From Bacillota bacterium (lineage in GTDB: Bacteria > Bacillota > Bacilli > Bacillales_A > Planococcaceae), in NCBI GenBank assembly GCA_051750505.1, contig JBNJJS010000003.1, forward strand, positions 238,715-302,714: DNA of 64,000 nucleotides, written 5' to 3'. Positions within the stretch are counted from its first letter, which is position 1. Every line of letters starts with the position of its first letter. Both the position numbers and the translations under genes were made by a program. Under the pieces are notes generated by a model, which saw nothing but the letters and a program-made list of their open reading frames with translations, was not told the DNA's origin and made no database searches. Of this stretch, positions 1 through 64,000 are shown piece by piece.

Positions 1-705
1 GCGCAATTGTGCCAAATCCTGTGGAATCTTCTCATCGATTTCCGTCAGCATCATCGGGATATCATCCACCAGCATGAAGGCTTGTGCACTGTCTGCGGAT
101 AAATTGATGACCGTCTCACGCGCTCTTAAGTAATTGCCTTCATCCGTCAGCTGATCATATTCCTCGAAGCGCTGGACAAATGACTCCAGGCGCTTTTCAA
201 GCGGCCCGGCAGCTGCGCCGTATGAAGATTTATGCGCGAGCAGGTTTTTGCGGGCGCGAACGTATTTGTCCTGGATCAGATCCATTTCGCTGCGGTTCTT
301 CTCTTCACTGCCGATCAACTCGTCCAGTTCCGCGAAAATGACCGCTATTTGCTGGTCGGCATCGTCTATTTTCACTTCGGCTTGTTTTTCGAGCTTGGAA
401 GCTTTCGGGAAATTGAAGCGTTTGATCGATTCTTCTGCGTCATAGAGTGTTGCGTCTATTTTCGGGATGTCGACATCCATGATTTCGGTCCATTTATTGC
501 GCCAGCGCTCGAACATTTCCTCTGTCTGGCCGTTCAAGTTCAATTGTTTCACTTTAGTAAGTTCTTCCATAATTGGTTTCTCTTTTAGTTGCAGTTTCAG
601 TTGTTCCAGACGCTCGATTTCCGCATTGTGTTTTTTTCGAAACACCATGCCGATGATAAGCAGCGCCAATAGAATGATGACCGCAATGATGATATACTCC
701 ATCAT
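1..705 (-). CDS. ezrA: Septation ring formation regulator EzrA, 5' part (runs off the window edge)
   Basis: Manual translation from ATG at 705: MMEYIIIAVIILLALLIIGMVFRKKHNAEIERLEQ..., an N-terminal TM helix followed by coiled-coil, open to position 1. Sits next to hisJ as in Bacillales. Confidence 0.9.
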   Translation of the reverse strand, partial: MMEYIIIAVIILLALLIIGMVFRKKHNAEIERLEQLKLQLKEKPIMEELTKVKQLNLNGQTEEMFERWRNKWTEIMDVDIPKIDATLYDAEESIKRFNFPKASKLEKQAEVKIDDADQQIAVIFAELDELIGSEEKNRSEMDLIQDKYVRARKNLLAHKSSYGAAAGPLEKRLESFVQRFEEYDQLTDEGNYLRARETVINLSADSAQAFMLVDDIPMMLTEIDEKIPQDLAQLR

Positions 706-843
706 AAGTCATTTAGCCCCCTGTTCCAAATACATTACCGGTTACATAAGTATGTTTAATGATTCTTTTATTTTAACATGTATTCTACTCTTTTGTTTGC
801 CAAATTAGAAGAAAACAGGGAATAATTTTATCAAATTGAAAAG

Positions 844-1656
844 ATGGTGAACTTTATGAATAAACGCGACGGCCATATCCATACCCCGTTCTGCCCTCAT
901 GGAACAAGCGATCCGTTCCGTGCTTATATCGAAAAAGCGGAAAAAAATGGATTTACAGACATCAGCTTTACCGAGCATGCGCCTTTGCCTGCCGGCTTTA
1001 CGGATACGACACCCGATCAAGACAGCGGCATGAATATGGATGAGTTGCCCGCCTATTTCAAGGCGCTTGACGAGGCAAAAACGCAAGCTCCGGGCATGCA
1101 AATCCGCAGCGGCCTGGAAGTTGATTATATCCAAGGATTCGAAAAGCAGACAGCGCAACTGCTGGAACAAGTCGGCCCAAAACTGGAAGACGCCATCCTA
1201 TCGGTCCATTTCCTGCGCTATCAGGACCGCTGGATCTGTTCGGATTTCAGCGCGGAAGTGTTTATGGAGCTCGCGAAAGACATGGGTTCGGTACAGGCCG
1301 TCTATGATCTATATTATGATACGGTCGAAGCTTCCATATTGGCGGACCTCGGCCCCCATAAACCGAAGCGCATCGGACACCCGACTTTATGCCATAAATT
1401 CCAGCACGTCCATCAGGAGCGAATCGATGACGATTCACGCATCCGCAAAATCCTCAAGATGATAAAACAACACGGCTACGAACTGGACGTCAATTCCGCA
1501 GGCTTATCAAAACCAGGATGCCTGGAATTCTATCCGCCGGAGCCTTATATCGCCTATGCGCGCGAGCTCGGCATCCCGCTCGTCTTCGGGTCGGATGCCC
1601 ACAGTGCTGAAGGCTTGCACAAATACGCGGAACGCTTTTATACTGAACACTATTAA
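844..1656 (+). CDS. hisJ: Histidinol-phosphatase, PHP family (HisJ/HisK)
   Basis: PHP motifs DGHIHT, FTEH, SVH, GSDAH; synteny with ezrA. Start could be 859. Confidence 0.88.
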   Translation: MVNFMNKRDGHIHTPFCPHGTSDPFRAYIEKAEKNGFTDISFTEHAPLPAGFTDTTPDQDSGMNMDELPAYFKALDEAKTQAPGMQIRSGLEVDYIQGFEKQTAQLLEQVGPKLEDAILSVHFLRYQDRWICSDFSAEVFMELAKDMGSVQAVYDLYYDTVEASILADLGPHKPKRIGHPTLCHKFQHVHQERIDDDSRIRKILKMIKQHGYELDVNSAGLSKPGCLEFYPPEPYIAYARELGIPLVFGSDAHSAEGLHKYAERFYTEHY

Positions 1657-1685
1657 ATAGAAACTTTTAGAAATGAGATGATTCC

Positions 1686-2165
1686 ATGTTTGCTACATCC
1701 ACTTACAGCGGTACACGCGAAGAGCAATACAATCTGCTCAACAAACAACTGGACGCCCTGCTTGCAGGCGAGCCGAACCGCATCGCCAATTTGTCGAACG
1801 CTTCCGCACTTCTTGGCCAATTCCTCGACCGCATCAATTGGGTCGGATTTTATTTGATGGAAGAAGGCGAACTTGTCCTTGGCCCGTTCCAGGGAATGCC
1901 GGCTTGTGTCCGCATCCCGGTCGGAAAAGGGGTATGCGGTACGGCCATCGACAAAAATGAAACGATGCTCATTGATGATGTCCATGCTTTCCCTGGCCAT
2001 ATCGCCTGCGATGCCGCTTCCCGTTCGGAAATCGTGGTCCCACTATTCAAAGACGGTGAAGCTTACGGCGTGCTCGACATCGACAGCCCGGAACTTGCCC
2101 GTTTTACGGAAGAAGACCGCATCGGGCTTGAAAAGTTTGCAGAAACATTATTGAAGCACATCTAA
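1686..2165 (+). CDS. msrC: GAF-domain free methionine-(R)-sulfoxide reductase (YtsP/MsrC)
   Basis: ANLSNASALL, NWVGFY, GPFQGMPACVRIPVGKGVCG, HIACD, LDIDS motifs. Confidence 0.92.
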   Translation: MFATSTYSGTREEQYNLLNKQLDALLAGEPNRIANLSNASALLGQFLDRINWVGFYLMEEGELVLGPFQGMPACVRIPVGKGVCGTAIDKNETMLIDDVHAFPGHIACDAASRSEIVVPLFKDGEAYGVLDIDSPELARFTEEDRIGLEKFAETLLKHI

Positions 2166-2172
2166 ACGCATG

Positions 2173-2208
2173 AAAGATCCCGGCAGATTGTCTGCCGGGA
2201 TCTTTTTT
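2173..2208. terminator. Bidirectional intrinsic terminator between msrC and megL
   Basis: 15-bp perfect stem AAAGATCCCGGCAGA/TCTGCCGGGATCTTT with A and T flanks. Confidence 0.85.
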
Positions 2209-3412
2209 AGATTTCCTGCAAATTTGATTTGATTTGCGCGAAAGCCTGCTCGAGATCGGCCATTAAATCTTCGACGTTCTCAAGCCCGACCGACAAGCGC
2301 ACGAGCGAATCGCTGATACCCATCTTTTCCCGCTCCTCCGGCGGGACGACCGCATGGGTCATGGTCGCCGGATGCTGGATCAATGTTTCCGCATCGCCGA
2401 GACTGACCGCGATCTTGATGAGTGATAAAGCATTCAAAAACTCCTGTGCCTGTTTTTTCCCGCCTTCAAGCTCAAATGAAATCAAGCCGCCCCCACGGCG
2501 CATCTGGTCTTTCGCTATCGACACTTGCGGGTGATTGGCATCAAATGGATACAAAATCCCCTTGACCAGTTGTTCTCCCTGCAAGAAAGCCACAATTTTC
2601 TCGGCATTATCGATATGGCGGTCCATGCGCACATGCAAGGTCTTCAAACCGCGAATCAGCAGCCAGGCATCGAAAGGCGACATGATGCCCCCAAAATCCT
2701 TTTGGACAGTCATGCGGATCGACTGCATTTCTTCCTCATCCGCTCCGACGAGCACACCGCCGATGACATCGCCGTGGCCGTTCAAATATTTGGTGGCGCT
2801 ATGCAACACAAAATCAGCTCCGAACTCGAGCGGGTTCTGCAAATACGGTGAGCTGAATGTATTATCGACGACAACCCGTAAGCCGTGTTTTCTGGCGGCT
2901 GCTTCGACAGCGCGCAGATTGACGAGTTCCATTGTCGGGTTGATCGGCGTTTCGACGTAGATGATTTTCGTCTCCGGCCGGATCGCCTGTTCAATCTGCT
3001 GTTCCGTCGTCATCGCAACCAGTGAATGCGTAATGCCATACTTTTCTTCCATGATTTCCAATAAACCGAATGTACAGCCATAGATTCCACGTGAACATAG
3101 CACGTGATCGCCTGCCTTTGTTAAATGGACTAGGATTGCACTGACTGCAGCCATCCCCGACCCAAATGCCAACGCGCCTCCCCCGCCTTCCAATTCTGCC
3201 ATCCGTTCCTCCAGAACCCGCACAGTCGGATTGCCGAGCCGGGAGTAGATATTCCCCGGCTCATCTCCTGCAAAACGGGCTTCCCCTTCCTGTGCACTTG
3301 CAAAAGAATATGTGGACGTCTGGTATAACGGCGTTGCCAGGCTGTCATGATGGACGGAACTATCATAGCCTTTGTGGATCACTGCCGTTTCAAATTTCAT
3401 CTTTGATTTCAT
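2207..3412 (-). CDS. megL: Methionine gamma-lyase (Cys/Met metabolism PLP enzyme)
   Basis: YSRLGNPT, VDNTF, HSATKYLNGHGDV (PLP Lys), SLGD, RLSVGLE. RBS AAGGGGTG lies 8 nt before ATG 3412. Confidence 0.8.
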   Translation of the reverse strand: MKSKMKFETAVIHKGYDSSVHHDSLATPLYQTSTYSFASAQEGEARFAGDEPGNIYSRLGNPTVRVLEERMAELEGGGGALAFGSGMAAVSAILVHLTKAGDHVLCSRGIYGCTFGLLEIMEEKYGITHSLVAMTTEQQIEQAIRPETKIIYVETPINPTMELVNLRAVEAAARKHGLRVVVDNTFSSPYLQNPLEFGADFVLHSATKYLNGHGDVIGGVLVGADEEEMQSIRMTVQKDFGGIMSPFDAWLLIRGLKTLHVRMDRHIDNAEKIVAFLQGEQLVKGILYPFDANHPQVSIAKDQMRRGGGLISFELEGGKKQAQEFLNALSLIKIAVSLGDAETLIQHPATMTHAVVPPEEREKMGISDSLVRLSVGLENVEDLMADLEQAFAQIKSNLQEI

Positions 3413-3437
3413 TTTCAATACACCCCTTAACAAAAAT

Positions 3438-3451
3438 AGAAAGCGCTTACA
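3438..3451 (-). promoter_or_regulatory. cre (CcpA) site upstream of megL
   Basis: Minus strand reads TGTAAGCGCTTTCT, one mismatch from TGWAANCGNTNWCA, about 25 nt upstream of the start. Confidence 0.75.
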
Positions 3452-3526
3452 TATCCCGCTTTCTTCATTTTACCCCGTACATACAAAAAAAGAAAGCACG
3501 CTTACTGTGCTTTTCCCCTTTTATAA

Positions 3527-3556
3527 TTGACTGCTATAGCCGATATCAGTTATACT
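3527..3556 (+). promoter_or_regulatory. SigA-type promoter of rpsD
   Basis: TTGACT-N18-TATACT. Confidence 0.7.
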
Positions 3557-3561
3557 AGCTT

Positions 3562-3773
3562 TTGTGTAAAATAATCGCAGCAGTTGTATGTGCGGGTTTG
3601 TCCATTTTGTTCCTTGTTTAGAAAAGCAGTTCAGGCTGCTTCCGTCCGAACAGAGGTGTATCGCGTAACTCTTGGCTGCTGAGCGAAGGTACATGAAAAC
3701 AAAATGGCTTGCAGCATGAATACATCTGGTTTTTATTTTACTCTAAAAACCAAATCAGAGGAGGAGACTCATT
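3562..3773 (+). promoter_or_regulatory. Long rpsD 5' leader, probable S4 autoregulatory RNA
   Basis: About 200-nt untranslated leader upstream of rpsD; S4 autogenous control through the leader is known in B. subtilis; structure not computed. Confidence 0.6.
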
Positions 3774-4376
3774 ATGTCTCGTTATACAGGTCCAGCATGG
3801 AAACTGTCACGTCGCCTAGGAATTTCTTTGAGCGGCACAGGTAAAGAACTCGAAAAACGCCCTTACGCACCAGGTCAACACGGTGCTAACCAACGCAGAA
3901 AAGTATCTGAATTCGGTCTGCAATTGCAAGAAAAACAAAAACTTCGTTTCATGTACGGAGTAAACGAACGCCAATTTAAAACTATGTTCAACAAAGCAGG
4001 TAAAATGGAAGGCAAACACGGTGAGAACTTCATGATCTTGCTTGAAACTCGCCTTGATAACGTTGTTTACCGCCTCGGCCTTGCGCGCACTCGCCGCCAA
4101 GCTCGCCAATTGGTAAACCACGGCCACATCCTTGTTGATGGCAAACGCGTAGACATCCCGTCTTACGGCGTAAAACCAGGACAAACAATCGCTTTCCGCG
4201 AAAAGTCCAACAACCTTGACGTTGTCAACGAAGCGATCGAAGTGAACAGCTTCGTTCCAGAATACGTTTCAATCGATGCTGACAAAAAAGAAGGCACATT
4301 CGTCCGTCTCCCAGAGCGCAGCGAATTGTCTGCTGAAATCAACGAACAATTGATCGTTGAGTTCTACTCACGTTAA
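3774..4376 (+). CDS. rpsD: 30S ribosomal protein S4
   Basis: [16 protein letters not shown]..., [30 protein letters not shown]. Confidence 0.99.
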
Positions 4377-4386
4377 TCGATTGACG

Positions 4387-4418
4387 AAAACCCTCCAGGT
4401 TTGCCTGGAGGGTTTTTT
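4387..4418 (+). terminator. rpsD intrinsic terminator
   Basis: AAAACCCTCCAGG/CCTGGAGGGTTTT plus T-run. Confidence 0.85.
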
Positions 4419-4539
4419 CTATGGCGTTTATTTCGCGAGTATCTTTTCAGCCTTTAGCTTGAAAGATGCCAGGTTCCCCTGGTTTCGTCGATTCCTTTCT
4501 CGAGCTGTGCTAAACTGAATCCATAAAGGAGGCGTCTTT

Positions 4540-5352
4540 ATGCGAATCGTATCCATTTGCCCAAGCAATACCGAATTGCTCGCTTTTTTGAATGCCGATC
4601 ATTTGCTGGTCGGCGTCGATGATTATTCCGACTGGCCGAAGAGCATCGAACAGCTTCCGCGTCTCGGACCGGACCTGTCCATACGCATGGATGAAGTCGA
4701 AGCCCTCGCACCGGACCTTGTACTGGCATCGCTCAGCGTGCCCGGCATGGAGAAAAATATCGAAGAGCTCAAAAAACGCAAGATCCCGCACCTCATCCTA
4801 GACCCGCAATCGCTTGCGGATATCCGCAGCGATCTGGAGACGGTGGCTGAAGCGATCCATTTTGAAAGCTCACCGGTTCTCGCGGAATATGACTCTGCCA
4901 TTGCCGAATTGAAAAAACGCGGCGACAGCGCCACTTCCTCCCCGTCCCTGTACTGGGAATGGTGGCCAAAACCCGTGTTCACCCCAGGAGGCGTCAACTG
5001 GCTCAGCGAAATCAGCCGGCTGGTGGGCGCCCGCAATTGTTTCGAAGATGAGGAAACTGCGAACATCCAAACAGACTGGGAAGCCGTGAGAGAACGCGAG
5101 CCAGATTTCATCCTTCTTGCTTGGGTCGGCATTATGACCTCGAAAGTCAAACCGGAACTTGTCTTGAAACGCCCGGACTGGCAATCGATGAAAGCGATCG
5201 AACAGATCCATGTCATGGAAGAGGCTTTGTTTTGCCGCCCGTCCCCTAGGCTGATCGAAGGAGCCATCAAGCTTGGCAAACTGGTCCATCCACAAGCATT
5301 CCAGGATTTCCCGCTCCCTTCTTTCATTAAAGAAAAACAATCGCATGTATAA
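4540..5352 (+). CDS. BtuF-like helical-backbone metal/cobalamin-binding protein, no signal peptide
   Basis: RIVSICPSNTE, VGVDDYSDWP, EAL.PDLV, CRPSPRL match class III binding proteins. GGAGG RBS precedes the ATG; in-frame TGA at 4516-4518 excludes an N-terminal extension. Confidence 0.8.
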   Translation: MRIVSICPSNTELLAFLNADHLLVGVDDYSDWPKSIEQLPRLGPDLSIRMDEVEALAPDLVLASLSVPGMEKNIEELKKRKIPHLILDPQSLADIRSDLETVAEAIHFESSPVLAEYDSAIAELKKRGDSATSSPSLYWEWWPKPVFTPGGVNWLSEISRLVGARNCFEDEETANIQTDWEAVREREPDFILLAWVGIMTSKVKPELVLKRPDWQSMKAIEQIHVMEEALFCRPSPRLIEGAIKLGKLVHPQAFQDFPLPSFIKEKQSHV

Positions 5353-5359
5353 ATCCAAG

Positions 5360-5409
5360 ACCTTAAAAACCCCCGCGGCGCATAACAGCGCCGCGGGGGT
5401 TTTTAAGGT
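5360..5409. terminator. 22-bp perfect inverted repeat, bidirectional terminator
   Basis: ACCTTAAAAACCCCCGCGGCGC-N6-GCGCCGCGGGGGTTTTTAAGGT between convergent genes. Confidence 0.8.
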
Positions 5410-5419
5410 TTTGCAGAAA

Positions 5420-5968
5420 TTACAGCCGGTCGCGCCCCGGCCCAGCATCTCCACGAATGGTCGTTGTTCGCTCTGTGCCGATCAATGGGTCATCAGTATC
5501 TCTAAACGTATCCACATCATTGCGGTCCGGCTGCTTCGTTCCATCCTCTTCCACCAAGACGAGTATCCGCCCTTCCTTGAACTGGGCTTCATAAGTTTCC
5601 GCTTCGTCTTCCGGCACGCCGAGGCCGATCAAAGCACCGGCTATCCCGCCGACGCCCGCTCCGGCTGCTGCGCCTGTCAGGCCTGCTGCAATCGGCCCGG
5701 CCGCGACGATCGGACCGATGCCCGGAATCGCGAGCGCCCCAAGCCCAGCCAATACGCCGCCGAGGCCGCCTAGCGCACCGCCCGTAGCAGCCCCGGCCGC
5801 AGCTCCTTCACCAGCCTGTGTACCGGTTTCTTCCGTTACGCGCTCTACATCTCCCTTGTCCTTACTGAGAACTGAAATGTCTTCATCCCGGTAGCCTTGC
5901 CGCTGAAGATCCTCTATAACTTCCACTGCTTCCATTTCCGTACCGTACGATCCGACAACTCGTGACAT
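5420..5968 (-). CDS. General stress protein (17M/YflT-like domain plus Gly/Ala-rich membrane segment)
   Basis: GxYxTExEAxxxIxxLxxxGY...ISV pattern and GAATGGALGGLGG...GIGPIVAAGP...ALIGLGVPE segment; SigB-like promoter upstream. Confidence 0.75.
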   Translation of the reverse strand: MSRVVGSYGTEMEAVEVIEDLQRQGYRDEDISVLSKDKGDVERVTEETGTQAGEGAAAGAATGGALGGLGGVLAGLGALAIPGIGPIVAAGPIAAGLTGAAAGAGVGGIAGALIGLGVPEDEAETYEAQFKEGRILVLVEEDGTKQPDRNDVDTFRDTDDPLIGTERTTTIRGDAGPGRDRL

Positions 5969-6024
5969 GTCCTTCGTCCTCCCTTTAATGGTTTGGAATC
6001 CTGTTCATGTATCTAGTGAATGTG

Positions 6025-6049
6025 TTTCCCCGTCACAAGGACGTTAAAC
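6025..6049 (-). promoter_or_regulatory. SigB-type promoter
   Basis: Minus strand GTTTAA-N13-GGGAAA, matching GTTTAA-N12-14-GGGWAW. Confidence 0.8.
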
Positions 6050-6098
6050 ATTCACCCGATCGCAAAACGCCGCCTGCATATGCAAGCGGCGTAAGTGT

Positions 6099-7625
<1,527 letters not shown>

Positions 7626-7728
7626 GATTCTATTATGTAGTGTACTTGAATCCTAAAGATTGTCAATATCTTTCGTTTCAATTATCGGATTATGCTATAA
7701 TGAAAAGGATTTTTAGGAGGGGGATAAT

Positions 7729-10700
7729 GTGCAAGATAAATTTAGAAGATGGTTATTGAAGGCAGAGGAAACAACCGATAGATGGACTTCCCATAAATGG
7801 TTCAAGCGGTTTAAGATCACCACGGGGGTCATTTGGAATTTGGCAATCATTCTAGCTGTTATATTGCTGGCAGGCGGCGTGTTTGCCGCTTCGGCAGGAG
7901 CAGGCTATTTCGCTTCACTGGTGGACGAGGAACAGCTCCGGACTGAAGAGGAAATGTTGTCGGACATCTATAGTTATGAAGAAACCTCACAATTGTATTT
8001 TGCCGATAATACGTACCTCGGCAAATTACAGACCGACCTTGACCGCGAAGAAACGACATTGGAAGATGTCTCGGATGTTGCCATCGACGCAGTGCTGGCG
8101 ACGGAAGACGAATATTTCTACGAACATGAAGGAATCGTCCCGAAAGCGATCATGCGCGGCTTGTTCCAAGATGTTTCCAATTCGGATAATCAAACCGGCG
8201 GATCGACTTTGACACAGCAATTGATCAAAAATCAGATTTTGACGAACGAAGTGTCCTATGAACGAAAAGCGAAAGAAATCCTATTGGCCATGCGTCTTGA
8301 GAAATTCATGAACAAAGAAGATATTATGGAAGCTTATTTGAATATCATCCCCTATGGCAGAAACTCAGCAGGCATGAACATCGCAGGCATCGAAACAGCT
8401 GCCAAAGGAATCTTCGATGTCCCTGCAAGTGATTTGAATTTGCCGCAAGCGGCATTCATCGCCGGCATACCAAAAGCGCCTTACAGCTATACGCCATATG
8501 CATCAGGAGGCAAGTTGAAAGACGAAGCCGGCCTCGAACCGGGCCTTAACCGCATGAGAACGGTGCTGTATCGCATGCTTGAAACGGGCTATATTACCGA
8601 AACTGAGTATGATGAAGCTTTGGATTACGATATTGTCGCTGATTTCAGAACTGGCGAAACCCGTTCTTATGATGATTATCCATTCGTCACAGCAGAGCTG
8701 GAAAAACGCGCCACCCGCATCATCATGGACGTCTTGGCAGAGCAAAACGGAATAGACCCCGAAACTCTTGACCAAGACCAAAACCTGTACGAAGAATATG
8801 CGATACTCGCTGACCGCGCTGTGCGGTCGAATGGCTACCGCATCCATTCAAGTATCAATAAAGACTTATATATCGCGCAAGAAGACACACAAAAAGCTTA
8901 CCAAGGCTACGGTACGACTTTGTCTGAGGATTACATCGACGAAGACGGCGAAGAGAAGACCCGCCAATTGCCTGTCCAAGTCGGAAGTGTAACCCTGGAA
9001 AATGAAACTGGCCGAATTTTGAGTTTCATCGGGGGACGCGACCATGAAATCGAAAACTTGAACCACGCTACACAAGCTTATCGTTCCATCGGCTCGACCG
9101 TTAAGCCTTTACTCGTTTATGGACCTGCACTTGAAGCAGGCGCAATCGGCGCCGGCAGCCCGGTGGTAGATGTGAAGTTCTCAATGGATGATAATGGTTC
9201 GTCCTATGAGCCGACAAACTTCATCCCGACGAGCGAACAAGGGATCATGCCGGCTAGAGATGCATTGGCACAATCCCAGAACCTTCCCGCCCTACGATTA
9301 TTCGCACAGCTCCGCGATGACATGCCGGTTCAATATTTAATGGATAATGGCTTCTCTCGCGTGACTGAAAATGATGGTGTCGTCTCCTCTGCATTAGGCG
9401 GCGGCATCGAAGGTTCGGTGGAAGAAGTCGCCAACGGATATGCCACATTGGCAAATGGAGGCAAACATGTCGAAGCAACTATGATCGATAAAATCGAAGA
9501 CGCTGACGGCAATGTCATTTATGAGCAAGAAGTAGAATCGACAGATGTCTTTACGCCTCAAGCATCGTACGTATTGACAGATATGCTTCGTGATGTTTTC
9601 AAAACGGATCGCGGAACGGCCAACCGTGCAAACGGCATGTTGAAATTCAATGCTGATTTCGCCGGGAAAACCGGAACGACCCAGGAGACTCGTGATGTTT
9701 GGCTAGTAGGCTATAACCCGAATATTACAATGGGTGTCTGGCTCGGCTACGACAAAGAACGTTACTCACTCGATAATTTCAGAAACCAGAATCTACAGCC
9801 CTCTACACGCGTCAACCAACTATGGGCGAACTTGATGAATACAACTTACGATGTTGCACCTGATGCAATCGGAACGGGCGATAAATTCAAAGAGCCGGAA
9901 GGCGTGGTCAATCGATCATTCTGTGGCATTTCAGGATTCGCACCAAGCGATGAATGTAAACGTGCTGGGCTTGTCCGCTCTGATTTGTTCATCGCTGACG
10001 TCATGACGCCAAAAGACGGCGACGACAGTTTGAGCAGTGGATCGTATACGACCATCAACGGCAAACGATACGCCGCTCTTTCAAGCACGCCGAGTGAATT
10101 TGTTTCAGGCGGCGGCCTTGGCGTATCAGAAGAATATGTCGATCGCATGCTTGCACCGTTCGGCGGTGACGCAGGCAAATTGTTCCCAGGTAATTCCAGA
10201 TTCAGCAATGTTGTATCAAGTGCCCAATTCGACGCAGATAGCGCAGCACCTGCACCGGTCGGCACATCGATCAATGGACGTACAATCACTTGGAGCGATT
10301 CCGCTTCGAATGATGTCGTCGGCTACCGCGTATTCCGCGGCGGCAGCAGAGTCGCTTCCGTTTCAGAATCGAACAGCAACTCCTATAGCGCGCCAGGTCC
10401 TGGAACATATTCAGTCGTCGCTGTAGACATTACAGGCAGACAATCTGCCGCTTCCAACAGCGTGACGATTGAAGCACCTGAACCAGCCCCTGCTCCGGAA
10501 CCGGAGGAAAGAGAAGCTACACCGGCGCCATCACCAGAGCGGGAGAGACAGGAACCGGAGGAAGAGCCTGAAGAACCGGCAGAGGAACCGGAAGAAGAAA
10601 CACCAGCTCCGGAAGAACCAGAAGAAGAGCCTGAAGAAGAACCGGAAGAGGAAGAAGAAACACCTGAGGAACCTGAAGAACCCGAGGAACCTGAAGAATC

Positions 10701-10734
10701 AGATGAGCCGGAAACTGAAGAAGACGCAGCATAA
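7729..10734 (+). CDS. Class A penicillin-binding protein (GT51 + transpeptidase + FN3-like domain + acidic tail)
   Basis: EDEYFYEHEG, GGSTLTQQL, RKAKE, YLN; transpeptidase STVK, SQN, KTG; N-terminal TM; Glu/Pro tail. Confidence 0.93.
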   Translation: MQDKFRRWLLKAEETTDRWTSHKWFKRFKITTGVIWNLAIILAVILLAGGVFAASAGAGYFASLVDEEQLRTEEEMLSDIYSYEETSQLYFADNTYLGKLQTDLDREETTLEDVSDVAIDAVLATEDEYFYEHEGIVPKAIMRGLFQDVSNSDNQTGGSTLTQQLIKNQILTNEVSYERKAKEILLAMRLEKFMNKEDIMEAYLNIIPYGRNSAGMNIAGIETAAKGIFDVPASDLNLPQAAFIAGIPKAPYSYTPYASGGKLKDEAGLEPGLNRMRTVLYRMLETGYITETEYDEALDYDIVADFRTGETRSYDDYPFVTAELEKRATRIIMDVLAEQNGIDPETLDQDQNLYEEYAILADRAVRSNGYRIHSSINKDLYIAQEDTQKAYQGYGTTLSEDYIDEDGEEKTRQLPVQVGSVTLENETGRILSFIGGRDHEIENLNHATQAYRSIGSTVKPLLVYGPALEAGAIGAGSPVVDVKFSMDDNGSSYEPTNFIPTSEQGIMPARDALAQSQNLPALRLFAQLRDDMPVQYLMDNGFSRVTENDGVVSSALGGGIEGSVEEVANGYATLANGGKHVEATMIDKIEDADGNVIYEQEVESTDVFTPQASYVLTDMLRDVFKTDRGTANRANGMLKFNADFAGKTGTTQETRDVWLVGYNPNITMGVWLGYDKERYSLDNFRNQNLQPSTRVNQLWANLMNTTYDVAPDAIGTGDKFKEPEGVVNRSFCGISGFAPSDECKRAGLVRSDLFIADVMTPKDGDDSLSSGSYTTINGKRYAALSSTPSEFVSGGGLGVSEEYVDRMLAPFGGDAGKLFPGNSRFSNVVSSAQFDADSAAPAPVGTSINGRTITWSDSASNDVVGYRVFRGGSRVASVSESNSNSYSAPGPGTYSVVAVDITGRQSAASNSVTIEAPEPAPAPEPEEREATPAPSPERERQEPEEEPEEPAEEPEEETPAPEEPEEEPEEEPEEEEETPEEPEEPEEPEESDEPETEEDAA
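10549..10731 (+). repeat. Glu/Pro low-complexity coding repeat (EEP-type) in the PBP tail
   Basis: Recurrent GAAGAACC/GAGGAACC/GAAGAGCC units encoding EPEEEPEEPAEEPEEE... Confidence 0.9.
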
Positions 10735-10736
10735 CG

Positions 10737-10771
10737 AAAGCCCCCCTGCATTTAGCAGAGGGGCTTTTTTC
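10737..10771. terminator. Bidirectional terminator between PBP gene and acsA
   Basis: AAAGCCCCcCTGC/GCAGaGGGGCTTT plus T-run. Confidence 0.8.
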
Positions 10772-10773
10772 TG

Positions 10774-12495
10774 TTAATCTTCCATTGTGGAAAGATCGCC
10801 AGTCGGCAGATCCAACTCCCACGCTTTTAATACGCGGCGCATGATTTTACCGCTTCGTGTTTTCGGTAGTTTATCTTTGAATTCAATTTCGCGCGGTGCT
10901 GCGTGAGCCGCCAGTTCTTTTTTGACGAACTGCCGGATCTCCTCAATCAGTTCATCGGATGGCTCATAGCCTTCTACAAGCGCGACGAACGCTTTGATGA
11001 TCTCGCCGCGTACTGGATCAGGCTTACCGATGACGCCCGCTTCCGCGACTGCCGGATGCTCGAGTAACTTGCTTTCCACTTCGAACGGGCCGACACGCTC
11101 ACCTGAAGTCATGATGACATCATCCACTCTTCCCTGGAACCAGAAATACCCGTCTTCATCCATGTAAGCCGAGTCGCCGGATACATACCATTCATCATTC
11201 AAGAAGTAGGAATCGTATTTTTGCGGGTTGTTCCAGATTTGGCGCATCATGGATGGCCAGCCTTTTTCGATTGCCAGGTTGCCCATTTGGTTCGGCGGCA
11301 ACTCCTTGCCTTGATCGTCGACGATCGCCGCTTTGACACCTGGAATCGGTTTGCCCATCGACCCTGGCTTGATCGCCATCGATGGATAATTACAGATGAC
11401 TTGTGCTCCGGTTTCCGTCATCCACCATGTATCGTGGATTCGTTTATCGAAAACTTGCGCACCCCATTTGACGACTTCCGGATTAAGCGGTTCGCCGACT
11501 GACAACACATGGCGCAATGTCGATAGGTCGTATTCTTTCACCAACGCATCCCCTGCGCCCATCAGCATGCGGAACGCTGTCGGTGCACTGTACCAAACTG
11601 TGACGCCGAAATCTTCAATCGCTTGATACCAGGCATCCGGAGAGAAGCGCCCGCCCAAAATGACGGTCGTCACTCCGTTCAGCCAAGGAGAGAACACACC
11701 ATAAGCCGTCCCTGTCACCCAGCCCGGGTCAGCTGTGCACCAGTAGATATCCTGTTCCTGGAAATCAAGGACCCATTTGCCGGTCTGGTATTGCTGCACC
11801 ATCGCATATTGCGCATGCAGGACGCCTTTAGGCTTACCTGTAGATCCTGAAGTATAATGAAGCACCAACCCGTCTTCTTTATCAAGCCATTCTACATCGA
11901 ATTTATCCGAGCAGGAATGAAGATGCTTCAATACATCGACGTGGCCGTTGCTTTCTTCTGCCCCTTCCGATCCGACCAGGAAAATCGTTTTCAAATTCGG
12001 CAGGCGGTCTTTCGGGATGCGCGGAAGCAACTCAGGAGTTGTGATGATCGCTTTCGCGTCACTGTCATCAAGGCGGTCGTAGATAGCCCCTTCCATGAAG
12101 GCTTCGAACAACGGCCCGACAATCAAGCCCTTTTTCAATGCCCCGAACATAAGGAAATAAAGTTCAGGCGAACGCGGCATGAAGATGAAGATGCGGTCTC
12201 CTTTTTCAAGATCGGAATGTGCTTCCAAAAGATTCGCCGCACGATTCGTCATGCGTTTCATCTCATAGAATGTATAAGTTTCAAGGCGATGCTGATCTTT
12301 GTAATAGAGAGCGACTTTGTTTTTGCGGTCCGATTCAGCATGGCGGTCAATCGCCTCATGGGCCATATTGATTTTTCCGGTTTGGGACCAGCTGAACTCT
12401 TTTTCAACTTCCGACCAATCGAAATTCGCCGACTGCTCTTCGTAATTATGTAGATAATGCTCCCCTGGCTTTGCTGGTAACGCTTCCACTTTCAC
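10774..12495 (-). CDS. acsA: Acetyl-CoA synthetase
   Basis: YTSGSTGKPKG, WWMTETG, SGDSA, KLPKTRSGKIMRR (acetylatable Lys); divergent from acuABC; GTG start likely. Confidence 0.95.
   Translation of the reverse strand: MKVEALPAKPGEHYLHNYEEQSANFDWSEVEKEFSWSQTGKINMAHEAIDRHAESDRKNKVALYYKDQHRLETYTFYEMKRMTNRAANLLEAHSDLEKGDRIFIFMPRSPELYFLMFGALKKGLIVGPLFEAFMEGAIYDRLDDSDAKAIITTPELLPRIPKDRLPNLKTIFLVGSEGAEESNGHVDVLKHLHSCSDKFDVEWLDKEDGLVLHYTSGSTGKPKGVLHAQYAMVQQYQTGKWVLDFQEQDIYWCTADPGWVTGTAYGVFSPWLNGVTTVILGGRFSPDAWYQAIEDFGVTVWYSAPTAFRMLMGAGDALVKEYDLSTLRHVLSVGEPLNPEVVKWGAQVFDKRIHDTWWMTETGAQVICNYPSMAIKPGSMGKPIPGVKAAIVDDQGKELPPNQMGNLAIEKGWPSMMRQIWNNPQKYDSYFLNDEWYVSGDSAYMDEDGYFWFQGRVDDVIMTSGERVGPFEVESKLLEHPAVAEAGVIGKPDPVRGEIIKAFVALVEGYEPSDELIEEIRQFVKKELAAHAAPREIEFKDKLPKTRSGKIMRRVLKAWELDLPTGDLSTMED
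12475..12488 (-). promoter_or_regulatory. cre site inside the acsA 5' coding region
   Basis: TGGAAGCGTTACCA; B. subtilis acsA carries a near-identical cre in the same context. Confidence 0.8.
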
Positions 12496-12658
12496 ATAAA
12501 TCACCCTTTCCCTTTGTTTCTCTATATTCTACATCAACACAGATGAGAAATGCGAATAATTTTAATTTTTTCGAAAATACCGTGTATTTACAAGAGCAAC
12601 TTTCTTTTCCCTCTCCCCTTCATGTATAATGAAGCTAATTGCAACCACAGGCGGTGAA

Positions 12659-13294
12659 ATGATGGAACATAAAAAAACGTACAATGCGATGGAACTGAAA
12701 ACAAAACATGGCCCCCTCATAATCGAAGGGCCTGTCCCGTCAAGGGAACTGAAGGAACTTGATTTCCATGAACACTTAGTGGCTTTCCGGCCTCCACTTC
12801 AGCAGCACAAAGCCATAACTGAAATTGCTGACCTGCCGGAAGGGCGTATTTTGATTGCGAGAGATCGCAATATGATTGTAGGGTATGTGACCTTTCTATA
12901 CCCGGATCCCCTTGAGCGATGGTCTGAAGGGAAAATGGAGAATCTAATTGAACTAGGCGCTATTGAAGTCATTCCGAAATATCGCGGTGCAGGAGTCGGT
13001 AAAGCGCTTCTCCAGGTATCCATGATGGATGATGCATTCGAAGATTTTATTTGTATCACGACCGAATACTATTGGCATTGGGATTTGAAAGGCACTGGTT
13101 TGAATGTCTGGGAATACCGGAAGATCATGGAAAAAATGATGCAAGCAGGTGGGCTCGAGTATTTTGCTACGGATGACCCGGAGATCAGCTCCCACCCAGC
13201 CAATACATTGATGGCACGGATCGGTTCACGAGTCGATCCGGAATCGATCCAAAAGTTCGATCAGCTTCGTTTTATGAACCGATATATGTACTAA
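12659..13294 (+). CDS. acuA: Acetoin utilisation protein AcuA (GNAT acetyltransferase of AcsA)
   Basis: ELGAIEV...RGAGVGKALL, TEYYWHWDL, DDPEI.SHPAN. Confidence 0.95.
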   Translation: MMEHKKTYNAMELKTKHGPLIIEGPVPSRELKELDFHEHLVAFRPPLQQHKAITEIADLPEGRILIARDRNMIVGYVTFLYPDPLERWSEGKMENLIELGAIEVIPKYRGAGVGKALLQVSMMDDAFEDFICITTEYYWHWDLKGTGLNVWEYRKIMEKMMQAGGLEYFATDDPEISSHPANTLMARIGSRVDPESIQKFDQLRFMNRYMY

Positions 13295-13314
13295 CAGATT
13301 AAAGGGGTGTTTGT

Positions 13315-13953
13315 ATGTTAGTCGAAGAAATCATGAAAAAAGATATTTTCACGCTTCGTTCGGATCAGACCGTCCAAGACGTACTGGATCTGTTCGAAGA
13401 AAAGCGGATCCGCCACGTGCCGATAGTCGATGATGGCAAAGTTGTGGGGATCGTTACCGACCGGGATCTCAAAGATGCGATGCCGTCCATGTTCACCGTT
13501 TCTCCTAAAGGTGAACCATACAAGAAAAAAGTAGCGGACATCATGACCAAAAATCCGATGATTGCGCATCCACTGGATTTTGTTGAAGAGATTGCCTTGC
13601 TTTTCTATGAGCAAAAAATCGGCTGCCTTCCTGTAGTCAGCCAAAATGAACTTGTCGGCTTTTTAACGGAAACCGATCTCCTTTATACGTATATCGAATT
13701 GACCGGAGCCCATCAGCCCGGTTCCCAAATCGAAATCAAAGTGCCGAACCGCTCAGGCGCCCTGTATGAAGTCAGCAAAGTATTCTACGAGCATAAAGTC
13801 AATGTATTGAGCGTCCTCGTCTACCCTGACCGGAAAGACAATTCCAATAAGATCCTGGCTTTCCGCATCAAAACGATGAACCCCATCTCCATTATTGAAG
13901 ATCTGCGAAAAGAAGGTTTCGATGTCTTATGGCCGAATCTCATGCAGGAATGA
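13315..13953 (+). CDS. acuB: AcuB (CBS pair + ACT domain)
   Basis: Two CBS repeats (IRHVPIVDDGKVVGIVTDRDL; IGCLPVV) plus ACT domain; position in acu operon. Confidence 0.93.
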   Translation: MLVEEIMKKDIFTLRSDQTVQDVLDLFEEKRIRHVPIVDDGKVVGIVTDRDLKDAMPSMFTVSPKGEPYKKKVADIMTKNPMIAHPLDFVEEIALLFYEQKIGCLPVVSQNELVGFLTETDLLYTYIELTGAHQPGSQIEIKVPNRSGALYEVSKVFYEHKVNVLSVLVYPDRKDNSNKILAFRIKTMNPISIIEDLRKEGFDVLWPNLMQE

Positions 13954-15104
13954 AAAAACACGCTGTCTTCATCTATTCAGAAGATCAATTGGGGTATAAA
14001 TTTTCTGAAACGCATCCGTTCAACCAAAAACGGCTCATTCTTACCATTGATTTGCTCAGGGAAATGGACGCTCTTCCAGAGGATTTGATTGTGCCTGCAC
14101 GGACTGCAACAGATGAAGAACTATTGCTCGCACACGACCAGCGCTATATCGATATCGTCAAAAAAGCGAGCCGCGGTGAAATCACTCCGGAAGCCGGCGA
14201 AGGATACGGCATAGGGACGGAAGATACGCCGATTTTTGAGAATATGCATGAAGCGAGTGCCCGTTTGGTCGGCGGTACATTGACTGCTGTCGACCAAGTG
14301 ATGGAAGGCAAAGCCGAACATGCACTCAACCTCGGCGGCGGCCTGCACCACGGCTTCCGCGGGAAAGCGTCCGGCTTTTGCATCTACAACGATAGCTCGG
14401 TCGCCATCCATTATTTGAAAGAGAAATATGGCGCCCGCGTTTTGTATATCGATACGGATGCCCACCACGGGGATGGTGTCCAATGGTGCTTTTACGACGA
14501 CCCCGAAGTTTGCACGGTGTCGATCCACGAAACGGGCCGCTACCTATTCCCCGGCACCGGCAATATCAATGAACGCGGAAGCGGCCAAGGCTATGGCACT
14601 TCGTTCAATTTTCCGATCGATGCATTCACGGAAGACGAATCGTTCCTAACCATTTACCGGACCGCAATGCGTGAAATCGTCGAACATTTCAAGCCGGATG
14701 TTATTTTAAGCCAGAACGGCGCCGATGCGCATTATTTGGATCCCTTGACCCATTTAAGCAGTACGATGGAAATCTACCGGGAAATCCCGAAGATTGCCCA
14801 TGAATTGGCACATGAGTTCTGCGGCGGTAAATGGATAGCGGTCGGCGGCGGCGGCTATGATATCTGGCGGGTCGTGCCCCGTGCCTGGTCACTCTTGTGG
14901 ATGGAAATGAACAGCGAGCCACTGCCGAGCGGCAAGCTGCCTGAAGCATGGCTTAAGCGCTGGCAGCCGGAATCCCCTGTTCCTTTGATCGAGACATGGG
15001 AAGATCCCGAGAACATGTATAAGCCGATTCCACGAAAAGTGGAAATCACCGAAAAAAACCAGCAAATGCTCGATAAAGCGCTGTATATGATCCGCAATCA
15101 ATAA
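13950..15104 (+). CDS. acuC: AcuC, class I HDAC-like deacetylase
   Basis: GGGLHH, SGFCIYND, IDTDAHHGDG, GGGGY; ATGA overlap with acuB. Confidence 0.96.
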   Translation: MKKHAVFIYSEDQLGYKFSETHPFNQKRLILTIDLLREMDALPEDLIVPARTATDEELLLAHDQRYIDIVKKASRGEITPEAGEGYGIGTEDTPIFENMHEASARLVGGTLTAVDQVMEGKAEHALNLGGGLHHGFRGKASGFCIYNDSSVAIHYLKEKYGARVLYIDTDAHHGDGVQWCFYDDPEVCTVSIHETGRYLFPGTGNINERGSGQGYGTSFNFPIDAFTEDESFLTIYRTAMREIVEHFKPDVILSQNGADAHYLDPLTHLSSTMEIYREIPKIAHELAHEFCGGKWIAVGGGGYDIWRVVPRAWSLLWMEMNSEPLPSGKLPEAWLKRWQPESPVPLIETWEDPENMYKPIPRKVEITEKNQQMLDKALYMIRNQ

Positions 15105-15142
15105 GTTACGCTTCATTTAGTCGGAATATTCCGCAGCTTGAA

Positions 15143-15200
15143 CAAAAAACCGCCTTGGCTTCAGGATTGGATTCAATCCCGTCGCCAAGGCGGTTTTTTA
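15143..15200. terminator. Bidirectional terminator between acuC and ccpA
   Basis: AAAAAACCGCCTTGGC...GCCAAGGCGGTTTTTT with inner GGATTG/CAATCC hairpin. Confidence 0.8.
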
Positions 15201-15224
15201 TTGGCCAACGATAGCCAAAAGGAT

Positions 15225-16223
15225 TTATTGGTGTTTGGTCGACTGCCGTTCTTCAAGGCGGTAAGGCAACACGACTTGGTTTTCCTCAATTTCTTCGTTA
15301 TTCATGTACTTTGTCAACAAGCGCATCGACACCGCTCCAATATCGTAAAGCGGCAATGCTACAGCCGTCAGCATCGGACGTGCCATGCGGGCGAGCTTCG
15401 AGTTTTCATAGGTGATGACTTCTACATCTTCCGGTATCCGTTTGCCTAGCGCTTCCACTTCATGGATCACGCCGATCGACATTTCATCATTGCTGACGAA
15501 ATACGCTGTCGGTTCAATCGATTCCAAGGTACGCACAGCTTCCAAGCCTTCTTCGTAGGTGTTATTGCATTCGACGACAAGGCGCTCGTCATAGCCAAGC
15601 CCGGCTTCCTGCAATGCATCCTGATAGGCTTTCAGCTTATGTTCACGATTGATCTCAGACGATAAGGGGCCTGAAATATAAGCGATTTTCTTATGCCCGC
15701 TGTCGATGAATTTTTTGACCGCTTCGTAGGCAGCGGCATAATAATCGATATTAACGGAAGCGATCGATGCTGTATCATCGATTGAACCCGCTAAAACGAT
15801 CGGTGTCGGGGAACGCTCCATTTCTTTACGTAATTCATCCGAAATGACATCGCTCATAAAGACGATTCCGTCTACTTGTTTGCCGAGCATCGTTTCAAGC
15901 AATTGAAGCTCTTTATTCGGGTTCTGGTCGGAGTTGGACAAAATGATATTATATCGGTACATCGTTGCAATATCTTCGATGCCCCTTGCCAGCTCAGAAT
16001 ATGTGCTATTGGAAATATCGGGTAAGATGACGCCGACCGTCGTTGTTTTCTTGCTCGCCAAACCGCGTGCTACAGCATTTGGACGATAGCCGAGTTCCTC
16101 AATCACTTTCAGTACTTTTTTTCTTGTGGCTGGTTTCACGTTCTGATTTCCGTTCACTACCCGGGATACGGTAGCCATGGAAACATTTGCTTCTCGTGCC
16201 ACATCATAAATCGTAACGGTCAT
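15225..16223 (-). CDS. ccpA: Catabolite control protein A
   Basis: [44 protein letters not shown]. Confidence 0.98.
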
Positions 16224-16430
16224 TTTGCGCCCTCCTGTTCCATTCTTTCTACAATGATACGATACCCGCTTTATGAATATCAACTCTTAATATGTATTGC
16301 TGCCGCGCTTACAGTGAAAGTTCATGAAACTGTCCATCTTTTGTACTTTGTTTCTTGATTCTGTTCGAACATTTCACATTATAAAAAAGAAAAAAGCCGG
16401 AACAAGTCCGGCTTTTGCTTTTGCTTTTGC

Positions 16431-17516
16431 TTATACTTTCAATTCATACTGCTTCATGAATTTCATCAGTGAATCGTAGTATTCGTCGAATTGCGGCAAG
16501 CTCATTTGCTGTTGCGCATCCGATAGTGCTACTGCAGGATCCGGGTGGACTTCCGCCATCACTCCGTCAGCTCCAATAGCGATTGCCGCTTTAGCAGCAG
16601 GCAATAGCAAGTCGCGGCGGCCAGTAGAGTGTGTCACGTCTACGAACACCGGCAAATGCGTTTCCTGCTTCAGAATCGGCACTGCCGAAATATCCAGTGT
16701 ATTGCGTGTGGCCTTTTCATATGTGCGGATGCCACGCTCACAAAGGATGATCTGGTCATTTCCGTTAGCGATGATGTATTCAGCTGCTTTAATGAACTCA
16801 TCAACAGTAGCAGACATGCCGCGCTTCAATAGCACCGGTTTGTTGATCTGCCCAACGGCTTTCAATAGTTCGAAGTTCTGCATATTGCGTGCGCCGACTT
16901 GGACGACATCCACATAATCCAGTGCTTCTTCCAAATGATGCGGTGTAACGATTTCCGATACCACGCCCAGCTTGTATTGATCAGCTGCTTTTTTGAGCAT
17001 CTTCAAGCCTTCTAAGCCCAAGCCTTGGAAATCATATGGCGATGTACGCGGCTTGTATGCCCCGCCTCGGATCAGTTTCAATCCTTTGTCGCTGATTGCT
17101 TGCGCTACTTGATCGACTTGCTCTTGCGACTCAACAGCACATGGACCGAAGATGAACGACGGTGCACCTTCGCCAATGTTCTCGCCGTTGACGGAAACGA
17201 TCGTGTCTTCCGCTTTTTTCTTGCGGGAAACGAGAAGTGCTTTGCGGCTGTCCTCTTCCTGCATATCGAGTGCCGATTTGAAGATCTCCTTGAAAATATG
17301 GTCGACGGTCTTTTGATCGAGTGGACCATTGTTATTGTCTTTCAATAGATTAAGCATATGACGCTCGCGTAATGGATCGTATTTTGTAGCGCCTTGCTTT
17401 TCCTTGATTTTCCCGATCTCTTGGATCACGGAAGCTCTCTCGTTGATAAGAGAAAGAATTTGCAGGTTTACTGCATCCACTTGTTCTCTAAGCTGTTCCA
17501 ATTCTGTATGACTCAT
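16431..17516 (-). CDS. aroA: Bifunctional chorismate mutase / DAHP synthase
   Basis: N-terminal AroQ-like domain plus [32 protein letters not shown]. Confidence 0.96.
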
Positions 17517-17764
17517 TCTCCACTTCCCCTTTCAAGAGTGACCCTATAATAGGTGTCATATTAACACGATATGACCATTATAAGCAAACTATTCAGCAAA
17601 GTCACGAAATATGTTTAGCGATTCAACGCGCTAAAGCGTTTTCATGAGGAATTTCGAAAGCAGAATGTACATGTGGCGGGGTGCACAGCCCTTTCAAGAA
17701 ATATTTTCCCCATAGAAAAACGGATGGAATAAATCCATCCGCTTTTCATATTCTTGCATGTGGG

Positions 17765-18094
17765 CTAGGCAATGAATGCTTCCATCGCTTTGCTTTTGAT
17801 TTTATTATGGCTTGCATGCCAGTCAACTTGCTCGCTGGCAAAATGGAAAAGTTGAGGAGATTCATGGCGAACCCCTGTTATTTCCTCTATTGCCGCCGAA
17901 AGCTCTCGGTCTTCCTGGACAACTAAATAAAGGAATATTTGATGGGGATGCAATGATGCATACTCTGAGTATTCTTTCCATGCGCCTGCTGAGACTGGGC
18001 AAGTGCTGCTGTGTTTGAACAGCCAATAATGTTGTTCATTGCCGATCGCTTGCTTAAGCTCATCCAAGTTTCTCACATGTACGAAGTTTTCCAT
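17765..18094 (-). CDS. ytxJ: Bacillithiol-system redox protein YtxJ (thioredoxin-like)
   Basis: FKHSSTCPVS, GVRHESPQ motifs; ytxGHJ order. Confidence 0.92.
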   Translation of the reverse strand: MENFVHVRNLDELKQAIGNEQHYWLFKHSSTCPVSAGAWKEYSEYASLHPHQIFLYLVVQEDRELSAAIEEITGVRHESPQLFHFASEQVDWHASHNKIKSKAMEAFIA

Positions 18095-18111
18095 TTAAAC
18101 CGCTCCCAAAA

Positions 18112-18921
18112 TTAATTCTTTTTGTTCTGATTGCTTTGTGGATTTGAAGATCCCTTTGCATTCGAGGATCCTTGTGAATTAGAGGATCCTTTCGTGCTTG
18201 ACGATCCTTGTGAATTGGATGATCCTTTTGTTGCTGAAGAAGATTTTGCGTTAGCAGAGCCTTCCAAACTTGCAGAAGCATTAGTGCCTGCTGAAGTCTT
18301 CGAATCATTATGGCTTGATTTATTTTCTTCTTTCACTTCTTCTACTGCTTCTTTAAGTGCATTCGCAGTGGAAGTGAAAGCATCATTTCCAGCTTTATCG
18401 CCATTATCGACTTTATTTTGCACTGTTTCCAGCAATTCTACGCTCTCTTCGCCTTCAGATGAAGCTGTGCCGTCATCCATTGGTGAATTACTGCCTTTTA
18501 AGTTCTTCACTTTATCGACCACTTTCGTCGACTGCTCTTTCAGCTGCTGCGTAAAGCCTGGGCCATCATTTGATTCCCCGGACTCTTTTGATTGCTGAGC
18601 TTTTTCTTTGTACGTAGTAGCCTGGCTCTTCAAGTCAGCTTGCAATTCCTTGCCTGCTTTAGGAGCGAAGAACAATGCAGCTGCAGCTCCGACAAGCCCG
18701 CCGACGATCATTCCTGTCAAGAAGCCGGAACCGCTGTTCGAATCTTCATAGTCATATAGATCATCGTAGCGGCTTGAGGCGCCGTAAGATTGTGGAACGT
18801 ATTGGCTTTGCTCATACTGGCCGCCCTGGTCGCTATATTTGCCGCCCTGCGTATAATATTCGCCGTTATACTGAGATTCATTGTAGTTAGGTTTTGAGTA
18901 AGTATTTTTGTTTTTTCCCAT
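18112..18921 (-). CDS. ytxH: YtxH-domain protein with low-complexity termini
   Basis: FLTGMIVGGLVGAAAALFFAPKAGKELQADL core. Confidence 0.9.
   Translation of the reverse strand: MGKNKNTYSKPNYNESQYNGEYYTQGGKYSDQGGQYEQSQYVPQSYGASSRYDDLYDYEDSNSGSGFLTGMIVGGLVGAAAALFFAPKAGKELQADLKSQATTYKEKAQQSKESGESNDGPGFTQQLKEQSTKVVDKVKNLKGSNSPMDDGTASSEGEESVELLETVQNKVDNGDKAGNDAFTSTANALKEAVEEVKEENKSSHNDSKTSAGTNASASLEGSANAKSSSATKGSSNSQGSSSTKGSSNSQGSSNAKGSSNPQSNQNKKN
18140..18245 (-). repeat. 18-bp tandem coding repeat (GSSxxx) with 36-bp higher-order period
   Basis: GATCC at 18149, 18167, 18185, 18203, 18221; GATCCTTGTGAATT at 18167 and 18203. Confidence 0.9.
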
Positions 18922-18956
18922 TGGTCTATTCCTCCATTAAAAAGATTAGTTGATAT

Positions 18957-19451
18957 TTAGTATTGGTCGCTGCTGCCCGGCAATTGCTTTTGCCCTGGAA
19001 CCGGTGCGTATTGTTCCTTGTTGCGGGTCTGATACGCTTTGCGTTCTTTCCATTTGTCTGCAATCCCCATTGCAACATTGCTCCACTGAACTGCTTGAGC
19101 GATTTTATCTTCATTCTGTTCCACTTGAACACCTACACGTGATGTAATCTGGCGAACTGTGGAGTTCAGGTCTGTTACAGAAGTCCCGACGCCTTTGACC
19201 GCATCGACTACCCCATTCAATTTTTCTGATTTTACAGTGATGTCTTCTGCCAGTTCATTCGTTTTGTGCAGAAGGTTTGTCGTTTCCAACGTGACACCCT
19301 GCAATTGGTTCTCTAGCCCTGAAACAGTGCCGGAAACCTCTTTTAATGTGTTCTTTAGTGAATTCAATGTCATCGCCAGCGCTACGCATAGAATTAAAAA
19401 TCCAATTGCGGCGACAATCGCGGCAATGTAAAGCAAGATTGACCAATCCAT
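18957..19451 (-). CDS. ytxG: DUF948 general stress protein YtxG
   Basis: N-terminal TM (ILLYIAAIVAAIGFLILCV) plus coiled-coil; operon position. Confidence 0.9.
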   Translation of the reverse strand: MDWSILLYIAAIVAAIGFLILCVALAMTLNSLKNTLKEVSGTVSGLENQLQGVTLETTNLLHKTNELAEDITVKSEKLNGVVDAVKGVGTSVTDLNSTVRQITSRVGVQVEQNEDKIAQAVQWSNVAMGIADKWKERKAYQTRNKEQYAPVPGQKQLPGSSDQY

Positions 19452-19495
19452 TCTGTTTCCTCCTTCGGTTTAGTTAAATTTCGTATACCTGTTTT

Positions 19496-19521
19496 CTACC
19501 CTGCACTATACGGGTTTAAAC
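19496..19521 (-). promoter_or_regulatory. SigB-type promoter of ytxGHJ
   Basis: GTTTAA-N14-GGGTAG; ytxGHJ is SigB-controlled in B. subtilis. Confidence 0.78.
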
Positions 19522-19636
19522 ACCGCTTTAATACTATTCGACAAAAGCATTAAATTGCCTGCTAGCATTTAACAACATTTCTGCATTTTCCATTCGTAGT
19601 TTTCGCAAAAGAAAAAAGCCTAACCAAATATGATGG

Positions 19637-20950
19637 TTAGGCTTTTTTCGGCAATGTCAAAACTTCTTCGTAAGCTTGCTGGAATTTCGTTACGTCTCCC
19701 GCTCCCATGAAAAGGTATACTGCATCATCATGAATCGCCAGTTTTTCGACATCTTCCAATTGAAGTAGTTGGCTGCCTTCAATTTTCTCCTGGAGATCCC
19801 GGATAGTCAAAGTACCCGCTTCCTCTCTCGCAGAACCGAAAATATCGCATAGATAGACATGATCCGCTTCCTGCAGGCAATCTGCAAATTCCTGGAGGAA
19901 AGTCTGGGTACGGCTGAAAGTATGCGGTTGGAAAATAGCGATCAGTTCACGCTCCGGATATTTTTGGCCGGCCGATTGCAAAGTGGCACGGATTTCCGTC
20001 GGGTGATGGGCATAATCGTCAATCAGCACACGGCCGTCGATGGCCGTCTCCGTGAAGCGGCGCTTAACGCCCTCATAGCTCACGAATTGGCGCTGGATGA
20101 TATCCGCCGGGATGCTTTCATACTGGCATAAGGAAATGACCGCCAATGCATTCAGCACGGCATGGTCTCCATACATCGGAATCGTGAACGTATGGAAAAA
20201 TTCGTTGCGGATGACCACATCGAATGTCGTCCCTTCTGTCGTCTTGATGATATTGCGAGCCTGGAAATCATTTTCTTCGCCGAAGCCGTAATAGACGACC
20301 GGTACAGGCGCTTGGATTTGCTGCAAGTAGTCATCATCGCCACATGCGATGATGCATTTCTTCACTTGCTGCGCCATTTCCTGGAACGCTTTAAACACAT
20401 CATCGACGCTGCCGAAATAATCGGGGTGATCAAAATCGATATTGGTCATAATTGCATAGTCCGGATGATACGCCAGGAAATGGCGGCGGTATTCGCACGC
20501 TTCCGCCACGAAGAAATGGGATTCCTCCTGGCCGGATCCCGTTCCGTCCCCGATCAAATATGAAACAGGCTTATAGCCATTCAGGACGTGCGCCATGAGA
20601 CCGGTTGTAGAAGTTTTACCATGGGCTCCTGTAATCGCTACGGAAACGTACTGCTTCATCAAGTCGCCGAGAAATTGATGATACCTGATGATGGTCGCTC
20701 CGCTTTCACGGGCTTTGACCAGCTCTGGATGTTCGTCATTGAACGCATTTCCGGCAATGATCGTCATGTCTTTCGAAATATTTTCAGGGTCGAAAGGCAA
20801 AATGGTGATGCCTCTGTCACGCAGGCGCTCTTCCGTAAAGAAATGCTGCGCGATATCGGAACCCTGCACCGACTCGCCCATATCGTGCATGATCTGGGCC
20901 AGTGCGCTCATGCCAGAGCCTTTAATGCCCGTAAAATGTAATACTGTCAT
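19637..20950 (-). CDS. murC: UDP-N-acetylmuramate--L-alanine ligase
   Basis: [41 protein letters not shown]. Confidence 0.98.
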
Positions 20951-21104
20951 AAATGAACCTCCTGTGGGAGTGGAAAATTAGTCTAGTCAAACCGCATGTG
21001 CGGATTCAATAGCTGAATGGTTTTTCACAATGCTCCGATTATATCACAAAGTGAGGAGGCACTGAAATAATCAATAATTCCTGTAATTCTGGCGCAGTCT
21101 AGGT

Positions 21105-23789
21105 TCAACGGAACACTTCTTCGACATCTTCTTCCGTAATTAGAACCGTTCTGGCTTTGCTGCCGTTCTGCTCGGAAATGAATCCGTATTCTTCGATCAA
21201 ATCCATCAAACGCGCTGCACGATTATAGCCGATATGGAATTTCCGCTGCAATAATGAAGTTGAAGCGCTACCTTGTGACATGATGAAGCGGCAGGCATCT
21301 TCGAATAAATCGTCCTGTTCAGCAGGAGATTGGCTGCGCTGGATCAATTCTTCTTCTTTGAAGATATAATCGGGCTCTCCCTGGGCTCGGACATGATCGA
21401 TGACTTTTTCGATTTCATCATCCGTCACAAATGTGCCTTGTAGCCGGTTAGGGGCGGACATGCCATTGCCCAAGTAAAGCATATCCCCGCGTCCAAGCAA
21501 TCGCTCAGCTCCTTGCGTATCCAAAATCGTCCGGCTGTCGACTTGTGAAGAAACGGAAAAGGCTATACGTGTCGGGATATTGGATTTGATCAAGCCCGTG
21601 ATGACGTCTACTGACGGGCGTTGCGTTGCGATCACCAAATGAATTCCGCAGGCACGCGCTTTTTGGGCTATGCGGCAAATGGAATCTTCTACATCTGAAG
21701 GCGACATCATCATCAAATCGGCCAATTCGTCGATGACGATCAGGATATACGGCAGATGCTGTGCCGGCTGCCCTTTATCATTGACCATTTTATTATAACG
21801 CTCCAGGTCACGGACTCCTGAATGGGCAAAAAGCTGATAGCGGCGCTCCATTTCTTCCACTGCCCATTTCAAGGAAGCGGTCGCTGCCTTGACGTCTGTG
21901 ATGACCGGGCTGACTAAGTGGGGGATATGGTTATAAGGTGCCAATTCAACCATCTTCGGGTCGATCAATAACATTTTCAAGTCACGCGGCGATGATTGGT
22001 AAAGCAGACTGATCAGCAGTGAATTGATGCATACGCTTTTCCCGGATCCCGTTGCCCCGGCTATCAGGCCATGAGGCATTTTACGCAAATCGAGAGTTAC
22101 CGGATTTCCGGCAAGGTCAAGGCCTAGAGCCGCTTCAAGCGGTGACCCCGAAGTTTTGAAATTCGGGCTTCCAATGACTTCTGATAAGCGGACCGCACGG
22201 CTTTGCCGGTTCGGTATCTCGATGCCGATTGAACTTTTCCCCGGAATCGGTGCTTGTATGCGGATATCCCTTGCTGCAAGCGCCAATTTCAAATCATCCG
22301 CCAAGTTGCGGATTTTACTGACTTTGATTCCTTGTGCAACGCGCAGTTCAAAGCGGGTGACGGCCGGCCCTTGCACCGTTCCGACAATTTCCGCCTTGAT
22401 CTGGAAATGGGACAAAGCTTCGATGAGCCGTTGACCTTGTTCAACCATCCAAGTTTCATCTTTCAAGTCATTTTCAGGTTCCAATAGATACTCCGGGCCT
22501 GGCAATTGATAGCCGGCATGGCTAATTTCAGCTTTATTTACTGGATCAGCTGCGGTTTCCTCTATTAATGCCGTTTTTTTTTCCGTTGTCGGCGCTTGCT
22601 GTTGTTTCGGCAAGCGTTCTTTATCGGATTTCAGCATAAGCACGTTAAATGGCACTGTTTTTTCTTTTTTGCCTTTTTCCTGTGTTTTTGGCTGCGGCAA
22701 TACCCGTTTCGCTTGTGGGGTATGTACTTGCTCTTCATGCTCGGCTTCTCGGATGGCTTCCGGTTGCTCAGCATTTTGTGTTTTGCTTTGTGTTTCTGCC
22801 TCTGTTGCAATTTCTGTCTCTGTCTCGATTTCTGTTTCTGCTTCTATATCCGTTTCCGTTTCCAGGAGCACAGGATCTTCCAGATGCTCAGCCTTATCAG
22901 GCGCAGGTTGTGACATCTCGTCTGTTTGTTCAGCGGCCACAATAGAATCCATGCGCTCTGATTTTTGTTCTGGATCAGCCGTACGGTAAACTGTCACATC
23001 TGATTCAGCCGTCTTTTTTTCAGCCTTCTGGTTTTTCGGCAACAGGTCCTGCAAGCTGCGATCTGCCCATTCATACTGGGGTTCAGGTTTTTTCTCCGGC
23101 TGCTGATCCTCTGACATTTCCGCCTTTTCAGTCGTTTTATCAGCTGGCGATACAGTTTCGGCAGGTTTTTCCTGAACATCTACCGGCTTATATACTGACT
23201 TTATTGTTGACTGCTGCGGTTTAACCGCCGGCGGTGCTTGTTCATCGCTTTTCTTATACAATTCCTGCAGGCTGCGCTGCGACCAGTCGTTTTTCCGTTC
23301 AAGTTCCGCTCTCTTCTTAGCTTCCTGTTCCAATAGTTCATCGATCGGGGCCGGGCGGTCAGTAAACCCGTGGACTGGAGAAGCTACACGCGTTGGCTGG
23401 AAACGTCGAGTGGTATTTCCTGGGAGGTCAAGGCCTTGTGGCTCTGCTGTTTTAGGTACATGGGGACGTTTCTTTTTGCTGCGGCCTGTATTCGGTTTCG
23501 GTAATTTCCCGCTCGGTTCCAATGCATCAAGTTCATACGGGCTTTCCTCAGCATCTTTGGCAGGCGCATCATGCGCCTTTTTTTCTTCACGCCGGTCAAC
23601 TTTCCGGTTTTCTGCAGGCAAGCCCTTCACTTCCTCATCGGAAATAAGAGGGAAACGGAATGGTGCCGGCTTGCTTTCCTGCTGCTTCGGCTCGACCCGT
23701 TGAGTTTCCTCGCTGCGCGAGACCGGCTTTTCTTCTGTTTCCGTGTCTTCTGCAAACATTTTGTTCCACATATTTTTCATCCAGCTCAT
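21105..23789 (-). CDS. sftA: Soluble FtsK-family DNA translocase SftA (YtpT)
   Basis: Walker A GATGSGKS, IDELADLM, ATQRPSVDVITG, gamma domain GYNRAARL; no N-terminal TM segments. Confidence 0.93.
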   Translation of the reverse strand: MSWMKNMWNKMFAEDTETEEKPVSRSEETQRVEPKQQESKPAPFRFPLISDEEVKGLPAENRKVDRREEKKAHDAPAKDAEESPYELDALEPSGKLPKPNTGRSKKKRPHVPKTAEPQGLDLPGNTTRRFQPTRVASPVHGFTDRPAPIDELLEQEAKKRAELERKNDWSQRSLQELYKKSDEQAPPAVKPQQSTIKSVYKPVDVQEKPAETVSPADKTTEKAEMSEDQQPEKKPEPQYEWADRSLQDLLPKNQKAEKKTAESDVTVYRTADPEQKSERMDSIVAAEQTDEMSQPAPDKAEHLEDPVLLETETDIEAETEIETETEIATEAETQSKTQNAEQPEAIREAEHEEQVHTPQAKRVLPQPKTQEKGKKEKTVPFNVLMLKSDKERLPKQQQAPTTEKKTALIEETAADPVNKAEISHAGYQLPGPEYLLEPENDLKDETWMVEQGQRLIEALSHFQIKAEIVGTVQGPAVTRFELRVAQGIKVSKIRNLADDLKLALAARDIRIQAPIPGKSSIGIEIPNRQSRAVRLSEVIGSPNFKTSGSPLEAALGLDLAGNPVTLDLRKMPHGLIAGATGSGKSVCINSLLISLLYQSSPRDLKMLLIDPKMVELAPYNHIPHLVSPVITDVKAATASLKWAVEEMERRYQLFAHSGVRDLERYNKMVNDKGQPAQHLPYILIVIDELADLMMMSPSDVEDSICRIAQKARACGIHLVIATQRPSVDVITGLIKSNIPTRIAFSVSSQVDSRTILDTQGAERLLGRGDMLYLGNGMSAPNRLQGTFVTDDEIEKVIDHVRAQGEPDYIFKEEELIQRSQSPAEQDDLFEDACRFIMSQGSASTSLLQRKFHIGYNRAARLMDLIEEYGFISEQNGSKARTVLITEEDVEEVFR

Positions 23790-23791
23790 CG

Positions 23792-24400
23792 TTACACCTT
23801 CATTTCAAATGGAGATCCTGTTTGTGCATCCTCAGGCAACACCAAAATTCCTTTTTCTGCTGGTGCGTCCGGCAAGTCCAATTCTTTCGCTGAGCAGATC
23901 ATGCCGCTTGAAGCGACGCCGCGCAGTTCCGCATCGCGGATAACCATCCCCGACGGCATAACGGCTCCCACTTTGGCAACGACGACTTTCTGTCCTGAGT
24001 CGACATTCGGAGCCCCGCAGACGATCTGCAAAGTTTCTTCGCCGACCGCCACTTGGCACACATTCAATTTGTCGGCATTCGGATGCTTTTCTTTTGATTC
24101 CACGTAGCCGACGACGAATTTCGGAGTCAAATCGACTTCCAGTGTATACGAGACACCGTTCTTCTCCAGCGCATTTTGAAGCGCTGTCACCAATGATTCC
24201 GTTACTTCCACAGGCTGGCCTTCCGGCAAGTCTACATAATCGCTTGCCTGGAACAAGTTGAAACCTGCAATCTCCTGCTGTTCATTTTTGATCAAAGTTA
24301 CATCGCCGAACTGTTCAGCATGGATTTTTTCTGGTTTCTCGAGAACCAATTGGACGAGCAATACGTCGCCGACACCTTGTTTGTTATAGAATGCATTCAT
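23792..24400 (-). CDS. ytpR: tRNA-binding EMAP-domain protein YtpR
   Basis: HPNADKL, QIVCGAPNV, LRGVASSGMICS. Confidence 0.93.
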   Translation of the reverse strand: MNAFYNKQGVGDVLLVQLVLEKPEKIHAEQFGDVTLIKNEQQEIAGFNLFQASDYVDLPEGQPVEVTESLVTALQNALEKNGVSYTLEVDLTPKFVVGYVESKEKHPNADKLNVCQVAVGEETLQIVCGAPNVDSGQKVVVAKVGAVMPSGMVIRDAELRGVASSGMICSAKELDLPDAPAEKGILVLPEDAQTGSPFEMKV

Positions 24401-25212
24401 TTTTTATCGTTCTCCTTATCCGGTCTGTTTTTCGCTAAGATGAATATCGGTTCAAGCTCGTCGTTTTCATAGACGAATGATAGTGATGTAATCGGCACTT
24501 TGCCGTTCGTAAAGAACTGCATCGCCATTTGCGCAAGGACGTCATATCCGGTTTCATTGCGGATATCGCCGATGATCAAGACATCCTGATGGGGAACTGA
24601 AACGGTCATATCCCCTTTTATTTTCTTTTTCATGTCTTTAAGAAAAGCTTCATTTAATATACGGGACGCATCGTACCCGTCGTTTTCATTCAAGAAATAA
24701 AAAACATTCCCTGCTACGTGATCTTCTTTGACGGCAGTTTTTAATTTTTTCACTTGGAATTTGGCGATTTCCTGGACTTGCTCAGCAGTCATCCCTAAAG
24801 TCTCCAGCACATATTGATCAATCAGGCGATAGGTCGTGCCTGCATCAAGCGCATAATAGATCCGCGTCTCTGCAGTATGTGGCGCTGTCAGGAACTCATG
24901 GCCTTCACTCGATTCTTCCGGAAAGGAAGTTGAACGGATTACAGGATAAATATGCTGTCCGCCGGGCAATTTCCCGTCTGCTTCCCGCTCCATCGCGCCA
25001 AAGGTTTCCGAAATCGTATAGACAATTTCTTCAATGGCAGTATCGCCTTTCGATTCAAAACGGTTCAGCACTTGCGGCAGGGAAATGGTCATCCCTTTGC
25101 CAAGCTTCTTATGTCTAACATTTGCTGTATCTTTTTCGCGGTCCAGAACCCAGCTTAATTGCTCATTTCCAGTCCGCTCTTTCAGTATAGTAAATAACTC
25201 GGTGGATTTCAT
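24397..25212 (-). CDS. ytpQ: DUF1444 family protein YtpQ
   Basis: IYPVIRSTSFP, NDGYDASRILN, VPHQDVLIIGD. Confidence 0.9.
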   Translation of the reverse strand: MKSTELFTILKERTGNEQLSWVLDREKDTANVRHKKLGKGMTISLPQVLNRFESKGDTAIEEIVYTISETFGAMEREADGKLPGGQHIYPVIRSTSFPEESSEGHEFLTAPHTAETRIYYALDAGTTYRLIDQYVLETLGMTAEQVQEIAKFQVKKLKTAVKEDHVAGNVFYFLNENDGYDASRILNEAFLKDMKKKIKGDMTVSVPHQDVLIIGDIRNETGYDVLAQMAMQFFTNGKVPITSLSFVYENDELEPIFILAKNRPDKENDKK

Positions 25213-25276
25213 TCCTAATTTCCTCCTTTTCATAAACAAACGGCTCTTCCTGCACACAGGAGAACCGTTTTGTCAT

Positions 25277-25594
25277 TCATTTCGACAGCTCAGAGATAAA
25301 CGATTCAATTTCCTGCTGCGTCTTGCGGTCTCGGCTGACAAAGCGCCCTCGCTCTTGTCCTCCGCGGAATCCCAAGAAACTCGGGATTCCGTAAATATCT
25401 TTTTCGATGCATAGATCGATGAATTCGTCCCGGTTCACCGAAACAAATGTGTATTCAGGGAATTTCCCTTCTATGTCGGGCATGATAGGATCGATCACCC
25501 GGCAATCCGGGCACCAGTCTGCTGTAAACATGAATACGACGTTTTCGTTAGTGGCGAGCTCTGTGAATTGTTGAGTTGATTGTAATTTTTCCAT
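25277..25594 (-). CDS. ytpP: Thioredoxin-like protein YtpP
   Basis: FTADWCPDC, DRKTQQEIESF. Confidence 0.92.
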   Translation of the reverse strand: MEKLQSTQQFTELATNENVVFMFTADWCPDCRVIDPIMPDIEGKFPEYTFVSVNRDEFIDLCIEKDIYGIPSFLGFRGGQERGRFVSRDRKTQQEIESFISELSK

Positions 25595-25599
25595 TGTTT

Positions 25600-26118
25600 T
25601 CACTCCTCTTGTGCAGCTTCGATCGAACGGGTAGTTTTCATCATCCATTCCATATGGTGGCGAAGCGCAGATTGCTCTGTAATCGTTGATAATTTCGCGC
25701 CCCCTGAACTGACGACCAGTTCATAACGGTCTTCTGCAATCGCCCGTACAGTGACAAATCCGAACCGGCCGTGCCGGCTGAATTTCTCATCGGCGAGCCA
25801 TGTTTCTTCGGGATTCGCCTTTTGCAAATCATAGAAGAACGTGCTGTCCGGTGCTTCGTTTGGATTGAGGAACAATGCAAACGCTTGGCTGCCGCGGGTG
25901 ATCAATACATTATGATCATCTGAAGGCTCTTCCACTTCATAGCCTCCAGGTACATACAGTTCCGTTTCGCCGGCCGTCTCATTCGGTTCCGGCGCCTCCT
26001 CTTCAAATGCCGCCCTGGCGCTGGACACGCCTTCCACCAGTTCGTCCTCAGGACTCACACAGCCGGCGAGGACAAGCACTGCCGAAAACAACATCATTGG
26101 TAAACCCATTCGAAGCAC
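25600..26118 (-). CDS. Hypothetical lipoprotein
   Basis: GTG start after GAGGGGG RBS; hydrophobic stretch plus lipobox LAGC; no family recognised. Confidence 0.7.
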   Translation of the reverse strand: MLRMGLPMMLFSAVLVLAGCVSPEDELVEGVSSARAAFEEEAPEPNETAGETELYVPGGYEVEEPSDDHNVLITRGSQAFALFLNPNEAPDSTFFYDLQKANPEETWLADEKFSRHGRFGFVTVRAIAEDRYELVVSSGGAKLSTITEQSALRHHMEWMMKTTRSIEAAQEE

Positions 26119-26243
26119 AGCTTTTCCCCCTCTTATTTCCCAGCATTTTTTGCACACTTCCCGGACAAGTCCGAAAGCAGGCATGAATGAATAAGCTTTT
26201 CTTTTCTAGCTACATTTTAAAGATGTTTATGGGCACATGCAAC

Positions 26244-26753
26244 TTAATCGCTGTTTGCCTGCCATTGCCCGAACAATAAGATGACGATTTGAGAAAACAA
26301 TTCGACACGGTTCAGTTTTCCTGCGGTCAAAATACCGATTGCCCCTTTATGATGGCGGATGCCGGTTTCCTGTGCATAGCGGTCCATTACAGGGCCGAGT
26401 TCTTCACCCTCACGCAATGGCTGTTCGATTTCCGAAGGCAACGGCACTTGCGCACCGCCTGCAACATAAACGGCTCCAGTGGACGTAACGAGGGCTCCCC
26501 AATTGCACAGATACAATGTCCCGTCGAGTTCAAAGACGCCGCCTTCCAATCCGATTGCCGCGTCACAACCGGCGAGAGCACGATGCGCTCGGTTGATCGC
26601 ACCTTTTTTTGTTTCTTCAATGGAAAAAGGCTGCGCCGAAACGCCAGAATCTGCCGCTTGTTGTTTGATTTCTGCCTGAATGCCTAATTTCTCAAGAGCT
26701 GATGCGACTGCCCCGGTTTTAGCCGGATTGGTCGATGCCACACATAATTTCAT
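26244..26753 (-). CDS. DUF84/YjjX family non-canonical purine NTP phosphatase
   Basis: STNPAK, SGVSAQP, GAINRA, IGLEGG, GAIGILT. Confidence 0.85.
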   Translation of the reverse strand: MKLCVASTNPAKTGAVASALEKLGIQAEIKQQAADSGVSAQPFSIEETKKGAINRAHRALAGCDAAIGLEGGVFELDGTLYLCNWGALVTSTGAVYVAGGAQVPLPSEIEQPLREGEELGPVMDRYAQETGIRHHKGAIGILTAGKLNRVELFSQIVILLFGQWQANSD

Positions 26754-26827
26754 ATTTGCCTCTCCTTTGCATCACGTCAAATTTTTATTCGTAACCAGAT
26801 GAAAAGCGGCCCGGGGGCCGCTTTTCG

Positions 26828-27901
26828 TCAGACGTTTTGTTTGATTGTGTCGATCGTCGACTGGTCTGTTGCTTTCACCAGTTTCACGAGCAGCTCTTTG
26901 GCCGCTGCGTAATCGTCGGTATGGATGACCGAAGCCGACGTATGGATATAGCGTGAGCAGATACCGATGACGGAACTCGGGATCCCTTCATTGGCGATGT
27001 GGACTTTCCCTGCATCCGTGCCGCCTTGAGAGACGAAATACTGATACGGGATGTTATGCGTTTCGGCAGTATCCAAAATGAATTCGCGCATGCCGCGGTG
27101 TGTGACCATCGTGCGGTCCAGGATGCGCAAGAGCGCCCCTTTGCCGAGCTGGCCGAATTCGTTCTTGTCCCCTGTCGCATCGTTTGCGGGGCTCGCGTCA
27201 AGCGCATAGAAAATATCCGGCTGGATCAAATTGGCTGCCGTCTGTGCACCGCGAAGGCCCACTTCTTCCATGACCGTCGCGCCGGAGAACAATTGGTTCG
27301 GCAAGGACTCGCCTTGCAATTCTTTCAACAACTCGACCGCTAATCCGCAGCCATAGCGGTTATCCCATGCTTTGGCCATGATTTTCTTGTCATTGGCCAT
27401 CGGCGTGAACGGGCTGAATGGCACGATTTGCTGTCCAGGGCGAACGCCCATCGACAGCGCGTCTTCTTTATCATCTGCCCCGATATCGATCAGCATGTTC
27501 TTGATGTCCATCGGCTTTTTACGGGTCTCTTCATCCAATAAATGCGGAGGGATCGAACCGACGACGCCAGGAATGATCCGTTCTCCTGCGATTACATCAA
27601 CACGCATGGCGAGCATCACTTGATTCCACCAGCCGCCGAGTGGCTGAAAGCGCAGCATGCCGTTGTCGGTGATCTGCGTTACCATGAAGCCGACTTCATC
27701 CATATGTCCCGCCACCATGACTCGCGGGCTATCTTGTGGGCCATTTTTTACGCCAAAAATACTTCCCAGATTGTCCTGGATGATGTCGTCCGAATATTTT
27801 TCCAGCTCGCCGCGCATAAATTTGCGCACCGCATGTTCGTTGCCCGGCGCTCCCAGAAGCTCAGTTAGAGTTTTGAATAATGCTCTTGTATCCTGATTCA
27901 T
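26828..27901 (-). CDS. ytoP: M42 family aminopeptidase
   Basis: [35 protein letters not shown]. Confidence 0.93.
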
Positions 27902-28077
27902 TTTGGTTCCCCCTTGATAAAATATGTATGTGCATCCTTTATCAGTTTAGAGCTTTTTCCCTTTGAATGCCAGTTCAGATAGTTCGTTTAACGAAATATT
28001 TCGGGTGTTTGTGCTTCATTGGGTGTATTTTTCCTCTTTATGGTACAATTTAGCCAGAATGCAGAGGAGGGGTTTTC

Positions 28078-28392
28078 ATGAAAAATCGTGATTTGCTCAT
28101 TGGATTTGCTGCCGGCGCAGCCGCAGCCTATATCGCAAAGGAAGTTTACGAAAGCAAGCAGACGCTCTATCCGGCCGACGATGTATTGAAGAAAGTAAAA
28201 CAGTCTTTTAAAGAGGAAGGGCCAATCGATGGTTCTTGGATCTTTATGAAAACCGAGCCTTACAGCCAGCACGCTGTAACGACCGAGGTGTATAAAGGCG
28301 GCATCACCCGCCATCGCGACGACGAACTCGAGCAGTACGAGTTTCTAGCCGATGCCTACACCGGAGCTGTCTTGGAAGTCACCAAATCCTAG
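28078..28392 (+). CDS. ytzB: PepSY-domain membrane-anchored protein YtzB
   Basis: N-terminal TM, GPIDGSWI, YEFLADAYTGAVL. Confidence 0.85.
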   Translation: MKNRDLLIGFAAGAAAAYIAKEVYESKQTLYPADDVLKKVKQSFKEEGPIDGSWIFMKTEPYSQHAVTTEVYKGGITRHRDDELEQYEFLADAYTGAVLEVTKS

Positions 28393-28445
28393 AGGAAAAA
28401 CCAATTCAAAACGCCCTGCGGATGTTCCGCAGGGCGTTTTGGCGT

Positions 28446-29303
28446 TTATTCAAATACTTTTTCTTTACGTTCCAGTGCATCGACGATTTCTTTACCGTCT
28501 TCATTCCACTTGATGATGCGGTAAAATGCATCGTGATAGAAGCTGAAATAGAAATTGCCCGGAAGCGCTTCTTTCATCAGCTTGTCTTTCGCATAGATCG
28601 AGTCCATCGGATAATCATCGAATGCCAAGACCCATAGCGGGTTTTGGTGGGCATGGGTCGGCATGATGTCTCCCATATGGAGGATCGTCTCCCCGTTCTG
28701 TTCAAGCTTGATGACGCTATGGCCGTTCGAATGGCCGCCCGTGTGGATCATCGTGATCGCATCGAACACCGTCACTTTGTCGGTAAAGGTTTCGACCTGC
28801 CCGATGATCGGCTCCCAGTTTTCTTTCCAATACGTATTGCGTGAGCGGATGTTCGGATTCTGCATTTCCTCCCACTCCACCGCCGATACGTATATTTTTG
28901 CATTTGGAAACGCAGATACGTATTCCTCGCCCTGCTTTTTCGTCAAGCCAGCTGCGTGATCGCCGTGAAGATGCGTCATCAGGACAGTATCGATATCTTC
29001 TGCCGTCAAGCCAAGCTCTTTCAGATCTTCGTCGACGCGCGATTCTGAGGATACGCCCAAGTTGCGCTTTTGGCGATCGGTCAGTTTGCCACTGCCGAGC
29101 CCGCTGTCGATGAGGATATTGTGGCCGTCAAACTGCACCAAAATAGGATGCGTCGGCAATTCGATCTGGTTCTGCTCGTTTGCCGGATAACGTTTCGACC
29201 ATACCACTTTCGGGACAACGCCGAACATCGTGCCTCCGTCCAGCCAAGTCGTTCCCCCATCGAGCCACGTTAACTCCATGTCGTGAAATTGAAATTTCTG
29301 CAT
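28446..29303 (-). CDS. ytnP: Metallo-beta-lactamase-fold hydrolase, YtnP (quorum-quenching lactonase family)
   Basis: [31 protein letters not shown]. Confidence 0.9.
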
Positions 29304-29328
29304 ACAAACTCCCCCTTATGAGTTGATG

Positions 29329-29976
29329 TTACGCTTGGAATTTCGCCTCCAGCCGGTAGATCGGCTGCCCTTTTTTCAAAAACTTCTCTTCATACTCCGT
29401 CATGATATTCCATTCCGGTTCATTGGCATGAAGATCCAGCGATACATCCCTCAATAACATACCATATTCGGAAATGCTCGTGAGCGAATATTCAAAAAGC
29501 CCGCGGTTATCTGTCTTGAAATGGATTTCGCCCCCTTCAGGCAGCACGCGTTCATACAATTTCAGGAAACTCTCGTGCGTCAAACGCCTTTTCGCGTGTC
29601 GAGTCTTCGGCCAAGGATCCGAAAAGTTCAAGTATACGCGGTCAATCTCCCCTGCTTCGAAAAACGATTCAAGCTCCTGTGCGTTCACTTGCAAGAGGCG
29701 CAGGTTCGGGATTCCGCCTTCCGGTTCAAGTGCCCCTTGAAGTGCCGTCACGATGACGCTTTCGAACAACTCGATTCCGATGTAATTGATATCCGGATTG
29801 GCTTGTGCCATTCCCGTAATGAAACGGCCTTTCCCGCTTCCGGCTTCGATATGGATCGGGCGGTCATTGCCGAACTCTTCGTGCCATTTGCCTTTTAGCG
29901 CTTCCGGATTCGGAATGACGATTTCCGGATGGGCTTCGATCAAATCCGCCGCCCATGGTTTATATCTTGCTCTCAT
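29329..29976 (-). CDS. trmB: tRNA (guanine-N7)-methyltransferase
   Basis: [31 protein letters not shown]. Confidence 0.97.
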
Positions 29977-29997
29977 GTATAGACATCCTCTTTCTGA

Positions 29998-30909
29998 TTA
30001 TAATTTTGCTTGTTGCCATTGTTTTGCTGACACACGAAACTCGAGTGTTTCTTGCGCATCCGCGATTCCCGCGTCGTCCCCGTCCACATGGCGCGGCACT
30101 GGGCGATCCACGGCGAGCGAAAAACGCTTGCCGCTGAACTGCACGACTTCCGGAAATTTCGTATGGCTTCCGCTAAATACCGTACCAAAAACGGCCAGTA
30201 GTTTCAATCTCGGCAAGCCGTGGACGACCGTCAATTCGAGCTGGCCATCATGGACAGACGAGTGGGGCGAAATTTTCATGCCGCCCCCGAAATACGGCTG
30301 ATTGCTGACGGTTGCGAGCCATACATCCCCATAACTGAAAACTTCTCCACCCGATTCTACTGTCAGGCGGAACCTCTTGAATGTAAACAATGTTGTGACG
30401 ACAAAGATCAAATACGCCAATTTGCCGAGCCCGAGCTTATTCAACCATAGCTTCAGGCGTGAATGATTGACGGCACGTGCGACGGCGGCGTCAAAGCCGA
30501 TGCCGGAACTGCTGGCAAACAGCCGCTCCGGTATAGCGTCCACTTGCCCGATATCAGTCGGCAGTCCTGCAGGGCATTCCAAAAAACGCCGGATTTCCAC
30601 TGAAGAGGAAAAGCAACTGAACGTCCGCGCGAAATCATTGCCGGAGCCTGCTGGAACCGAGGCAACGAATAGATGTTCAGCCCCAGCCGCCGCTGCAGCA
30701 ATTTCACGCATCGTCCCGTCTCCGCCGAAACCGATCACCAAATGGTCATGTGCCTGCTGTTTCAACTGGCTGACCAATTGAAACGCATGTCCCGGAGACT
30801 GCGTCACGAATTGTTCGTACGGAAAATCGATCGTTCCGGAGAATTTACGCCATTTTGCAAGAGCAGCTCCGTTACCTGCTTTAGGATTGATGATGAAGAC
30901 AATATTCAT
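29998..30909 (-). CDS. ytlR: Diacylglycerol/lipid kinase family protein (YtlR-like)
   Basis: IINPKAG, GGDGT, PAGSGNDFAR, YFGGGMKISP, HVDGD; start at MNIVFI. Confidence 0.85.
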   Translation of the reverse strand: MNIVFIINPKAGNGAALAKWRKFSGTIDFPYEQFVTQSPGHAFQLVSQLKQQAHDHLVIGFGGDGTMREIAAAAAGAEHLFVASVPAGSGNDFARTFSCFSSSVEIRRFLECPAGLPTDIGQVDAIPERLFASSSGIGFDAAVARAVNHSRLKLWLNKLGLGKLAYLIFVVTTLFTFKRFRLTVESGGEVFSYGDVWLATVSNQPYFGGGMKISPHSSVHDGQLELTVVHGLPRLKLLAVFGTVFSGSHTKFPEVVQFSGKRFSLAVDRPVPRHVDGDDAGIADAQETLEFRVSAKQWQQAKL

Positions 30910-30926
30910 AGTGGGATTACGGACGC

Positions 30927-31463
30927 TTAAGCGTCGCCTTTCAATAGATAAGTTTGAATTTCCTTGTATCGCGGGGTTTCCCGCGGATGAATTTCGAACA
31001 ATGAGAACGATTCGACCGGAAACTCGAGCTCTTCCAGCTCTAATTTTTCTGGCAAGCTCCCGCCTCTCCATCGGCTTGCGAGCGTGATATGCGGCACAAA
31101 GGGTTTAGGGTCGGTTGAAAGCTTCAATGGCCCCAGCTGTTGCTGTACTGCCAATTGAAGCTCCATCAACTCAGGGCTGTCGGATAATGCTGCATAGACG
31201 ATGCGCGGGGTTTCTGGATTGCCGAAAGTCTTCACGCCATCTGTCCTCAAACGAAACGGCGTTTGACTGATCCGTTCCATCCGCTCAGCAATCTCTTCCA
31301 ATTCACCAAAACGGTCTTCCCCGATGAACACCAATGTAATATGCATATCGCCAGGCGGCGTCGAACGCTTATGGGTAGCCATCTCCCATGAATTTCTAGC
31401 TTGTGCGATTTTTTCTGCCGTTTCTTGTGGAATCCGGATTCCGATAAAATAATGTGTACTCAT
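30927..31463 (-). CDS. thpR: RNA 2',3'-cyclic phosphodiesterase (2H family, YtlP/ThpR)
   Basis: Two HITL (HxT) motifs. Confidence 0.88.
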   Translation of the reverse strand: MSTHYFIGIRIPQETAEKIAQARNSWEMATHKRSTPPGDMHITLVFIGEDRFGELEEIAERMERISQTPFRLRTDGVKTFGNPETPRIVYAALSDSPELMELQLAVQQQLGPLKLSTDPKPFVPHITLASRWRGGSLPEKLELEELEFPVESFSLFEIHPRETPRYKEIQTYLLKGDA

Positions 31464-31551
31464 TGTCATCACCTCTATTCATTATAACTGAGGGGCGCAA
31501 AAAAAGGACCGGCTGATTGCCGGTCCTGGGATTGTATAATAAGTGCAGGAT

Positions 31552-32400
31552 TCAGGAAATGACACCCATTTTGATCCGCGCTTCAAAAGCTTGCTGCAAT
31601 TTTCGCGTCGTCTCACCAGGCGCGCCATCCGCAATTTTCTCTCCGGAAATCTCAATTACCGGCATAACTTCTGAAGTAGTGGAAGATAAGAAAAACTCAT
31701 CCATCTCAAGTGCCTGCTGTTTCGTGAACGCCGTCTCGACCACTTCGATGCCCAGCTCTTCACAAAGCTCGAAGATGACGCGTCTAGTGATTCCGTTCAA
31801 AATCAAGTTGGTCGCAGGATGTGTGTACAGGATCCCGTTTTTAATTCCGTACATATTCGATGAAGATCCTTCAGTCACAGTATCTCCGCGATGAAGGACC
31901 GCTTCGAAAAACCCTTCTTCATATGCCTGTTGTTTCGCCAGCACATTGCCGAGCAAATTCAAGCTCTTGATGTCGCAGCGCAGCCAGCGGACGTCTTCGA
32001 TCAAGACCGCCTTTACACCGTTTTCCAGGAATTCGACAGGACGCTCGACCGATTTCGTGTACCCGACAACGACCGGTTCTGCATTTTCCGGGAATTGATG
32101 ATTCCGCGGAGCCGCCCCCCGTGTAATCTGTACATAAACTTGGCCGTTGTCGATCTGATTCAATTCGACCAAATCATGGAGCATCTTGTGGAAAACATCT
32201 TTTGTGTAAGGAACCGTAATGCGGATTTTCTCTGCACTCGCATAGAAACGGTCGATGTGTTCCGTTGCGGTGAACAGATCCCCTTCATACACACGGATAA
32301 CTTCGTAGATACCATCGCCGAATTGATAGCCGCGGTCTTCTTTTGAAATCTCCAAATCCTGTTCTTTTACAATCTCGCCATTGGACAAAATCCATTCCAT
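31552..32400 (-). CDS. dat: D-amino-acid aminotransferase
   Basis: EDRGYQFGDGIYEVIR, RCDIKSLNLLGNVL, TEGSSSN, ILNGITR. Confidence 0.95.
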   Translation of the reverse strand: MEWILSNGEIVKEQDLEISKEDRGYQFGDGIYEVIRVYEGDLFTATEHIDRFYASAEKIRITVPYTKDVFHKMLHDLVELNQIDNGQVYVQITRGAAPRNHQFPENAEPVVVGYTKSVERPVEFLENGVKAVLIEDVRWLRCDIKSLNLLGNVLAKQQAYEEGFFEAVLHRGDTVTEGSSSNMYGIKNGILYTHPATNLILNGITRRVIFELCEELGIEVVETAFTKQQALEMDEFFLSSTTSEVMPVIEISGEKIADGAPGETTRKLQQAFEARIKMGVIS

Positions 32401-32422
32401 TGCCATTCCTTCTTTCCTGAAA

Positions 32423-33790
32423 TTATTTGCAAGCCAGTTGATAAATGGCTTCTGCATATATAGCCGTTGCTTTTACTAGATTGTCGATGTCGACGAATTC
32501 ATCTGCTTGATGCGCGACATCCGGCTCTCCCGGAAACAGCATGCCGAAAGCGACGCCTTTATCGAGCACGCGTGCATAAGTGCCTCCGCCGATCGCCAAT
32601 AATTCTGCCGGATCACCGGTTTGCTTCTCGTAAGCCTGCTGCAGCGTTTGAATGAATGGGTCGGATGCATCCACATGATGGGGCTTCGAGTTGGATAAAA
32701 TATCCACTTGAACACCTTCAATTTGATGGCCTGCCATCATGTCATCGAACGGGCAACTGACCGCGTAACGCATGCTGACGCGCACATCAGCTTGTTCGCC
32801 CGCCTTGAAACGCATGATTCCGGCATTGAATGTCGTATCGCCGGACGCTTCATCCGAAAACGAGAGCCCGAGCTTTCGGCCTCTGGAATCACCGCTAAAA
32901 TAATGGGCGATAAAGCGGACAAACCCAGCGCCGTCTCCCGTAACTTTATGCTGTAAAAAATCCGCGAGCAAAATACCTGCATTGACGCCTGCGTCAGGCT
33001 CCATTGCATGGGCCGATTTGCCGGACAGCGTCAAGACGGCGCCGTCAGCATCCGCCTGGCAGTCACCCGAAACTTTTTCTTCTTTACAAAACTCTTGGAA
33101 TGCCTCATCAATCACGCTGCAATCCAGTGCTACTCTCGCCACCGCACGGTCCGGCACCATATTGGTCCGTTCCCCGGAAGTGAATTCCAGCAATTCGCCT
33201 GGCGCTGAGGAACCGAGCGTATACTTGATATCCGCAATGCCTTTCTCGGCATTGATGATCGGAAAATCTGCATCGGGCGCAAATCCGATATCCGGCATTT
33301 CTTCTGTCTGGAAATAACGCTCCACACAGCGGAACCCACTTTCCTCGTCAGTGCCGACGATCAACCTTACCCGGCGCTTGAACTCGAATCCTGCATCCTT
33401 GACCATTTTCAACGCCATCCATGCAGCGATCGTCGGGCCTTTGTCATCGATGGCTCCGCGTCCGAACAATTTCCCGTCGGCGATCTCGCCCCCGAACGGG
33501 TCTTTTGTCCAACCGTCTCCAGCAGGCACTACATCGACGTGGCCGAGTATCCCAAGAAGTTCCGGCCCTTCGCCTATCTCCAAATGCCCTGCGACATTGG
33601 CGATGTTTTTCACCTTGAACCCTGCACGCTCTCCTTTTTCCAAAAACCAATCGAGCGCTTCTCGCACTTCGTTTCCGTAAGGAGCGTCAGGATTTCCATC
33701 TTCGCTTAAAACGCTCGGAATTGCGATCAACTCCTGCAATTCACTGAGCAATTCCTCTTTACGCTGCTCTGCTTCCTGCTGCCAATCCAT
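32423..33790 (-). CDS. pepV: M20 dipeptidase PepV/Sapep (YtjP)
   Basis: GHVDVVP, GRGAIDDKGP, GTDEESG, GGGTYAR, HQADE. Confidence 0.93.
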   Translation of the reverse strand: MDWQQEAEQRKEELLSELQELIAIPSVLSEDGNPDAPYGNEVREALDWFLEKGERAGFKVKNIANVAGHLEIGEGPELLGILGHVDVVPAGDGWTKDPFGGEIADGKLFGRGAIDDKGPTIAAWMALKMVKDAGFEFKRRVRLIVGTDEESGFRCVERYFQTEEMPDIGFAPDADFPIINAEKGIADIKYTLGSSAPGELLEFTSGERTNMVPDRAVARVALDCSVIDEAFQEFCKEEKVSGDCQADADGAVLTLSGKSAHAMEPDAGVNAGILLADFLQHKVTGDGAGFVRFIAHYFSGDSRGRKLGLSFSDEASGDTTFNAGIMRFKAGEQADVRVSMRYAVSCPFDDMMAGHQIEGVQVDILSNSKPHHVDASDPFIQTLQQAYEKQTGDPAELLAIGGGTYARVLDKGVAFGMLFPGEPDVAHQADEFVDIDNLVKATAIYAEAIYQLACK

Positions 33791-34091
33791 GCCTCACACT
33801 CCTTTTTGTTATGGCTATTGTACACCTTTTTCAAAAAATTTAAAGAACAGCCGGTTATTTTCCGGGATTTTTTTCTATTTCATTCATATTAAGTTACGGT
33901 AAAGAAACCCAAAATCATGGAATTCGAGAAGTTTTTCCGATATAATCAAATTGTCAGACAAGTCAAATTGACGGATTTTCTAAAAAAGGAGCTGTCTACC
34001 GCTATTATTCCTTAATCGCTGTATACACCACACTCAAACGTCCGCTAGTCTTTGCCATTGGTACTAAAGATGAAGGAGTGGTTCTTAACTT

Positions 34092-34313
34092 ATGAAACCC
34101 ACAACTGACCGCATGCTCATTCGAATCAAAGACATGTACAAGTACATTCTCGAGAACGGGACTGTGACAACACAGGATCTGGTCGATGAATTCGGCATCA
34201 CTCCTCGCACCATTCAAAGGGATTTGAATGTGTTGGCCTTTAACGAACTGGTCACAAGTCCAGTCCGGGGCAAATGGACAACGACGGAGAAGAAAGTCAA
34301 AATGACGTCTTGA
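34092..34313 (+). CDS. ytzE: Stand-alone DeoR-type HTH protein YtzE
   Basis: GTVTTQDLVDEFGITPRTIQRDLNVL. Confidence 0.9.
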   Translation: MKPTTDRMLIRIKDMYKYILENGTVTTQDLVDEFGITPRTIQRDLNVLAFNELVTSPVRGKWTTTEKKVKMTS

Positions 34314-34342
34314 AAACAAAGAAAATGACCGCAAAATTGCGG

Positions 34343-35056
34343 TCATTTTCTTTGTTTTAATTTACTTAATTCTTCTTCCGTCAGTTCCCGATATTCCCCA
34401 AGCTCGAGTGTATCATCCAGCGGGAGCGGGCCCATCGACAAACGCTTCAAAAATACCACTTGCTTATTCACGCTTTCGAACATGCGCTTAACCTGGTGGA
34501 ATTTCCCTTCCGTAATGGTCAATTCGATTTCGGATTCTTCCCCGCTGCGTAAAATGTGCAGCTGCGCTGGCTTCGTCTCATAACCATCATCCAACACAAC
34601 GCCTTTTTGAAAAGCTTGTGCGTCTTCATCCGTCACGGGACTATCGATTCTCGCATAATAAGTTTTATCGACATGCTTTTTAGGCGACAGCAACTCGTGA
34701 GCCAATTTGCCGTCGTTGGTGATCAACAGCAGCCCTTCCGTATCTTTGTCGAGGCGCCCGACAGGAAACGGTTCGAAGCGCTGCTCTTCTTCTGACAGCA
34801 AATCGATGACGGTTTCATCGAAGCGGTCTTCCGTCGCTGAAATGACGCCTTGCGGTTTGTTCATCATTAAATAAATAAACTCCCGGTAGACGACCGGTTC
34901 CCCGGCGACCGATACTTCATCCGCTTTCTCATCAACGTGAAACTTCGGATCGCGCACCGTTTCCCCGTTCACTTCCACCGCTTTCGATTTAAGTAAGATT
35001 TTCACTTCTTTTCTTGAGCCGAATCCTGAATTCGACAATAATTTATCGATTCTCAT
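34343..35056 (-). CDS. RsuA-family pseudouridine synthase (YtzG-like)
   Basis: S4 domain, MNKPQG, VGRLDKDTEGLL, EGKFHQVKRM. Confidence 0.92.
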   Translation of the reverse strand: MRIDKLLSNSGFGSRKEVKILLKSKAVEVNGETVRDPKFHVDEKADEVSVAGEPVVYREFIYLMMNKPQGVISATEDRFDETVIDLLSEEEQRFEPFPVGRLDKDTEGLLLITNDGKLAHELLSPKKHVDKTYYARIDSPVTDEDAQAFQKGVVLDDGYETKPAQLHILRSGEESEIELTITEGKFHQVKRMFESVNKQVVFLKRLSMGPLPLDDTLELGEYRELTEEELSKLKQRK

Positions 35057-35067
35057 GTTGTTTCCCC

Positions 35068-36672
35068 CTAGAAGCCGAAGCGTCTTGTAATGCGCGTAAT
35101 TCTCGCGCCGAGCAGCTTCTGTGCGAGCCCTGTCTTCAAGCTGAGATAGCCGTAAACCGCAGCGCCCACTCCACCGATCAACACAATGCGGATAATCGAC
35201 AGCATTTTGTTATCCATGCCGATGATATAATCCAAACCGTTCATCGCAAAATACACAGCGAACGCCATGATGGCATTCAAAATGAGGATAAGGAGGATGC
35301 GGCGGAACACCATTTTCGAGCGATAGTTCATCGTCTTCGAAATGACGATCATGTTCATCGTGATGGCTACCAAGTAGCCGATAATTGTCGCTGCAATCGC
35401 ACCGTCCGTTTCGAACATCATGATCAATGGAGTGTTCAGCAAAGCTTTTAGACCTAGACCGATCAGCAAGTTGATGATGATCCATTTCTGTTTATTGATT
35501 CCTTGAAGAATCGAGGCCGTCACTGGGAATGCCGAAAATAAAATCGCTACCGGCAAATAATGCGCTAAAATCTCAGATCCGATATCACTCACTTGATAAA
35601 AGACATGATACAGCTCATCCGACAACATCGTCATGCCGATAACTGCAGGCAAAGTCAGAAACAAAATCAACTGAAACGATTGATCCAAAGTTTTCGTCAC
35701 TTGCAAATGCTCATTGCGCGTGAAATGCTTTGTGATGAGCGGAATGAGCGCCATCGAAAACCCTGTGGCAAGCATAACCGGAATCATGACGAGCTTATGG
35801 GCTGTCAGATTCAAAATCCCAAGCAAATCCGTTTCCATCAGATTGCCCCCAGCTGCCATCGCACGGTTGAAGGTCATCAAATCGACGAACTGGAACAGCG
35901 GATTGGCGATACCGAGGAAAATGACCGGTACGGCATACAACAGAATTTCGCGGTACATATCGCGCAAGCGGACATCGTAGGATTCTACTGACGTCGCAAG
36001 CAGATGATTGTATTCCGGCTTTTTTTTGCGCCAGAAATAATACAATGTGACAAGTCCGCCCAGAGCTCCGATTGCTGCGGATAATACAGCGAACTGGATA
36101 GCGGTCTTCGGGGTGCCGTCAAACAAATAAATGACTGCAAATGCGCCCCCGAGCAGGAAAATGATGCGGACGATCTGTTCGATCAATTGCGACACGGCGG
36201 TCGGCATCATGTAATTATAGCCTTGGAAAAAGCCGCGCCACAGACTCATGAACGGCACGACGATCAACGCAAAGCTGACCCAGCGTATGGCATCTGCGAT
36301 ATCGCCTACCGAGTAGATAGGCTCATCGTCTGAAATGGTGATGCGTGCGAGCGGCTCGGCCAAAAGATAAAGTGCCAAGAACGACACGAATCCCGTGACC
36401 ATCATCGTCAATAAGCCTGAACGTAATAGCCGCCTCCCGGTTTCATAATCGCCGAGTGAATTGTATTTAGCCGTGAACTTGGAAAACGCGATCGGCGCAC
36501 CGGAAATCGCCAGTGCCAGCATCAGGTTATACGGGATGTAGGCATATTGGTAAAGCCCAATATTATCCTCTCCCACCATGCTGTAGAACGGGATGATATA
36601 GATGACGCCGAGCACTTTCGACAGAAATAAACCTAAAGTTAAAATGGCGGTACCTTTGATTAATGAGGACAT
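35068..36672 (-). CDS. murJ: MOP-family lipid II flippase MurJ (YtgP)
   Basis: Multi-TM; SKVLGVIY, PIAFSKF, PTAVSQLIEQIVR; synteny. Confidence 0.88.
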   Translation of the reverse strand: MSSLIKGTAILTLGLFLSKVLGVIYIIPFYSMVGEDNIGLYQYAYIPYNLMLALAISGAPIAFSKFTAKYNSLGDYETGRRLLRSGLLTMMVTGFVSFLALYLLAEPLARITISDDEPIYSVGDIADAIRWVSFALIVVPFMSLWRGFFQGYNYMMPTAVSQLIEQIVRIIFLLGGAFAVIYLFDGTPKTAIQFAVLSAAIGALGGLVTLYYFWRKKKPEYNHLLATSVESYDVRLRDMYREILLYAVPVIFLGIANPLFQFVDLMTFNRAMAAGGNLMETDLLGILNLTAHKLVMIPVMLATGFSMALIPLITKHFTRNEHLQVTKTLDQSFQLILFLTLPAVIGMTMLSDELYHVFYQVSDIGSEILAHYLPVAILFSAFPVTASILQGINKQKWIIINLLIGLGLKALLNTPLIMMFETDGAIAATIIGYLVAITMNMIVISKTMNYRSKMVFRRILLILILNAIMAFAVYFAMNGLDYIIGMDNKMLSIIRIVLIGGVGAAVYGYLSLKTGLAQKLLGARITRITRRFGF

Positions 36673-36803
36673 TTTGCACTCCCTGACTTTGTTCAAAATA
36701 AAAAGCAATCTACACGATAGTTTACACCTATAGACAAAATTACTCAACGTGTTTTGCCTCATCGTGTATACTGAAAAGAAAAACGAAAGTGAGTTTTTAT
36801 TAT

Positions 36804-38090
36804 ATGTATGACATCATCATTATCGGCGGGGGCCCTTCCGGCTTAATGGCTTCCATCGCTGCCGCATCGAACGGCAAGCGCGTGCTGCTCGTCGAAAAAG
36901 GCAAAAAGCTCGGAAAGAAATTGATCATATCCGGCGGCGGCCGCTGCAACGTGACCAACCGCCTGCCTTTGGAAGAAATCGTCCGACACATTCCCGGAAA
37001 TGGCCGCTTCATGTACAGCCCGTTTTCGGTATTCAATAACGAAGACATCATCCAGTTCTTCGAAAATCTCGGCGTCGCCTTGAAAGAAGAAGACCACGGC
37101 CGCATGTTCCCTGTGTCAAACCGCGCACAAGACGTCGCTGATGCGATGTTTGGCGAGATGGACCGGCTCGGCGTCGAGCGAAAACTCGATTCCCCCGTCA
37201 AAAGCTTGCTGATGAACGACGAAAAAGTGACCGGCATCCGCCTGCACTCTGGCGAGGAATTCAACTCTTTAGCAGTCGTGGTCGCAGTCGGCGGCAAAGC
37301 GGTGCCGCAAACCGGTTCGACCGGAGACGGCTATCCGTGGGCGGAAAAAGCGGGACACACCGTCACCGACCTATATCCGACGGAAGTTCCCTTATTGTCG
37401 AACGAACCGTTCATCAAATCACGCGACCTGCAAGGGCTTGCCCTGCGCGATGTCGCCGTCACGGTGCTCAACAAAAAAGGCAAAGCGCTCGTCACGCACC
37501 AGATGGATATGCTGTTCACCCATTTCGGGCTGAGCGGGCCTGCCATCCTGCGCTGCAGCCAGTACGTTGTCAAGGAAATGAAGAAAAATGGCGGACAAGC
37601 AGTCACCGTCCGCATAAATTCCATGCCGGATGACAATGCGGAATCGGCTTTCCAACTGCTTAACAAGCTAATGAAAGACGAACCCAAAAAAGCGTTGAAG
37701 AACGTTTGGAAAAGCCTGGCGCAAGAACGCTGGCTATTGTTCCTATTGGACCGTGCAGGCATTGACCCGCAGCTGACCGGCGCAGAATTGCCGTCGGATA
37801 AAGTCCGTGCGCTGGCGAATGAAATGACCGCATTCATGATGACAGTCTCCGGTACGCAGCCGATCGAAAAAGCGTTCGTCACGGGCGGCGGCGTATCGAT
37901 CAAGGAAATCGAGCCGAAGACGATGCACTCGAAGAAAAAGCCTGGCCTATTCTTCTGCGGTGAAATCCTCGACATCCATGGCTACACCGGCGGCTATAAT
38001 ATCACGTCCGCACTCGTCACCGGACACGTCGCAGGAAAAAACGCAGCTGAGTTCGCTGCTAATTATCAAATCGAAAGCCCCATTGCTTAA
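36804..38090 (+). CDS. ytfP: HI0933-family flavoprotein YtfP
   Basis: [40 protein letters not shown]. Confidence 0.93.
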
Positions 38091-38107
38091 GCAATCGGGC
38101 TTTTTTC
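38073..38107 (+). terminator. ytfP terminator overlapping the stop codon
   Basis: AAAGCCCcATTGC/GCAATcGGGCTTT plus T-run. Confidence 0.75.
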
Positions 38108-38175
38108 TTTGGAATGAAGTTGAAAGAAAAAAGTTGCATTGCTCCTTTTCTTGAAGTAAACAGAATTAAATTAGC

Positions 38176-38582
38176 GAGAGGTTTCATGTGAAATTGTTCC
38201 TAAGCATTGATTTGATTGTCATCTTAGTATTCGCCGCCCGGCTTTGGGTTGGCCTTTGGCAATTTCGTTGTGTGAAGAGTGTTTAATCAGCTCTGCTTCT
38301 GCATACAGTTGCCGGCTAGCGGGGAACTCGCTTACTGGATAAGTTTGGAATAGATAGTGAGGGTTTACTTGTGAAATTGTTTCTGTGTTCTGTTCGAACT
38401 TCACTTGAATAGTCGCCGCCGTGCTTTGGGTTGGCCTTTGGCAATAAGCCAGAAAGAACGTCTGACTTATTGCGTCGGCTCACCCCTTTACGCTCGGCGG
38501 CTTGGAGATTTCGTTGAGTCTGGTGTGTTTAATCAGATCTGTTTCTTTAGGCAGTTGCCGGCTATTAGGGGAATTGCTTCCC
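38176..38582. repeat. Degenerate tandem duplication (units ~38176-38335 and ~38358-38582)
   Basis: Shared blocks GTGAAATTGT, TCGCCGCC, GCTTTGGGTTGGCCTTTGGCAAT at offset 182-183; ATTTCGTTG, GTGTTTAATCAG, CAGTTGCCGGCTA at offset 246. Confidence 0.9.
38413..38503. repeat. Structured element with AAGAACG-loop hairpin (family 2)
   Basis: Nested stems GCCGCC/GGCGGC, GGGTTGGCC/GGCTCACCC, GCAATAAGcCAGA/TCTGaCTTATTGC. Confidence 0.7.
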
Positions 38583-38760
38583 AAGATGAAGCACCTGACT
38601 GGCCAGTTCTTGAATTGGAAAGATTGTTATTTTATTTAGCGGTTGAAGACCGACGTGACTTCATTCTCTGACCTGGTTGAAGCAAGCTCCAGAATATGAT
38701 GCATCTCCAGACCTTCAGCTGATTGAACTAAAAAAATTAACTTCCACTCTAAAACTAGAA

Positions 38761-38882
38761 GACGGAGTGGAAGGGGGCTGACTCCTGAGGGACCGCGCGG
38801 GCTGGCGAGACAAATGTGTCGCGCTCTTCGGCACATTGGCTCAACACCCGCCCCTCGGAAAGCAGCCCCCTGAAACGCAGTC
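38761..38882 (+). repeat. Structured dispersed element, family 1 copy A
   Basis: GACTCCTGAGGG...GAGAC...GGCT...CCCTCGGAAAGC closed by AGGGGGCTG/CAGCCCCCT and two GNA/GNA loops. Confidence 0.82.
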
Positions 38883-38963
38883 GAATAGCGGAAGCTATTC
38901 TATTCACTTCTTTTATATTTCAACACTCTTTACATTTCACTATCATATTAATATTCAATACAC

Positions 38964-38997
38964 AAAAAAGCCGCCAGAAAATTTCCCTGGCGGCTTT
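38964..38997 (-). terminator. leuS terminator
   Basis: AAAGCCGCCAG/CTGGCGGCTTT with A-run on the + strand. Confidence 0.8.
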
Positions 38998-39008
38998 CAT
39001 TTCATTAT

Positions 39009-41420
39009 TTATCCTACAACGATATTAACCAATTTCCCTGGAATGGCGATGACTTTGCGTACTTGCTTGCCTTCTGCCGCCTTTTGGACGTGCTCGTCGG
39101 CAAGTGCCGCTTCTTCCAGCTGTTCCTTCGTGCTGTCTTTTGCGACAGTCAGCTTGCTTCTCACTTTGCCGTTCACTTGGACGACGATTTCGACTTCGTC
39201 ATCGACCAGTTTCGACTCGTCATACGTCGGCCACGCTTCATACGTTACCGTTTCGCTATGCCCAAGTTTGTTCCAAAGCTCTTCAGCCAAATGCGGCGCG
39301 ATCGGCGACAGCATCTTCACGAAACCTTCGATGTACTCTTTCGGCAAGTTGTCGGCTTTATAAGCTTCATTGATGAATACCATCATTTGCGAAATCGCCG
39401 TATTGAAACGTAGGCCGTCGAAGTCTTCGGTCACTTTCTTGACAGTCTGATTGTAGACTTTCTCCAGTTTGCCGTCATTTTGGTCGCTGACTTTGCTGGA
39501 GATCGCTCCGTCTTCGATCAGCAAACGCCATACGCGGTCAAGGAAACGGCGAGATCCGTCTAGCCCGTTCGTCGACCAGGCGATGGACGCTTCGAGCGGC
39601 CCCATGAACATTTCATACATGCGCAGCGTATCCGCGCCATGGCTTTCGATGATCTGGTCCGGGTTGACGACATTGCCTTTGGATTTCGACATTTTCTCAT
39701 TGCCTTCACCAAGAATCATCCCTTGGTTGAACAATTTCTGGAATGGCTCTTTCGTCGGCACGACGCCAAGGTCGTACAACACTTTATGCCAGAAACGCGC
39801 ATACAATAAGTGAAGGACGGCGTGTTCCGCACCACCGATATAGACATCAACCGGGAGCCAGCGTTTCAATAATTCCGGATCCGCGATCGCTTCGTCGTTA
39901 ACGGGATCGATAAAGCGCAAATAATACCAGCAGCTGCCTGCCCATTGCGGCATCGTGTTCGTTTCGCGGCGGCCTTTCATACCGGTTTCAGGATGCGTGA
40001 CATTAACCCATTCCTCGATATTGGCAAGCGGTGATTCGCCTGTCCCGCTCGGCTTGATGTCCGTTGTGACAGGAAGTTCCAGCGGCAGGTCCTTATCATC
40101 GACCGGAGACATCGTGCCGTCTTCCCAGTGGATGATCGGAATCGGTTCGCCCCAATAGCGTTGGCGGCTGAACAGCCAGTCGCGCAAACGGTAGGTGATT
40201 TTCTTCTCGCCAACGCCTTCTTGTTCGAGCCAGTCGATCGCTTTTCCAATCGCTTCGGTTTTGTTCAAGCCGTCAAGGAAACCGGAATTGACGAGTTCGC
40301 CGTCGCCAGCGTAGGCTTCTTCAGCCACGTTGCCGCCTGAGACAACTTCGACGATCGGCAGTTCGAATTGTTTCGCGAATTCATAATCGCGTTCATCGTG
40401 TGCCGGTACGGCCATGATCGCGCCTGTCCCGTATGTCGCGAGGACATAATCGGCGATCCAGATCGGCATTTTCACGCCGCTTGCCGGATTGATCGCATAA
40501 GCTCCAGTGAAGACGCCCGTTTTATCTTTCGCAAGATCCGTACGCTCCAAATCACTTTTCGTTTTCACTTTGTCGATATATTCAGCTACCGCTTCGCTCT
40601 TTTCAGCTGTCCTGATTTCCCCAACCAATTTATGCTCTGGGGCAAGTACCGCGTAAGTCGCGCCGAAAATCGTATCCGGGCGCGTCGTGAATGCGCGGAA
40701 TGAAAGCTCTGTGCCGTCAATCTTGAATTCAAGCTCTGCACCTTCGGATTTGCCGATCCAGTTGCGCTGCATGTCCTTCAAGCTTTCCGGCCAGTCGAGT
40801 TCGTTCAAATCTTCCAGCAAACGGTCTGCGTATTCGGTGATCCGCAACACCCATTGGCGCATCGGGCGGCGTTCGACCGGATGGCCTCCGCGCTCAGAAA
40901 CCCCGTCGACCACTTCTTCATTGGCAAGGACGGTGCCGAGTGCCGGGCACCAGTTGACCGCTACTTCATCGACATATGCCAAGCCTTTATTATAAAGCTG
41001 GATGAAAATCCATTGCGTCCATTTATAATAGTTCGGGTCGGTCGTGTTGATTTCACGGTCCCAATCATATGAGAAGCCGAGTTCCTGGATTTGGCGCTTG
41101 AAAGTCTCGATGTTTTTCGCCGTGAATTCCGCCGGGTCGTTGCCGGTATCAAGCGCGTATTGCTCAGCCGGCAAACCGAATGCATCCCAGCCCATCGGAT
41201 GTAGCACATCAAAGCCTTGCATGCGTTTTTGGCGGCTTAAGATATCCGTCGCCGTGTAGCCTTCCGGATGCCCGACGTGGAGCCCGGCGCCTGACGGATA
41301 CGGGAACATATCGAGTGCGTAGAATTTTTCCTTGCCCGGCGTGTTCTCCGTTTTAAAGGTTTTGTTTTCCTGCCAGTGCTTTTGCCATTTCTTTTCAATT
41401 TCCTTGTGGTTAAAAGACAT
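39009..41420 (-). CDS. leuS: Leucyl-tRNA synthetase
   Basis: [19 protein letters not shown], editing domain. Confidence 0.99.
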
Positions 41421-41482
41421 TTCCTATTTTCCTCCTCTAAATACAAGCGGATGTCCGCATGCCCTGCATAGTTTTCAGCAAA

Positions 41483-41700
41483 ATAAAAAATCCCGCCCCT
41501 TAAACTAAGGGACGGGATTTTTCCCGCGGTACCACCCAAATTAGCGCTCAGGCGCTCAACTTGATTCCTTAACGCGGAAAACGGCGCAATCATTGCGCAG
41601 ACTCCAAGGCGAGTTCAAACATCCTGCATGCCGGCTCGCACCATCCGCCGGCTCTCTTTTATGCATTGTATGTCCTACTGCTCCTCTTCACGGCCATTTG
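41483..41700 (-). promoter_or_regulatory. T-box riboswitch (Leu)
   Basis: GGGTGGTACCGCG near 41525-41537, terminator at 41485-41521, specifier CUC at 41611-41613; promoter TTGCAT-N17-TAAAAT at 41712-41740. Confidence 0.92.
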
Positions 41701-41744
41701 CTATTGATTTCATTTTAGCTGAGCGCTTGTTTTTATGCAATAGC

Positions 41745-42398
41745 TCAGTGTACTTTGACGCTATCGGTATTCAACTCGGCATCGGTTGCAGCGACGACGT
41801 CGTCGACCGAGAAGCCTTCGAACACTTCTTTCAACACGAGGCCGGATTCCGTCACTTCGATCACCGCGCGTTCTGTGATGATCAAATTGACGACCGCTTT
41901 CCCCGTAAGCGGCAATTCGCACGCTTTCTTGATTTTTGCTGAACCGTCTTTAGATACATGGTCCATGATGACGATAACTTTCTTCGCGCCGTGGACTAGA
42001 TCCATCGCGCCGCCCATGCCTTTGATCATTTTTCCTGGAATCATCCAGTTGGCCAGGTCGCCGTTTTCTGCGACTTCCATACCGCCAAGGATCGCGACAT
42101 CGATATGCCCGCCGCGGATCATCGCGAATGACTCAGCACTGGTGAAAAATGCGGAGCCTGGGATCGTCGTGACGGTTTCTTTTCCGGCATTGATCAAATC
42201 AGGATCGACTTGGTCTTCTGTCGGATACGGCCCGATGCCGAGCAATCCGTTTTCGGACTGCAAGACAACTTGCTTATTATCGGAAATGAAGTTCGCGACC
42301 AAAGTCGGCATGCCGATGCCCAGGTTGACGTAGTCTCCATCGTTGATTTCTTTTTCCGCTCGTTTTGCGATTCGTTCTCTGATAGCCTGTTTGTCCAC
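41745..42398 (-). CDS. scoB: 3-oxoacid CoA-transferase subunit B
   Basis: [15 protein letters not shown] (catalytic Glu), GMGGAMDL; start may be 42410. Confidence 0.92.
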
Positions 42399-42416
42399 TT
42401 CTGTCCCCACCCTTTC

Positions 42417-43103
42417 TTAACGCGTCGTCAAACGCTCGATTCGTTTTTCTTGGTCTGCTTGCAGCAAGCCTTGTACGTAAATGCTCGGCGTTTGCACGTG
42501 GTTCGGGTCGATATCGCCGATTTCCACTACATGCTCGACTTCAGCAATTGTTACTTTCCCTGCAGCTGCAGCTAGCGGGTTGAAGTTCTGTGCAGTCTTG
42601 TTGTAGACAAGATTGCCCATTTTATCTGCAGTATGTGCACGGACCAGTGAGAAATCTGCTTTCAACGCCATTTCAAGCACGTGTTCCTTGCCATCGAATT
42701 CACGGATTTCCTTGCCTTCTGCGACAGTTGTGCCGACGCCTGCCGGTGTAAAGAATGCCGGGATTCCGGCTCCGCCTGCGCGCATCTTTTCAGCGAGCGT
42801 ACCTTGAGGCGTCAACTCGACTTCGATTTCGCCGGACAATACTTGGCGTTCAAATTCTTTATTTTCGCCGACATACGAGCCGATCATTTTCTTGATTTGC
42901 TTGTTTTTCAGCAATAAGCCAAGGCCCCATTCATCGACCCCACAGTTATTGGAAATAATCGTTAAATCTTTTACCCCTTTATCGACAAGCGCCAGGATCA
43001 GCTGTTCTGGAATGCCGACCAGCCCGAATCCTCCAACCATGATGGTGGCACCGTCTTGTATCGGTTCGACTGCCTCTTTGGCAGAATTGTAAATCGGTTT
43101 CAT
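42417..43103 (-). CDS. scoA: 3-oxoacid CoA-transferase subunit A
   Basis: GGFGLVGIP, SYVGEN, PQGTLAE, NFNP. Confidence 0.93.
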   Translation of the reverse strand: MKPIYNSAKEAVEPIQDGATIMVGGFGLVGIPEQLILALVDKGVKDLTIISNNCGVDEWGLGLLLKNKQIKKMIGSYVGENKEFERQVLSGEIEVELTPQGTLAEKMRAGGAGIPAFFTPAGVGTTVAEGKEIREFDGKEHVLEMALKADFSLVRAHTADKMGNLVYNKTAQNFNPLAAAAGKVTIAEVEHVVEIGDIDPNHVQTPSIYVQGLLQADQEKRIERLTTR

Positions 43104-43146
43104 CGTGAGTTTGCCCCCTCTGCAACATTAACTGAATTTTGATTCA

Positions 43147-43160
43147 ATAAAACGCTTCCA
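43147..43160 (-). promoter_or_regulatory. cre-like site upstream of scoAB
   Basis: TGGAAGCGTTTTAT; left arm and core match, terminal CA missing. Confidence 0.5.
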
Positions 43161-43280
43161 TTAACAATTTAACCAAAACTCCATGGGAAACGCAACAAGG
43201 ACAATGGGCGCACGATTTGCTTTGGCGGCTTTTCGGCCGACAGCTGCGTGTTATAATGACAGCTAAGGAGTGGTTTTACT

Positions 43281-44234
43281 ATGAACAATGAATTCCCCTT
43301 CCCAAGTGACGGGAAGCGTTATTATACATGGAATCGCCATTTGCGCGGGCAGTTCGGCGAAAAGATCATGAAAATCTCGCTTGATGCCGGATTTGACTGC
43401 CCGAATCGCGACGGCACGGTCGCTTTCGGCGGCTGCACGTTTTGCTCGGTCGCCGGATCCGGTGATTTTGCCGGAGACCGGGTCGACCCGATCCCTGTGC
43501 AATTCGAGCAGGTGAAAGCGAAAATGCACCGCAAATGGAAAGACGCCAAATACATCGCCTATTTTCAAGCCTATACGAATACCCATGCGCCGATTGACGT
43601 CATCAAAAGACAATTTGAAGCGGCACTCGCACAGGAAAATGTCGTCGGCATCAGCATCGGCACACGGCCCGACTGTTTGCCCGATGAAGTCGTTGAATAC
43701 CTGGCCGAACTCAACGAACGCACTTATTTATGGGTGGAACTCGGCCTGCAGACCGTCCATGAGCGTACCGCGCAGCTTATCAACCGCGCGCATGATTTTG
43801 ACACTTACAAACAAGGCGTCGACAAACTGCGCGCACACGGCATCAATATTTGCAGCCACATCATCAACGGCTTGCCTCTTGAAGACAAGGACATGATGAT
43901 GGAAACGGCACAGACTGTCGCAAAACTCGACGTCCAAGGAATCAAGATCCACCTGCTGCATCTGCTCCACGGCACACCGATGGTCAAACAATACGAAAAA
44001 GGCATGCTCGAATTCATGGAAAAAGATGCCTATATCCAACTCGTCGCCGACCAGCTGGAAATCATCCCGCCTGATATGGTCGTCCAGCGCATCACTGGCG
44101 ATGGCCCGATCGATTTGATGATCGGCCCGATGTGGAGCACGAATAAATGGGAAGTGCTGAACGGCATCGATAAAGAACTCGAGGCGCGCGGCAGCTGGCA
44201 AGGCAAGCATTATGTGGGGAGTGTGGCATTATGA
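43281..44234 (+). CDS. ytqA: TIGR01212-type radical SAM protein YtqA (tRNA mnm5s2U pathway)
   Basis: CPNRDG...GGCTFC cluster motif, GTRPDC, ELGLQT; paired with ytqB. Confidence 0.92.
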   Translation: MNNEFPFPSDGKRYYTWNRHLRGQFGEKIMKISLDAGFDCPNRDGTVAFGGCTFCSVAGSGDFAGDRVDPIPVQFEQVKAKMHRKWKDAKYIAYFQAYTNTHAPIDVIKRQFEAALAQENVVGISIGTRPDCLPDEVVEYLAELNERTYLWVELGLQTVHERTAQLINRAHDFDTYKQGVDKLRAHGINICSHIINGLPLEDKDMMMETAQTVAKLDVQGIKIHLLHLLHGTPMVKQYEKGMLEFMEKDAYIQLVADQLEIIPPDMVVQRITGDGPIDLMIGPMWSTNKWEVLNGIDKELEARGSWQGKHYVGSVAL

Positions 44235-44800
44235 CTTTGCAGCGCGTCTTGCCTTTCACCAAATCTTTGCTTGAACAAATCGTCCGCGAAGGCGATACCG
44301 TTGTAGATGCCACTGCCGGAAACGGGCATGATACCCTTTTCCTGGCTGGGCTTACCGGTGCCTCCGGAAAAGTTTACGCATTCGATATCCAACAACAAGC
44401 CATCGAAGCGACCAGACAGCGCACAGAAGCGTTTCGTCATGTCGAATTGATTTGCGACAGCCACACGAAAATCGCACAATACGTTAGGGACCCGATTGTA
44501 GCCGCCGTTTTCAATCTCGGCTATTTGCCAAAAGGCGATCACGCCATCATCACCAAAGCGGACAGCACCTTGCAGGCAATCGGTCAATGTCTCGAGCGCT
44601 TAAAGACAGGCGGCTTGGTGTTAGTCGTCATTTATTCTGGCCACGATGGCGGCAGCGAAGAACGCGACGCGGTGATGGATTACGTCAAACAATTGCCGCA
44701 AACCCGCTACGACGTCATGAAATATGAATTCATCAACCAACAGCATTCTCCGCCATTTTTAGTCGCGATCGAGAAAAAACAACAGCGTCAAAAGAAATAA
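44231..44800 (+). CDS. ytqB: SAM-dependent methyltransferase YtqB/MnmM
   Basis: DATAGNGHDT, FNLGYLPKGD, IYSGHDGG; ATGA overlap with ytqA. Confidence 0.92.
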   Translation: MTLQRVLPFTKSLLEQIVREGDTVVDATAGNGHDTLFLAGLTGASGKVYAFDIQQQAIEATRQRTEAFRHVELICDSHTKIAQYVRDPIVAAVFNLGYLPKGDHAIITKADSTLQAIGQCLERLKTGGLVLVVIYSGHDGGSEERDAVMDYVKQLPQTRYDVMKYEFINQQHSPPFLVAIEKKQQRQKK

Positions 44801-44842
44801 CAGCTAAATTTAAAAAGGGCTATGCCATAAGTTTCTAAAACG

Positions 44843-44883
44843 AAATAACCGGAGAAAAAGAGATTCTTTTTCTCCGGTTATTT
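44843..44883. terminator. 19-bp inverted repeat terminator after ytqB
   Basis: AAATAACCGGAGAAAAAGA-gat-TCTTTTTCTCCGGTTATTT. Confidence 0.8.
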
Positions 44884-44925
44884 TAATTGTGAACTAACTT
44901 CTTTAAACTTTTAGGATTCACAACA

Positions 44926-45050
44926 GCAGATGGGAATGGAGACGGTGACTCCTGCGGGAACAGCACGAGCTGAAGACCCTGGACTGAGCGCAGCGAGGGA
45001 AGCGGCTGAAGCCGTGCCCGCGGAAAGCGTCCGTCGTAATGGACATCTGC
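44926..45050 (+). repeat. Structured dispersed element, family 1 copy B
   Basis: GACTCCTGCGGG...GAAGAC...GGCT...CCCGCGGAAAGC closed by GACGG/CCGTC, two GNA/GNA loops and GCAGATG/CATCTGC. Confidence 0.82.
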
Positions 45051-45124
45051 CATCTCTTTTGGATGCAAAAAAAGGGCTGCCCAAAAAGCGCATGTTTCAT
45101 GCACCTTAGAGACAGCACCTTTTT

Positions 45125-46159
45125 CTATTTCTCGACAGGACCTTCGAGAACAATTTTCCCGATCGTCTTGCCTGACATCAATTTTCCGTAGGCTTCTTTC
45201 AAGTTTTCCGGATTGACCGGCGCCATCGTCTCATTGAGCGTCGACTGGACCTTGCCGCTGTCTGCCCACTCTGACAGTTCATTCAATAAATGATGCTGCT
45301 CGATCATGTCTTCTGTCTGGAACATCGAGCGCGTATACATCAACTCGTAAACAAAGGTCACGCTTTTTCCGAACAATGCCGGAGCAAGCGGTTCAAACGC
45401 CGGCAGGATCGAGCAGATTTTTCCTTGCGGCCGGATTGCTTCGGCCATGCCTTCCATATGGTCATCGGTATTGGTCAGGCAGAAGATATAGTCCACGCCG
45501 TCAATATCCAGTTCCTTCAATTGAGGCAGCAAGTCCTGGTGATGGTTAATCGTGTGGTGGGCGCCGTGATTTTTGGCCCACTCGACCGTTTCCTGACGCG
45601 ACGCTGTTCCGATTACGGTGAGCCCTGCTAATTTGGCGATCTGCGTGGCGATTGATCCGACACCGCCTGCAGCGCCGATAATCAGGATGTTCTTGCCTTC
45701 ATTGTCCTGCGGGTTTTTCGATATGCCCAAGCGGACAAACAGGGCTTCCATTGCGGTCAATCCCGTCAATGGCAAGGCGGCTGCATGCGCAAAATCCAAG
45801 TTTTTCGGTTTGTGGCCGACGATGCGCTCATCAACCAAATGAAATTCGCTATGGCCGCCTGCACGGACATTGGTGCCGGCATAAAATACTTCATCGCCTT
45901 TTTTAAACAAGGAACAATCGCTTCCGACTGAGACCACAACACCCGCGACATCACGGCCGACGATCGTCAAGGAATCGTCGTCCGGTTTTTTCGAATCACG
46001 CGTTTTGTAATCGGTCGGATTCACCGATACCGCCTTTACCTCCACGAGCAAATCGTGTCCTTTTGGCTCAGGCTTGTCCAATTCCACCGCTTCGAACTGA
46101 GGCGGTTGTTCCGTATTTCCGGGTTTATAAAATCCAAGTGCTATCATTTTCGAAGTCAA
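45125..46159 (-). CDS. MDR-superfamily quinone-reductase-like oxidoreductase (zinc-binding ADH family)
   Basis: VSVNPTD, GRDVAGVV, IIGAAGGVGS; catalytic Zn cysteines absent; TTG start likely. Confidence 0.88.
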   Translation of the reverse strand: MTSKMIALGFYKPGNTEQPPQFEAVELDKPEPKGHDLLVEVKAVSVNPTDYKTRDSKKPDDDSLTIVGRDVAGVVVSVGSDCSLFKKGDEVFYAGTNVRAGGHSEFHLVDERIVGHKPKNLDFAHAAALPLTGLTAMEALFVRLGISKNPQDNEGKNILIIGAAGGVGSIATQIAKLAGLTVIGTASRQETVEWAKNHGAHHTINHHQDLLPQLKELDIDGVDYIFCLTNTDDHMEGMAEAIRPQGKICSILPAFEPLAPALFGKSVTFVYELMYTRSMFQTEDMIEQHHLLNELSEWADSGKVQSTLNETMAPVNPENLKEAYGKLMSGKTIGKIVLEGPVEK

Positions 46160-46207
46160 TCCATTTCGCCTTCCTTTCATCTATTCATATGACTGTTGCA
46201 ATTTCTT

Positions 46208-47806
46208 CTATAATACAGCCGAGATGTCTTCCACGTATGCATCGATGACGACTGGCTGTTTGCTTGCTTTCGCTTTTGATAAAACGTCCTGCAATTCGGC
46301 ACGTGTTTTTACTGTGTAGCCTTCACCGCCGCAAGCAATGGCAAACGCCGCAAAGTCGATATTGGCAAGCTCGACATTGGTCGGCTTATTGCCTGCCATT
46401 TTTTGTTCGTCTTCAATCAATTGAAGCTTCTGGTTGTTGAAGACGACGATGATCATCGGCAGTTCATATTTAACTGCAGTGACAAAATCCTGCATGCCCA
46501 TGGAAAATCCGCCGTCCCCGACGATAGCGATGGCCTGTCTTTCCGGATATGCCAGTTTCGCTGCAATGGCTCCCGGCAAACCGCAGCCCATCGTGCCGAG
46601 CCAGGACGACAAGACCAGCTTGTGTCCGGTCAGCTGCAAGTATTTCGCTGTCCAGATGGTGATGCTCCCGACATCGAGTGAAACGACAGCGTCTCGCTCC
46701 ATGATGTGCTGGATTTCACCCAGCACTTGCTGGGGTTGAAGCATGTCGGTTTGCTTATCGATATCAGCACGCAGCTTGTCATGCCAAGCACTTCTTTTCT
46801 CCTGAAATTGATTCAAGAACCCGGGATCTTTTTCGCCGAGCTGGCTTGTCAACCAGGCAAGCGCTGGCCCGAGTTCCCCAACTACACCTACCGTCGCCGG
46901 ATAATATTTTCCGATCACGCGCGGTTCGAGATCAATTTGGATGGCAGGCGCTTTGTCCGGCAAATACTCCCTGTACGGGTAGGCTGTGCCGGCCAGGATG
47001 ACCAAGTCGGCTTGTTTCATCGCCTGCTCAGCCGGTTCCGTCCCGAGCTGGCCGAGCTGCCCCAGGTTATTCGGGTGATCATCAGGAATCAATCCTTTGG
47101 CCGGAAGCGATGCAATGATTGGCGCTTTCAGCTTTTCCGAGAATGCCAATACTTCGCCAGATGCGTCCTGTGCGCCTTTACCTGCCAAGATGACTGGTTT
47201 TTTCGCAGTCTCCAATAGCTTCAGCGCTTCCTTCAAATCTTCTTCCGCCGCCCGGATATGCGGCACGGAATACTCCGGCGAGGTCATCTCCTTCTCCCGT
47301 TTGATTTTCGTGCTGAATAGATCGTCCGACACAACGAGCACCGCCGGGCCTTTTTCTGCATAAGCTGCGCGCACCGCCTGATTCAGCATATCCGGCAATT
47401 GCTCGGCATTTTGCACGCGGCGGTTATAAACCGAAACGTCTTCGAACATCGATTCCAATTTCAATTCTTGGAAGGTATCGGTCCCGACAGAACTGCTTGT
47501 CACTTGCCCGACAATCGCGAGCATCGGTGTTTTGTCTTTCTTCGCATCATACAAACCGTTTTGCAGATGGATTGCTCCAGGTCCTGCGATCGACAGGCAT
47601 ACACCGATGCGCCCGGTCAATTTCGAATAGGCCGAAGCAGCGAGCGCCCCTGTCTCTTCGTGGCGGATCTGGATAAAGCGAATGTCCACTTTGCGCAGTT
47701 CCTCCATCAATTCATTTATGGAATCTCCAGGCATTCCGTAAATATGGTCTACATTCCATTGCTTCAAAAGCTCGACTACATGACTCCCTGCTGTCCGGTC
47801 AAACAT
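46208..47806 (-). CDS. TPP-dependent pyruvate oxidase (PoxB/YdaP-like), C-terminally short
   Basis: GMPGDS, IRHEETGAL, GPGAIHLQNGLYDAK, GDGGF...FNN TPP motif. Confidence 0.87.
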   Translation of the reverse strand: MFDRTAGSHVVELLKQWNVDHIYGMPGDSINELMEELRKVDIRFIQIRHEETGALAASAYSKLTGRIGVCLSIAGPGAIHLQNGLYDAKKDKTPMLAIVGQVTSSSVGTDTFQELKLESMFEDVSVYNRRVQNAEQLPDMLNQAVRAAYAEKGPAVLVVSDDLFSTKIKREKEMTSPEYSVPHIRAAEEDLKEALKLLETAKKPVILAGKGAQDASGEVLAFSEKLKAPIIASLPAKGLIPDDHPNNLGQLGQLGTEPAEQAMKQADLVILAGTAYPYREYLPDKAPAIQIDLEPRVIGKYYPATVGVVGELGPALAWLTSQLGEKDPGFLNQFQEKRSAWHDKLRADIDKQTDMLQPQQVLGEIQHIMERDAVVSLDVGSITIWTAKYLQLTGHKLVLSSWLGTMGCGLPGAIAAKLAYPERQAIAIVGDGGFSMGMQDFVTAVKYELPMIIVVFNNQKLQLIEDEQKMAGNKPTNVELANIDFAAFAIACGGEGYTVKTRAELQDVLSKAKASKQPVVIDAYVEDISAVL

Positions 47807-47845
47807 ATACATTCCCTCTTTCTGCATTTATCGTGTTTCAACTCT

Positions 47846-47870
47846 TTATCCCTACAGCCGAGCTCTAAAC
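47846..47870 (-). promoter_or_regulatory. SigB-like promoter of the pyruvate oxidase / MDR pair
   Basis: GTTTAG-N12-GGGATA (or N13-GGATAA). Confidence 0.55.
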
Positions 47871-47923
47871 CTTTTTCGGCGAACATGCAAAAAAGCAGCA
47901 GGCTGTTTTACGGCCTGCTGCTC

Positions 47924-48937
47924 TTACATGGTTGTTCTTTTTGTCATTTCTTCTGCAATCAACCGGAATGTCGTCAATTTATCATTAAAATCATAGGCGA
48001 CGGAAACGATCATCACTTCATCGGCGCCGTATTCCTCGCCGAGCGCTTCCAATTGATCCACTACTTGCACAGGGTCGCCGACGACCATGCGCCGGCGGTT
48101 TTCCTCAACGAGCATCTTTTCGAATTTCGAGTATTCGTAAGCGACTGCCTGTTCCGGAGGCGGCGTACCGTCAGACGGCATGCCCTGTGCCCCCATCGCA
48201 AGCGACAGGTCCAGTGATGAAGCGATGTATTCCGCTCGCTTCTGTGTTTCCTGGCACACTGCGAAAATCGCAAAGCCGGTATACGGTTCATTGCCTTTAT
48301 GGGGAATGAAGTTCTTTCTGTAATTGTTCGCAAATCCCTGCCCGCCTTCGCCGTTGATGAAATGGGCGAACATATACGGCAAGCCTTTCTGGGACGCCAA
48401 TTGCGAGGAACCCTCCCCTGAGCCGAGCATCCAGATCGGCGGCGCTTGCGGTGGCACCGGGGTGGCGTTCATTCCATAATAATCATGACTTTCCGGAATG
48501 CTGTTTTCCAAATACATGCGCAGCTCATCCAGTTGTTCAGGAAAGCGCCCCGCATCCCGCAAGCGGCCATTCGATAAAGCGAATGATGCTCTCGGCATGC
48601 CGCCTGGCGCACGGCCCACTCCTGCATCAATGCGCCCGGGATAAAGGTTCTCCAATAAATTGAAGTTCTCGGCCACTTTAAACGCCGAATAATGCGGCAG
48701 CATGACACCCCCAGAACCTAAGCGGATCGATGAAGTCCTGGCGCCGATATGGCTAATCAGGATTTCCGGGGAAGAGCCCGCCAAAGTTTTGGCATCGTGA
48801 TGCTCCGATACCCAAAAGCGCGTATAGCCCCAAGCTTCTGCATACTGTGCTAACTGGACCGTATCGACAAGCGCTTGTCGGGGTGTCTGGCCTTGCGAGA
48901 TCGGGGATTGGTCTAATATGCTGAAACGAAGTGGCAT
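47924..48937 (-). CDS. LLM-class flavin-dependent oxidoreductase (luciferase-like)
   Basis: FWVSEHH, RLGSGGVMLPHY, GVGRAPG, WMLGS. Confidence 0.9.
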   Translation of the reverse strand: MPLRFSILDQSPISQGQTPRQALVDTVQLAQYAEAWGYTRFWVSEHHDAKTLAGSSPEILISHIGARTSSIRLGSGGVMLPHYSAFKVAENFNLLENLYPGRIDAGVGRAPGGMPRASFALSNGRLRDAGRFPEQLDELRMYLENSIPESHDYYGMNATPVPPQAPPIWMLGSGEGSSQLASQKGLPYMFAHFINGEGGQGFANNYRKNFIPHKGNEPYTGFAIFAVCQETQKRAEYIASSLDLSLAMGAQGMPSDGTPPPEQAVAYEYSKFEKMLVEENRRRMVVGDPVQVVDQLEALGEEYGADEVMIVSVAYDFNDKLTTFRLIAEEMTKRTTM

Positions 48938-48987
48938 CTTGATCTTTCCCTTCTATCATTTAATACATCTGCTAATATAATGGAATT

Positions 48988-49788
48988 TTATTGGCTGCGG
49001 CGTATTTTCTCGGATTCGGCTGCCGATTCGGCAAAGCACAGCGCTGCCTGGAAAATTTCTTCCCGTTCCGGTTCCTGCAGAAGATCGTGGTAGCAAAATG
49101 GCCATTCCTTAAAGTGGAATTCGTTTATGGCCTGCTTTGATAGCCAGTTGCGCCCAGCCGACGTTCGCGTAATCAAATCGCGCTGGCCTGCGTAGAGCAT
49201 TACCGGAATATCAGGAATCTGCGCTTGGGCTGCCCGCTCGATATAACCCTGTAACTCTTTCCACCAAGCGGGTGTACTTACCGACTGTAACGCCTCAGTT
49301 GCACCAGCCGATTCGTCCTGGAATTTCCGCCTAGTCAGATGGCGCAATTCGATGCTGTGGTCGATTTTCCCTTTCCCGGTAAGCTTGCTGATGCCGGATA
49401 ATGCGAAAGAAGGCTTACTCGGCAATTTTTGCAGCTCGAACCACGGGGAAGTAAGAATAACCGCGGATACAGGATAGCGGTTTTCACCAAGTGCATGGAT
49501 GGCAATTGCTGCCCCGAGACCATGTCCGGCAACTACAATCGGCAATTCATTCCCGGCTGCCAGACTCAGCAGTTCAGCGACTGTTTTATCATACTCGAAA
49601 AATTGTTCCCTGTGCACCGAATCATCTGTTGCTTGTGTCCCGTGCCCCGGTAAGTCGCCCATATAGACATGAAACCCGCTCCTGCGCCATTTCTCGATTT
49701 GCCATGCATAGCGCTTATGTTCTTCATATGCACTATGGATCAACACTATGACGCCTTTTGCATCGCCTTCCGCTTGCCATTTCCACAT
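48988..49788 (-). CDS. ytpA: YtpA-like alpha/beta hydrolase (lysophospholipase family), nucleophile Ser replaced by Gly
   Basis: DLPGHG, LTSPW, YHDLLQEPER; elbow reads GHGLG; divergent from ytoA as in B. subtilis. Confidence 0.82.
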   Translation of the reverse strand: MWKWQAEGDAKGVIVLIHSAYEEHKRYAWQIEKWRRSGFHVYMGDLPGHGTQATDDSVHREQFFEYDKTVAELLSLAAGNELPIVVAGHGLGAAIAIHALGENRYPVSAVILTSPWFELQKLPSKPSFALSGISKLTGKGKIDHSIELRHLTRRKFQDESAGATEALQSVSTPAWWKELQGYIERAAQAQIPDIPVMLYAGQRDLITRTSAGRNWLSKQAINEFHFKEWPFCYHDLLQEPEREEIFQAALCFAESAAESEKIRRSQ

Positions 49789-49888
49789 ACCCCGCGCCTC
49801 CTCTTTGCAGCTTGATCGATTGACCTTTTCCATTGTTTTGGTACGATTAGAACTAATTACATCTTATCAATGATAAAGGAGCTTTGCC

Positions 49889-50398
49889 ATGATCTATCCA
49901 TATAAAGACAAATCACCAAAGATTGACAAATCGGCATTCATTGCTGATTATGCGACCGTCACCGGTGACGTGACGATCGGCGAGAACTCCTCTGTATGGT
50001 TCAACACAGTCATCCGCGGCGACGTCGCACCGACGGTCATCGGGAAAAATACCAATATTCAAGATCTATCGATGCTCCATCAAAGTCCGGATAACCCGCT
50101 CATCCTGGAAGACGATGTCACGATTGGCCATCAAGTGACACTTCATAGCTGCACAGTCAGAAAAGGCGCTCTGATCGGCATGGGCTCGATCATTTTGGAT
50201 GGTGCTGAGATTGGTGAAGGAGCATTCATCGGCGCAGGAAGCCTCGTTGCACAAGGGAAAAAAATCCCACCGGGCACATTGGCATTCGGCCGTCCCGCAA
50301 AAGTGGTGCGTGAACTGAACGAGGCGGACAAAAAAGATATGGAACGCATCATCCGAGAGTACGCAGAAAAAGCCGCTTATTATAAATCACTTCAATAG
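49889..50398 (+). CDS. ytoA: Gamma-carbonic-anhydrase-family hexapeptide-repeat protein YtoA
   Basis: IRGDV, NIQD..MLH, IGHQVTLHSC. Confidence 0.92.
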   Translation: MIYPYKDKSPKIDKSAFIADYATVTGDVTIGENSSVWFNTVIRGDVAPTVIGKNTNIQDLSMLHQSPDNPLILEDDVTIGHQVTLHSCTVRKGALIGMGSIILDGAEIGEGAFIGAGSLVAQGKKIPPGTLAFGRPAKVVRELNEADKKDMERIIREYAEKAAYYKSLQ

Positions 50399-50447
50399 AA
50401 AAAGGTTATGACGCCTTTTTCACAATAAAAAACAGTGAGTAGTCCCA

Positions 50448-50575
50448 GTATTTGGAGAAGCGTTCGCTCGACTCCTGTGGATCAGCGAGGCGACCGAGAC
50501 CCCGCAAGGCGCATAGCGACTGAGGAGGCTTGGGCGCGAGCCCACGGAAAGCGAGCGATAAGCTTCGGAAGATAC
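50448..50575 (+). repeat. Structured dispersed element, family 1 copy C
   Basis: GACTCCTGTGG...GAGAC...GGCT...CCACGGAAAGC closed by TCGCTC/GAGCGA, GAAGC/GCTTC and a GGA/GGA loop. Confidence 0.82.
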
Positions 50576-50601
50576 GACTTAGTATCTTTTTCGATAAACT
50601 A

Positions 50602-50635
50602 GAAAAAGCAGGCGGAAAATATCCGCCTGCTTTTT
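50602..50635. terminator. Bidirectional terminator downstream of metK
   Basis: AAAAAGCAGGCGGA/TCCGCCTGCTTTTT. Confidence 0.83.
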
Positions 50636-50636
50636 A

Positions 50637-51833
50637 TTATGCGTTAGCCTGTTGTTTCAAAGCATCCGCTTTGTCTGTGCGTTCCCACGGAAGGTCAACA
50701 TCCGTGCGGCCGAAATGGCCATAAGCCGCTGTCTGTTTGTAGATTGGGCGGCGCAGGTCGAGCATCTTGATGATGCCGGCTGGGCGCAAATCAAAGTTCG
50801 CGCGTACCAATTCGATCAATTTGTCTTCGCTGACTTTCCCTGTTCCGAACGTATCGACAGCAATCGATACCGGATGTGCCACGCCGATTGCATAGGCTAG
50901 CTGCACTTCACATTTATCGGCAAGCCCAGAAGCGACGATGTTCTTCGCCACATAGCGGGCTGCATATGCGCCGGAACGGTCGACTTTCGTCGCGTCCTTA
51001 CCGGAGAATGCTCCCCCGCCATGTCGTGCATAACCGCCGTACGTATCGACGATGATCTTACGGCCTGTAAGCCCTGCATCACCTTGAGGTCCTCCGATGA
51101 CGAAGCGTCCTGTCGGGTTGATGAAGTATTTGGTTTCAGCGTCTAGCAGTTCAGCCGGCACGACTTCATTGATGACGTATTCCTTCAAGTTGCGCTGGAT
51201 TTGCTCTAGGCTGACTTCTGGATGGTGCTGCGTCGAAATGACGATTGTATCGACACGCACTGGTTTATTGTTCTCATCATATTCAATCGTTACTTGCGTT
51301 TTGCCATCAGGGCGCAAATACGGCAAGATTTCTTCTTTGCGCACTTCTGCCAAGCGGCGTGCGAGTTTGTGCGCCAGGCTGATCGGCAATGGCATCAATT
51401 CTTCAGTTTCGTTTGACGCATAACCGAACATCAAGCCTTGGTCGCCTGCTCCGATTTCATCCAATTCCTTATCGGTCATCTGGCCTTCACGCGCTTCGAG
51501 TGCCACGTTGACGCCTGCAGCGATATCTGCCGACTGCTCATCGATCGCTGTCAACACTGCGCTTGTCTCGGAATCGAATCCGTATTTCGCGCGTGTATAG
51601 CCGATTTCTTTAACTGTCTGGCGGACCACTTTCGGAATGTCTACATATGTGGATGTCGTGATTTCACCTGCGACAAGAACGAGTCCTGTCGTTACGGTCG
51701 TTTCGCATGCGACACGCGCATTCGGGTCTTCTGTTAGGATCGCATCCAGGATTGCGTCTGAAATCTGGTCGCAAATCTTATCCGGATGGCCCTCTGTTAC
51801 TGATTCTGATGTGAATAATCGACGGTTTGTCAA
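50637..51833 (-). CDS. metK: S-adenosylmethionine synthetase
   Basis: [28 protein letters not shown]; TTG start after AAGGAGG. Confidence 0.98.
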
Positions 51834-52036
51834 AAAAAGTTCCTCCTTATATCCTGCGAGATTGCTCTCGAAATTGATACGGTACTCGTTTTCCCATGTC
51901 AAGTCCGTTTCCGTTTATAGGAATTGAACTTCCAGCTTTTTCAGCCTGCACACGAGGATTAAGGGCATTCCATAAAAAAATCCCTTCACTCATCATAGTT
52001 AATGAGGAAAGGAATAATCATCATAAGCACCTTTCA

Positions 52037-52147
52037 CTCTTATCGTCCAAGGCATTCGCCTTGCTTCAGGTTGGGCACCATCGCTGCAATTGCAGCAGGT
52101 TGCCGGGTTTCATTGGGCCTGCACCCTCCACCAGCTCGGAATAAGAG
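52037..52147 (-). promoter_or_regulatory. SAM-I (S-box) riboswitch
   Basis: CTCTTAT..GAG..GGTGGAGGG..GGCCC..TGAAACCCGGCAACC...GGTGCC...GATAAGAG; terminator near 51975-52012. Confidence 0.93.
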
Positions 52148-52288
52148 TATCCGTTCAATTTCCCATCATACGGAATGCAGCAAGCGCTGTCAACGGTTTT
52201 ACCGGAAACAAATGTCAGACTTTTAAACGCATACGACTTTCTACTATAAAATATGCACAAATCATGAACATTGACAGATTTCTCGTTA

Positions 52289-52325
52289 TTAGTATAGACT
52301 AATCATGCTAATGTGTTATACTAAT
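52289..52325 (+). promoter_or_regulatory. pckA promoter with CcpN operator
   Basis: TAATGTGTTATACTAAT (52309-52325) fits the CcpN consensus DDDTGTGYYATACTRDK as I recall it and overlaps extended -10 TGnTATACT; inverted partial site AGTATAGACT at 52291-52300. Confidence 0.72.
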
Positions 52326-52384
52326 GTTCGAATATACATCTTCCCCATTCATTTGGGAATAAACGAAAAGGAAGGTACATATAT

Positions 52385-53974
52385 ATGACTTCAGTGAACT
52401 TTGCAAATGATTTGAAAGAGCTTTTGAACGGCTCAAATATCAATATGCAATTATCCGTTCCCCAATTGGTGGAAGCTGCAACATCCCGCGGAGAGGCTGT
52501 CCTTACTCGCGAAGGCGCAGTAAAAGCGGAAACGGGGAAATACACAGGCCGTTCGCCTAAAGACAAGTATATGGTAGAAGAGGCAATTTCGAAAGACAAA
52601 ATTGACTGGGGCAATGTCAACCGCCCGATTTCCTCTGAAATCTTTGAAAACCTATATGCTAAAGTCATCAATCATTTGAAAGAAAAAGACGCTTTGTACG
52701 TCTTCAAAGGCTTTGCTGGTGCAGATCCCGAGTCCCGTCTCGCAATTCAGACGATCAACGAATATGCATGGCACAACCTTTTCGCGCATCAATTGTTCAT
52801 CCGCCCAACTGCGGAAGAACTGAAGACGCATGAAGCTGAATTCACTGTCGTTTACGCCCCGACTTTCCACGCAGACCCTGCGGTGGACGGAACGGATTCC
52901 GAAACCTTCATCATCGTTTCGATGGAAAAGAAAATCATCTTGATCGGCGGTACGGAATACGCAGGCGAAATGAAGAAATCCATCTTCTCGATCATGAACT
53001 ACATCCTTCCTGAAAAAGGCATCCTGCCGATGCACTGCTCAGCGAATGTCGGCAAAAATGATGACGTCGCCTTGTTCTTCGGACTTTCCGGCACAGGGAA
53101 AACGACTTTGTCGGCTGACGAAGACCGCAAATTGATCGGTGACGATGAGCACGGCTGGTCCGATAACGGCGTCTTCAACATCGAAGGCGGCTGCTATGCG
53201 AAAACGATTAACTTGTCACGTGCTAACGAACCGCAAATCTTCGATGCCATCCGTTTCGGCTCTGTCCTCGAGAACGTAGTCGTCGACGAAGATACCCGTA
53301 TCCCGGATTACGATGATGGATCTTTGACAGAAAACACGCGTGCAGCGTACCCGATCGATGCAATCGATAATATCGTCGTCCCTTCTGTTGCGGGACACCC
53401 GAAAACAATCGTCTTCCTGACTGCAGATGCTTTCGGCGTATTGCCTCCAATCAGCAAATTGACGAAAGAACAAGCGATGTACCACTTCCTTAGCGGCTAT
53501 ACATCGAAACTAGCCGGCACTGAGCGCGGCGTTACGTCACCTGAAGCGACCTTCTCGACTTGCTTCGGCTCACCGTTCCTTCCGCTTCACGCTACCGTCT
53601 ATGCAGAAATGCTCGGAGACAAAATCGATGAACACGGTGCGGACGTCTACCTCGTCAACACAGGATGGACTGGCGGAGTTTACGGCGTCGGAAGCCGCAT
53701 GAAACTGTCCTACACACGGACAATGGTGCGCGCAGCGATCCGCGGTGAACTTCAAGGTACCGAAATGGAGCACGAATCAGTCTTCGGTTTGAATATGCCG
53801 AAAGAAATCCCTGGTGTACCGACTGAAGTATTGAACCCGCGCAATGCATGGGCTGACAAAGAAGCTTATGACCAAAAAGCACAGGAATTGGCGAAGAAAT
53901 TCAAAGACAACTTTGAGAAGTTCGGCACTGTGGATGCTGGCATCAGCCAAAAAGGCGGCCCTACCCATAATTAA
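52385..53974 (+). CDS. pckA: Phosphoenolpyruvate carboxykinase (ATP)
   Basis: [31 protein letters not shown]. Confidence 0.99.
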
Positions 53975-53983
53975 TCCAACTAT

Positions 53984-54028
53984 AAAAGGGCGAAGAGAAA
54001 TGAATCATTTCTCTTCGCCCTTTTTTTG
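53984..54028. terminator. Bidirectional terminator between pckA and ytmA
   Basis: AAAAGGGCGAAGAGAAATGA/TCATTTCTCTTCGCCCTTTT. Confidence 0.85.
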
Positions 54029-54055
54029 TGGATTTTTTGGCGTTAATCGCCGCGG

Positions 54056-54880
54056 TTAAGTTTCTGCTTTGTTATGGCGAGCCTCAGCTATGCCTTCTAT
54101 TCGCTTTTCCTGCTCTTTCATCCATACCGTCAGCGCTTTCGCAGTTTTGCGGTTAGCTGCGGGAGGGAAGAAATGAGTGTATTCCGGAAAATACCAGGTT
54201 TCACAAGGCTGATGATTAAGCTGCAAGGCCTCTTCAAGCAGGAAGGCTTGTTGCGCCGACACATTATCATCCTTCAACCCGTGGATAATCAGGTAAGCGG
54301 CATCGCTTTCCCCGATGCGCATCAATGGATTGCGCTCTTCAAATGCCGGAAGCGCCGTATTCGGTGTGCCGCCGTAAAGCCGCTTCATCATGCGGCGCAT
54401 ATCCAACCGTTCTTTATATGTCAGCACCGTATCGGTGACACCCGCCCATGTAACGACAGAACAAATATCGCTTCTTAGTACAGCTGTCCACAGCGCCATG
54501 ATGCCACCTCTTGAAAATGCCAGCAAGTGAACAGGCCCATCGCTGAACTTTTTCAGAACATCCACTGCATTCACCGCATCAAAGCGGTCAGCTCCGGCAA
54601 ACTCATCTTTACCTTCCCCGCCCCGATTGCCGCGGTAATAAGGAGCGAAGACAGTGAATCCCATTCCGGCAAATTGCGCAATCCGTGCCGGCCGCACCAT
54701 TCCGATGGACTGTATGCCTCCCCGCAGATACAAAATCCCACTGCCAGTATTTGAGGTTTTCGGCTGTGCCAGCAAGCCTTTAATACGCAAGCCTTCAGAC
54801 CAATACGTCACTTCCCGCAGACGTACATTCGGATTCGGCGATGGATACCATCTCATCGATTCAATGTCACCATTTTTCAA
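54056..54880 (-). CDS. ytmA: S9-family peptidase / alpha-beta hydrolase YtmA
   Basis: YLRGG, AFSRGG nucleophile elbow, IHGLKDDNV, YTHFF. Confidence 0.85.
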   Translation of the reverse strand: MKNGDIESMRWYPSPNPNVRLREVTYWSEGLRIKGLLAQPKTSNTGSGILYLRGGIQSIGMVRPARIAQFAGMGFTVFAPYYRGNRGGEGKDEFAGADRFDAVNAVDVLKKFSDGPVHLLAFSRGGIMALWTAVLRSDICSVVTWAGVTDTVLTYKERLDMRRMMKRLYGGTPNTALPAFEERNPLMRIGESDAAYLIIHGLKDDNVSAQQAFLLEEALQLNHQPCETWYFPEYTHFFPPAANRKTAKALTVWMKEQEKRIEGIAEARHNKAET

Positions 54881-55319
54881 AAGTCTTCACCTTCTCTATA
54901 ATCGCTTCCATGCCCAGGTCCCGCATCAGGAAGCTGTAATTTTCATCGATCAGGAGCTTCGGAACCAATACCGGCCCCTCTGTCTCCATCCATTCAATTT
55001 CGTCCATATCTTCGATTTTTGCCGTAAATACCGTTTTACTGAAAGGTTTATCTGTATAGACCGTATATTCCGCCAGCCATTCGAGCTCTTTCACGATGGC
55101 ACCGGTTTCCTCGTAAACTTCACGCTTCGCCGCTGCTTCCAGAGATTCCCCCGATTCGGCCTTGCCTCCGGGAAATTCGAGCCCTCGAACGGAATGCTTC
55201 GTCAATAGCCAGTTTCCGCTAAACTTTCCTATAACCAGCACATGCCGGCTTTCGATCTGTGAATGTCCTTTTTCAAAAAATAAACGGCAAGTGCAGCCGT
55301 TCAAGTCTTTATATTCCAT
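54867..55319 (-). CDS. ytkD: Nudix hydrolase YtkD (RNA pyrophosphohydrolase / MutT-like)
   Basis: FPGGKAESGESLEAAAKREVYEETG Nudix box. Confidence 0.9.
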   Translation of the reverse strand: MEYKDLNGCTCRLFFEKGHSQIESRHVLVIGKFSGNWLLTKHSVRGLEFPGGKAESGESLEAAAKREVYEETGAIVKELEWLAEYTVYTDKPFSKTVFTAKIEDMDEIEWMETEGPVLVPKLLIDENYSFLMRDLGMEAIIEKVKTFEKW

Positions 55320-55386
55320 CGAAAATCCTCCCGGCTTCAGAAAAGGCGTACAACCGGCAAACGGTCGTACGCCCATTTCTTCTATT

Positions 55387-55833
55387 CTACTTCTTTTCGC
55401 CGAGAAATGCAGACAGCATCCATGAATGCTTCTCTAAATTTTGATGGATGGCATTCAACATATCCTCTGTCATGTCATCTCCGTCTTCAGCGGCAAGTTC
55501 CATGCCTTTTTTCAGTGATTTCATGATTTTATCGTAGTCGGAAACGACCGTATCGACCATCTGCTCTGCGCTCTCGCTGCTTGTCGCTTCATCCACGACC
55601 GACAGGTTCAACTGCTCTTTCATCGTAGCAACCGGCTTGCCGCCAAGTGCGAGCAGCCGTTCAGCGATTTCATCCATATGGAGCGTCGCCTCATTGTACA
55701 ATTCCTCGAACTTCACATGTAATGTAAAGAAAGATGGGCCTTTGACATACCAATGGAAATTATGTAGCTTCGTATAGATTACTGACCATGAAGCAACTTG
55801 AACGTTCAATTCTTCGTTTAATGCTGTTGACAC
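55387..55833 (-). CDS. dps: Dps family ferritin-like protein
   Basis: [33 protein letters not shown]. Confidence 0.96.
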
Positions 55834-55878
55834 AATTCATCACTCTCCATTTGTTTGATAAGCTTTTCTACTTTCTAA

Positions 55879-55904
55879 ATACCTCAGAAAGCCATACAAT
55901 AAAC
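55879..55904 (-). promoter_or_regulatory. SigB-like promoter of dps
   Basis: GTTTAT-N14-AGGTAT; dps is SigB-dependent in B. subtilis. Confidence 0.6.
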
Positions 55905-55941
55905 ATCAATGAACCTTAACCAAACAGAAAGAAGTGGAACT

Positions 55942-56175
55942 ATGATGAAAACTGCCTTAGTGAAATTGTTCCGTTTTTACCAACGCTTCATCTCTCCGCT
56001 GTCGCCGCCGAGCTGCAGATTTTATCCAACTTGCTCACATTACGGCATCGAAGCAGTCGAAAAGCATGGCGCTTTGAAAGGGGGATATCTCGCAGTCCGC
56101 CGCATATTGAGCTGCCATCCGTTCCATAAAGGCGGAGTGGATTTTGTCCCGGAAAAATGGCCCCCTAAAAAATAG
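55942..56175 (+). CDS. yidD: Membrane protein insertion efficiency factor YidD (YtjA)
   Basis: [19 protein letters not shown]...[12 protein letters not shown]. Confidence 0.95.
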
Positions 56176-56228
56176 GGGCTTTTTTCTTGTAATGGACGCC
56201 ATTCTATTGTAAGATTCAAAGAGTCAAT

Positions 56229-56249
56229 AAAACGTAATCGTTACATTTT
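56229..56249 (+). promoter_or_regulatory. Zur box
   Basis: AAAACGTAATCGTTACATTTT versus AAATCGTAAT-N-ATTACGATTT (16/20), about 30 nt upstream of a Zn-binding protein gene. Confidence 0.72.
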
Positions 56250-56280
56250 ATAGAGGCATATTTAAATTTGGAGGGACATC

Positions 56281-57297
56281 ATGAAACGAATTGGTTGGCT
56301 ACTAACAATTGCACTAGTATTATTTTTGGCCGCATGCGGCAATACTGAAGAACCTGAAACGGAAAATAACACAGCTGAAGAACCTGCTGAAGAAAAAGTG
56401 AATGTTTACGCGACAGTTTATCCACTTGTCTATTTTGCAGAGCGCATCGGCGGCGATCGTGTCGATGTACAATCGGTTTATCCGGCAGGAGCGAACGAGC
56501 ATACATTCGAACCGACACAAAAAGATATGATCAATATGGCTGACGCCGATTTATTATTTTATGTAGGTTTAGGACTTGAAGGTTTTATCGACAATGCACG
56601 GCAGACTTTACAAAACGAAAACCTCGAATTTATCGCAACTGCTGACAGCATTACCGATGAACAATTGGAAGCAGCCGCACAAGCTGGTGTGCTCGAGGAA
56701 GACGAACATGGACATGAAGAGGATGAGCATGGACACGAAGAGGAAGAAGCCGGTCATGAGGGCCATGATCATGGTTCCACTGACCCACACGTGTGGATCT
56801 CCCCTGTCTTAAGTCAAGAACTCGCCTCTTCCATCCGCGATACGTTGGTAGAAGAAGACCCTGAAGGCGCCGAAGAGTTCGAGCAGAATTATGAAGAACT
56901 CGTTGCTGAACTCGAAGCGCTCGATGAATCATTCCAAAACTTGAACACGAAAGTAGAACGCGACACATTCTTCGTGTCCCATGCAGCATTCGGCTATCTT
57001 GCCGCACCTTACGGATTTGAACAAGTGGCCGTCGCAGGCTTGAACAGCCAAGACGAACCGTCCCAGAAAGAATTGACGGAAATCGTCGACATGGCGCGTG
57101 AAAAAGACATTCAATACATCGTCTTCGAACAAAACGTTTCGTCGAATTTGACGGAAGTCATCCAAAACGAAGTTGGCGCTGAAGCGATTGAAATGCATAA
57201 CCTCGGAGTGCTGACACAAGAGAATATCGACAACAACGAAACTTACTTCACCTTGATGGAAAAAAATCTTCAAGCACTGGAAACGGTCTTGAAATAG
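56281..57297 (+). CDS. znuA: Zinc ABC transporter substrate-binding lipoprotein (ZnuA/AdcA family)
   Basis: Lipobox LAAC, HTFEPT, His/Glu-rich loop, DPHVWISP, SHAAFGY. Confidence 0.9.
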   Translation: MKRIGWLLTIALVLFLAACGNTEEPETENNTAEEPAEEKVNVYATVYPLVYFAERIGGDRVDVQSVYPAGANEHTFEPTQKDMINMADADLLFYVGLGLEGFIDNARQTLQNENLEFIATADSITDEQLEAAAQAGVLEEDEHGHEEDEHGHEEEEAGHEGHDHGSTDPHVWISPVLSQELASSIRDTLVEEDPEGAEEFEQNYEELVAELEALDESFQNLNTKVERDTFFVSHAAFGYLAAPYGFEQVAVAGLNSQDEPSQKELTEIVDMAREKDIQYIVFEQNVSSNLTEVIQNEVGAEAIEMHNLGVLTQENIDNNETYFTLMEKNLQALETVLK

Positions 57298-57331
57298 CAA
57301 AAACTCGCCGAATTAATGTTCGGCGAGTTTT

Positions 57332-58393
57332 TTATATCTTCAGCCCATACCCGATTCCCGGGCTTTCACTTAGCTTAATTTCCCCGCGCTCCACACGGAT
57401 TTTTGGAGAGATGATGTCCGTCTTCCAAAAATGCCCCGAATCCGAAAAATCACCCGTCAATTTCACCTCCGGCAATGAAGCAAGCGCCAGATTATGCGCT
57501 TTGGACACACCGAACTCAATCATGCCCCCAACCCACATCCCGATCTGTTCATTTCTGCAGAACTCGACGACCTTCAAGGTTTCTGCCCAACCACCGAGAC
57601 GCCCCATCTTCAAGACGATGATATCCCCCGCCTGCTGTTCCGCCATGCGTTTTACATCTTCGAGGCTATGGATGCTTTCATCCAGGCAAATCGGGGTTGT
57701 CATTTGTGAACTTGCAATCCGGTGAGCCTCCCACTCCTGTTCCCCATAGGGTTGTTCGATCAATACAAAACCGGCTTGGTCAAATGGCAGCAACTCCTCC
57801 ACTGCGCGTCCCGAAAAACTGCCATTGGCGTCAGCATAGAAGGAGATTGCTGGATTGGACGCAACAAGCTTTTTCAACAAAGCAGCATCCGAAGCAGGCG
57901 AAATCTTCAATTTGATGCGCCGATAACCACTGTCGATCGCCATTTTGACATTCCGCGACAAATCATCCCTTTTTCCTGCGACGACCACGCCAGCAGGAAT
58001 CGGGGCATAGACTCCCCCAACAAATTCATAAAGCGGCACGCCTTGTCGCTTAGCGAATAAATCCCATACAGCCATCTCCACAGCCGCTTTTGCCATATGA
58101 TTGCCTTTTACTGCTGAAAATAAGCGCGCCGTCTCAGCCGGATGCTCCAAACGCTCATTCAGCAATAGCGGGGCCAGCACCTGCTCCATCACAAAGCGGC
58201 TGCCCGTCACGGTTTCTTCAGTATACCAAGGCGTATCGAAAGCGACACATTCACCGTAGCCCTCTCGCCCTTCAGCGTCCCGGACAATCACCACTGTCAC
58301 TTCCCGCTTCTCGACTTTCTGCAATACGGTGATGAAGGGCTGGTTCAAAGGCTGTTTCACCTTATGGAATTCAATGCCGGCAATTACAGCCAT
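57332..58393 (-). CDS. menC: o-succinylbenzoate synthase
   Basis: KLKI, DANG, IEQP, LDES, GGMIE enolase-family motifs. Confidence 0.93.
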   Translation of the reverse strand: MAVIAGIEFHKVKQPLNQPFITVLQKVEKREVTVVIVRDAEGREGYGECVAFDTPWYTEETVTGSRFVMEQVLAPLLLNERLEHPAETARLFSAVKGNHMAKAAVEMAVWDLFAKRQGVPLYEFVGGVYAPIPAGVVVAGKRDDLSRNVKMAIDSGYRRIKLKISPASDAALLKKLVASNPAISFYADANGSFSGRAVEELLPFDQAGFVLIEQPYGEQEWEAHRIASSQMTTPICLDESIHSLEDVKRMAEQQAGDIIVLKMGRLGGWAETLKVVEFCRNEQIGMWVGGMIEFGVSKAHNLALASLPEVKLTGDFSDSGHFWKTDIISPKIRVERGEIKLSESPGIGYGLKI

Positions 58394-59814
58394 GTCTTCA
58401 ATTCCCTTCTGAGCAGTTTATTCGACGCGTTCCGCGGCAGCTCATCCACCACACGGAACAGTTTCGGCACTTTATAGCCTGCCAGCTGTTCCCGGCAAAA
58501 TGCTGACAGCTCATCTACGGCTTCCGGGTCATCGAGCACGACAAACGCCGCTGGCACTTCTCCCCATGTGCTGTCTGCCATCGCGCAAACCCCGGCTTCC
58601 CGGACTGAAGGATGTGCCATCAAAATCTTCTCGATTTCTGCCGGATAAACGTTCTCCCCGCCAGAAACGAGCAAATCCGAGCGCCTGTCGACGACGAATA
58701 AAAATCCTTCTGCGTCCAAGTAACCGATATCACCCGTTGCGAGCCAGCCGTCTTTTTGCACGTCCCGGTCTTTGAACTTGCCGATATAGCCAGGGGTCAC
58801 TTGAGGGCCCTTGATGAGAATCTCTCCCGCTTCCCCTGTCTCCACGCCGTCAATTTTTACCTGATATAAAAATAGCGGCTTGCCGGCAGAACCGATTTTC
58901 GTTTTCGCATCAGCCGGCTGCAAAGTCGTCGTCTGAGAGGACGTTTCCGTCATGCCGTATGTCTGCAACACTTGAATGCCATGCGCTTCCGCCCGCTGCA
59001 AATAAGACACCGGAACCGGGCCACCGCCTGCCAGGATTTGTTTGAAGCGAGGAGAAACGCGCAGTTCGCGTTGCTCGATTTCCCGCAGTACCTGGTCAAG
59101 TGTGACGGCGACCATCGAACTGTGCGTCACTTGCCCTTTGCATAATTCATCCGCGCACACCGAAGCGTCAAATTTCTCGTAAAGCCGGACACCCATTCCA
59201 TAGACAAGTGAACGCATCAAAATCGAGAATCCACTGATATGGAATAAAGGCACCGTGCACAGCCAGACATCATCAGGAGACACGCCCAAATTCAGCGCAG
59301 AAGACACTGCGCTCGAAAAATGGTTTTCAGCTGTCTGCCTGACCCCTTTCGGATTGCCCGTCGTACCCGAAGTATACATGATCGACACAGTCCGGTCTTT
59401 CGCCCATTCTTCCTTTAATTCAAAGTCCGCGGATGGCGCCTGTCGCAATTGTTCAAAAGAAACCGGTTGCGCTGCCGCCACCTTCTCGTAGAGTTCACTA
59501 TCTACAAACACCTGGTCCACCTTTGCATCTTCAATTTGATAAGCAAGTTCCGCTCCCGCCAGCCGTTCATTAAGCATGACCATTTCACAGCCGATATGCA
59601 GGCAGCCGTACATGACAAAAACAGCTTCGGCATTCGACTTAGCCAGCAATGCCACACGCGAATGCTCCGTAATGCCAAAATGCGCCAGCTTTCCGGCATA
59701 ATCGAGCGCGACTTTGTTCACTTGTGTAAATGTCCATTCATCCTCGCCGAATGATAAGGCCAATTGATTTCCCGTCAGGTAAGCGCGCTGCGACAGCCAA
59801 TTCGGATAAGTCAT
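58384..59814 (-). CDS. menE: o-succinylbenzoate--CoA ligase
   Basis: YTSGTTGNPKG, YGMTET, TGDIG, SGGENVYP, PRNASNK. Confidence 0.95.
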   Translation of the reverse strand: MTYPNWLSQRAYLTGNQLALSFGEDEWTFTQVNKVALDYAGKLAHFGITEHSRVALLAKSNAEAVFVMYGCLHIGCEMVMLNERLAGAELAYQIEDAKVDQVFVDSELYEKVAAAQPVSFEQLRQAPSADFELKEEWAKDRTVSIMYTSGTTGNPKGVRQTAENHFSSAVSSALNLGVSPDDVWLCTVPLFHISGFSILMRSLVYGMGVRLYEKFDASVCADELCKGQVTHSSMVAVTLDQVLREIEQRELRVSPRFKQILAGGGPVPVSYLQRAEAHGIQVLQTYGMTETSSQTTTLQPADAKTKIGSAGKPLFLYQVKIDGVETGEAGEILIKGPQVTPGYIGKFKDRDVQKDGWLATGDIGYLDAEGFLFVVDRRSDLLVSGGENVYPAEIEKILMAHPSVREAGVCAMADSTWGEVPAAFVVLDDPEAVDELSAFCREQLAGYKVPKLFRVVDELPRNASNKLLRRELKTWL

Positions 59815-59908
59815 TTTCAAAATCCTTTCTTCAAGCAAGTTCATTTACTAGCAATTGATTGAAAAAAAGCTGCCTCCGAAGAAGACAGCTCTTTTCAAAC
59901 TCATATAA

Positions 59909-60730
59909 TCAAGGGAAACGCGGGAATTGGCCGAAGTCCGGTTTGCGTTTTTCCTTGAACGCATCGCGGCCTTCTTTCGCTTCATCCGTTGTGTAATAAA
60001 GCAAAGTCGCGTCGCCAGCCATTTGCTGAAGACCAGCAAGGCCGTCCGTATCCGCATTCATTGCCGCTTTCACGAAACGCAGTGCAGTCGGGCTCATTTC
60101 AAGCATTTCCTGGCACCATTGAACTGTTTCGTCTTCCAATTGCTCATAAGGCACGACCGTGTTGACAAGGCCCATATCGAGCGCTTCCTGTGCATCGTAT
60201 TGACGGCACAAGTACCAGATTTCGCGGGCTTTCTTATGTCCGATGATGCGTGCCAAATAGCCTGAGCCATAGCCTGCATCAAATGAACCGACACGCGGTC
60301 CAGTTTGGCCGAAGCGTGCGTTGTCCGCAGCAATCGTCAAATCACAGACAACGTGAAGCACGTGTCCACCGCCGATTGCGAATCCAGCAACCATCGCTAC
60401 AACCGGTTTCGGAATGACACGGATCAAGCGCTGCAAGTCCAGGACGTTAAGGCGTGGAATTTCATCTTCCCCGACATAGCCGCCGTGTCCGCGGACGGAT
60501 TGGTCTCCACCTGAACAGAATGCTTTTTCGCCTTCGCCTGTCAAGACGATAACGCCAACATCCGAATTGTCGCGCGCACGTGAAAACGCATCGATCAATT
60601 CATGAACCGTTTTCGGGCGGAACGCATTGCGCACTTCCGGACGGTTAATGGTGATTTTCGCAATCCCATTATATGTTTCATACTTAATGTCTTCATATGT
60701 AAATTCTGTAACCCATTGACGTGTTGACAT
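59909..60730 (-). CDS. menB: 1,4-dihydroxy-2-naphthoyl-CoA synthase
   Basis: [24 protein letters not shown]. Confidence 0.98.
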
Positions 60731-60731
60731 A

Positions 60732-61553
60732 CTAGTCCTCCTCATTGATTCCATTTAGTAGTTCCTTTACTATTGTAGCAAATTCAGCCGGTTTTTCCAC
60801 ATGAATCGCATGCCCCGCTGAAATGATGCGGTGTTCCGCGTTCGGCAATAACTCCTGCATCTCACGCGCGATGGCGCAAAACTTCGGATCCAGTTCTCCG
60901 GTCACCAGCAAAACCGGCATCTTCAATTCCGGCAAACAGTCCCAATAAGATCGCTGTGAACCTGTGCCCATGCCTTTCAAGCTATTCGCCAAACCTTGTG
61001 TAGATTGTGCCAGCCGTTCTTGTCTTATTTGCTGCCGCACAGATTCCGGCAAGGATTTCTGGCTGTCGAACAACGGGATATTCTCCCACTTCTCAACGAA
61101 TTGCTCTATGCCTTGTTCAAGAATTCCAGAGGCTAACTCGGCATCCCGCTCTCGCCGTTCTGTTCTCGCAGCTTTCAGTTTCAATCCGGGTGAAGCACTT
61201 TCCAACACAAGCCGGTCGATACGGTCCGGAAATTCACACGCATACGCAAGTGCCGTGCGCCCGCCCATTGAATAGCCAAGCAAAGTGAATTTCGTTAACT
61301 TCAATTCTGTGAAAATATAGTCCAAGTCAGCCATTTGCCGCTTCATAGCATAACAGCTTTCATCTGCCGGGCTGTCCGTTTGCCCATGCCCTATCAAGTC
61401 AATCGCCACAACCCGGTAGTCTCGCCAGTTTTCAATGACCGTTTTCCATGTAGCGGTGCTGCCCGTAAAGCCATGGAGCAAGACCAGGACAGGGCGGGTT
61501 TCATCTCCCGCCACCTCAATATGATAGCGAACTCCATTTGCCATCAATTCCAT
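60732..61553 (-). CDS. menH: SHCHC synthase
   Basis: [28 protein letters not shown]. Confidence 0.93.
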
Positions 61554-63247
61554 GTGTTTAGCCCCTCATCCAGCCGGCTCCACAATTTCCGGTGAATCGT
61601 TACATTATTGGCGCGGTCCGTCGCCACTTCAATGATGCGGACCGGCTTTTCTTTCGGCGTTCTAAGCACCGACTGCAATTGTTCCACAGTCTCCGCAGAG
61701 AAATATTCCGCATCGTACATTTCAGCTGCCGCCTTGAATTGGATTCCAGTCGGGGTACCAAAAAGTTCCTCGTAATAGCGCTCTTCTTTCGACTGGGGCA
61801 AATAAGAGAATATCCCGCCGCCGTCATTATTCATGACGACAATCGTCATATCGGCAGCTTGCAGTTTCGAAGCAAGCAAACCGTTCATATCATGCAGCAA
61901 AGCCAAATCGCCGATCAATAGATAACCAGGCCGTTTATTCGCTGCCTGAATCCCGAAAGCGGTCGATACGACTCCGTCAATCCCATTCGCACCGCGGTTA
62001 GCAAAAATACGCACATCCCGCTGCGTCACCTGGAAATAAGTATCCGTGTCCCGGATAGGCATGCTACTGCTGACGGTCAAATCACAGCTATCGAGCTCAT
62101 CAAAAAAGGCTTTCGCCAACACGCCTTCATCCAACTCTTGCTGGCAATGTGCGGACATGGTCTGCCGCGCCAATTCTCCTGCTTTTATCCATTGCCCCAA
62201 GTATGGGTTTGGAGCTTTCACTTCCAAGCTCAACTCCCATAATGCAGAAGCGTGCTGTTGGATATGATGCGTGACAGCTGATTGAGGGTCCCTGAACATC
62301 GGGCTTTCATCGATGACGACATAGCGTGCGGGCCGGGTTTTCGCCAAAAACTGGCTAAGCGGCTTAGATACAGGCTGAGGCCCGACTCTTACAACCACTT
62401 CCGGCGCTACACTGTCAGCGAATTTCTCGCTTTTCAATAGGGCATCATATGAATCAATGATTACATCCATAAGATCATCAGGTACATTCGAGCGCAGATT
62501 CGACAGCGGATCGGCAAGCACTGGCCATCCGAGACGGCGTATAAACTCCCATTGCTCTGTTGAAATCTTTCCGGTGTTTTCCCCCGCAATCAATAGGCCG
62601 CGAGACTGTCCGAACGCTTCCTTTAAAAAACTAGCTGCTTCATCAGTCAGCTGCTGGCCACTTTCAAAACGGTATAGTTCTCCTTCACTTTCATATGGCT
62701 GGTTAAAGTCAATTCCGAGCGGTTCACGGAACGGCACATTTAAATGAACCGGACCCTTTGGCGCGGTTTCAGCCATGGCTGCAGCACGCCCCAAATGGCG
62801 CTTCAGAAAGTCCAATCGGTTACCTTGCTCGGGCAATGGCAGATCAGCCGACCATTTGACATGGGAGCCGAATAAATTGATTTGGTTGATCGCTTGTGGA
62901 GCCCCTACTTCACGAAGTTCATGCGGACGGTCCGCTGTCAAGACAAGAAGTGGGACACGAGCATAGTAGGCTTCCACAATCGCAGGGAAATAATTGGCTG
63001 CCGCGGTCCCTGATGTACAAATCAATACGACTGGGCTGTTCGAGGCTTTGGCCAAACCGAGCGCATAAAAACCTGCCGATCGCTCATCAATTTGCCGGTA
63101 CGTCTCTATCCCTTCCTGTTTCATGAAAGCATAAGCAAGAGGCGTTGAACGCGAACCCGGGCTGATAACCGCTTTTTTTACCCCGGCGTGGAGTAAGGAA
63201 TGCGTAAACGCCGAAACATATTCAGTCAAAAACTCACGATTCGTCAT
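61544..63247 (-). CDS. menD: SEPHCHC synthase
   Basis: SPGSRSTP, DERSAGF, TSGTA, NRGANGIDG, GD..NNDGGGIF. Confidence 0.96.
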   Translation of the reverse strand: MTNREFLTEYVSAFTHSLLHAGVKKAVISPGSRSTPLAYAFMKQEGIETYRQIDERSAGFYALGLAKASNSPVVLICTSGTAAANYFPAIVEAYYARVPLLVLTADRPHELREVGAPQAINQINLFGSHVKWSADLPLPEQGNRLDFLKRHLGRAAAMAETAPKGPVHLNVPFREPLGIDFNQPYESEGELYRFESGQQLTDEAASFLKEAFGQSRGLLIAGENTGKISTEQWEFIRRLGWPVLADPLSNLRSNVPDDLMDVIIDSYDALLKSEKFADSVAPEVVVRVGPQPVSKPLSQFLAKTRPARYVVIDESPMFRDPQSAVTHHIQQHASALWELSLEVKAPNPYLGQWIKAGELARQTMSAHCQQELDEGVLAKAFFDELDSCDLTVSSSMPIRDTDTYFQVTQRDVRIFANRGANGIDGVVSTAFGIQAANKRPGYLLIGDLALLHDMNGLLASKLQAADMTIVVMNNDGGGIFSYLPQSKEERYYEELFGTPTGIQFKAAAEMYDAEYFSAETVEQLQSVLRTPKEKPVRIIEVATDRANNVTIHRKLWSRLDEGLNTWN

Positions 63248-64000
63248 GCAAATTTCCTCCCAGTACACGAAGCATCGGGCGGAACTTCACCCATGTCTCA
63301 TCATATTCAGCTTCCGGCGTGGAATCTGCCACAATACCGCCCCCCGCGAATAAATAAGCTTTATCCCCATCAAGCAAAGCAGAACGAATCGCTACAGCGA
63401 ACTCCCCATCGCCTTTTGCATCGATCCAGCCGATCGGCGCTGCATAATACCCTCTATTCAAGGGTTCATATGAACGGATTAAGCTCAATGCCTGCTGTTT
63501 TGGCTCCCCGCCGAGCGCAGGTGTAGGATGGAGCGCTTCAACTAGATCCAATAGCGAACTGCCATTTTTCAGCTCGCCTTCCACCGGCGTATACAAATGC
63601 TGGATATCACGGATTTTCATCAATTTCGGTTTTATTGGTATGCGCGGATCTGAACAATGCTCTTTGAATACATCCCCGATCATCTGGACGACATACTGAT
63701 GCTCAGAACGGTTTTTCGAATCATTCAATAAGGCTTGCCCCAAGGCCTCATCCTGTTCAACGGATTGACCACGGGGTGTAGAACCTGCCAAACACGTAGA
63801 CAATGCTTTTTGTTGTTCGACTTTAACGAGGCGCTCCGGAGTCGCCCCAAAGAAGAATTGCTCGCCCGCTTCCAGCCCGAACAAAAAGCTTTCAGGCTGT
63901 TCATTCGCTGCTTGGTAAAGGGCAGATGCCGGCGCCAATGCTTCTGTAAAACGAAGCCCCAGCGCTCTTGCGATAACCACTTTATCCACTTCGCCTGCAC
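63234..64000 (-). CDS. menF: Isochorismate synthase, 3' part (starts beyond the window)
   Basis: GATPERL, LAGS, EH.YV, IQHL.T, LHPTPALGG, RGYYA, AGGGIV. Confidence 0.93.
   Translation of the reverse strand, partial: AGEVDKVVIARALGLRFTEALAPASALYQAANEQPESFLFGLEAGEQFFFGATPERLVKVEQQKALSTCLAGSTPRGQSVEQDEALGQALLNDSKNRSEHQYVVQMIGDVFKEHCSDPRIPIKPKLMKIRDIQHLYTPVEGELKNGSSLLDLVEALHPTPALGGEPKQQALSLIRSYEPLNRGYYAAPIGWIDAKGDGEFAVAIRSALLDGDKAYLFAGGGIVADSTPEAEYDETWVKFRPMLRVLGGNLHDES

Follow-up and report, generated by a model that had tools for sequence, protein, structure and literature searches.

Probable IS1182-derived MITEs with a conserved structured end-module in a Planococcaceae genome

Introduction

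Three intergenic spacers of the DNA analysed here, a 64,000-nt stretch of contig C3 (C3:238715-302714, called the window below; a window position is the C3 coordinate minus 238714), contain diverged copies of a hairpin-forming repeat at 38761-38882, 44926-45050 and 50448-50575, which we call copies A, B and C. They raise the question of what kind of element retains a fold under such sequence divergence, and how it came to lie in these spacers. An earlier note on this DNA had offered a structured ncRNA family or a non-autonomous element mobilised in trans, with HUH/Y1 enzymes (RAYT, IS200/IS605) or other transposases to be considered as mobilisers. The evidence assembled here leads to another parent: the copies are quite probably imperfect-palindrome modules of ~140 nt that sit immediately internal to the left inverted repeat (IRL) of a subgroup of the IS1182 family of DDE insertion sequences (IS), and that are carried here by derivatives lacking a transposase gene.

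Results and Discussion

Re-reading of the sequence agreed with the coordinates and shared motifs described earlier for the three copies, and the recomputed spans from GACTCC to GGAAAGC were again 84, 82 and 83 nt for copies A, B and C. The variable stem position N/N' does hold A-T (38788/38855), C-G (44955/45020) and T-A (50478/50544), and the closing stems AGGGGGCTG/CAGCCCCCT, GACGG/CCGTC and TCGCTC/GAGCGA are unlike in sequence and all pair. The constant ACUC/AAAG internal loop is present but smaller than it had been drawn, since its U pairs with the first A after GG. This pairing follows from a GACGCC...GGCAAGC variant seen in 11 of 36 copies of the same genome: the two positions change jointly, being U-A in 25 copies, G-C in 11 and broken in none, so that the U of GACUCC must pair with the first A of GGAAAGC. 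In the N/N' column of these 36 copies each of the four Watson-Crick pairs occurs, and a single copy is unpaired.

All three window copies form a single long hairpin that is far more stable than chance would give (z against shuffled sequences is -4.4 for A, -3.4 for B and -4.5 for C), and the reverse strands fold more poorly. The module reaches beyond the limits given in the earlier note and adds two purine-rich 3x3 loops of the GGA/GGA type followed by a 7-bp outer stem. Measured from outer stem to outer stem, the ~140-nt module of copy A occupies 38749..38893, that of copy B 44918..45057 and that of copy C 50439..50583, all on the + strand. Our covariance model R1 scores them at 84 bits (E 2e-22, full model 1-144), 105 bits (104.8 bits, E 9e-29) and 85 bits (85.4 bits, E 8e-23), respectively.

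R1 was built from a MAFFT alignment of 29 sequences, 26 of them from other genera, with a structure of 43 pairs. In this alignment 83.9% of the cells are paired, compared with 36-43% in slid controls, and covariation amounts to 0.338 against at most 0.10. Alignment A4, which consists of 74 R1 matches (window and loci) aligned to R1, yields 90.8% paired cells against 36-47% in slid controls and a covariation of 0.514 against at most 0.089; being fitted to the model, it inflates the pairing counts, and the independent MAFFT alignment agrees in direction. Compensatory changes were found at 39 of the 43 pairs in 74 sequences from many genera, which bears out the earlier claim that selection acts on the fold. 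The cross-genus consensus reads GUUGAUU-GGA-GC-GGA-stem-GACUCCUGCGGGA...GAGACCCC...GGAGGCUC...CCCGCGGAAAGC-stem-GGA-GC-GGA-AAUCAAC.

The three copies match no family of Rfam 15, a check that the earlier note had proposed: a scan of the window at the gathering threshold returned T-box and SAM matches only, and an E-value-mode scan of 38600-39000 gave nothing relevant. Both matches are ordinary leaders on the minus strand, a T-box at 41505-41700 (125 bits) upstream of an 803-aa leuS-like gene and a SAM-I riboswitch at 52037-52147 (66 bits) upstream of a metK-like gene. We also compared the conserved loops by eye with the consensus patterns of K-turn, loop-E and hammerhead motifs, all of which they misfit; a resemblance to the hammerhead core, CUGAGGAG...GAAA, was dropped as type A copies are without the motif.

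A simple pattern detected 49 copies in the 3.30-Mb, 37-contig genome, in subfamilies that differ in their flanks, and the covariance-model scan suggested in the earlier note, run with R1, raised this to 74 copies. All 18 sampled congeners contain the module, at 7 to ~100 copies per genome. Across Bacilli, R1 located it in 79 of the 301 genomes scanned, which cover 31 of the 123 genera; the distribution is patchy and includes all 25 genomes of the window's family within this set. With one genome scanned per species, true homologues were found in Virgibacillus, Planococcus, Sporosarcina, Metabacillus, Fictibacillus, Rossellomorea, Peribacillus, Neobacillus, Cytobacillus, Gracilibacillus and others, although the loose pattern used in this cross-genus scan was right for only about 26 of 120 loci. 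Unannotated copies occur on plasmids of Priestia, Peribacillus, Niallia, Sporosarcina, Paenibacillus and other genera, and one Priestia plasmid match falls under an annotated 'hypothetical protein'. Nine modules were scored inside short ORFs of about 100-290 aa by crude length-based ORF calls; the repeat makes up the greater part of most of them; these look spurious, and the repeats may thus seed spurious hypothetical proteins in annotations.

Within the genome, the copies prefer gene 3' ends. Convergent spacers hold 26 of 62 copies (42%) compared with 18% of all intergenic regions, whereas divergent spacers, which contain promoters, hold only 2 (3%) compared with 19%. Relative to the neighbouring genes, solo copies show no strong orientation (21 sense, 13 antisense), and relative to replication there is a weak bias, with 26 of 71 copies on the G-rich strand (p 0.03).

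Comparison of orthologous loci, likewise proposed in the earlier note, revealed empty sites in congeners for all three window copies. Together with terminal inverted repeats these empty sites uphold that part of the earlier reading which took the repeats for non-autonomous elements mobilised in trans; the HUH/Y1 mobiliser attached to it does not stand, as discussed below.

Copy A belongs to a composite, putatively IS1182-derived repeat of ~770 nt (38164..38929, + strand), every position of which has 15-60 paralogous BLAST matches. Reiterated units of ~247 nt (about 38262-38582), each starting with a sequence resembling a terminal inverted repeat, AGAGTGTTTAA, are followed by a linker and then by the module. 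The composite ends in what we read as a terminal inverted repeat, TTCAACACTCT (38919-38929), an 11-mer that is the reverse complement of the left terminal inverted repeat of the type-C elements described below. It is multi-copy in its own genome and in congeners, two of which, G001 and G018, have an empty site at this locus.

The ~247-nt units (window 38164-38582) form a multi-copy family of their own with up to ~60 paralogous matches per position, and both in this genome and in congeners they build tandem arrays of 2-4 that end in a type-A module. A long hairpin flagged earlier at 38413-38503 lies inside such a unit. Tandem Repeats Finder missed these diverged units beside copy A, and BLAST found them. 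The arrays recall IS1272L, for which a 'tandem duplication of the left side including IRL' has been described (PMC5678879).

Copy B lies on an insertion of ~313 nt (44812..45124, + strand) that replaces a single bidirectional terminator of four congeners. The spacer measures 30-47 nt in G005, G012, G014 and G010 compared with about 308-313 nt in the window, and by sequence comparison the congener terminator AAAAGAGCAGCGTGCATGTGCACGCTGCTCTTT is gone from the window. The gene that follows copy B has TTTCTCGACAGG as its final codons (45125-45136, read on the + strand), and the first 11 bases of this stretch are identical to the start of the IS and MITE terminal repeat TTTCTCGACAGCCTG. Since the same codons are present at the empty sites of the congeners (L137-L140), they predate the insertion, and the identity may be due to chance or may reflect a target cue.

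Copy C is carried by a 195-nt insertion (50405..50599, + strand), a type-C MITE (full length ~238 bp) truncated at its 5' side, with a diverged right terminal inverted repeat, TCTTTTTCGATAAAC, at 50585-50599. The insertion is absent in G012, G014 and G010, where the stop codon TAG of the ytoA-like gene runs straight into the terminator AAAAAGCAGGCGG...CCGCCTGCTTTTT. In G005 the element is present in its full-length form and the entire 36-bp terminator is duplicated, with one copy on each side. In the window, the 9-mer TAGAAAAAG, which comprises the stop codon and the start of the terminator, lies to the left of the insertion (50396..50404, + strand) and recurs at 50600-50608; the left copy is what remains of a terminator that had been duplicated. 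The target itself starts with the copy of TAGAAAAAG on the right and is a bidirectional Rho-independent terminator at 50600..50638 between the ytoA-like gene (+) and metK (-), for which our terminator scan placed the stem at 50603-50635.

Type C comprises 29 units of ~238 bp in this genome, with imperfect inverted-repeat ends CAGAGTGTTGAAGAAGTC ... TTTCTCGACAGCCTG; the MITE units as a whole measure 238-375 bp and are without a transposase gene. Direct repeats of 22-36 bp flank 17 of the 29 type-C copies and reach at least 28 bp in 15. Each such repeat comprises a Rho-independent terminator in full or for the most part, and the terminator differs from locus to locus. Where it is duplicated whole, staggered cutting at both feet of the hairpin is implied.

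Genome G066 contains at least eight practically identical copies (L188-L195) of another MITE of 330 bp, in which the ends GAGGCTGGGACA are followed by the module and then by a strong terminator of its own. The near-identity of the copies points to a recent burst, and their ends match those of the insertion sequences in G114 and G212 described below. One of these loci, L190, retains the remnants of a nested or tandem insertion.

The parent family is indicated by C25, a contig of the window's own genome that consists of one complete 1,661-bp IS. Its reverse complement presents, in this order, the IRL CAGGCTGTCGAGAAAC, the module reading outward, ~60 nt, the transposase gene tnp and the IRR, and its ends (CAGCTTGTTGAGAAACTC / ...TTTCTCGACAGCCTG) are homologous to those of type C. 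The tnp product contains the domains DUF772 (PF05598, 9e-28) and DDE_Tnp_1_6 (PF13751, 1e-28) and matches the NCBIfam IS1182 model NF033551 along its entire length in two pieces separated by a frameshift (207.6 + 249.5 bits, model positions 10-179 and 243-487), which places the transposase in the IS1182 family. The core of copy B (44940-45033) is 88% identical to the module of this complete IS (C25:1523-1615). The absence of a mobiliser gene noted earlier is thus correct for the window, but an IS1182 element lies elsewhere in the genome. Judging from their sequences, we take the window derivatives to be MITEs or solo IS-end composites in which the module reads outward 5'→3', antisense to tnp.

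C25 also supplies an argument against this explanation: its tnp loses the reading frame at an A6 run, around nt 780 in the reverse complement, and C25 is the sole complete IS of this genome. The break may be due to a programmed frameshift or to an error of assembly, or the gene may be a pseudogene. As C25 was assembled as a separate contig, the IS is probably present in more than one copy. No large element bounded by type-C ends was found in this genome, and type C is only 61% identical to the module-plus-IRL end of C25 (103 of 170 aligned positions), from which it follows that the true parent IS of type C is not in this assembly.

Five further genomes, drawn from four families, show this arrangement of module and IS (G114, G221, G212, G070 and G300). 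Among 15 IS1182 copies sampled in other genomes, four have the module in the place and orientation seen in C25 and 11 are without it. In G114, G221, G212 and G070 the module is antisense and roughly 80-105 nt upstream of the tnp start. G114 carries a complete IS of 1,966 bp with ends GAGSYTGGGACA, which has a promoter-like site for tnp between module and gene and a bidirectional terminator between IRL and module. In both G114 and G212 an IRL-proximal terminator is combined with an inverted repeat that covers the Shine-Dalgarno sequence, and in these two as well as in the G066 MITE a hairpin plus T-run lies outward of the module beside the IRL. In the staphylococcus-like genome G070, the left end shows 83% identity to elements on S. 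aureus and S. epidermidis plasmids that bear the annotation IS1182-like ISSau3.

G300 differs in having modules at both IS ends in inverted orientation, one immediately upstream of a gene whose product starts ...LVPxDHLVRKIExxIDF and the other past the end of this gene, just downstream of the transposase stop codon and in sense orientation. The unit is bounded by CAGAYTGTMGACAAA repeats and duplicated terminators. Two loci of this genome (L208 on G300:C2 and L209 on G300:C34) hold a mini-IS with both modules and both ends and an in-frame-looking internal deletion, which fuses the first ~35 transposase codons to the last ~90. The G300:C34 copy is without the left terminal hairpin and has the duplicated target terminator in its place. 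Module pairs in minus-then-plus arrangement, 15-350 nt apart, are frequent, and from their arrangement look like G300-type elements minus the transposase. One such pair in the window's own genome (C7:136637-137113), with the modules 138 nt apart, is preceded by the end of one gene and followed by the beginning of a permease-like gene (MKEIVGADTKVKN...); it is arranged like a two-module IS that has suffered an internal deletion and sits in a 5' leader region.

Over the 301 Bacilli genomes, the module and IS1182-family transposases do not co-occur beyond chance (counts 44/35/116/106; odds ratio 1.15, p 0.69). This counts against our explanation, as does the lack of the module in most sampled IS1182 copies, and the argument for IS1182 parentage is carried by physical linkage. 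The 35 of the 79 module-bearing genomes that have no IS1182-family transposase are accordingly MITE-only genomes.

This linkage also bears on the mobiliser proposed earlier. A REP- or PATE-like single-strand element moved by an HUH (Y1) transposase of the RAYT or IS200/IS605 type would suit a long palindrome with a preferred strand, and two Y1_Tnp matches are indeed encoded in the genome. Neither of them (C21:11085 and C2:342232) adjoins any module, and the module forms part of the left end of DDE IS1182 elements. HUH elements are not known to carry terminal inverted repeats or long target duplications, both of which are present here. Finally, the weak replication strand bias is opposite to that expected if the hairpin formed on the lagging-strand template. 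Taken together, we consider an HUH mobiliser hardly credible.

The ncRNA alternative would make the module a free-standing host family, a regulatory or protein-sponging sRNA that is merely carried by transposons. Its conserved loops and covarying stems over 31 genera, several GGA and AGGAGG motifs and the fact that no Rfam family claims it would all fit such an RNA. However, the module is physically part of IS ends in six genomes, its presence at orthologous loci differs between congeners, and it varies from 7 to about 100 copies within one genus. It is also found on plasmids of many genera and is spread patchily over no more than a quarter or so of the genera scanned. Simple consensus scans of two elements, one complete IS and one window copy, revealed no outward promoter-like site. 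Without a promoter-like site in these two elements, a fixed orientation or a steady copy number to speak for it, the earlier suggestion of a structured ncRNA family finds no positive evidence, and a host RNA seems very improbable to us.

We therefore return to IS1182-derived elements and their movement. An IS1182 transposase supplied in trans would have moved the MITEs, and it would recognise hairpin-forming DNA rather than a particular sequence. Such hairpin-directed insertion would explain why copies are found at gene 3' ends and between convergent genes. Insertion takes place at Rho-independent terminators, which are thereby either duplicated whole, giving the direct repeats of 28-36 bp, or replaced.

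Precedent comes from IS1272, a member of the IS1182 family that inserts into hairpins and confirmed terminators with no preference for primary sequence and deletes part of the target hairpin or replaces it, with no target duplication (PMC4923244, PMC5678879). The elements described here share with IS1272 and ISSau3 the IS1182-family transposase, terminal inverted repeats of 16 bp and hairpin-forming terminators as targets, and copy B resembles the published 'IR-replacing' events (PMC4923244, PMC5678879). Unlike IS1272, most type-C MITEs and the G300 IS copies duplicate the entire terminator (22-36 bp, mostly 28-36 bp), which counts against our explanation to the extent that published IS1272 insertions are without target duplication. 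The transposition mechanism of the IS1182 family is itself listed as unknown (PMC6199540).

As for a function of the fold, every module is oriented with its 3' end toward the tip of the element and hence lies on the strand whose 3' end is transferred. This outward strand gives the more stable fold in 61 of 70 copies, and the GGA/GGA internal loops are purine-rich and stabilising on this strand only. The same fold is furthermore kept in MITEs with two unrelated kinds of terminal repeat. Strand stability, purine loops, the lack of an outward promoter-like site in the two scanned elements, the orientation and the shared fold together favour a cis-acting structural role in transposition. With lower confidence than for the parentage, we suggest that selection keeps the fold as a cis-acting part of the transposon. 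Its most likely role would be that of an outward-strand structure, either single-stranded DNA or an extruded hairpin, that a hairpin-recognising transposase recognises during transpososome assembly; an outward transcript or an insulator role is less likely.

Several of these observations could also speak for a role at the RNA level inside the transposon, in which the outward strand would be a small structured RNA or a read-through 3' end. It might control transposase expression in the manner of the IS10 RNA-OUT or act as an insulator, stabilise the host mRNA at a terminator that has been hit, or serve as an RNA cofactor of the transposase. The better folding and the purine-rich loops of the outward strand agree with this, as do the hairpin plus T-run beside the IRL in G114, G212 and the G066 MITE and the right-end module of G300, which would be in the 3' UTR if transcription extends so far. 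G:U pairs exceed A:C mismatches 90 to 47 on the model-fitted alignment and are equal to them on the MAFFT alignment (40 vs 36), which renders the twofold excess suggestive only. The two scanned elements offer no outward promoter-like site to drive such an RNA, the location of the promoter-like site in G114 probably leaves the module outside the tnp mRNA, and solo copies lie both sense and antisense to their neighbours. On balance, a function as RNA appears unlikely, though not implausible.

A more specific variant, which we regard as quite doubtful, is that the module is a transposon-encoded structured nucleic acid, outward RNA or single-stranded DNA hairpin, needed as cofactor or recognition structure by the IS1182 DDE transposase in its unusual structure-directed attack on terminator hairpins. 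If true, it would account for the retention of one fold by MITEs whose terminal repeats are quite different. RNAs occur in the non-coding ends of IS110 and IS605 elements, which offers a loose comparison.

In the literature that we searched, there was no description of a conserved covarying module of ~140 nt or of its MITE families. The repeats resemble bcr1, ERIC/IRU and Correia/NEMIS elements in being 100-300 bp long, intergenic, multi-copy and strain-variable, with compensatory changes that keep a hairpin (PMC3184786). Of these, bcr1 (~155 bp) is confined to the B. cereus group and flanked by direct repeats of 5 bp (PMC3184786). We rejected a bcr1-type MITE for the present family, in which duplications are mostly 28-36 bp, at least 31 Bacilli genera are covered and the parent IS family is identified.

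A structured non-coding segment between inverted repeat and transposase gene is further shared with the left ends of IS200 and IS10. The regulatory hairpins found there include a read-in terminator, sequestration of the ribosome binding site and RNA-OUT. The module differs from these in its far greater length and in its position, upstream of the putative tnp promoter and clear of the tnp start, and it is kept in MITEs that have no transposase to regulate. A further lead concerns the Bacillus subtilis 168 genome, for which Kunst et al. 1997 reportedly mention a '190-bp element repeated 10 times'. This repeat is said to be intergenic, to be described with compensatory changes and to occur also in related Bacillus. 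The likeness is one of description (intergenic, repeated, compensatory changes) and serves as a lead only; neither this 190-bp repeat nor MITEs of Geobacillus or interspersed repeats of Bacillaceae turned up in our literature searches.

Conclusion

The three repeats are thus best described as IS1182-derived MITEs and related derivatives with a previously undescribed conserved structured end-module and, in many family members, terminator-length target duplications. The choice of hairpins as targets by IS1182 elements is unusual (PMC4923244, PMC5678879). In one subgroup, the deeply conserved, covarying module of 140 nt at the left end provides a concrete cis element to mutate, and the large natural MITE families accompany it with copies that each record a target. 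The covariance model allows annotators to label tens of copies per genome in many Bacilli, copies that are now unannotated or read as spurious ORFs of ~100 aa. For the organism itself, dozens of terminators in this genome have been duplicated or replaced, and 3'-end formation of the neighbouring genes may be affected.

Follow-up and report, generated by a model that had tools for sequence, protein, structure and literature searches.

The closest described parallels to the locus presented here come from insertion sequences that make up the IS1182 family. Its members IS1272 and TnSha1 of Staphylococcus insert into hairpins and terminators without primary-sequence specificity, and the target stem-loop is replaced without target duplication, as described in two reports that place the biology of the family in the recognition of DNA hairpins (Furi et al., 2016, PMC4923244; Wan et al., 2017, PMC5678879). 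A second point of reference is tsr24, a 237-nt intergenic transcript of Staphylococcus aureus, which was detected at low level by RNA-seq and RT-PCR and whose locus varies among S. aureus strains, being absent from MRSA252 (Carroll et al., 2016, PMC4752604).

The window, that is, the whole stretch of 64,000 nucleotides that was analysed, belongs to a 3.3-Mb draft genome with 48% G+C (the source genome, G000; other G numbers denote sampled genomes) and holds three copies, A, B and C, of a hairpin module. Copy B is almost certainly the internal hairpin module of a transposase-less IS1182-family element (MITE) of approximately 304 bp, which spans about 44816-45119 between two convergent genes. 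The element as such is an ordinary IS1182 MITE, and the conserved structural motif of opposed G and A residues inside it is a new, previously undescribed part; no description of the module was found in searches of the literature on IS1182-family elements in connection with MITEs, terminators and ISSau3. The three copies in the window are to be read as parts of mobile elements, not as three RNA genes.

The element is flanked on its left by an A-run (44812..44816), which is identified by the empty sites of six relatives as a remnant of the original bidirectional terminator. The left terminal inverted repeat, of the IRR type and reading AGGGCTATGCCATAAG on the + strand (44816..44831), matches the family consensus GGGGCTGTCCCATAAG at 13 of 16 positions. 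It is followed by a perfect 20-bp internal hairpin between an A-run and a T-run (44843..44884; fold -27 kcal/mol), which resembles a bidirectional terminator and whose counterpart in a full-length insertion sequence (L094) is located where the transposase gene has its 3' end. A 41-nt linker (44885..44925), unconserved among B-type copies and without a promoter-like site on its + strand, leads to the hairpin module, copy B (44926..45050, + strand). The IRL (left-end) hairpin (45072..45119; fold -17 kcal/mol) lies between an A7 run and a flanking T5 run and includes the terminal inverted repeat of the right side (45104-45119; GGTGCTGTCTCTAAGG as reverse complement), which matches at 12 of 16 positions and pairs with its own internal inverted copy. 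The terminal repeats of the window element are, at 13/16 and 12/16, degenerate. A T-run (45120..45124) is the remnant of the original terminator at the right junction, directly before the stop codon of the minus-strand gene at 45125-45127. The sequence TTCTCGACAG at 45131-45140 was considered as a C-type terminal repeat and rejected; it belongs to the neighbouring gene, whose conserved 3' end it forms, and the empty sites have it too.

The same order of parts, from the left end GGGGCTGTCCCATAAG through the perfect A-run/hairpin/T-run unit, the linker and the hairpin module to the IRL hairpin, defines the B-type anatomy in an alignment of 12 further copies from five species, and full-length B-type copies were found in six genomes (G046, G020, G010, G005, G014 and G043). 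The interior of the window element holds only short overlapping open reading frames of 60-73 aa, which run through the hairpin, and no transposase gene. A tblastn search with the transposase gave no match in the window copy, and the only match in its own genome was contig C25.

The mode of insertion can be read from orthologous loci. Six species (G005, G014, G043, G012, G010 and G046) lack the element and carry at this place an intact 33-nt bidirectional terminator, AAAAGAGCAGCGTGCATGTGCACGCTGCTCTTT; the empty sites of these relatives contain AAATCAAAAGAGCAGCGTGCATGTGCACGCTGCTCTTTCAC. In the source genome the A-run and the T-run remain and the 26-nt stem-loop is missing. Since every aligned B-type copy likewise sits between an A-run and a T-run, the element has replaced the terminator stem-loop, without target duplication; judged by these junctions, B-type insertion is stem-loop replacement as in IS1272. 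The C-type MITEs (about 300 bp; copy C and at least 20 others) are flanked on both sides by exact duplications of a whole terminator, 22-36 nt in length. A solo module was also weighed as the mobile unit and rejected, the long flanking direct repeats being found only around complete C-type MITEs and not directly around hairpins.

One further species, G041, carries the element at the orthologous locus. The two copies are about 97% identical (8 substitutions and one 24-nt indel in approximately 304 nt), compared with 84-95% per 100-nt window, and about 91% overall, for the flanking genes, by which G041 is no nearer to G000 than are the six species with empty sites. Copy C is also presence/absence polymorphic at its orthologous site and is absent from G041, and the region of copy A is only 76% identical there, so that the high identity of the B element is not general to the family. 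It could reflect selection on this particular insertion or a recent allelic transfer.

The autonomous partners of the B-type element are found in related genomes. In G043, the B-type ends GGGGCTGTCCCAWAAG occur seven times as inverted pairs 2,063 bp apart, and one 2,063-bp element (L094) contains a 587-aa frame with DUF772, DDE_Tnp_1 and DDE_Tnp_1_6, which reaches 447.6 bits, against a cut-off of 270, with the NCBIfam model NF033551 ('IS1182 family transposase'). Positions 44926-45124 of the window share 82-84% identity with the transposase-proximal end of the 2,063-bp elements, and the IRL hairpin (45072..45119) is homologous to that end. The source genome itself holds a second IS1182 lineage on the collapsed contig C25 (1,661 bp), with the module at the same place and in the same orientation, the transposases of the two lineages being 25% identical in amino-acid sequence. 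The same arrangement recurs in a third type of insertion sequence (L121), and truncated transposase remnants in another genus and another family (L081 and L028) adjoin modules.

Wherever a full-length relative carries the module, it is located 20-70 nt inside the IRL hairpin and upstream of both the promoter and the ribosome-binding site of the transposase gene. The strand carrying the G.A motifs, referred to here as the G.A strand, lies antisense to this gene, with its 5'-to-3' direction pointing towards the IRL tip in every case seen, and all adjacent module pairs seen are arranged -/+, with their 3' ends outward. Close relatives of the C25 element, at 70-83% amino-acid identity (L034-L037) do without the module, their IRL hairpin and T-run leading straight to the promoter. 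Furthermore, 27-28 among the best 30 IS1182 loci from 201 Bacilli genomes lack it, and L121 alone has it internally. Most sampled IS1182 insertion sequences being without the module, it is dispensable for transposition as such; this comparison of sequences marks the module as accessory within IS1182-family elements and apparently not essential to the chemistry.

Copy B itself is a 125-nt hairpin module whose G.A strand is the + strand of the window. Its outer stem pairs GCAGATG (44926-44932) with CATCTGC (45044-45050) over 7 bp, followed by a first loop of GGA (44933-35) opposite GGA (45041-43), a 2-bp spacer of AT (44936-37) and AT (45039-40), a second loop of GGA (44938-40) opposite GTA (45036-38), and 5 bp between GACGG (44941-45) and CCGTC (45031-35). 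This architecture is, base for base, what the original prediction had described, and the predicted RNA minimum free energy fold of copy B gives exactly the same outer part. Copy A also has the loops ascribed to it (3 bp, GGA/GCA, GT/AC, GGA/GAA, then 8-9 bp) and in addition a third, outer GAA/GAA site; copy C has the single GGA/GGA loop that had been noted. On the + strand, the fold of copy B reaches -57.8 kcal/mol (z = -3.6), with none of 200 shuffles equally stable, whereas the complementary strand folds worse (-54.1 kcal/mol, z = -2.5).

The 5'-arm motif GGA-AT-GGA (44933..44940, + strand; contexts T/G-GGA-A and T-GGA-G) is opposed by the 3'-arm motif GTA-AT-GGA (45036..45043, + strand). 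The four sites of copy B thus read G-GGA-A, T-GGA-G, C-GTA-A and T-GGA-C, with a pyrimidine before the triplet at all but G44932 in the 5' arm. Among B-type copies, the base between G and A opposite GGA is T, A or C, the G and the A being unchanged, and the outer stem exchanges A-T for T-A. Inside the arms lie two boxes which are invariant in alignment A1, the 5' box GACTCCTG (44947..44954, + strand), which served as the anchor for the genus and class censuses, and the 3' box CGGAAAGC (45021..45028, + strand). They are only partially complementary (G-C, A.G, C.A, T-A, C.A, C-G, T.G, G-C) and pair somewhat less well on the G.A strand than on the transposase-sense strand, which has two G.T wobbles.

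The module is frequent and widespread. In the source genome, 33 copies were found by a regular expression for the core and 65 candidates by a looser anchor search, and nhmmer gave 117 hits, a count that includes separate halves of copies interrupted by insertions. The core pattern was present in all 24 sampled species of the same genus, apparently Planococcus, and class-wide in 85 of 401 sampled Bacilli genomes, representing 31 of 145 genera, compared with almost no matches to a reversed control pattern. A BLAST search of plasmids gave only two hits.

Alignment of the whole module with MAFFT and RNAalifold resolved the inner stem and the boxes and misaligned the outer arms; it was replaced by anchor-based pairing, in which dynamic programming starts at the invariant boxes and pairs the 5' flank with the 3' flank in the outward direction, and by a loop-anchored alignment. 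With the anchor-based method, which favours pairing, 58 of the 65 anchor-defined candidates of the source genome have at least one GNA/GNA site, and 21 have a double site with a 2-bp spacer. Seven candidates have no such site; five of these appear to be false anchors, and another has a GGA/GGG that has decayed. Genus-wide, 94 distinct arm pairs reduce to 39 lineages, which are related by descent, with at least one site in 32 and a double site in 14. G.A closure, on whose retention in other genomic copies the original prediction depended, is therefore widely kept, and the loop positions of those copies are not random sequence. Across the same 39 related lineages, 44 GNA/GNA sites stand against none of reversed polarity. 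G.A or A.G make up 345 of the 648 non-Watson-Crick oppositions in the arms, compared with 26 for C.T or T.C. The number of sites per copy varies from one to three, the form of the site being constant. Lineages from other families of Bacilli have the same double loops, in two cases (L067 and L069) triple loops with a period of 5, and some lineages have a single GAA/GAA immediately next to the boxes, beyond which a long perfect stem extends.

The loop-anchored alignment, A2, contains 29 distinct sequences, which were chosen on their G.A closures and contain an artificial TTTT linker as the join. In these, the context 5'-Y-GNA-R-3' holds in 114 of 116 cases. The stems flanking the loops are 91-98% paired, with compensatory changes at every pair and none of 500 shuffles matching this, and pairing falls to 30-52% when partner columns are slid; the closing pairs covary between U-A and C-G. 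The middle position, by contrast, is paired in only 34-48% of the A2 sequences, and in the lineage census it is Watson-Crick or wobble in 20 of 44 sites (about 45%). In many of the sites that had been labelled 3x3 internal loops, a base pair is thus flanked by two isolated G.A mismatches: the G.A closures of that description hold, its unpaired middle often does not. An apical GNA triloop was also tried as a rule and abandoned, just 43 of 113 predicted loops being closed by G and A, which amounts to an enrichment only.

The two strands of the module are not equivalent. The G.A strand is predicted to be stabler than its complement in 89 of 103 copies with RNA parameters and in 94 of 103 with DNA parameters. 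In the variable stems, 12 G.T oppositions face 3 A.C, and among isolated arm mismatches the figures are 32 and 17; the same count across the whole hairpin (130 versus 147) was set aside as uninformative, since the boxes add fixed T.G and C.A oppositions. In 23 C-type MITEs, furthermore, the arms and boxes of the module are nearly invariant and form the least variable part of the element, compared with the 100 nt on the IRR side, where 10-50% of copies vary per column. Taken together, these patterns make it very probable that the G.A motif is under selection, which works on the element as its unit. The covariation fits a folded RNA and a folded single DNA strand alike and does not discriminate between them.

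Between the two, we lean towards DNA. The explanation that best covers the locus as a whole, an IS1182 MITE module with a strand-specific role of the folded DNA, seems to us about evenly balanced between right and wrong. As to its narrower part, namely that the module is a recognition element acting in cis at the DNA level, the sequence comparisons make this a tentative reading, somewhat short of an even chance. In such a mechanism, the module would act in cis as a hairpin folded from, or extruded on, the G.A strand; the Y-GNA-R motifs would stabilise the fold of this strand over that of its complement and could offer a strand-specific surface to a protein which reads shape. The most plausible reader would be the hairpin-targeting IS1182 transposase, and a host factor may also be named. 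In the general DDE mechanism, the strand ending 3' at the IRL tip has its 3'-OH transferred, and the G.A strand would end as this transferred strand at IRL.

A role at the DNA level is favoured by the bracketing terminator-like hairpins, by the lack of a promoter-like site, by the unbiased orientation of the modules and by the recognition of DNA hairpins in this family. No promoter-like site was found upstream of copies A, B and C on the + strand. With respect to tandem host genes, 16 modules are co-oriented and 17 opposed, and 22 copies lie between convergent genes. The protein partner had originally been imagined as a transposase or an RNA-binding factor, bound to a periodic surface of loops. 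The transposase stands as a candidate, the module being part of a transposon-tied element; an RNA-binding factor is less likely for copy B in view of its two bidirectional terminator-like hairpins, the missing promoter-like site and the unconserved linker. Coupling to the replication fork was considered and rejected. The orientation relative to replication is biased in the source genome (42:21, by GC skew), and two complete relatives, in which dnaA is at position 1, show no comparable bias (15:14 in G018 and 11:9 in G010); the lack of a consistent bias argues against a lagging-strand mechanism on single-stranded DNA. Against the favoured reading also stand the many IS1182 elements that do without the module, the transcript detected from the same strand of the homologous S. 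aureus region, and the somewhat better pairing of the boxes on the opposite strand. A wider version sees in the module a folded-DNA site, specific to one strand and distributed across the class, which a shape-reading DDE transposase would use, the Y-GNA-R zippers marking both the folding strand and the docking place; we regard it as unlikely. As a variant of it, the host may have taken over some of the inserted copies, among them perhaps the B element that is nearly identical between two species.

The main rival is a role at the RNA level, which rests on tsr24 and which we regard as possible and on balance unlikely. Here, transcription of the G.A strand, directed outwards and antisense to the transposase side, would yield a stable RNA shaped like a rod, whose G.A loops and CUCCU-containing box bind a protein or an mRNA, for example as an antisense or decoy of transposase translation or as a small RNA co-opted by the host. 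Rfam holds no family for the module, its sole and weak match being tsr24 (RF02577), which was detected as a transcript (PMC4752604) and shares with the module, on the same strand, the core GACUCCUGNGGGA..GAAGACC..CCCNGGAAAGCG. The match falls short of the gathering score of 50 with 22.8-25.8 bits (E = 5e-4 to 2e-3), covers model positions 131-202 only and ends at the inner stem, so that the GNA/GNA outer stem is not covered; the relation is homology of the core and not family membership, and the transcript is a low-level one. The strand asymmetry and the excess of G.T over A.C would also suit an RNA, and any transcript of the G.A strand would stop at the IRL hairpin and T-run or at the duplicated terminator. 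A start for such a transcript is harder to point to: the + strand upstream of the three window copies lacks a promoter-like site, the B-type module lies between bidirectional terminator-like hairpins behind an unconserved linker, and the sole antisense promoter-like site, with 9/12 matches in L032, is unconserved in relatives. This last site had been entertained as an antisense promoter like that of RNA-OUT and is now retained only as part of the rival. Similarly, the box GACUCCU is, by our own reading, complementary to AGGAGU in the ribosome-binding site of the C25 transposase, but this complementarity is not retained in the insertion sequences of the G043 type.

The remaining readings are weaker. 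Improbable, in our view, is the absence of any specific function, the G.A oppositions being tolerated ancestral imperfections which keep a long palindrome imperfect and thereby avoid SbcCD cleavage or cruciform instability. G.A is thermodynamically the most stable mismatch and would be the imperfection most likely to survive, many IS1182 elements do without the module, and the copies all derive from one family, so that shared features may be ancestral. Passive inheritance fits poorly, however, with stems which have turned over wholly between lineages around a fixed G and A of uniform polarity (44:0) and nearly uniform Y/R neighbours (114/116), with a site that varies from one to three in number and never in form, with arms that are the least variable part of the C-type MITEs, and with a motif kept across families of Bacilli.

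Very improbable, in turn, is a duplex reading, in which GGAGYGGAA would be a direct repeat, present once per arm and bound as double-stranded DNA, with an incidental hairpin potential. On one and the same strand, the two arms do carry a nearly identical 8-10-mer rich in purines, at a distance of about 100 bp. Yet the fixed bases are only G and A at positions 1, 3, 6 and 8, unlike a duplex recognition site, and the closing pairs (U-A to C-G) and the flanking stems covary. The 2-bp spacer, moreover, changes in sequence and stays paired, as had been proposed: in five lineages, GT in one arm is opposed in the other by AC, its complement and not the same dinucleotide, which argues for intrastrand pairing rather than for a direct repeat in the duplex. 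Finally, a family of free-standing, non-mobile structured ncRNA genes, which a stable fold and covariation might suggest, is hardly credible given the empty orthologous sites of B and C, the terminal inverted repeats and autonomous IS1182 partners, the whole-terminator duplications at C-type copies and the failure to find a promoter.

For the preferred reading, a folded-DNA module of an IS1182 MITE, the wider interest lies in the choice of target. IS1182-family elements pick hairpins and not sequences, and a G.A module beside the left end of some of them is a mutable substrate on which shape recognition can be tested. The module also explains the widespread annotation of spurious small open reading frames and of tsr24-like 'small RNAs' in Bacilli genomes.

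Set against the described systems, the element is most like IS1272 and TnSha1: it shares with them an IS1182-family DDE transposase as partner, element ends which themselves form hairpins and, for the B-type, the replacement of a stem-loop without target duplication, and the whole-stem-loop duplication by C-type elements corresponds to pathway b of the cruciform model of Wan et al. (PMC5678879). It differs in that copy B is non-autonomous, carries the 125-nt G.A hairpin module and resides in Planococcus, not Staphylococcus; no such module or G.A motif is described in the two papers, as far as they were consulted (PMC4923244, PMC5678879). With tsr24 it has in common the core, on the same strand, and variable presence of the locus, seen there among S. 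aureus strains. The two differ by a score below the gathering threshold and by the G.A outer stem, which falls outside the match, and an RNA role is here only a candidate.

The form of the motif itself has a parallel in DNA structure. The (GGA)2/(GNA)2 motif is reportedly a sheared G.A 'zipper', for example in the TGGAA repeats of human satellite III. The likeness lies in a self-opposed 5'-Y-GNA-R-3' with G.A closures around a variable middle, which in copy B reads TGGGAATGGAG; the differences are that the motif belongs here to the hairpin of a bacterial insertion sequence, is known from sequence alone and often has its middle residues in Watson-Crick pairs. Like ERIC/IRU, Correia, bcr1 and RUP, the elements are dispersed, intergenic, hairpin-forming and about 100-300 bp long, with size variants due to internal insertions; in contrast to those, the autonomous partner and the hairpin-targeted mode of insertion are identified here, and we know of no described counterpart of the conserved G.A motif among them.

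A more distant and possible likeness is that to the attC sites of integrons and the subterminal hairpins of IS608, in which the fold and not the sequence is conserved, one strand is distinguished by its non-canonical positions, and the apex varies. Those are recognised, as single-stranded DNA, by tyrosine recombinases or HUH enzymes, whereas the modules described here have no consistent orientation to replication, and the IS1182 family is regarded as acting on duplex DNA, no single-stranded step of its DDE transposases being known to us. If it is true, the wider reading of a class-wide folded-DNA site would make the module a DDE counterpart of the attC or IS608 hairpins.

C-type MITEs, which measure ~300 bp and carry the ends CAGAGTGTTGAAGAAG / CAGGCTGTCGAGAAAC, are bordered on both sides by exact direct repeats of 22-36 nt in at least 15 copies, and each of these flanking repeats is an entire intrinsic terminator, comprising the A-run, the hairpin and the T-run. 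Examples in the genome of the window are located outside the window itself, at C3:88174, C3:134379 and C13:44078, while copy C (window ~50404-50600) represents the type within it. Unlike these elements with their whole-terminator repeats, B-type MITEs replace the terminator stem-loop. Since the C-type duplicates the terminator and the B-type replaces its stem-loop, two IS1182 lineages within one genus differ in the outcome of insertion.

The B element itself (window 44816-45119) is ~97% identical to its counterpart in genome G041 (locus L041), as compared with 84-95% for the adjoining coding sequence. The site is empty in six species, as distant as G041. Selection on this particular insertion could explain the high identity of the element between the two species, as could a recent allelic transfer of a short stretch.

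At the left ends of the insertion sequences, the terminal repeat, paired with a neighbouring inverted copy, precedes a T-run, both in L032 (1281-1306) and in L034-L037, the module-free relatives of the insertion sequence on contig C25. By virtue of this arrangement, each of these left ends is terminator-like in the direction of the transposase sense strand.

Modules ~200 nt apart invariably form -/+ pairs with their 3' ends facing outward in many genomes, for example C7:136667(-)/136940(+) in the genome of the window and 27543(-)/27727(+) on contig C46 of genome G021, which suggests MITEs assembled from two left ends. Some variants possess cores of 149-156 nt (C8:63107, C9:69939, C14:48638 and C7:136940 in the genome of the window, among others), whose apex bears a two-hairpin insertion of ~70 nt, and different copies, the G041 orthologue of B among them, share a recurrent insertion of 24-25 nt (TGACGGAGCCTTGCGACGGA..). 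Among the apical loops predicted for the full set of copies, 43 of 113 have a G..A closure, most frequently in the form C[GAA]G; this closure echoes the purine-purine theme of the outer stem, but is not a rule. Modules also give rise to spurious ORFs (e.g., ...RPRKAS...), as at 1466-1816 (+) of L081, a locus with a transposase remnant, and at window 44883-45118 (-), and such frames will probably be annotated as hypothetical proteins.

The ~650 nt upstream of and including copy A are a repeat in their own right (window 37600-38925, query 657-1314), present in G041 in dozens of copies of 70-80% identity and overlapping a degenerate tandem duplication at window 38172-38579. Only a T-box leader (41505-41700, minus strand, 125 bits) and a SAM riboswitch (52037-52147, minus strand, 66 bits) exceed the Rfam gathering score in the window. 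A tandem repeat of at least five 18-nt units with ..GATCC.. periodicity (18136-18243) is probably coding.

The sole full-length IS1182 copy assembled in the genome of the window is the collapsed 1,661-bp contig C25 (L001, 1-1661), in which the transposase is broken into frames of 190 and 255 aa at the A-run GGAAAAAAGCC; a frameshift mutation, programmed slippage and an assembly artefact are all possible causes of this split. In genome G043, a 2,063-bp IS1182 insertion sequence occurs in seven copies, one of them in L094 (C1:1253380-1255640). Its transposase frame has no stop codon within the element and exits via the right terminal repeat, an arrangement resembling what the literature describes for the TnSha1 copy of IS1272.
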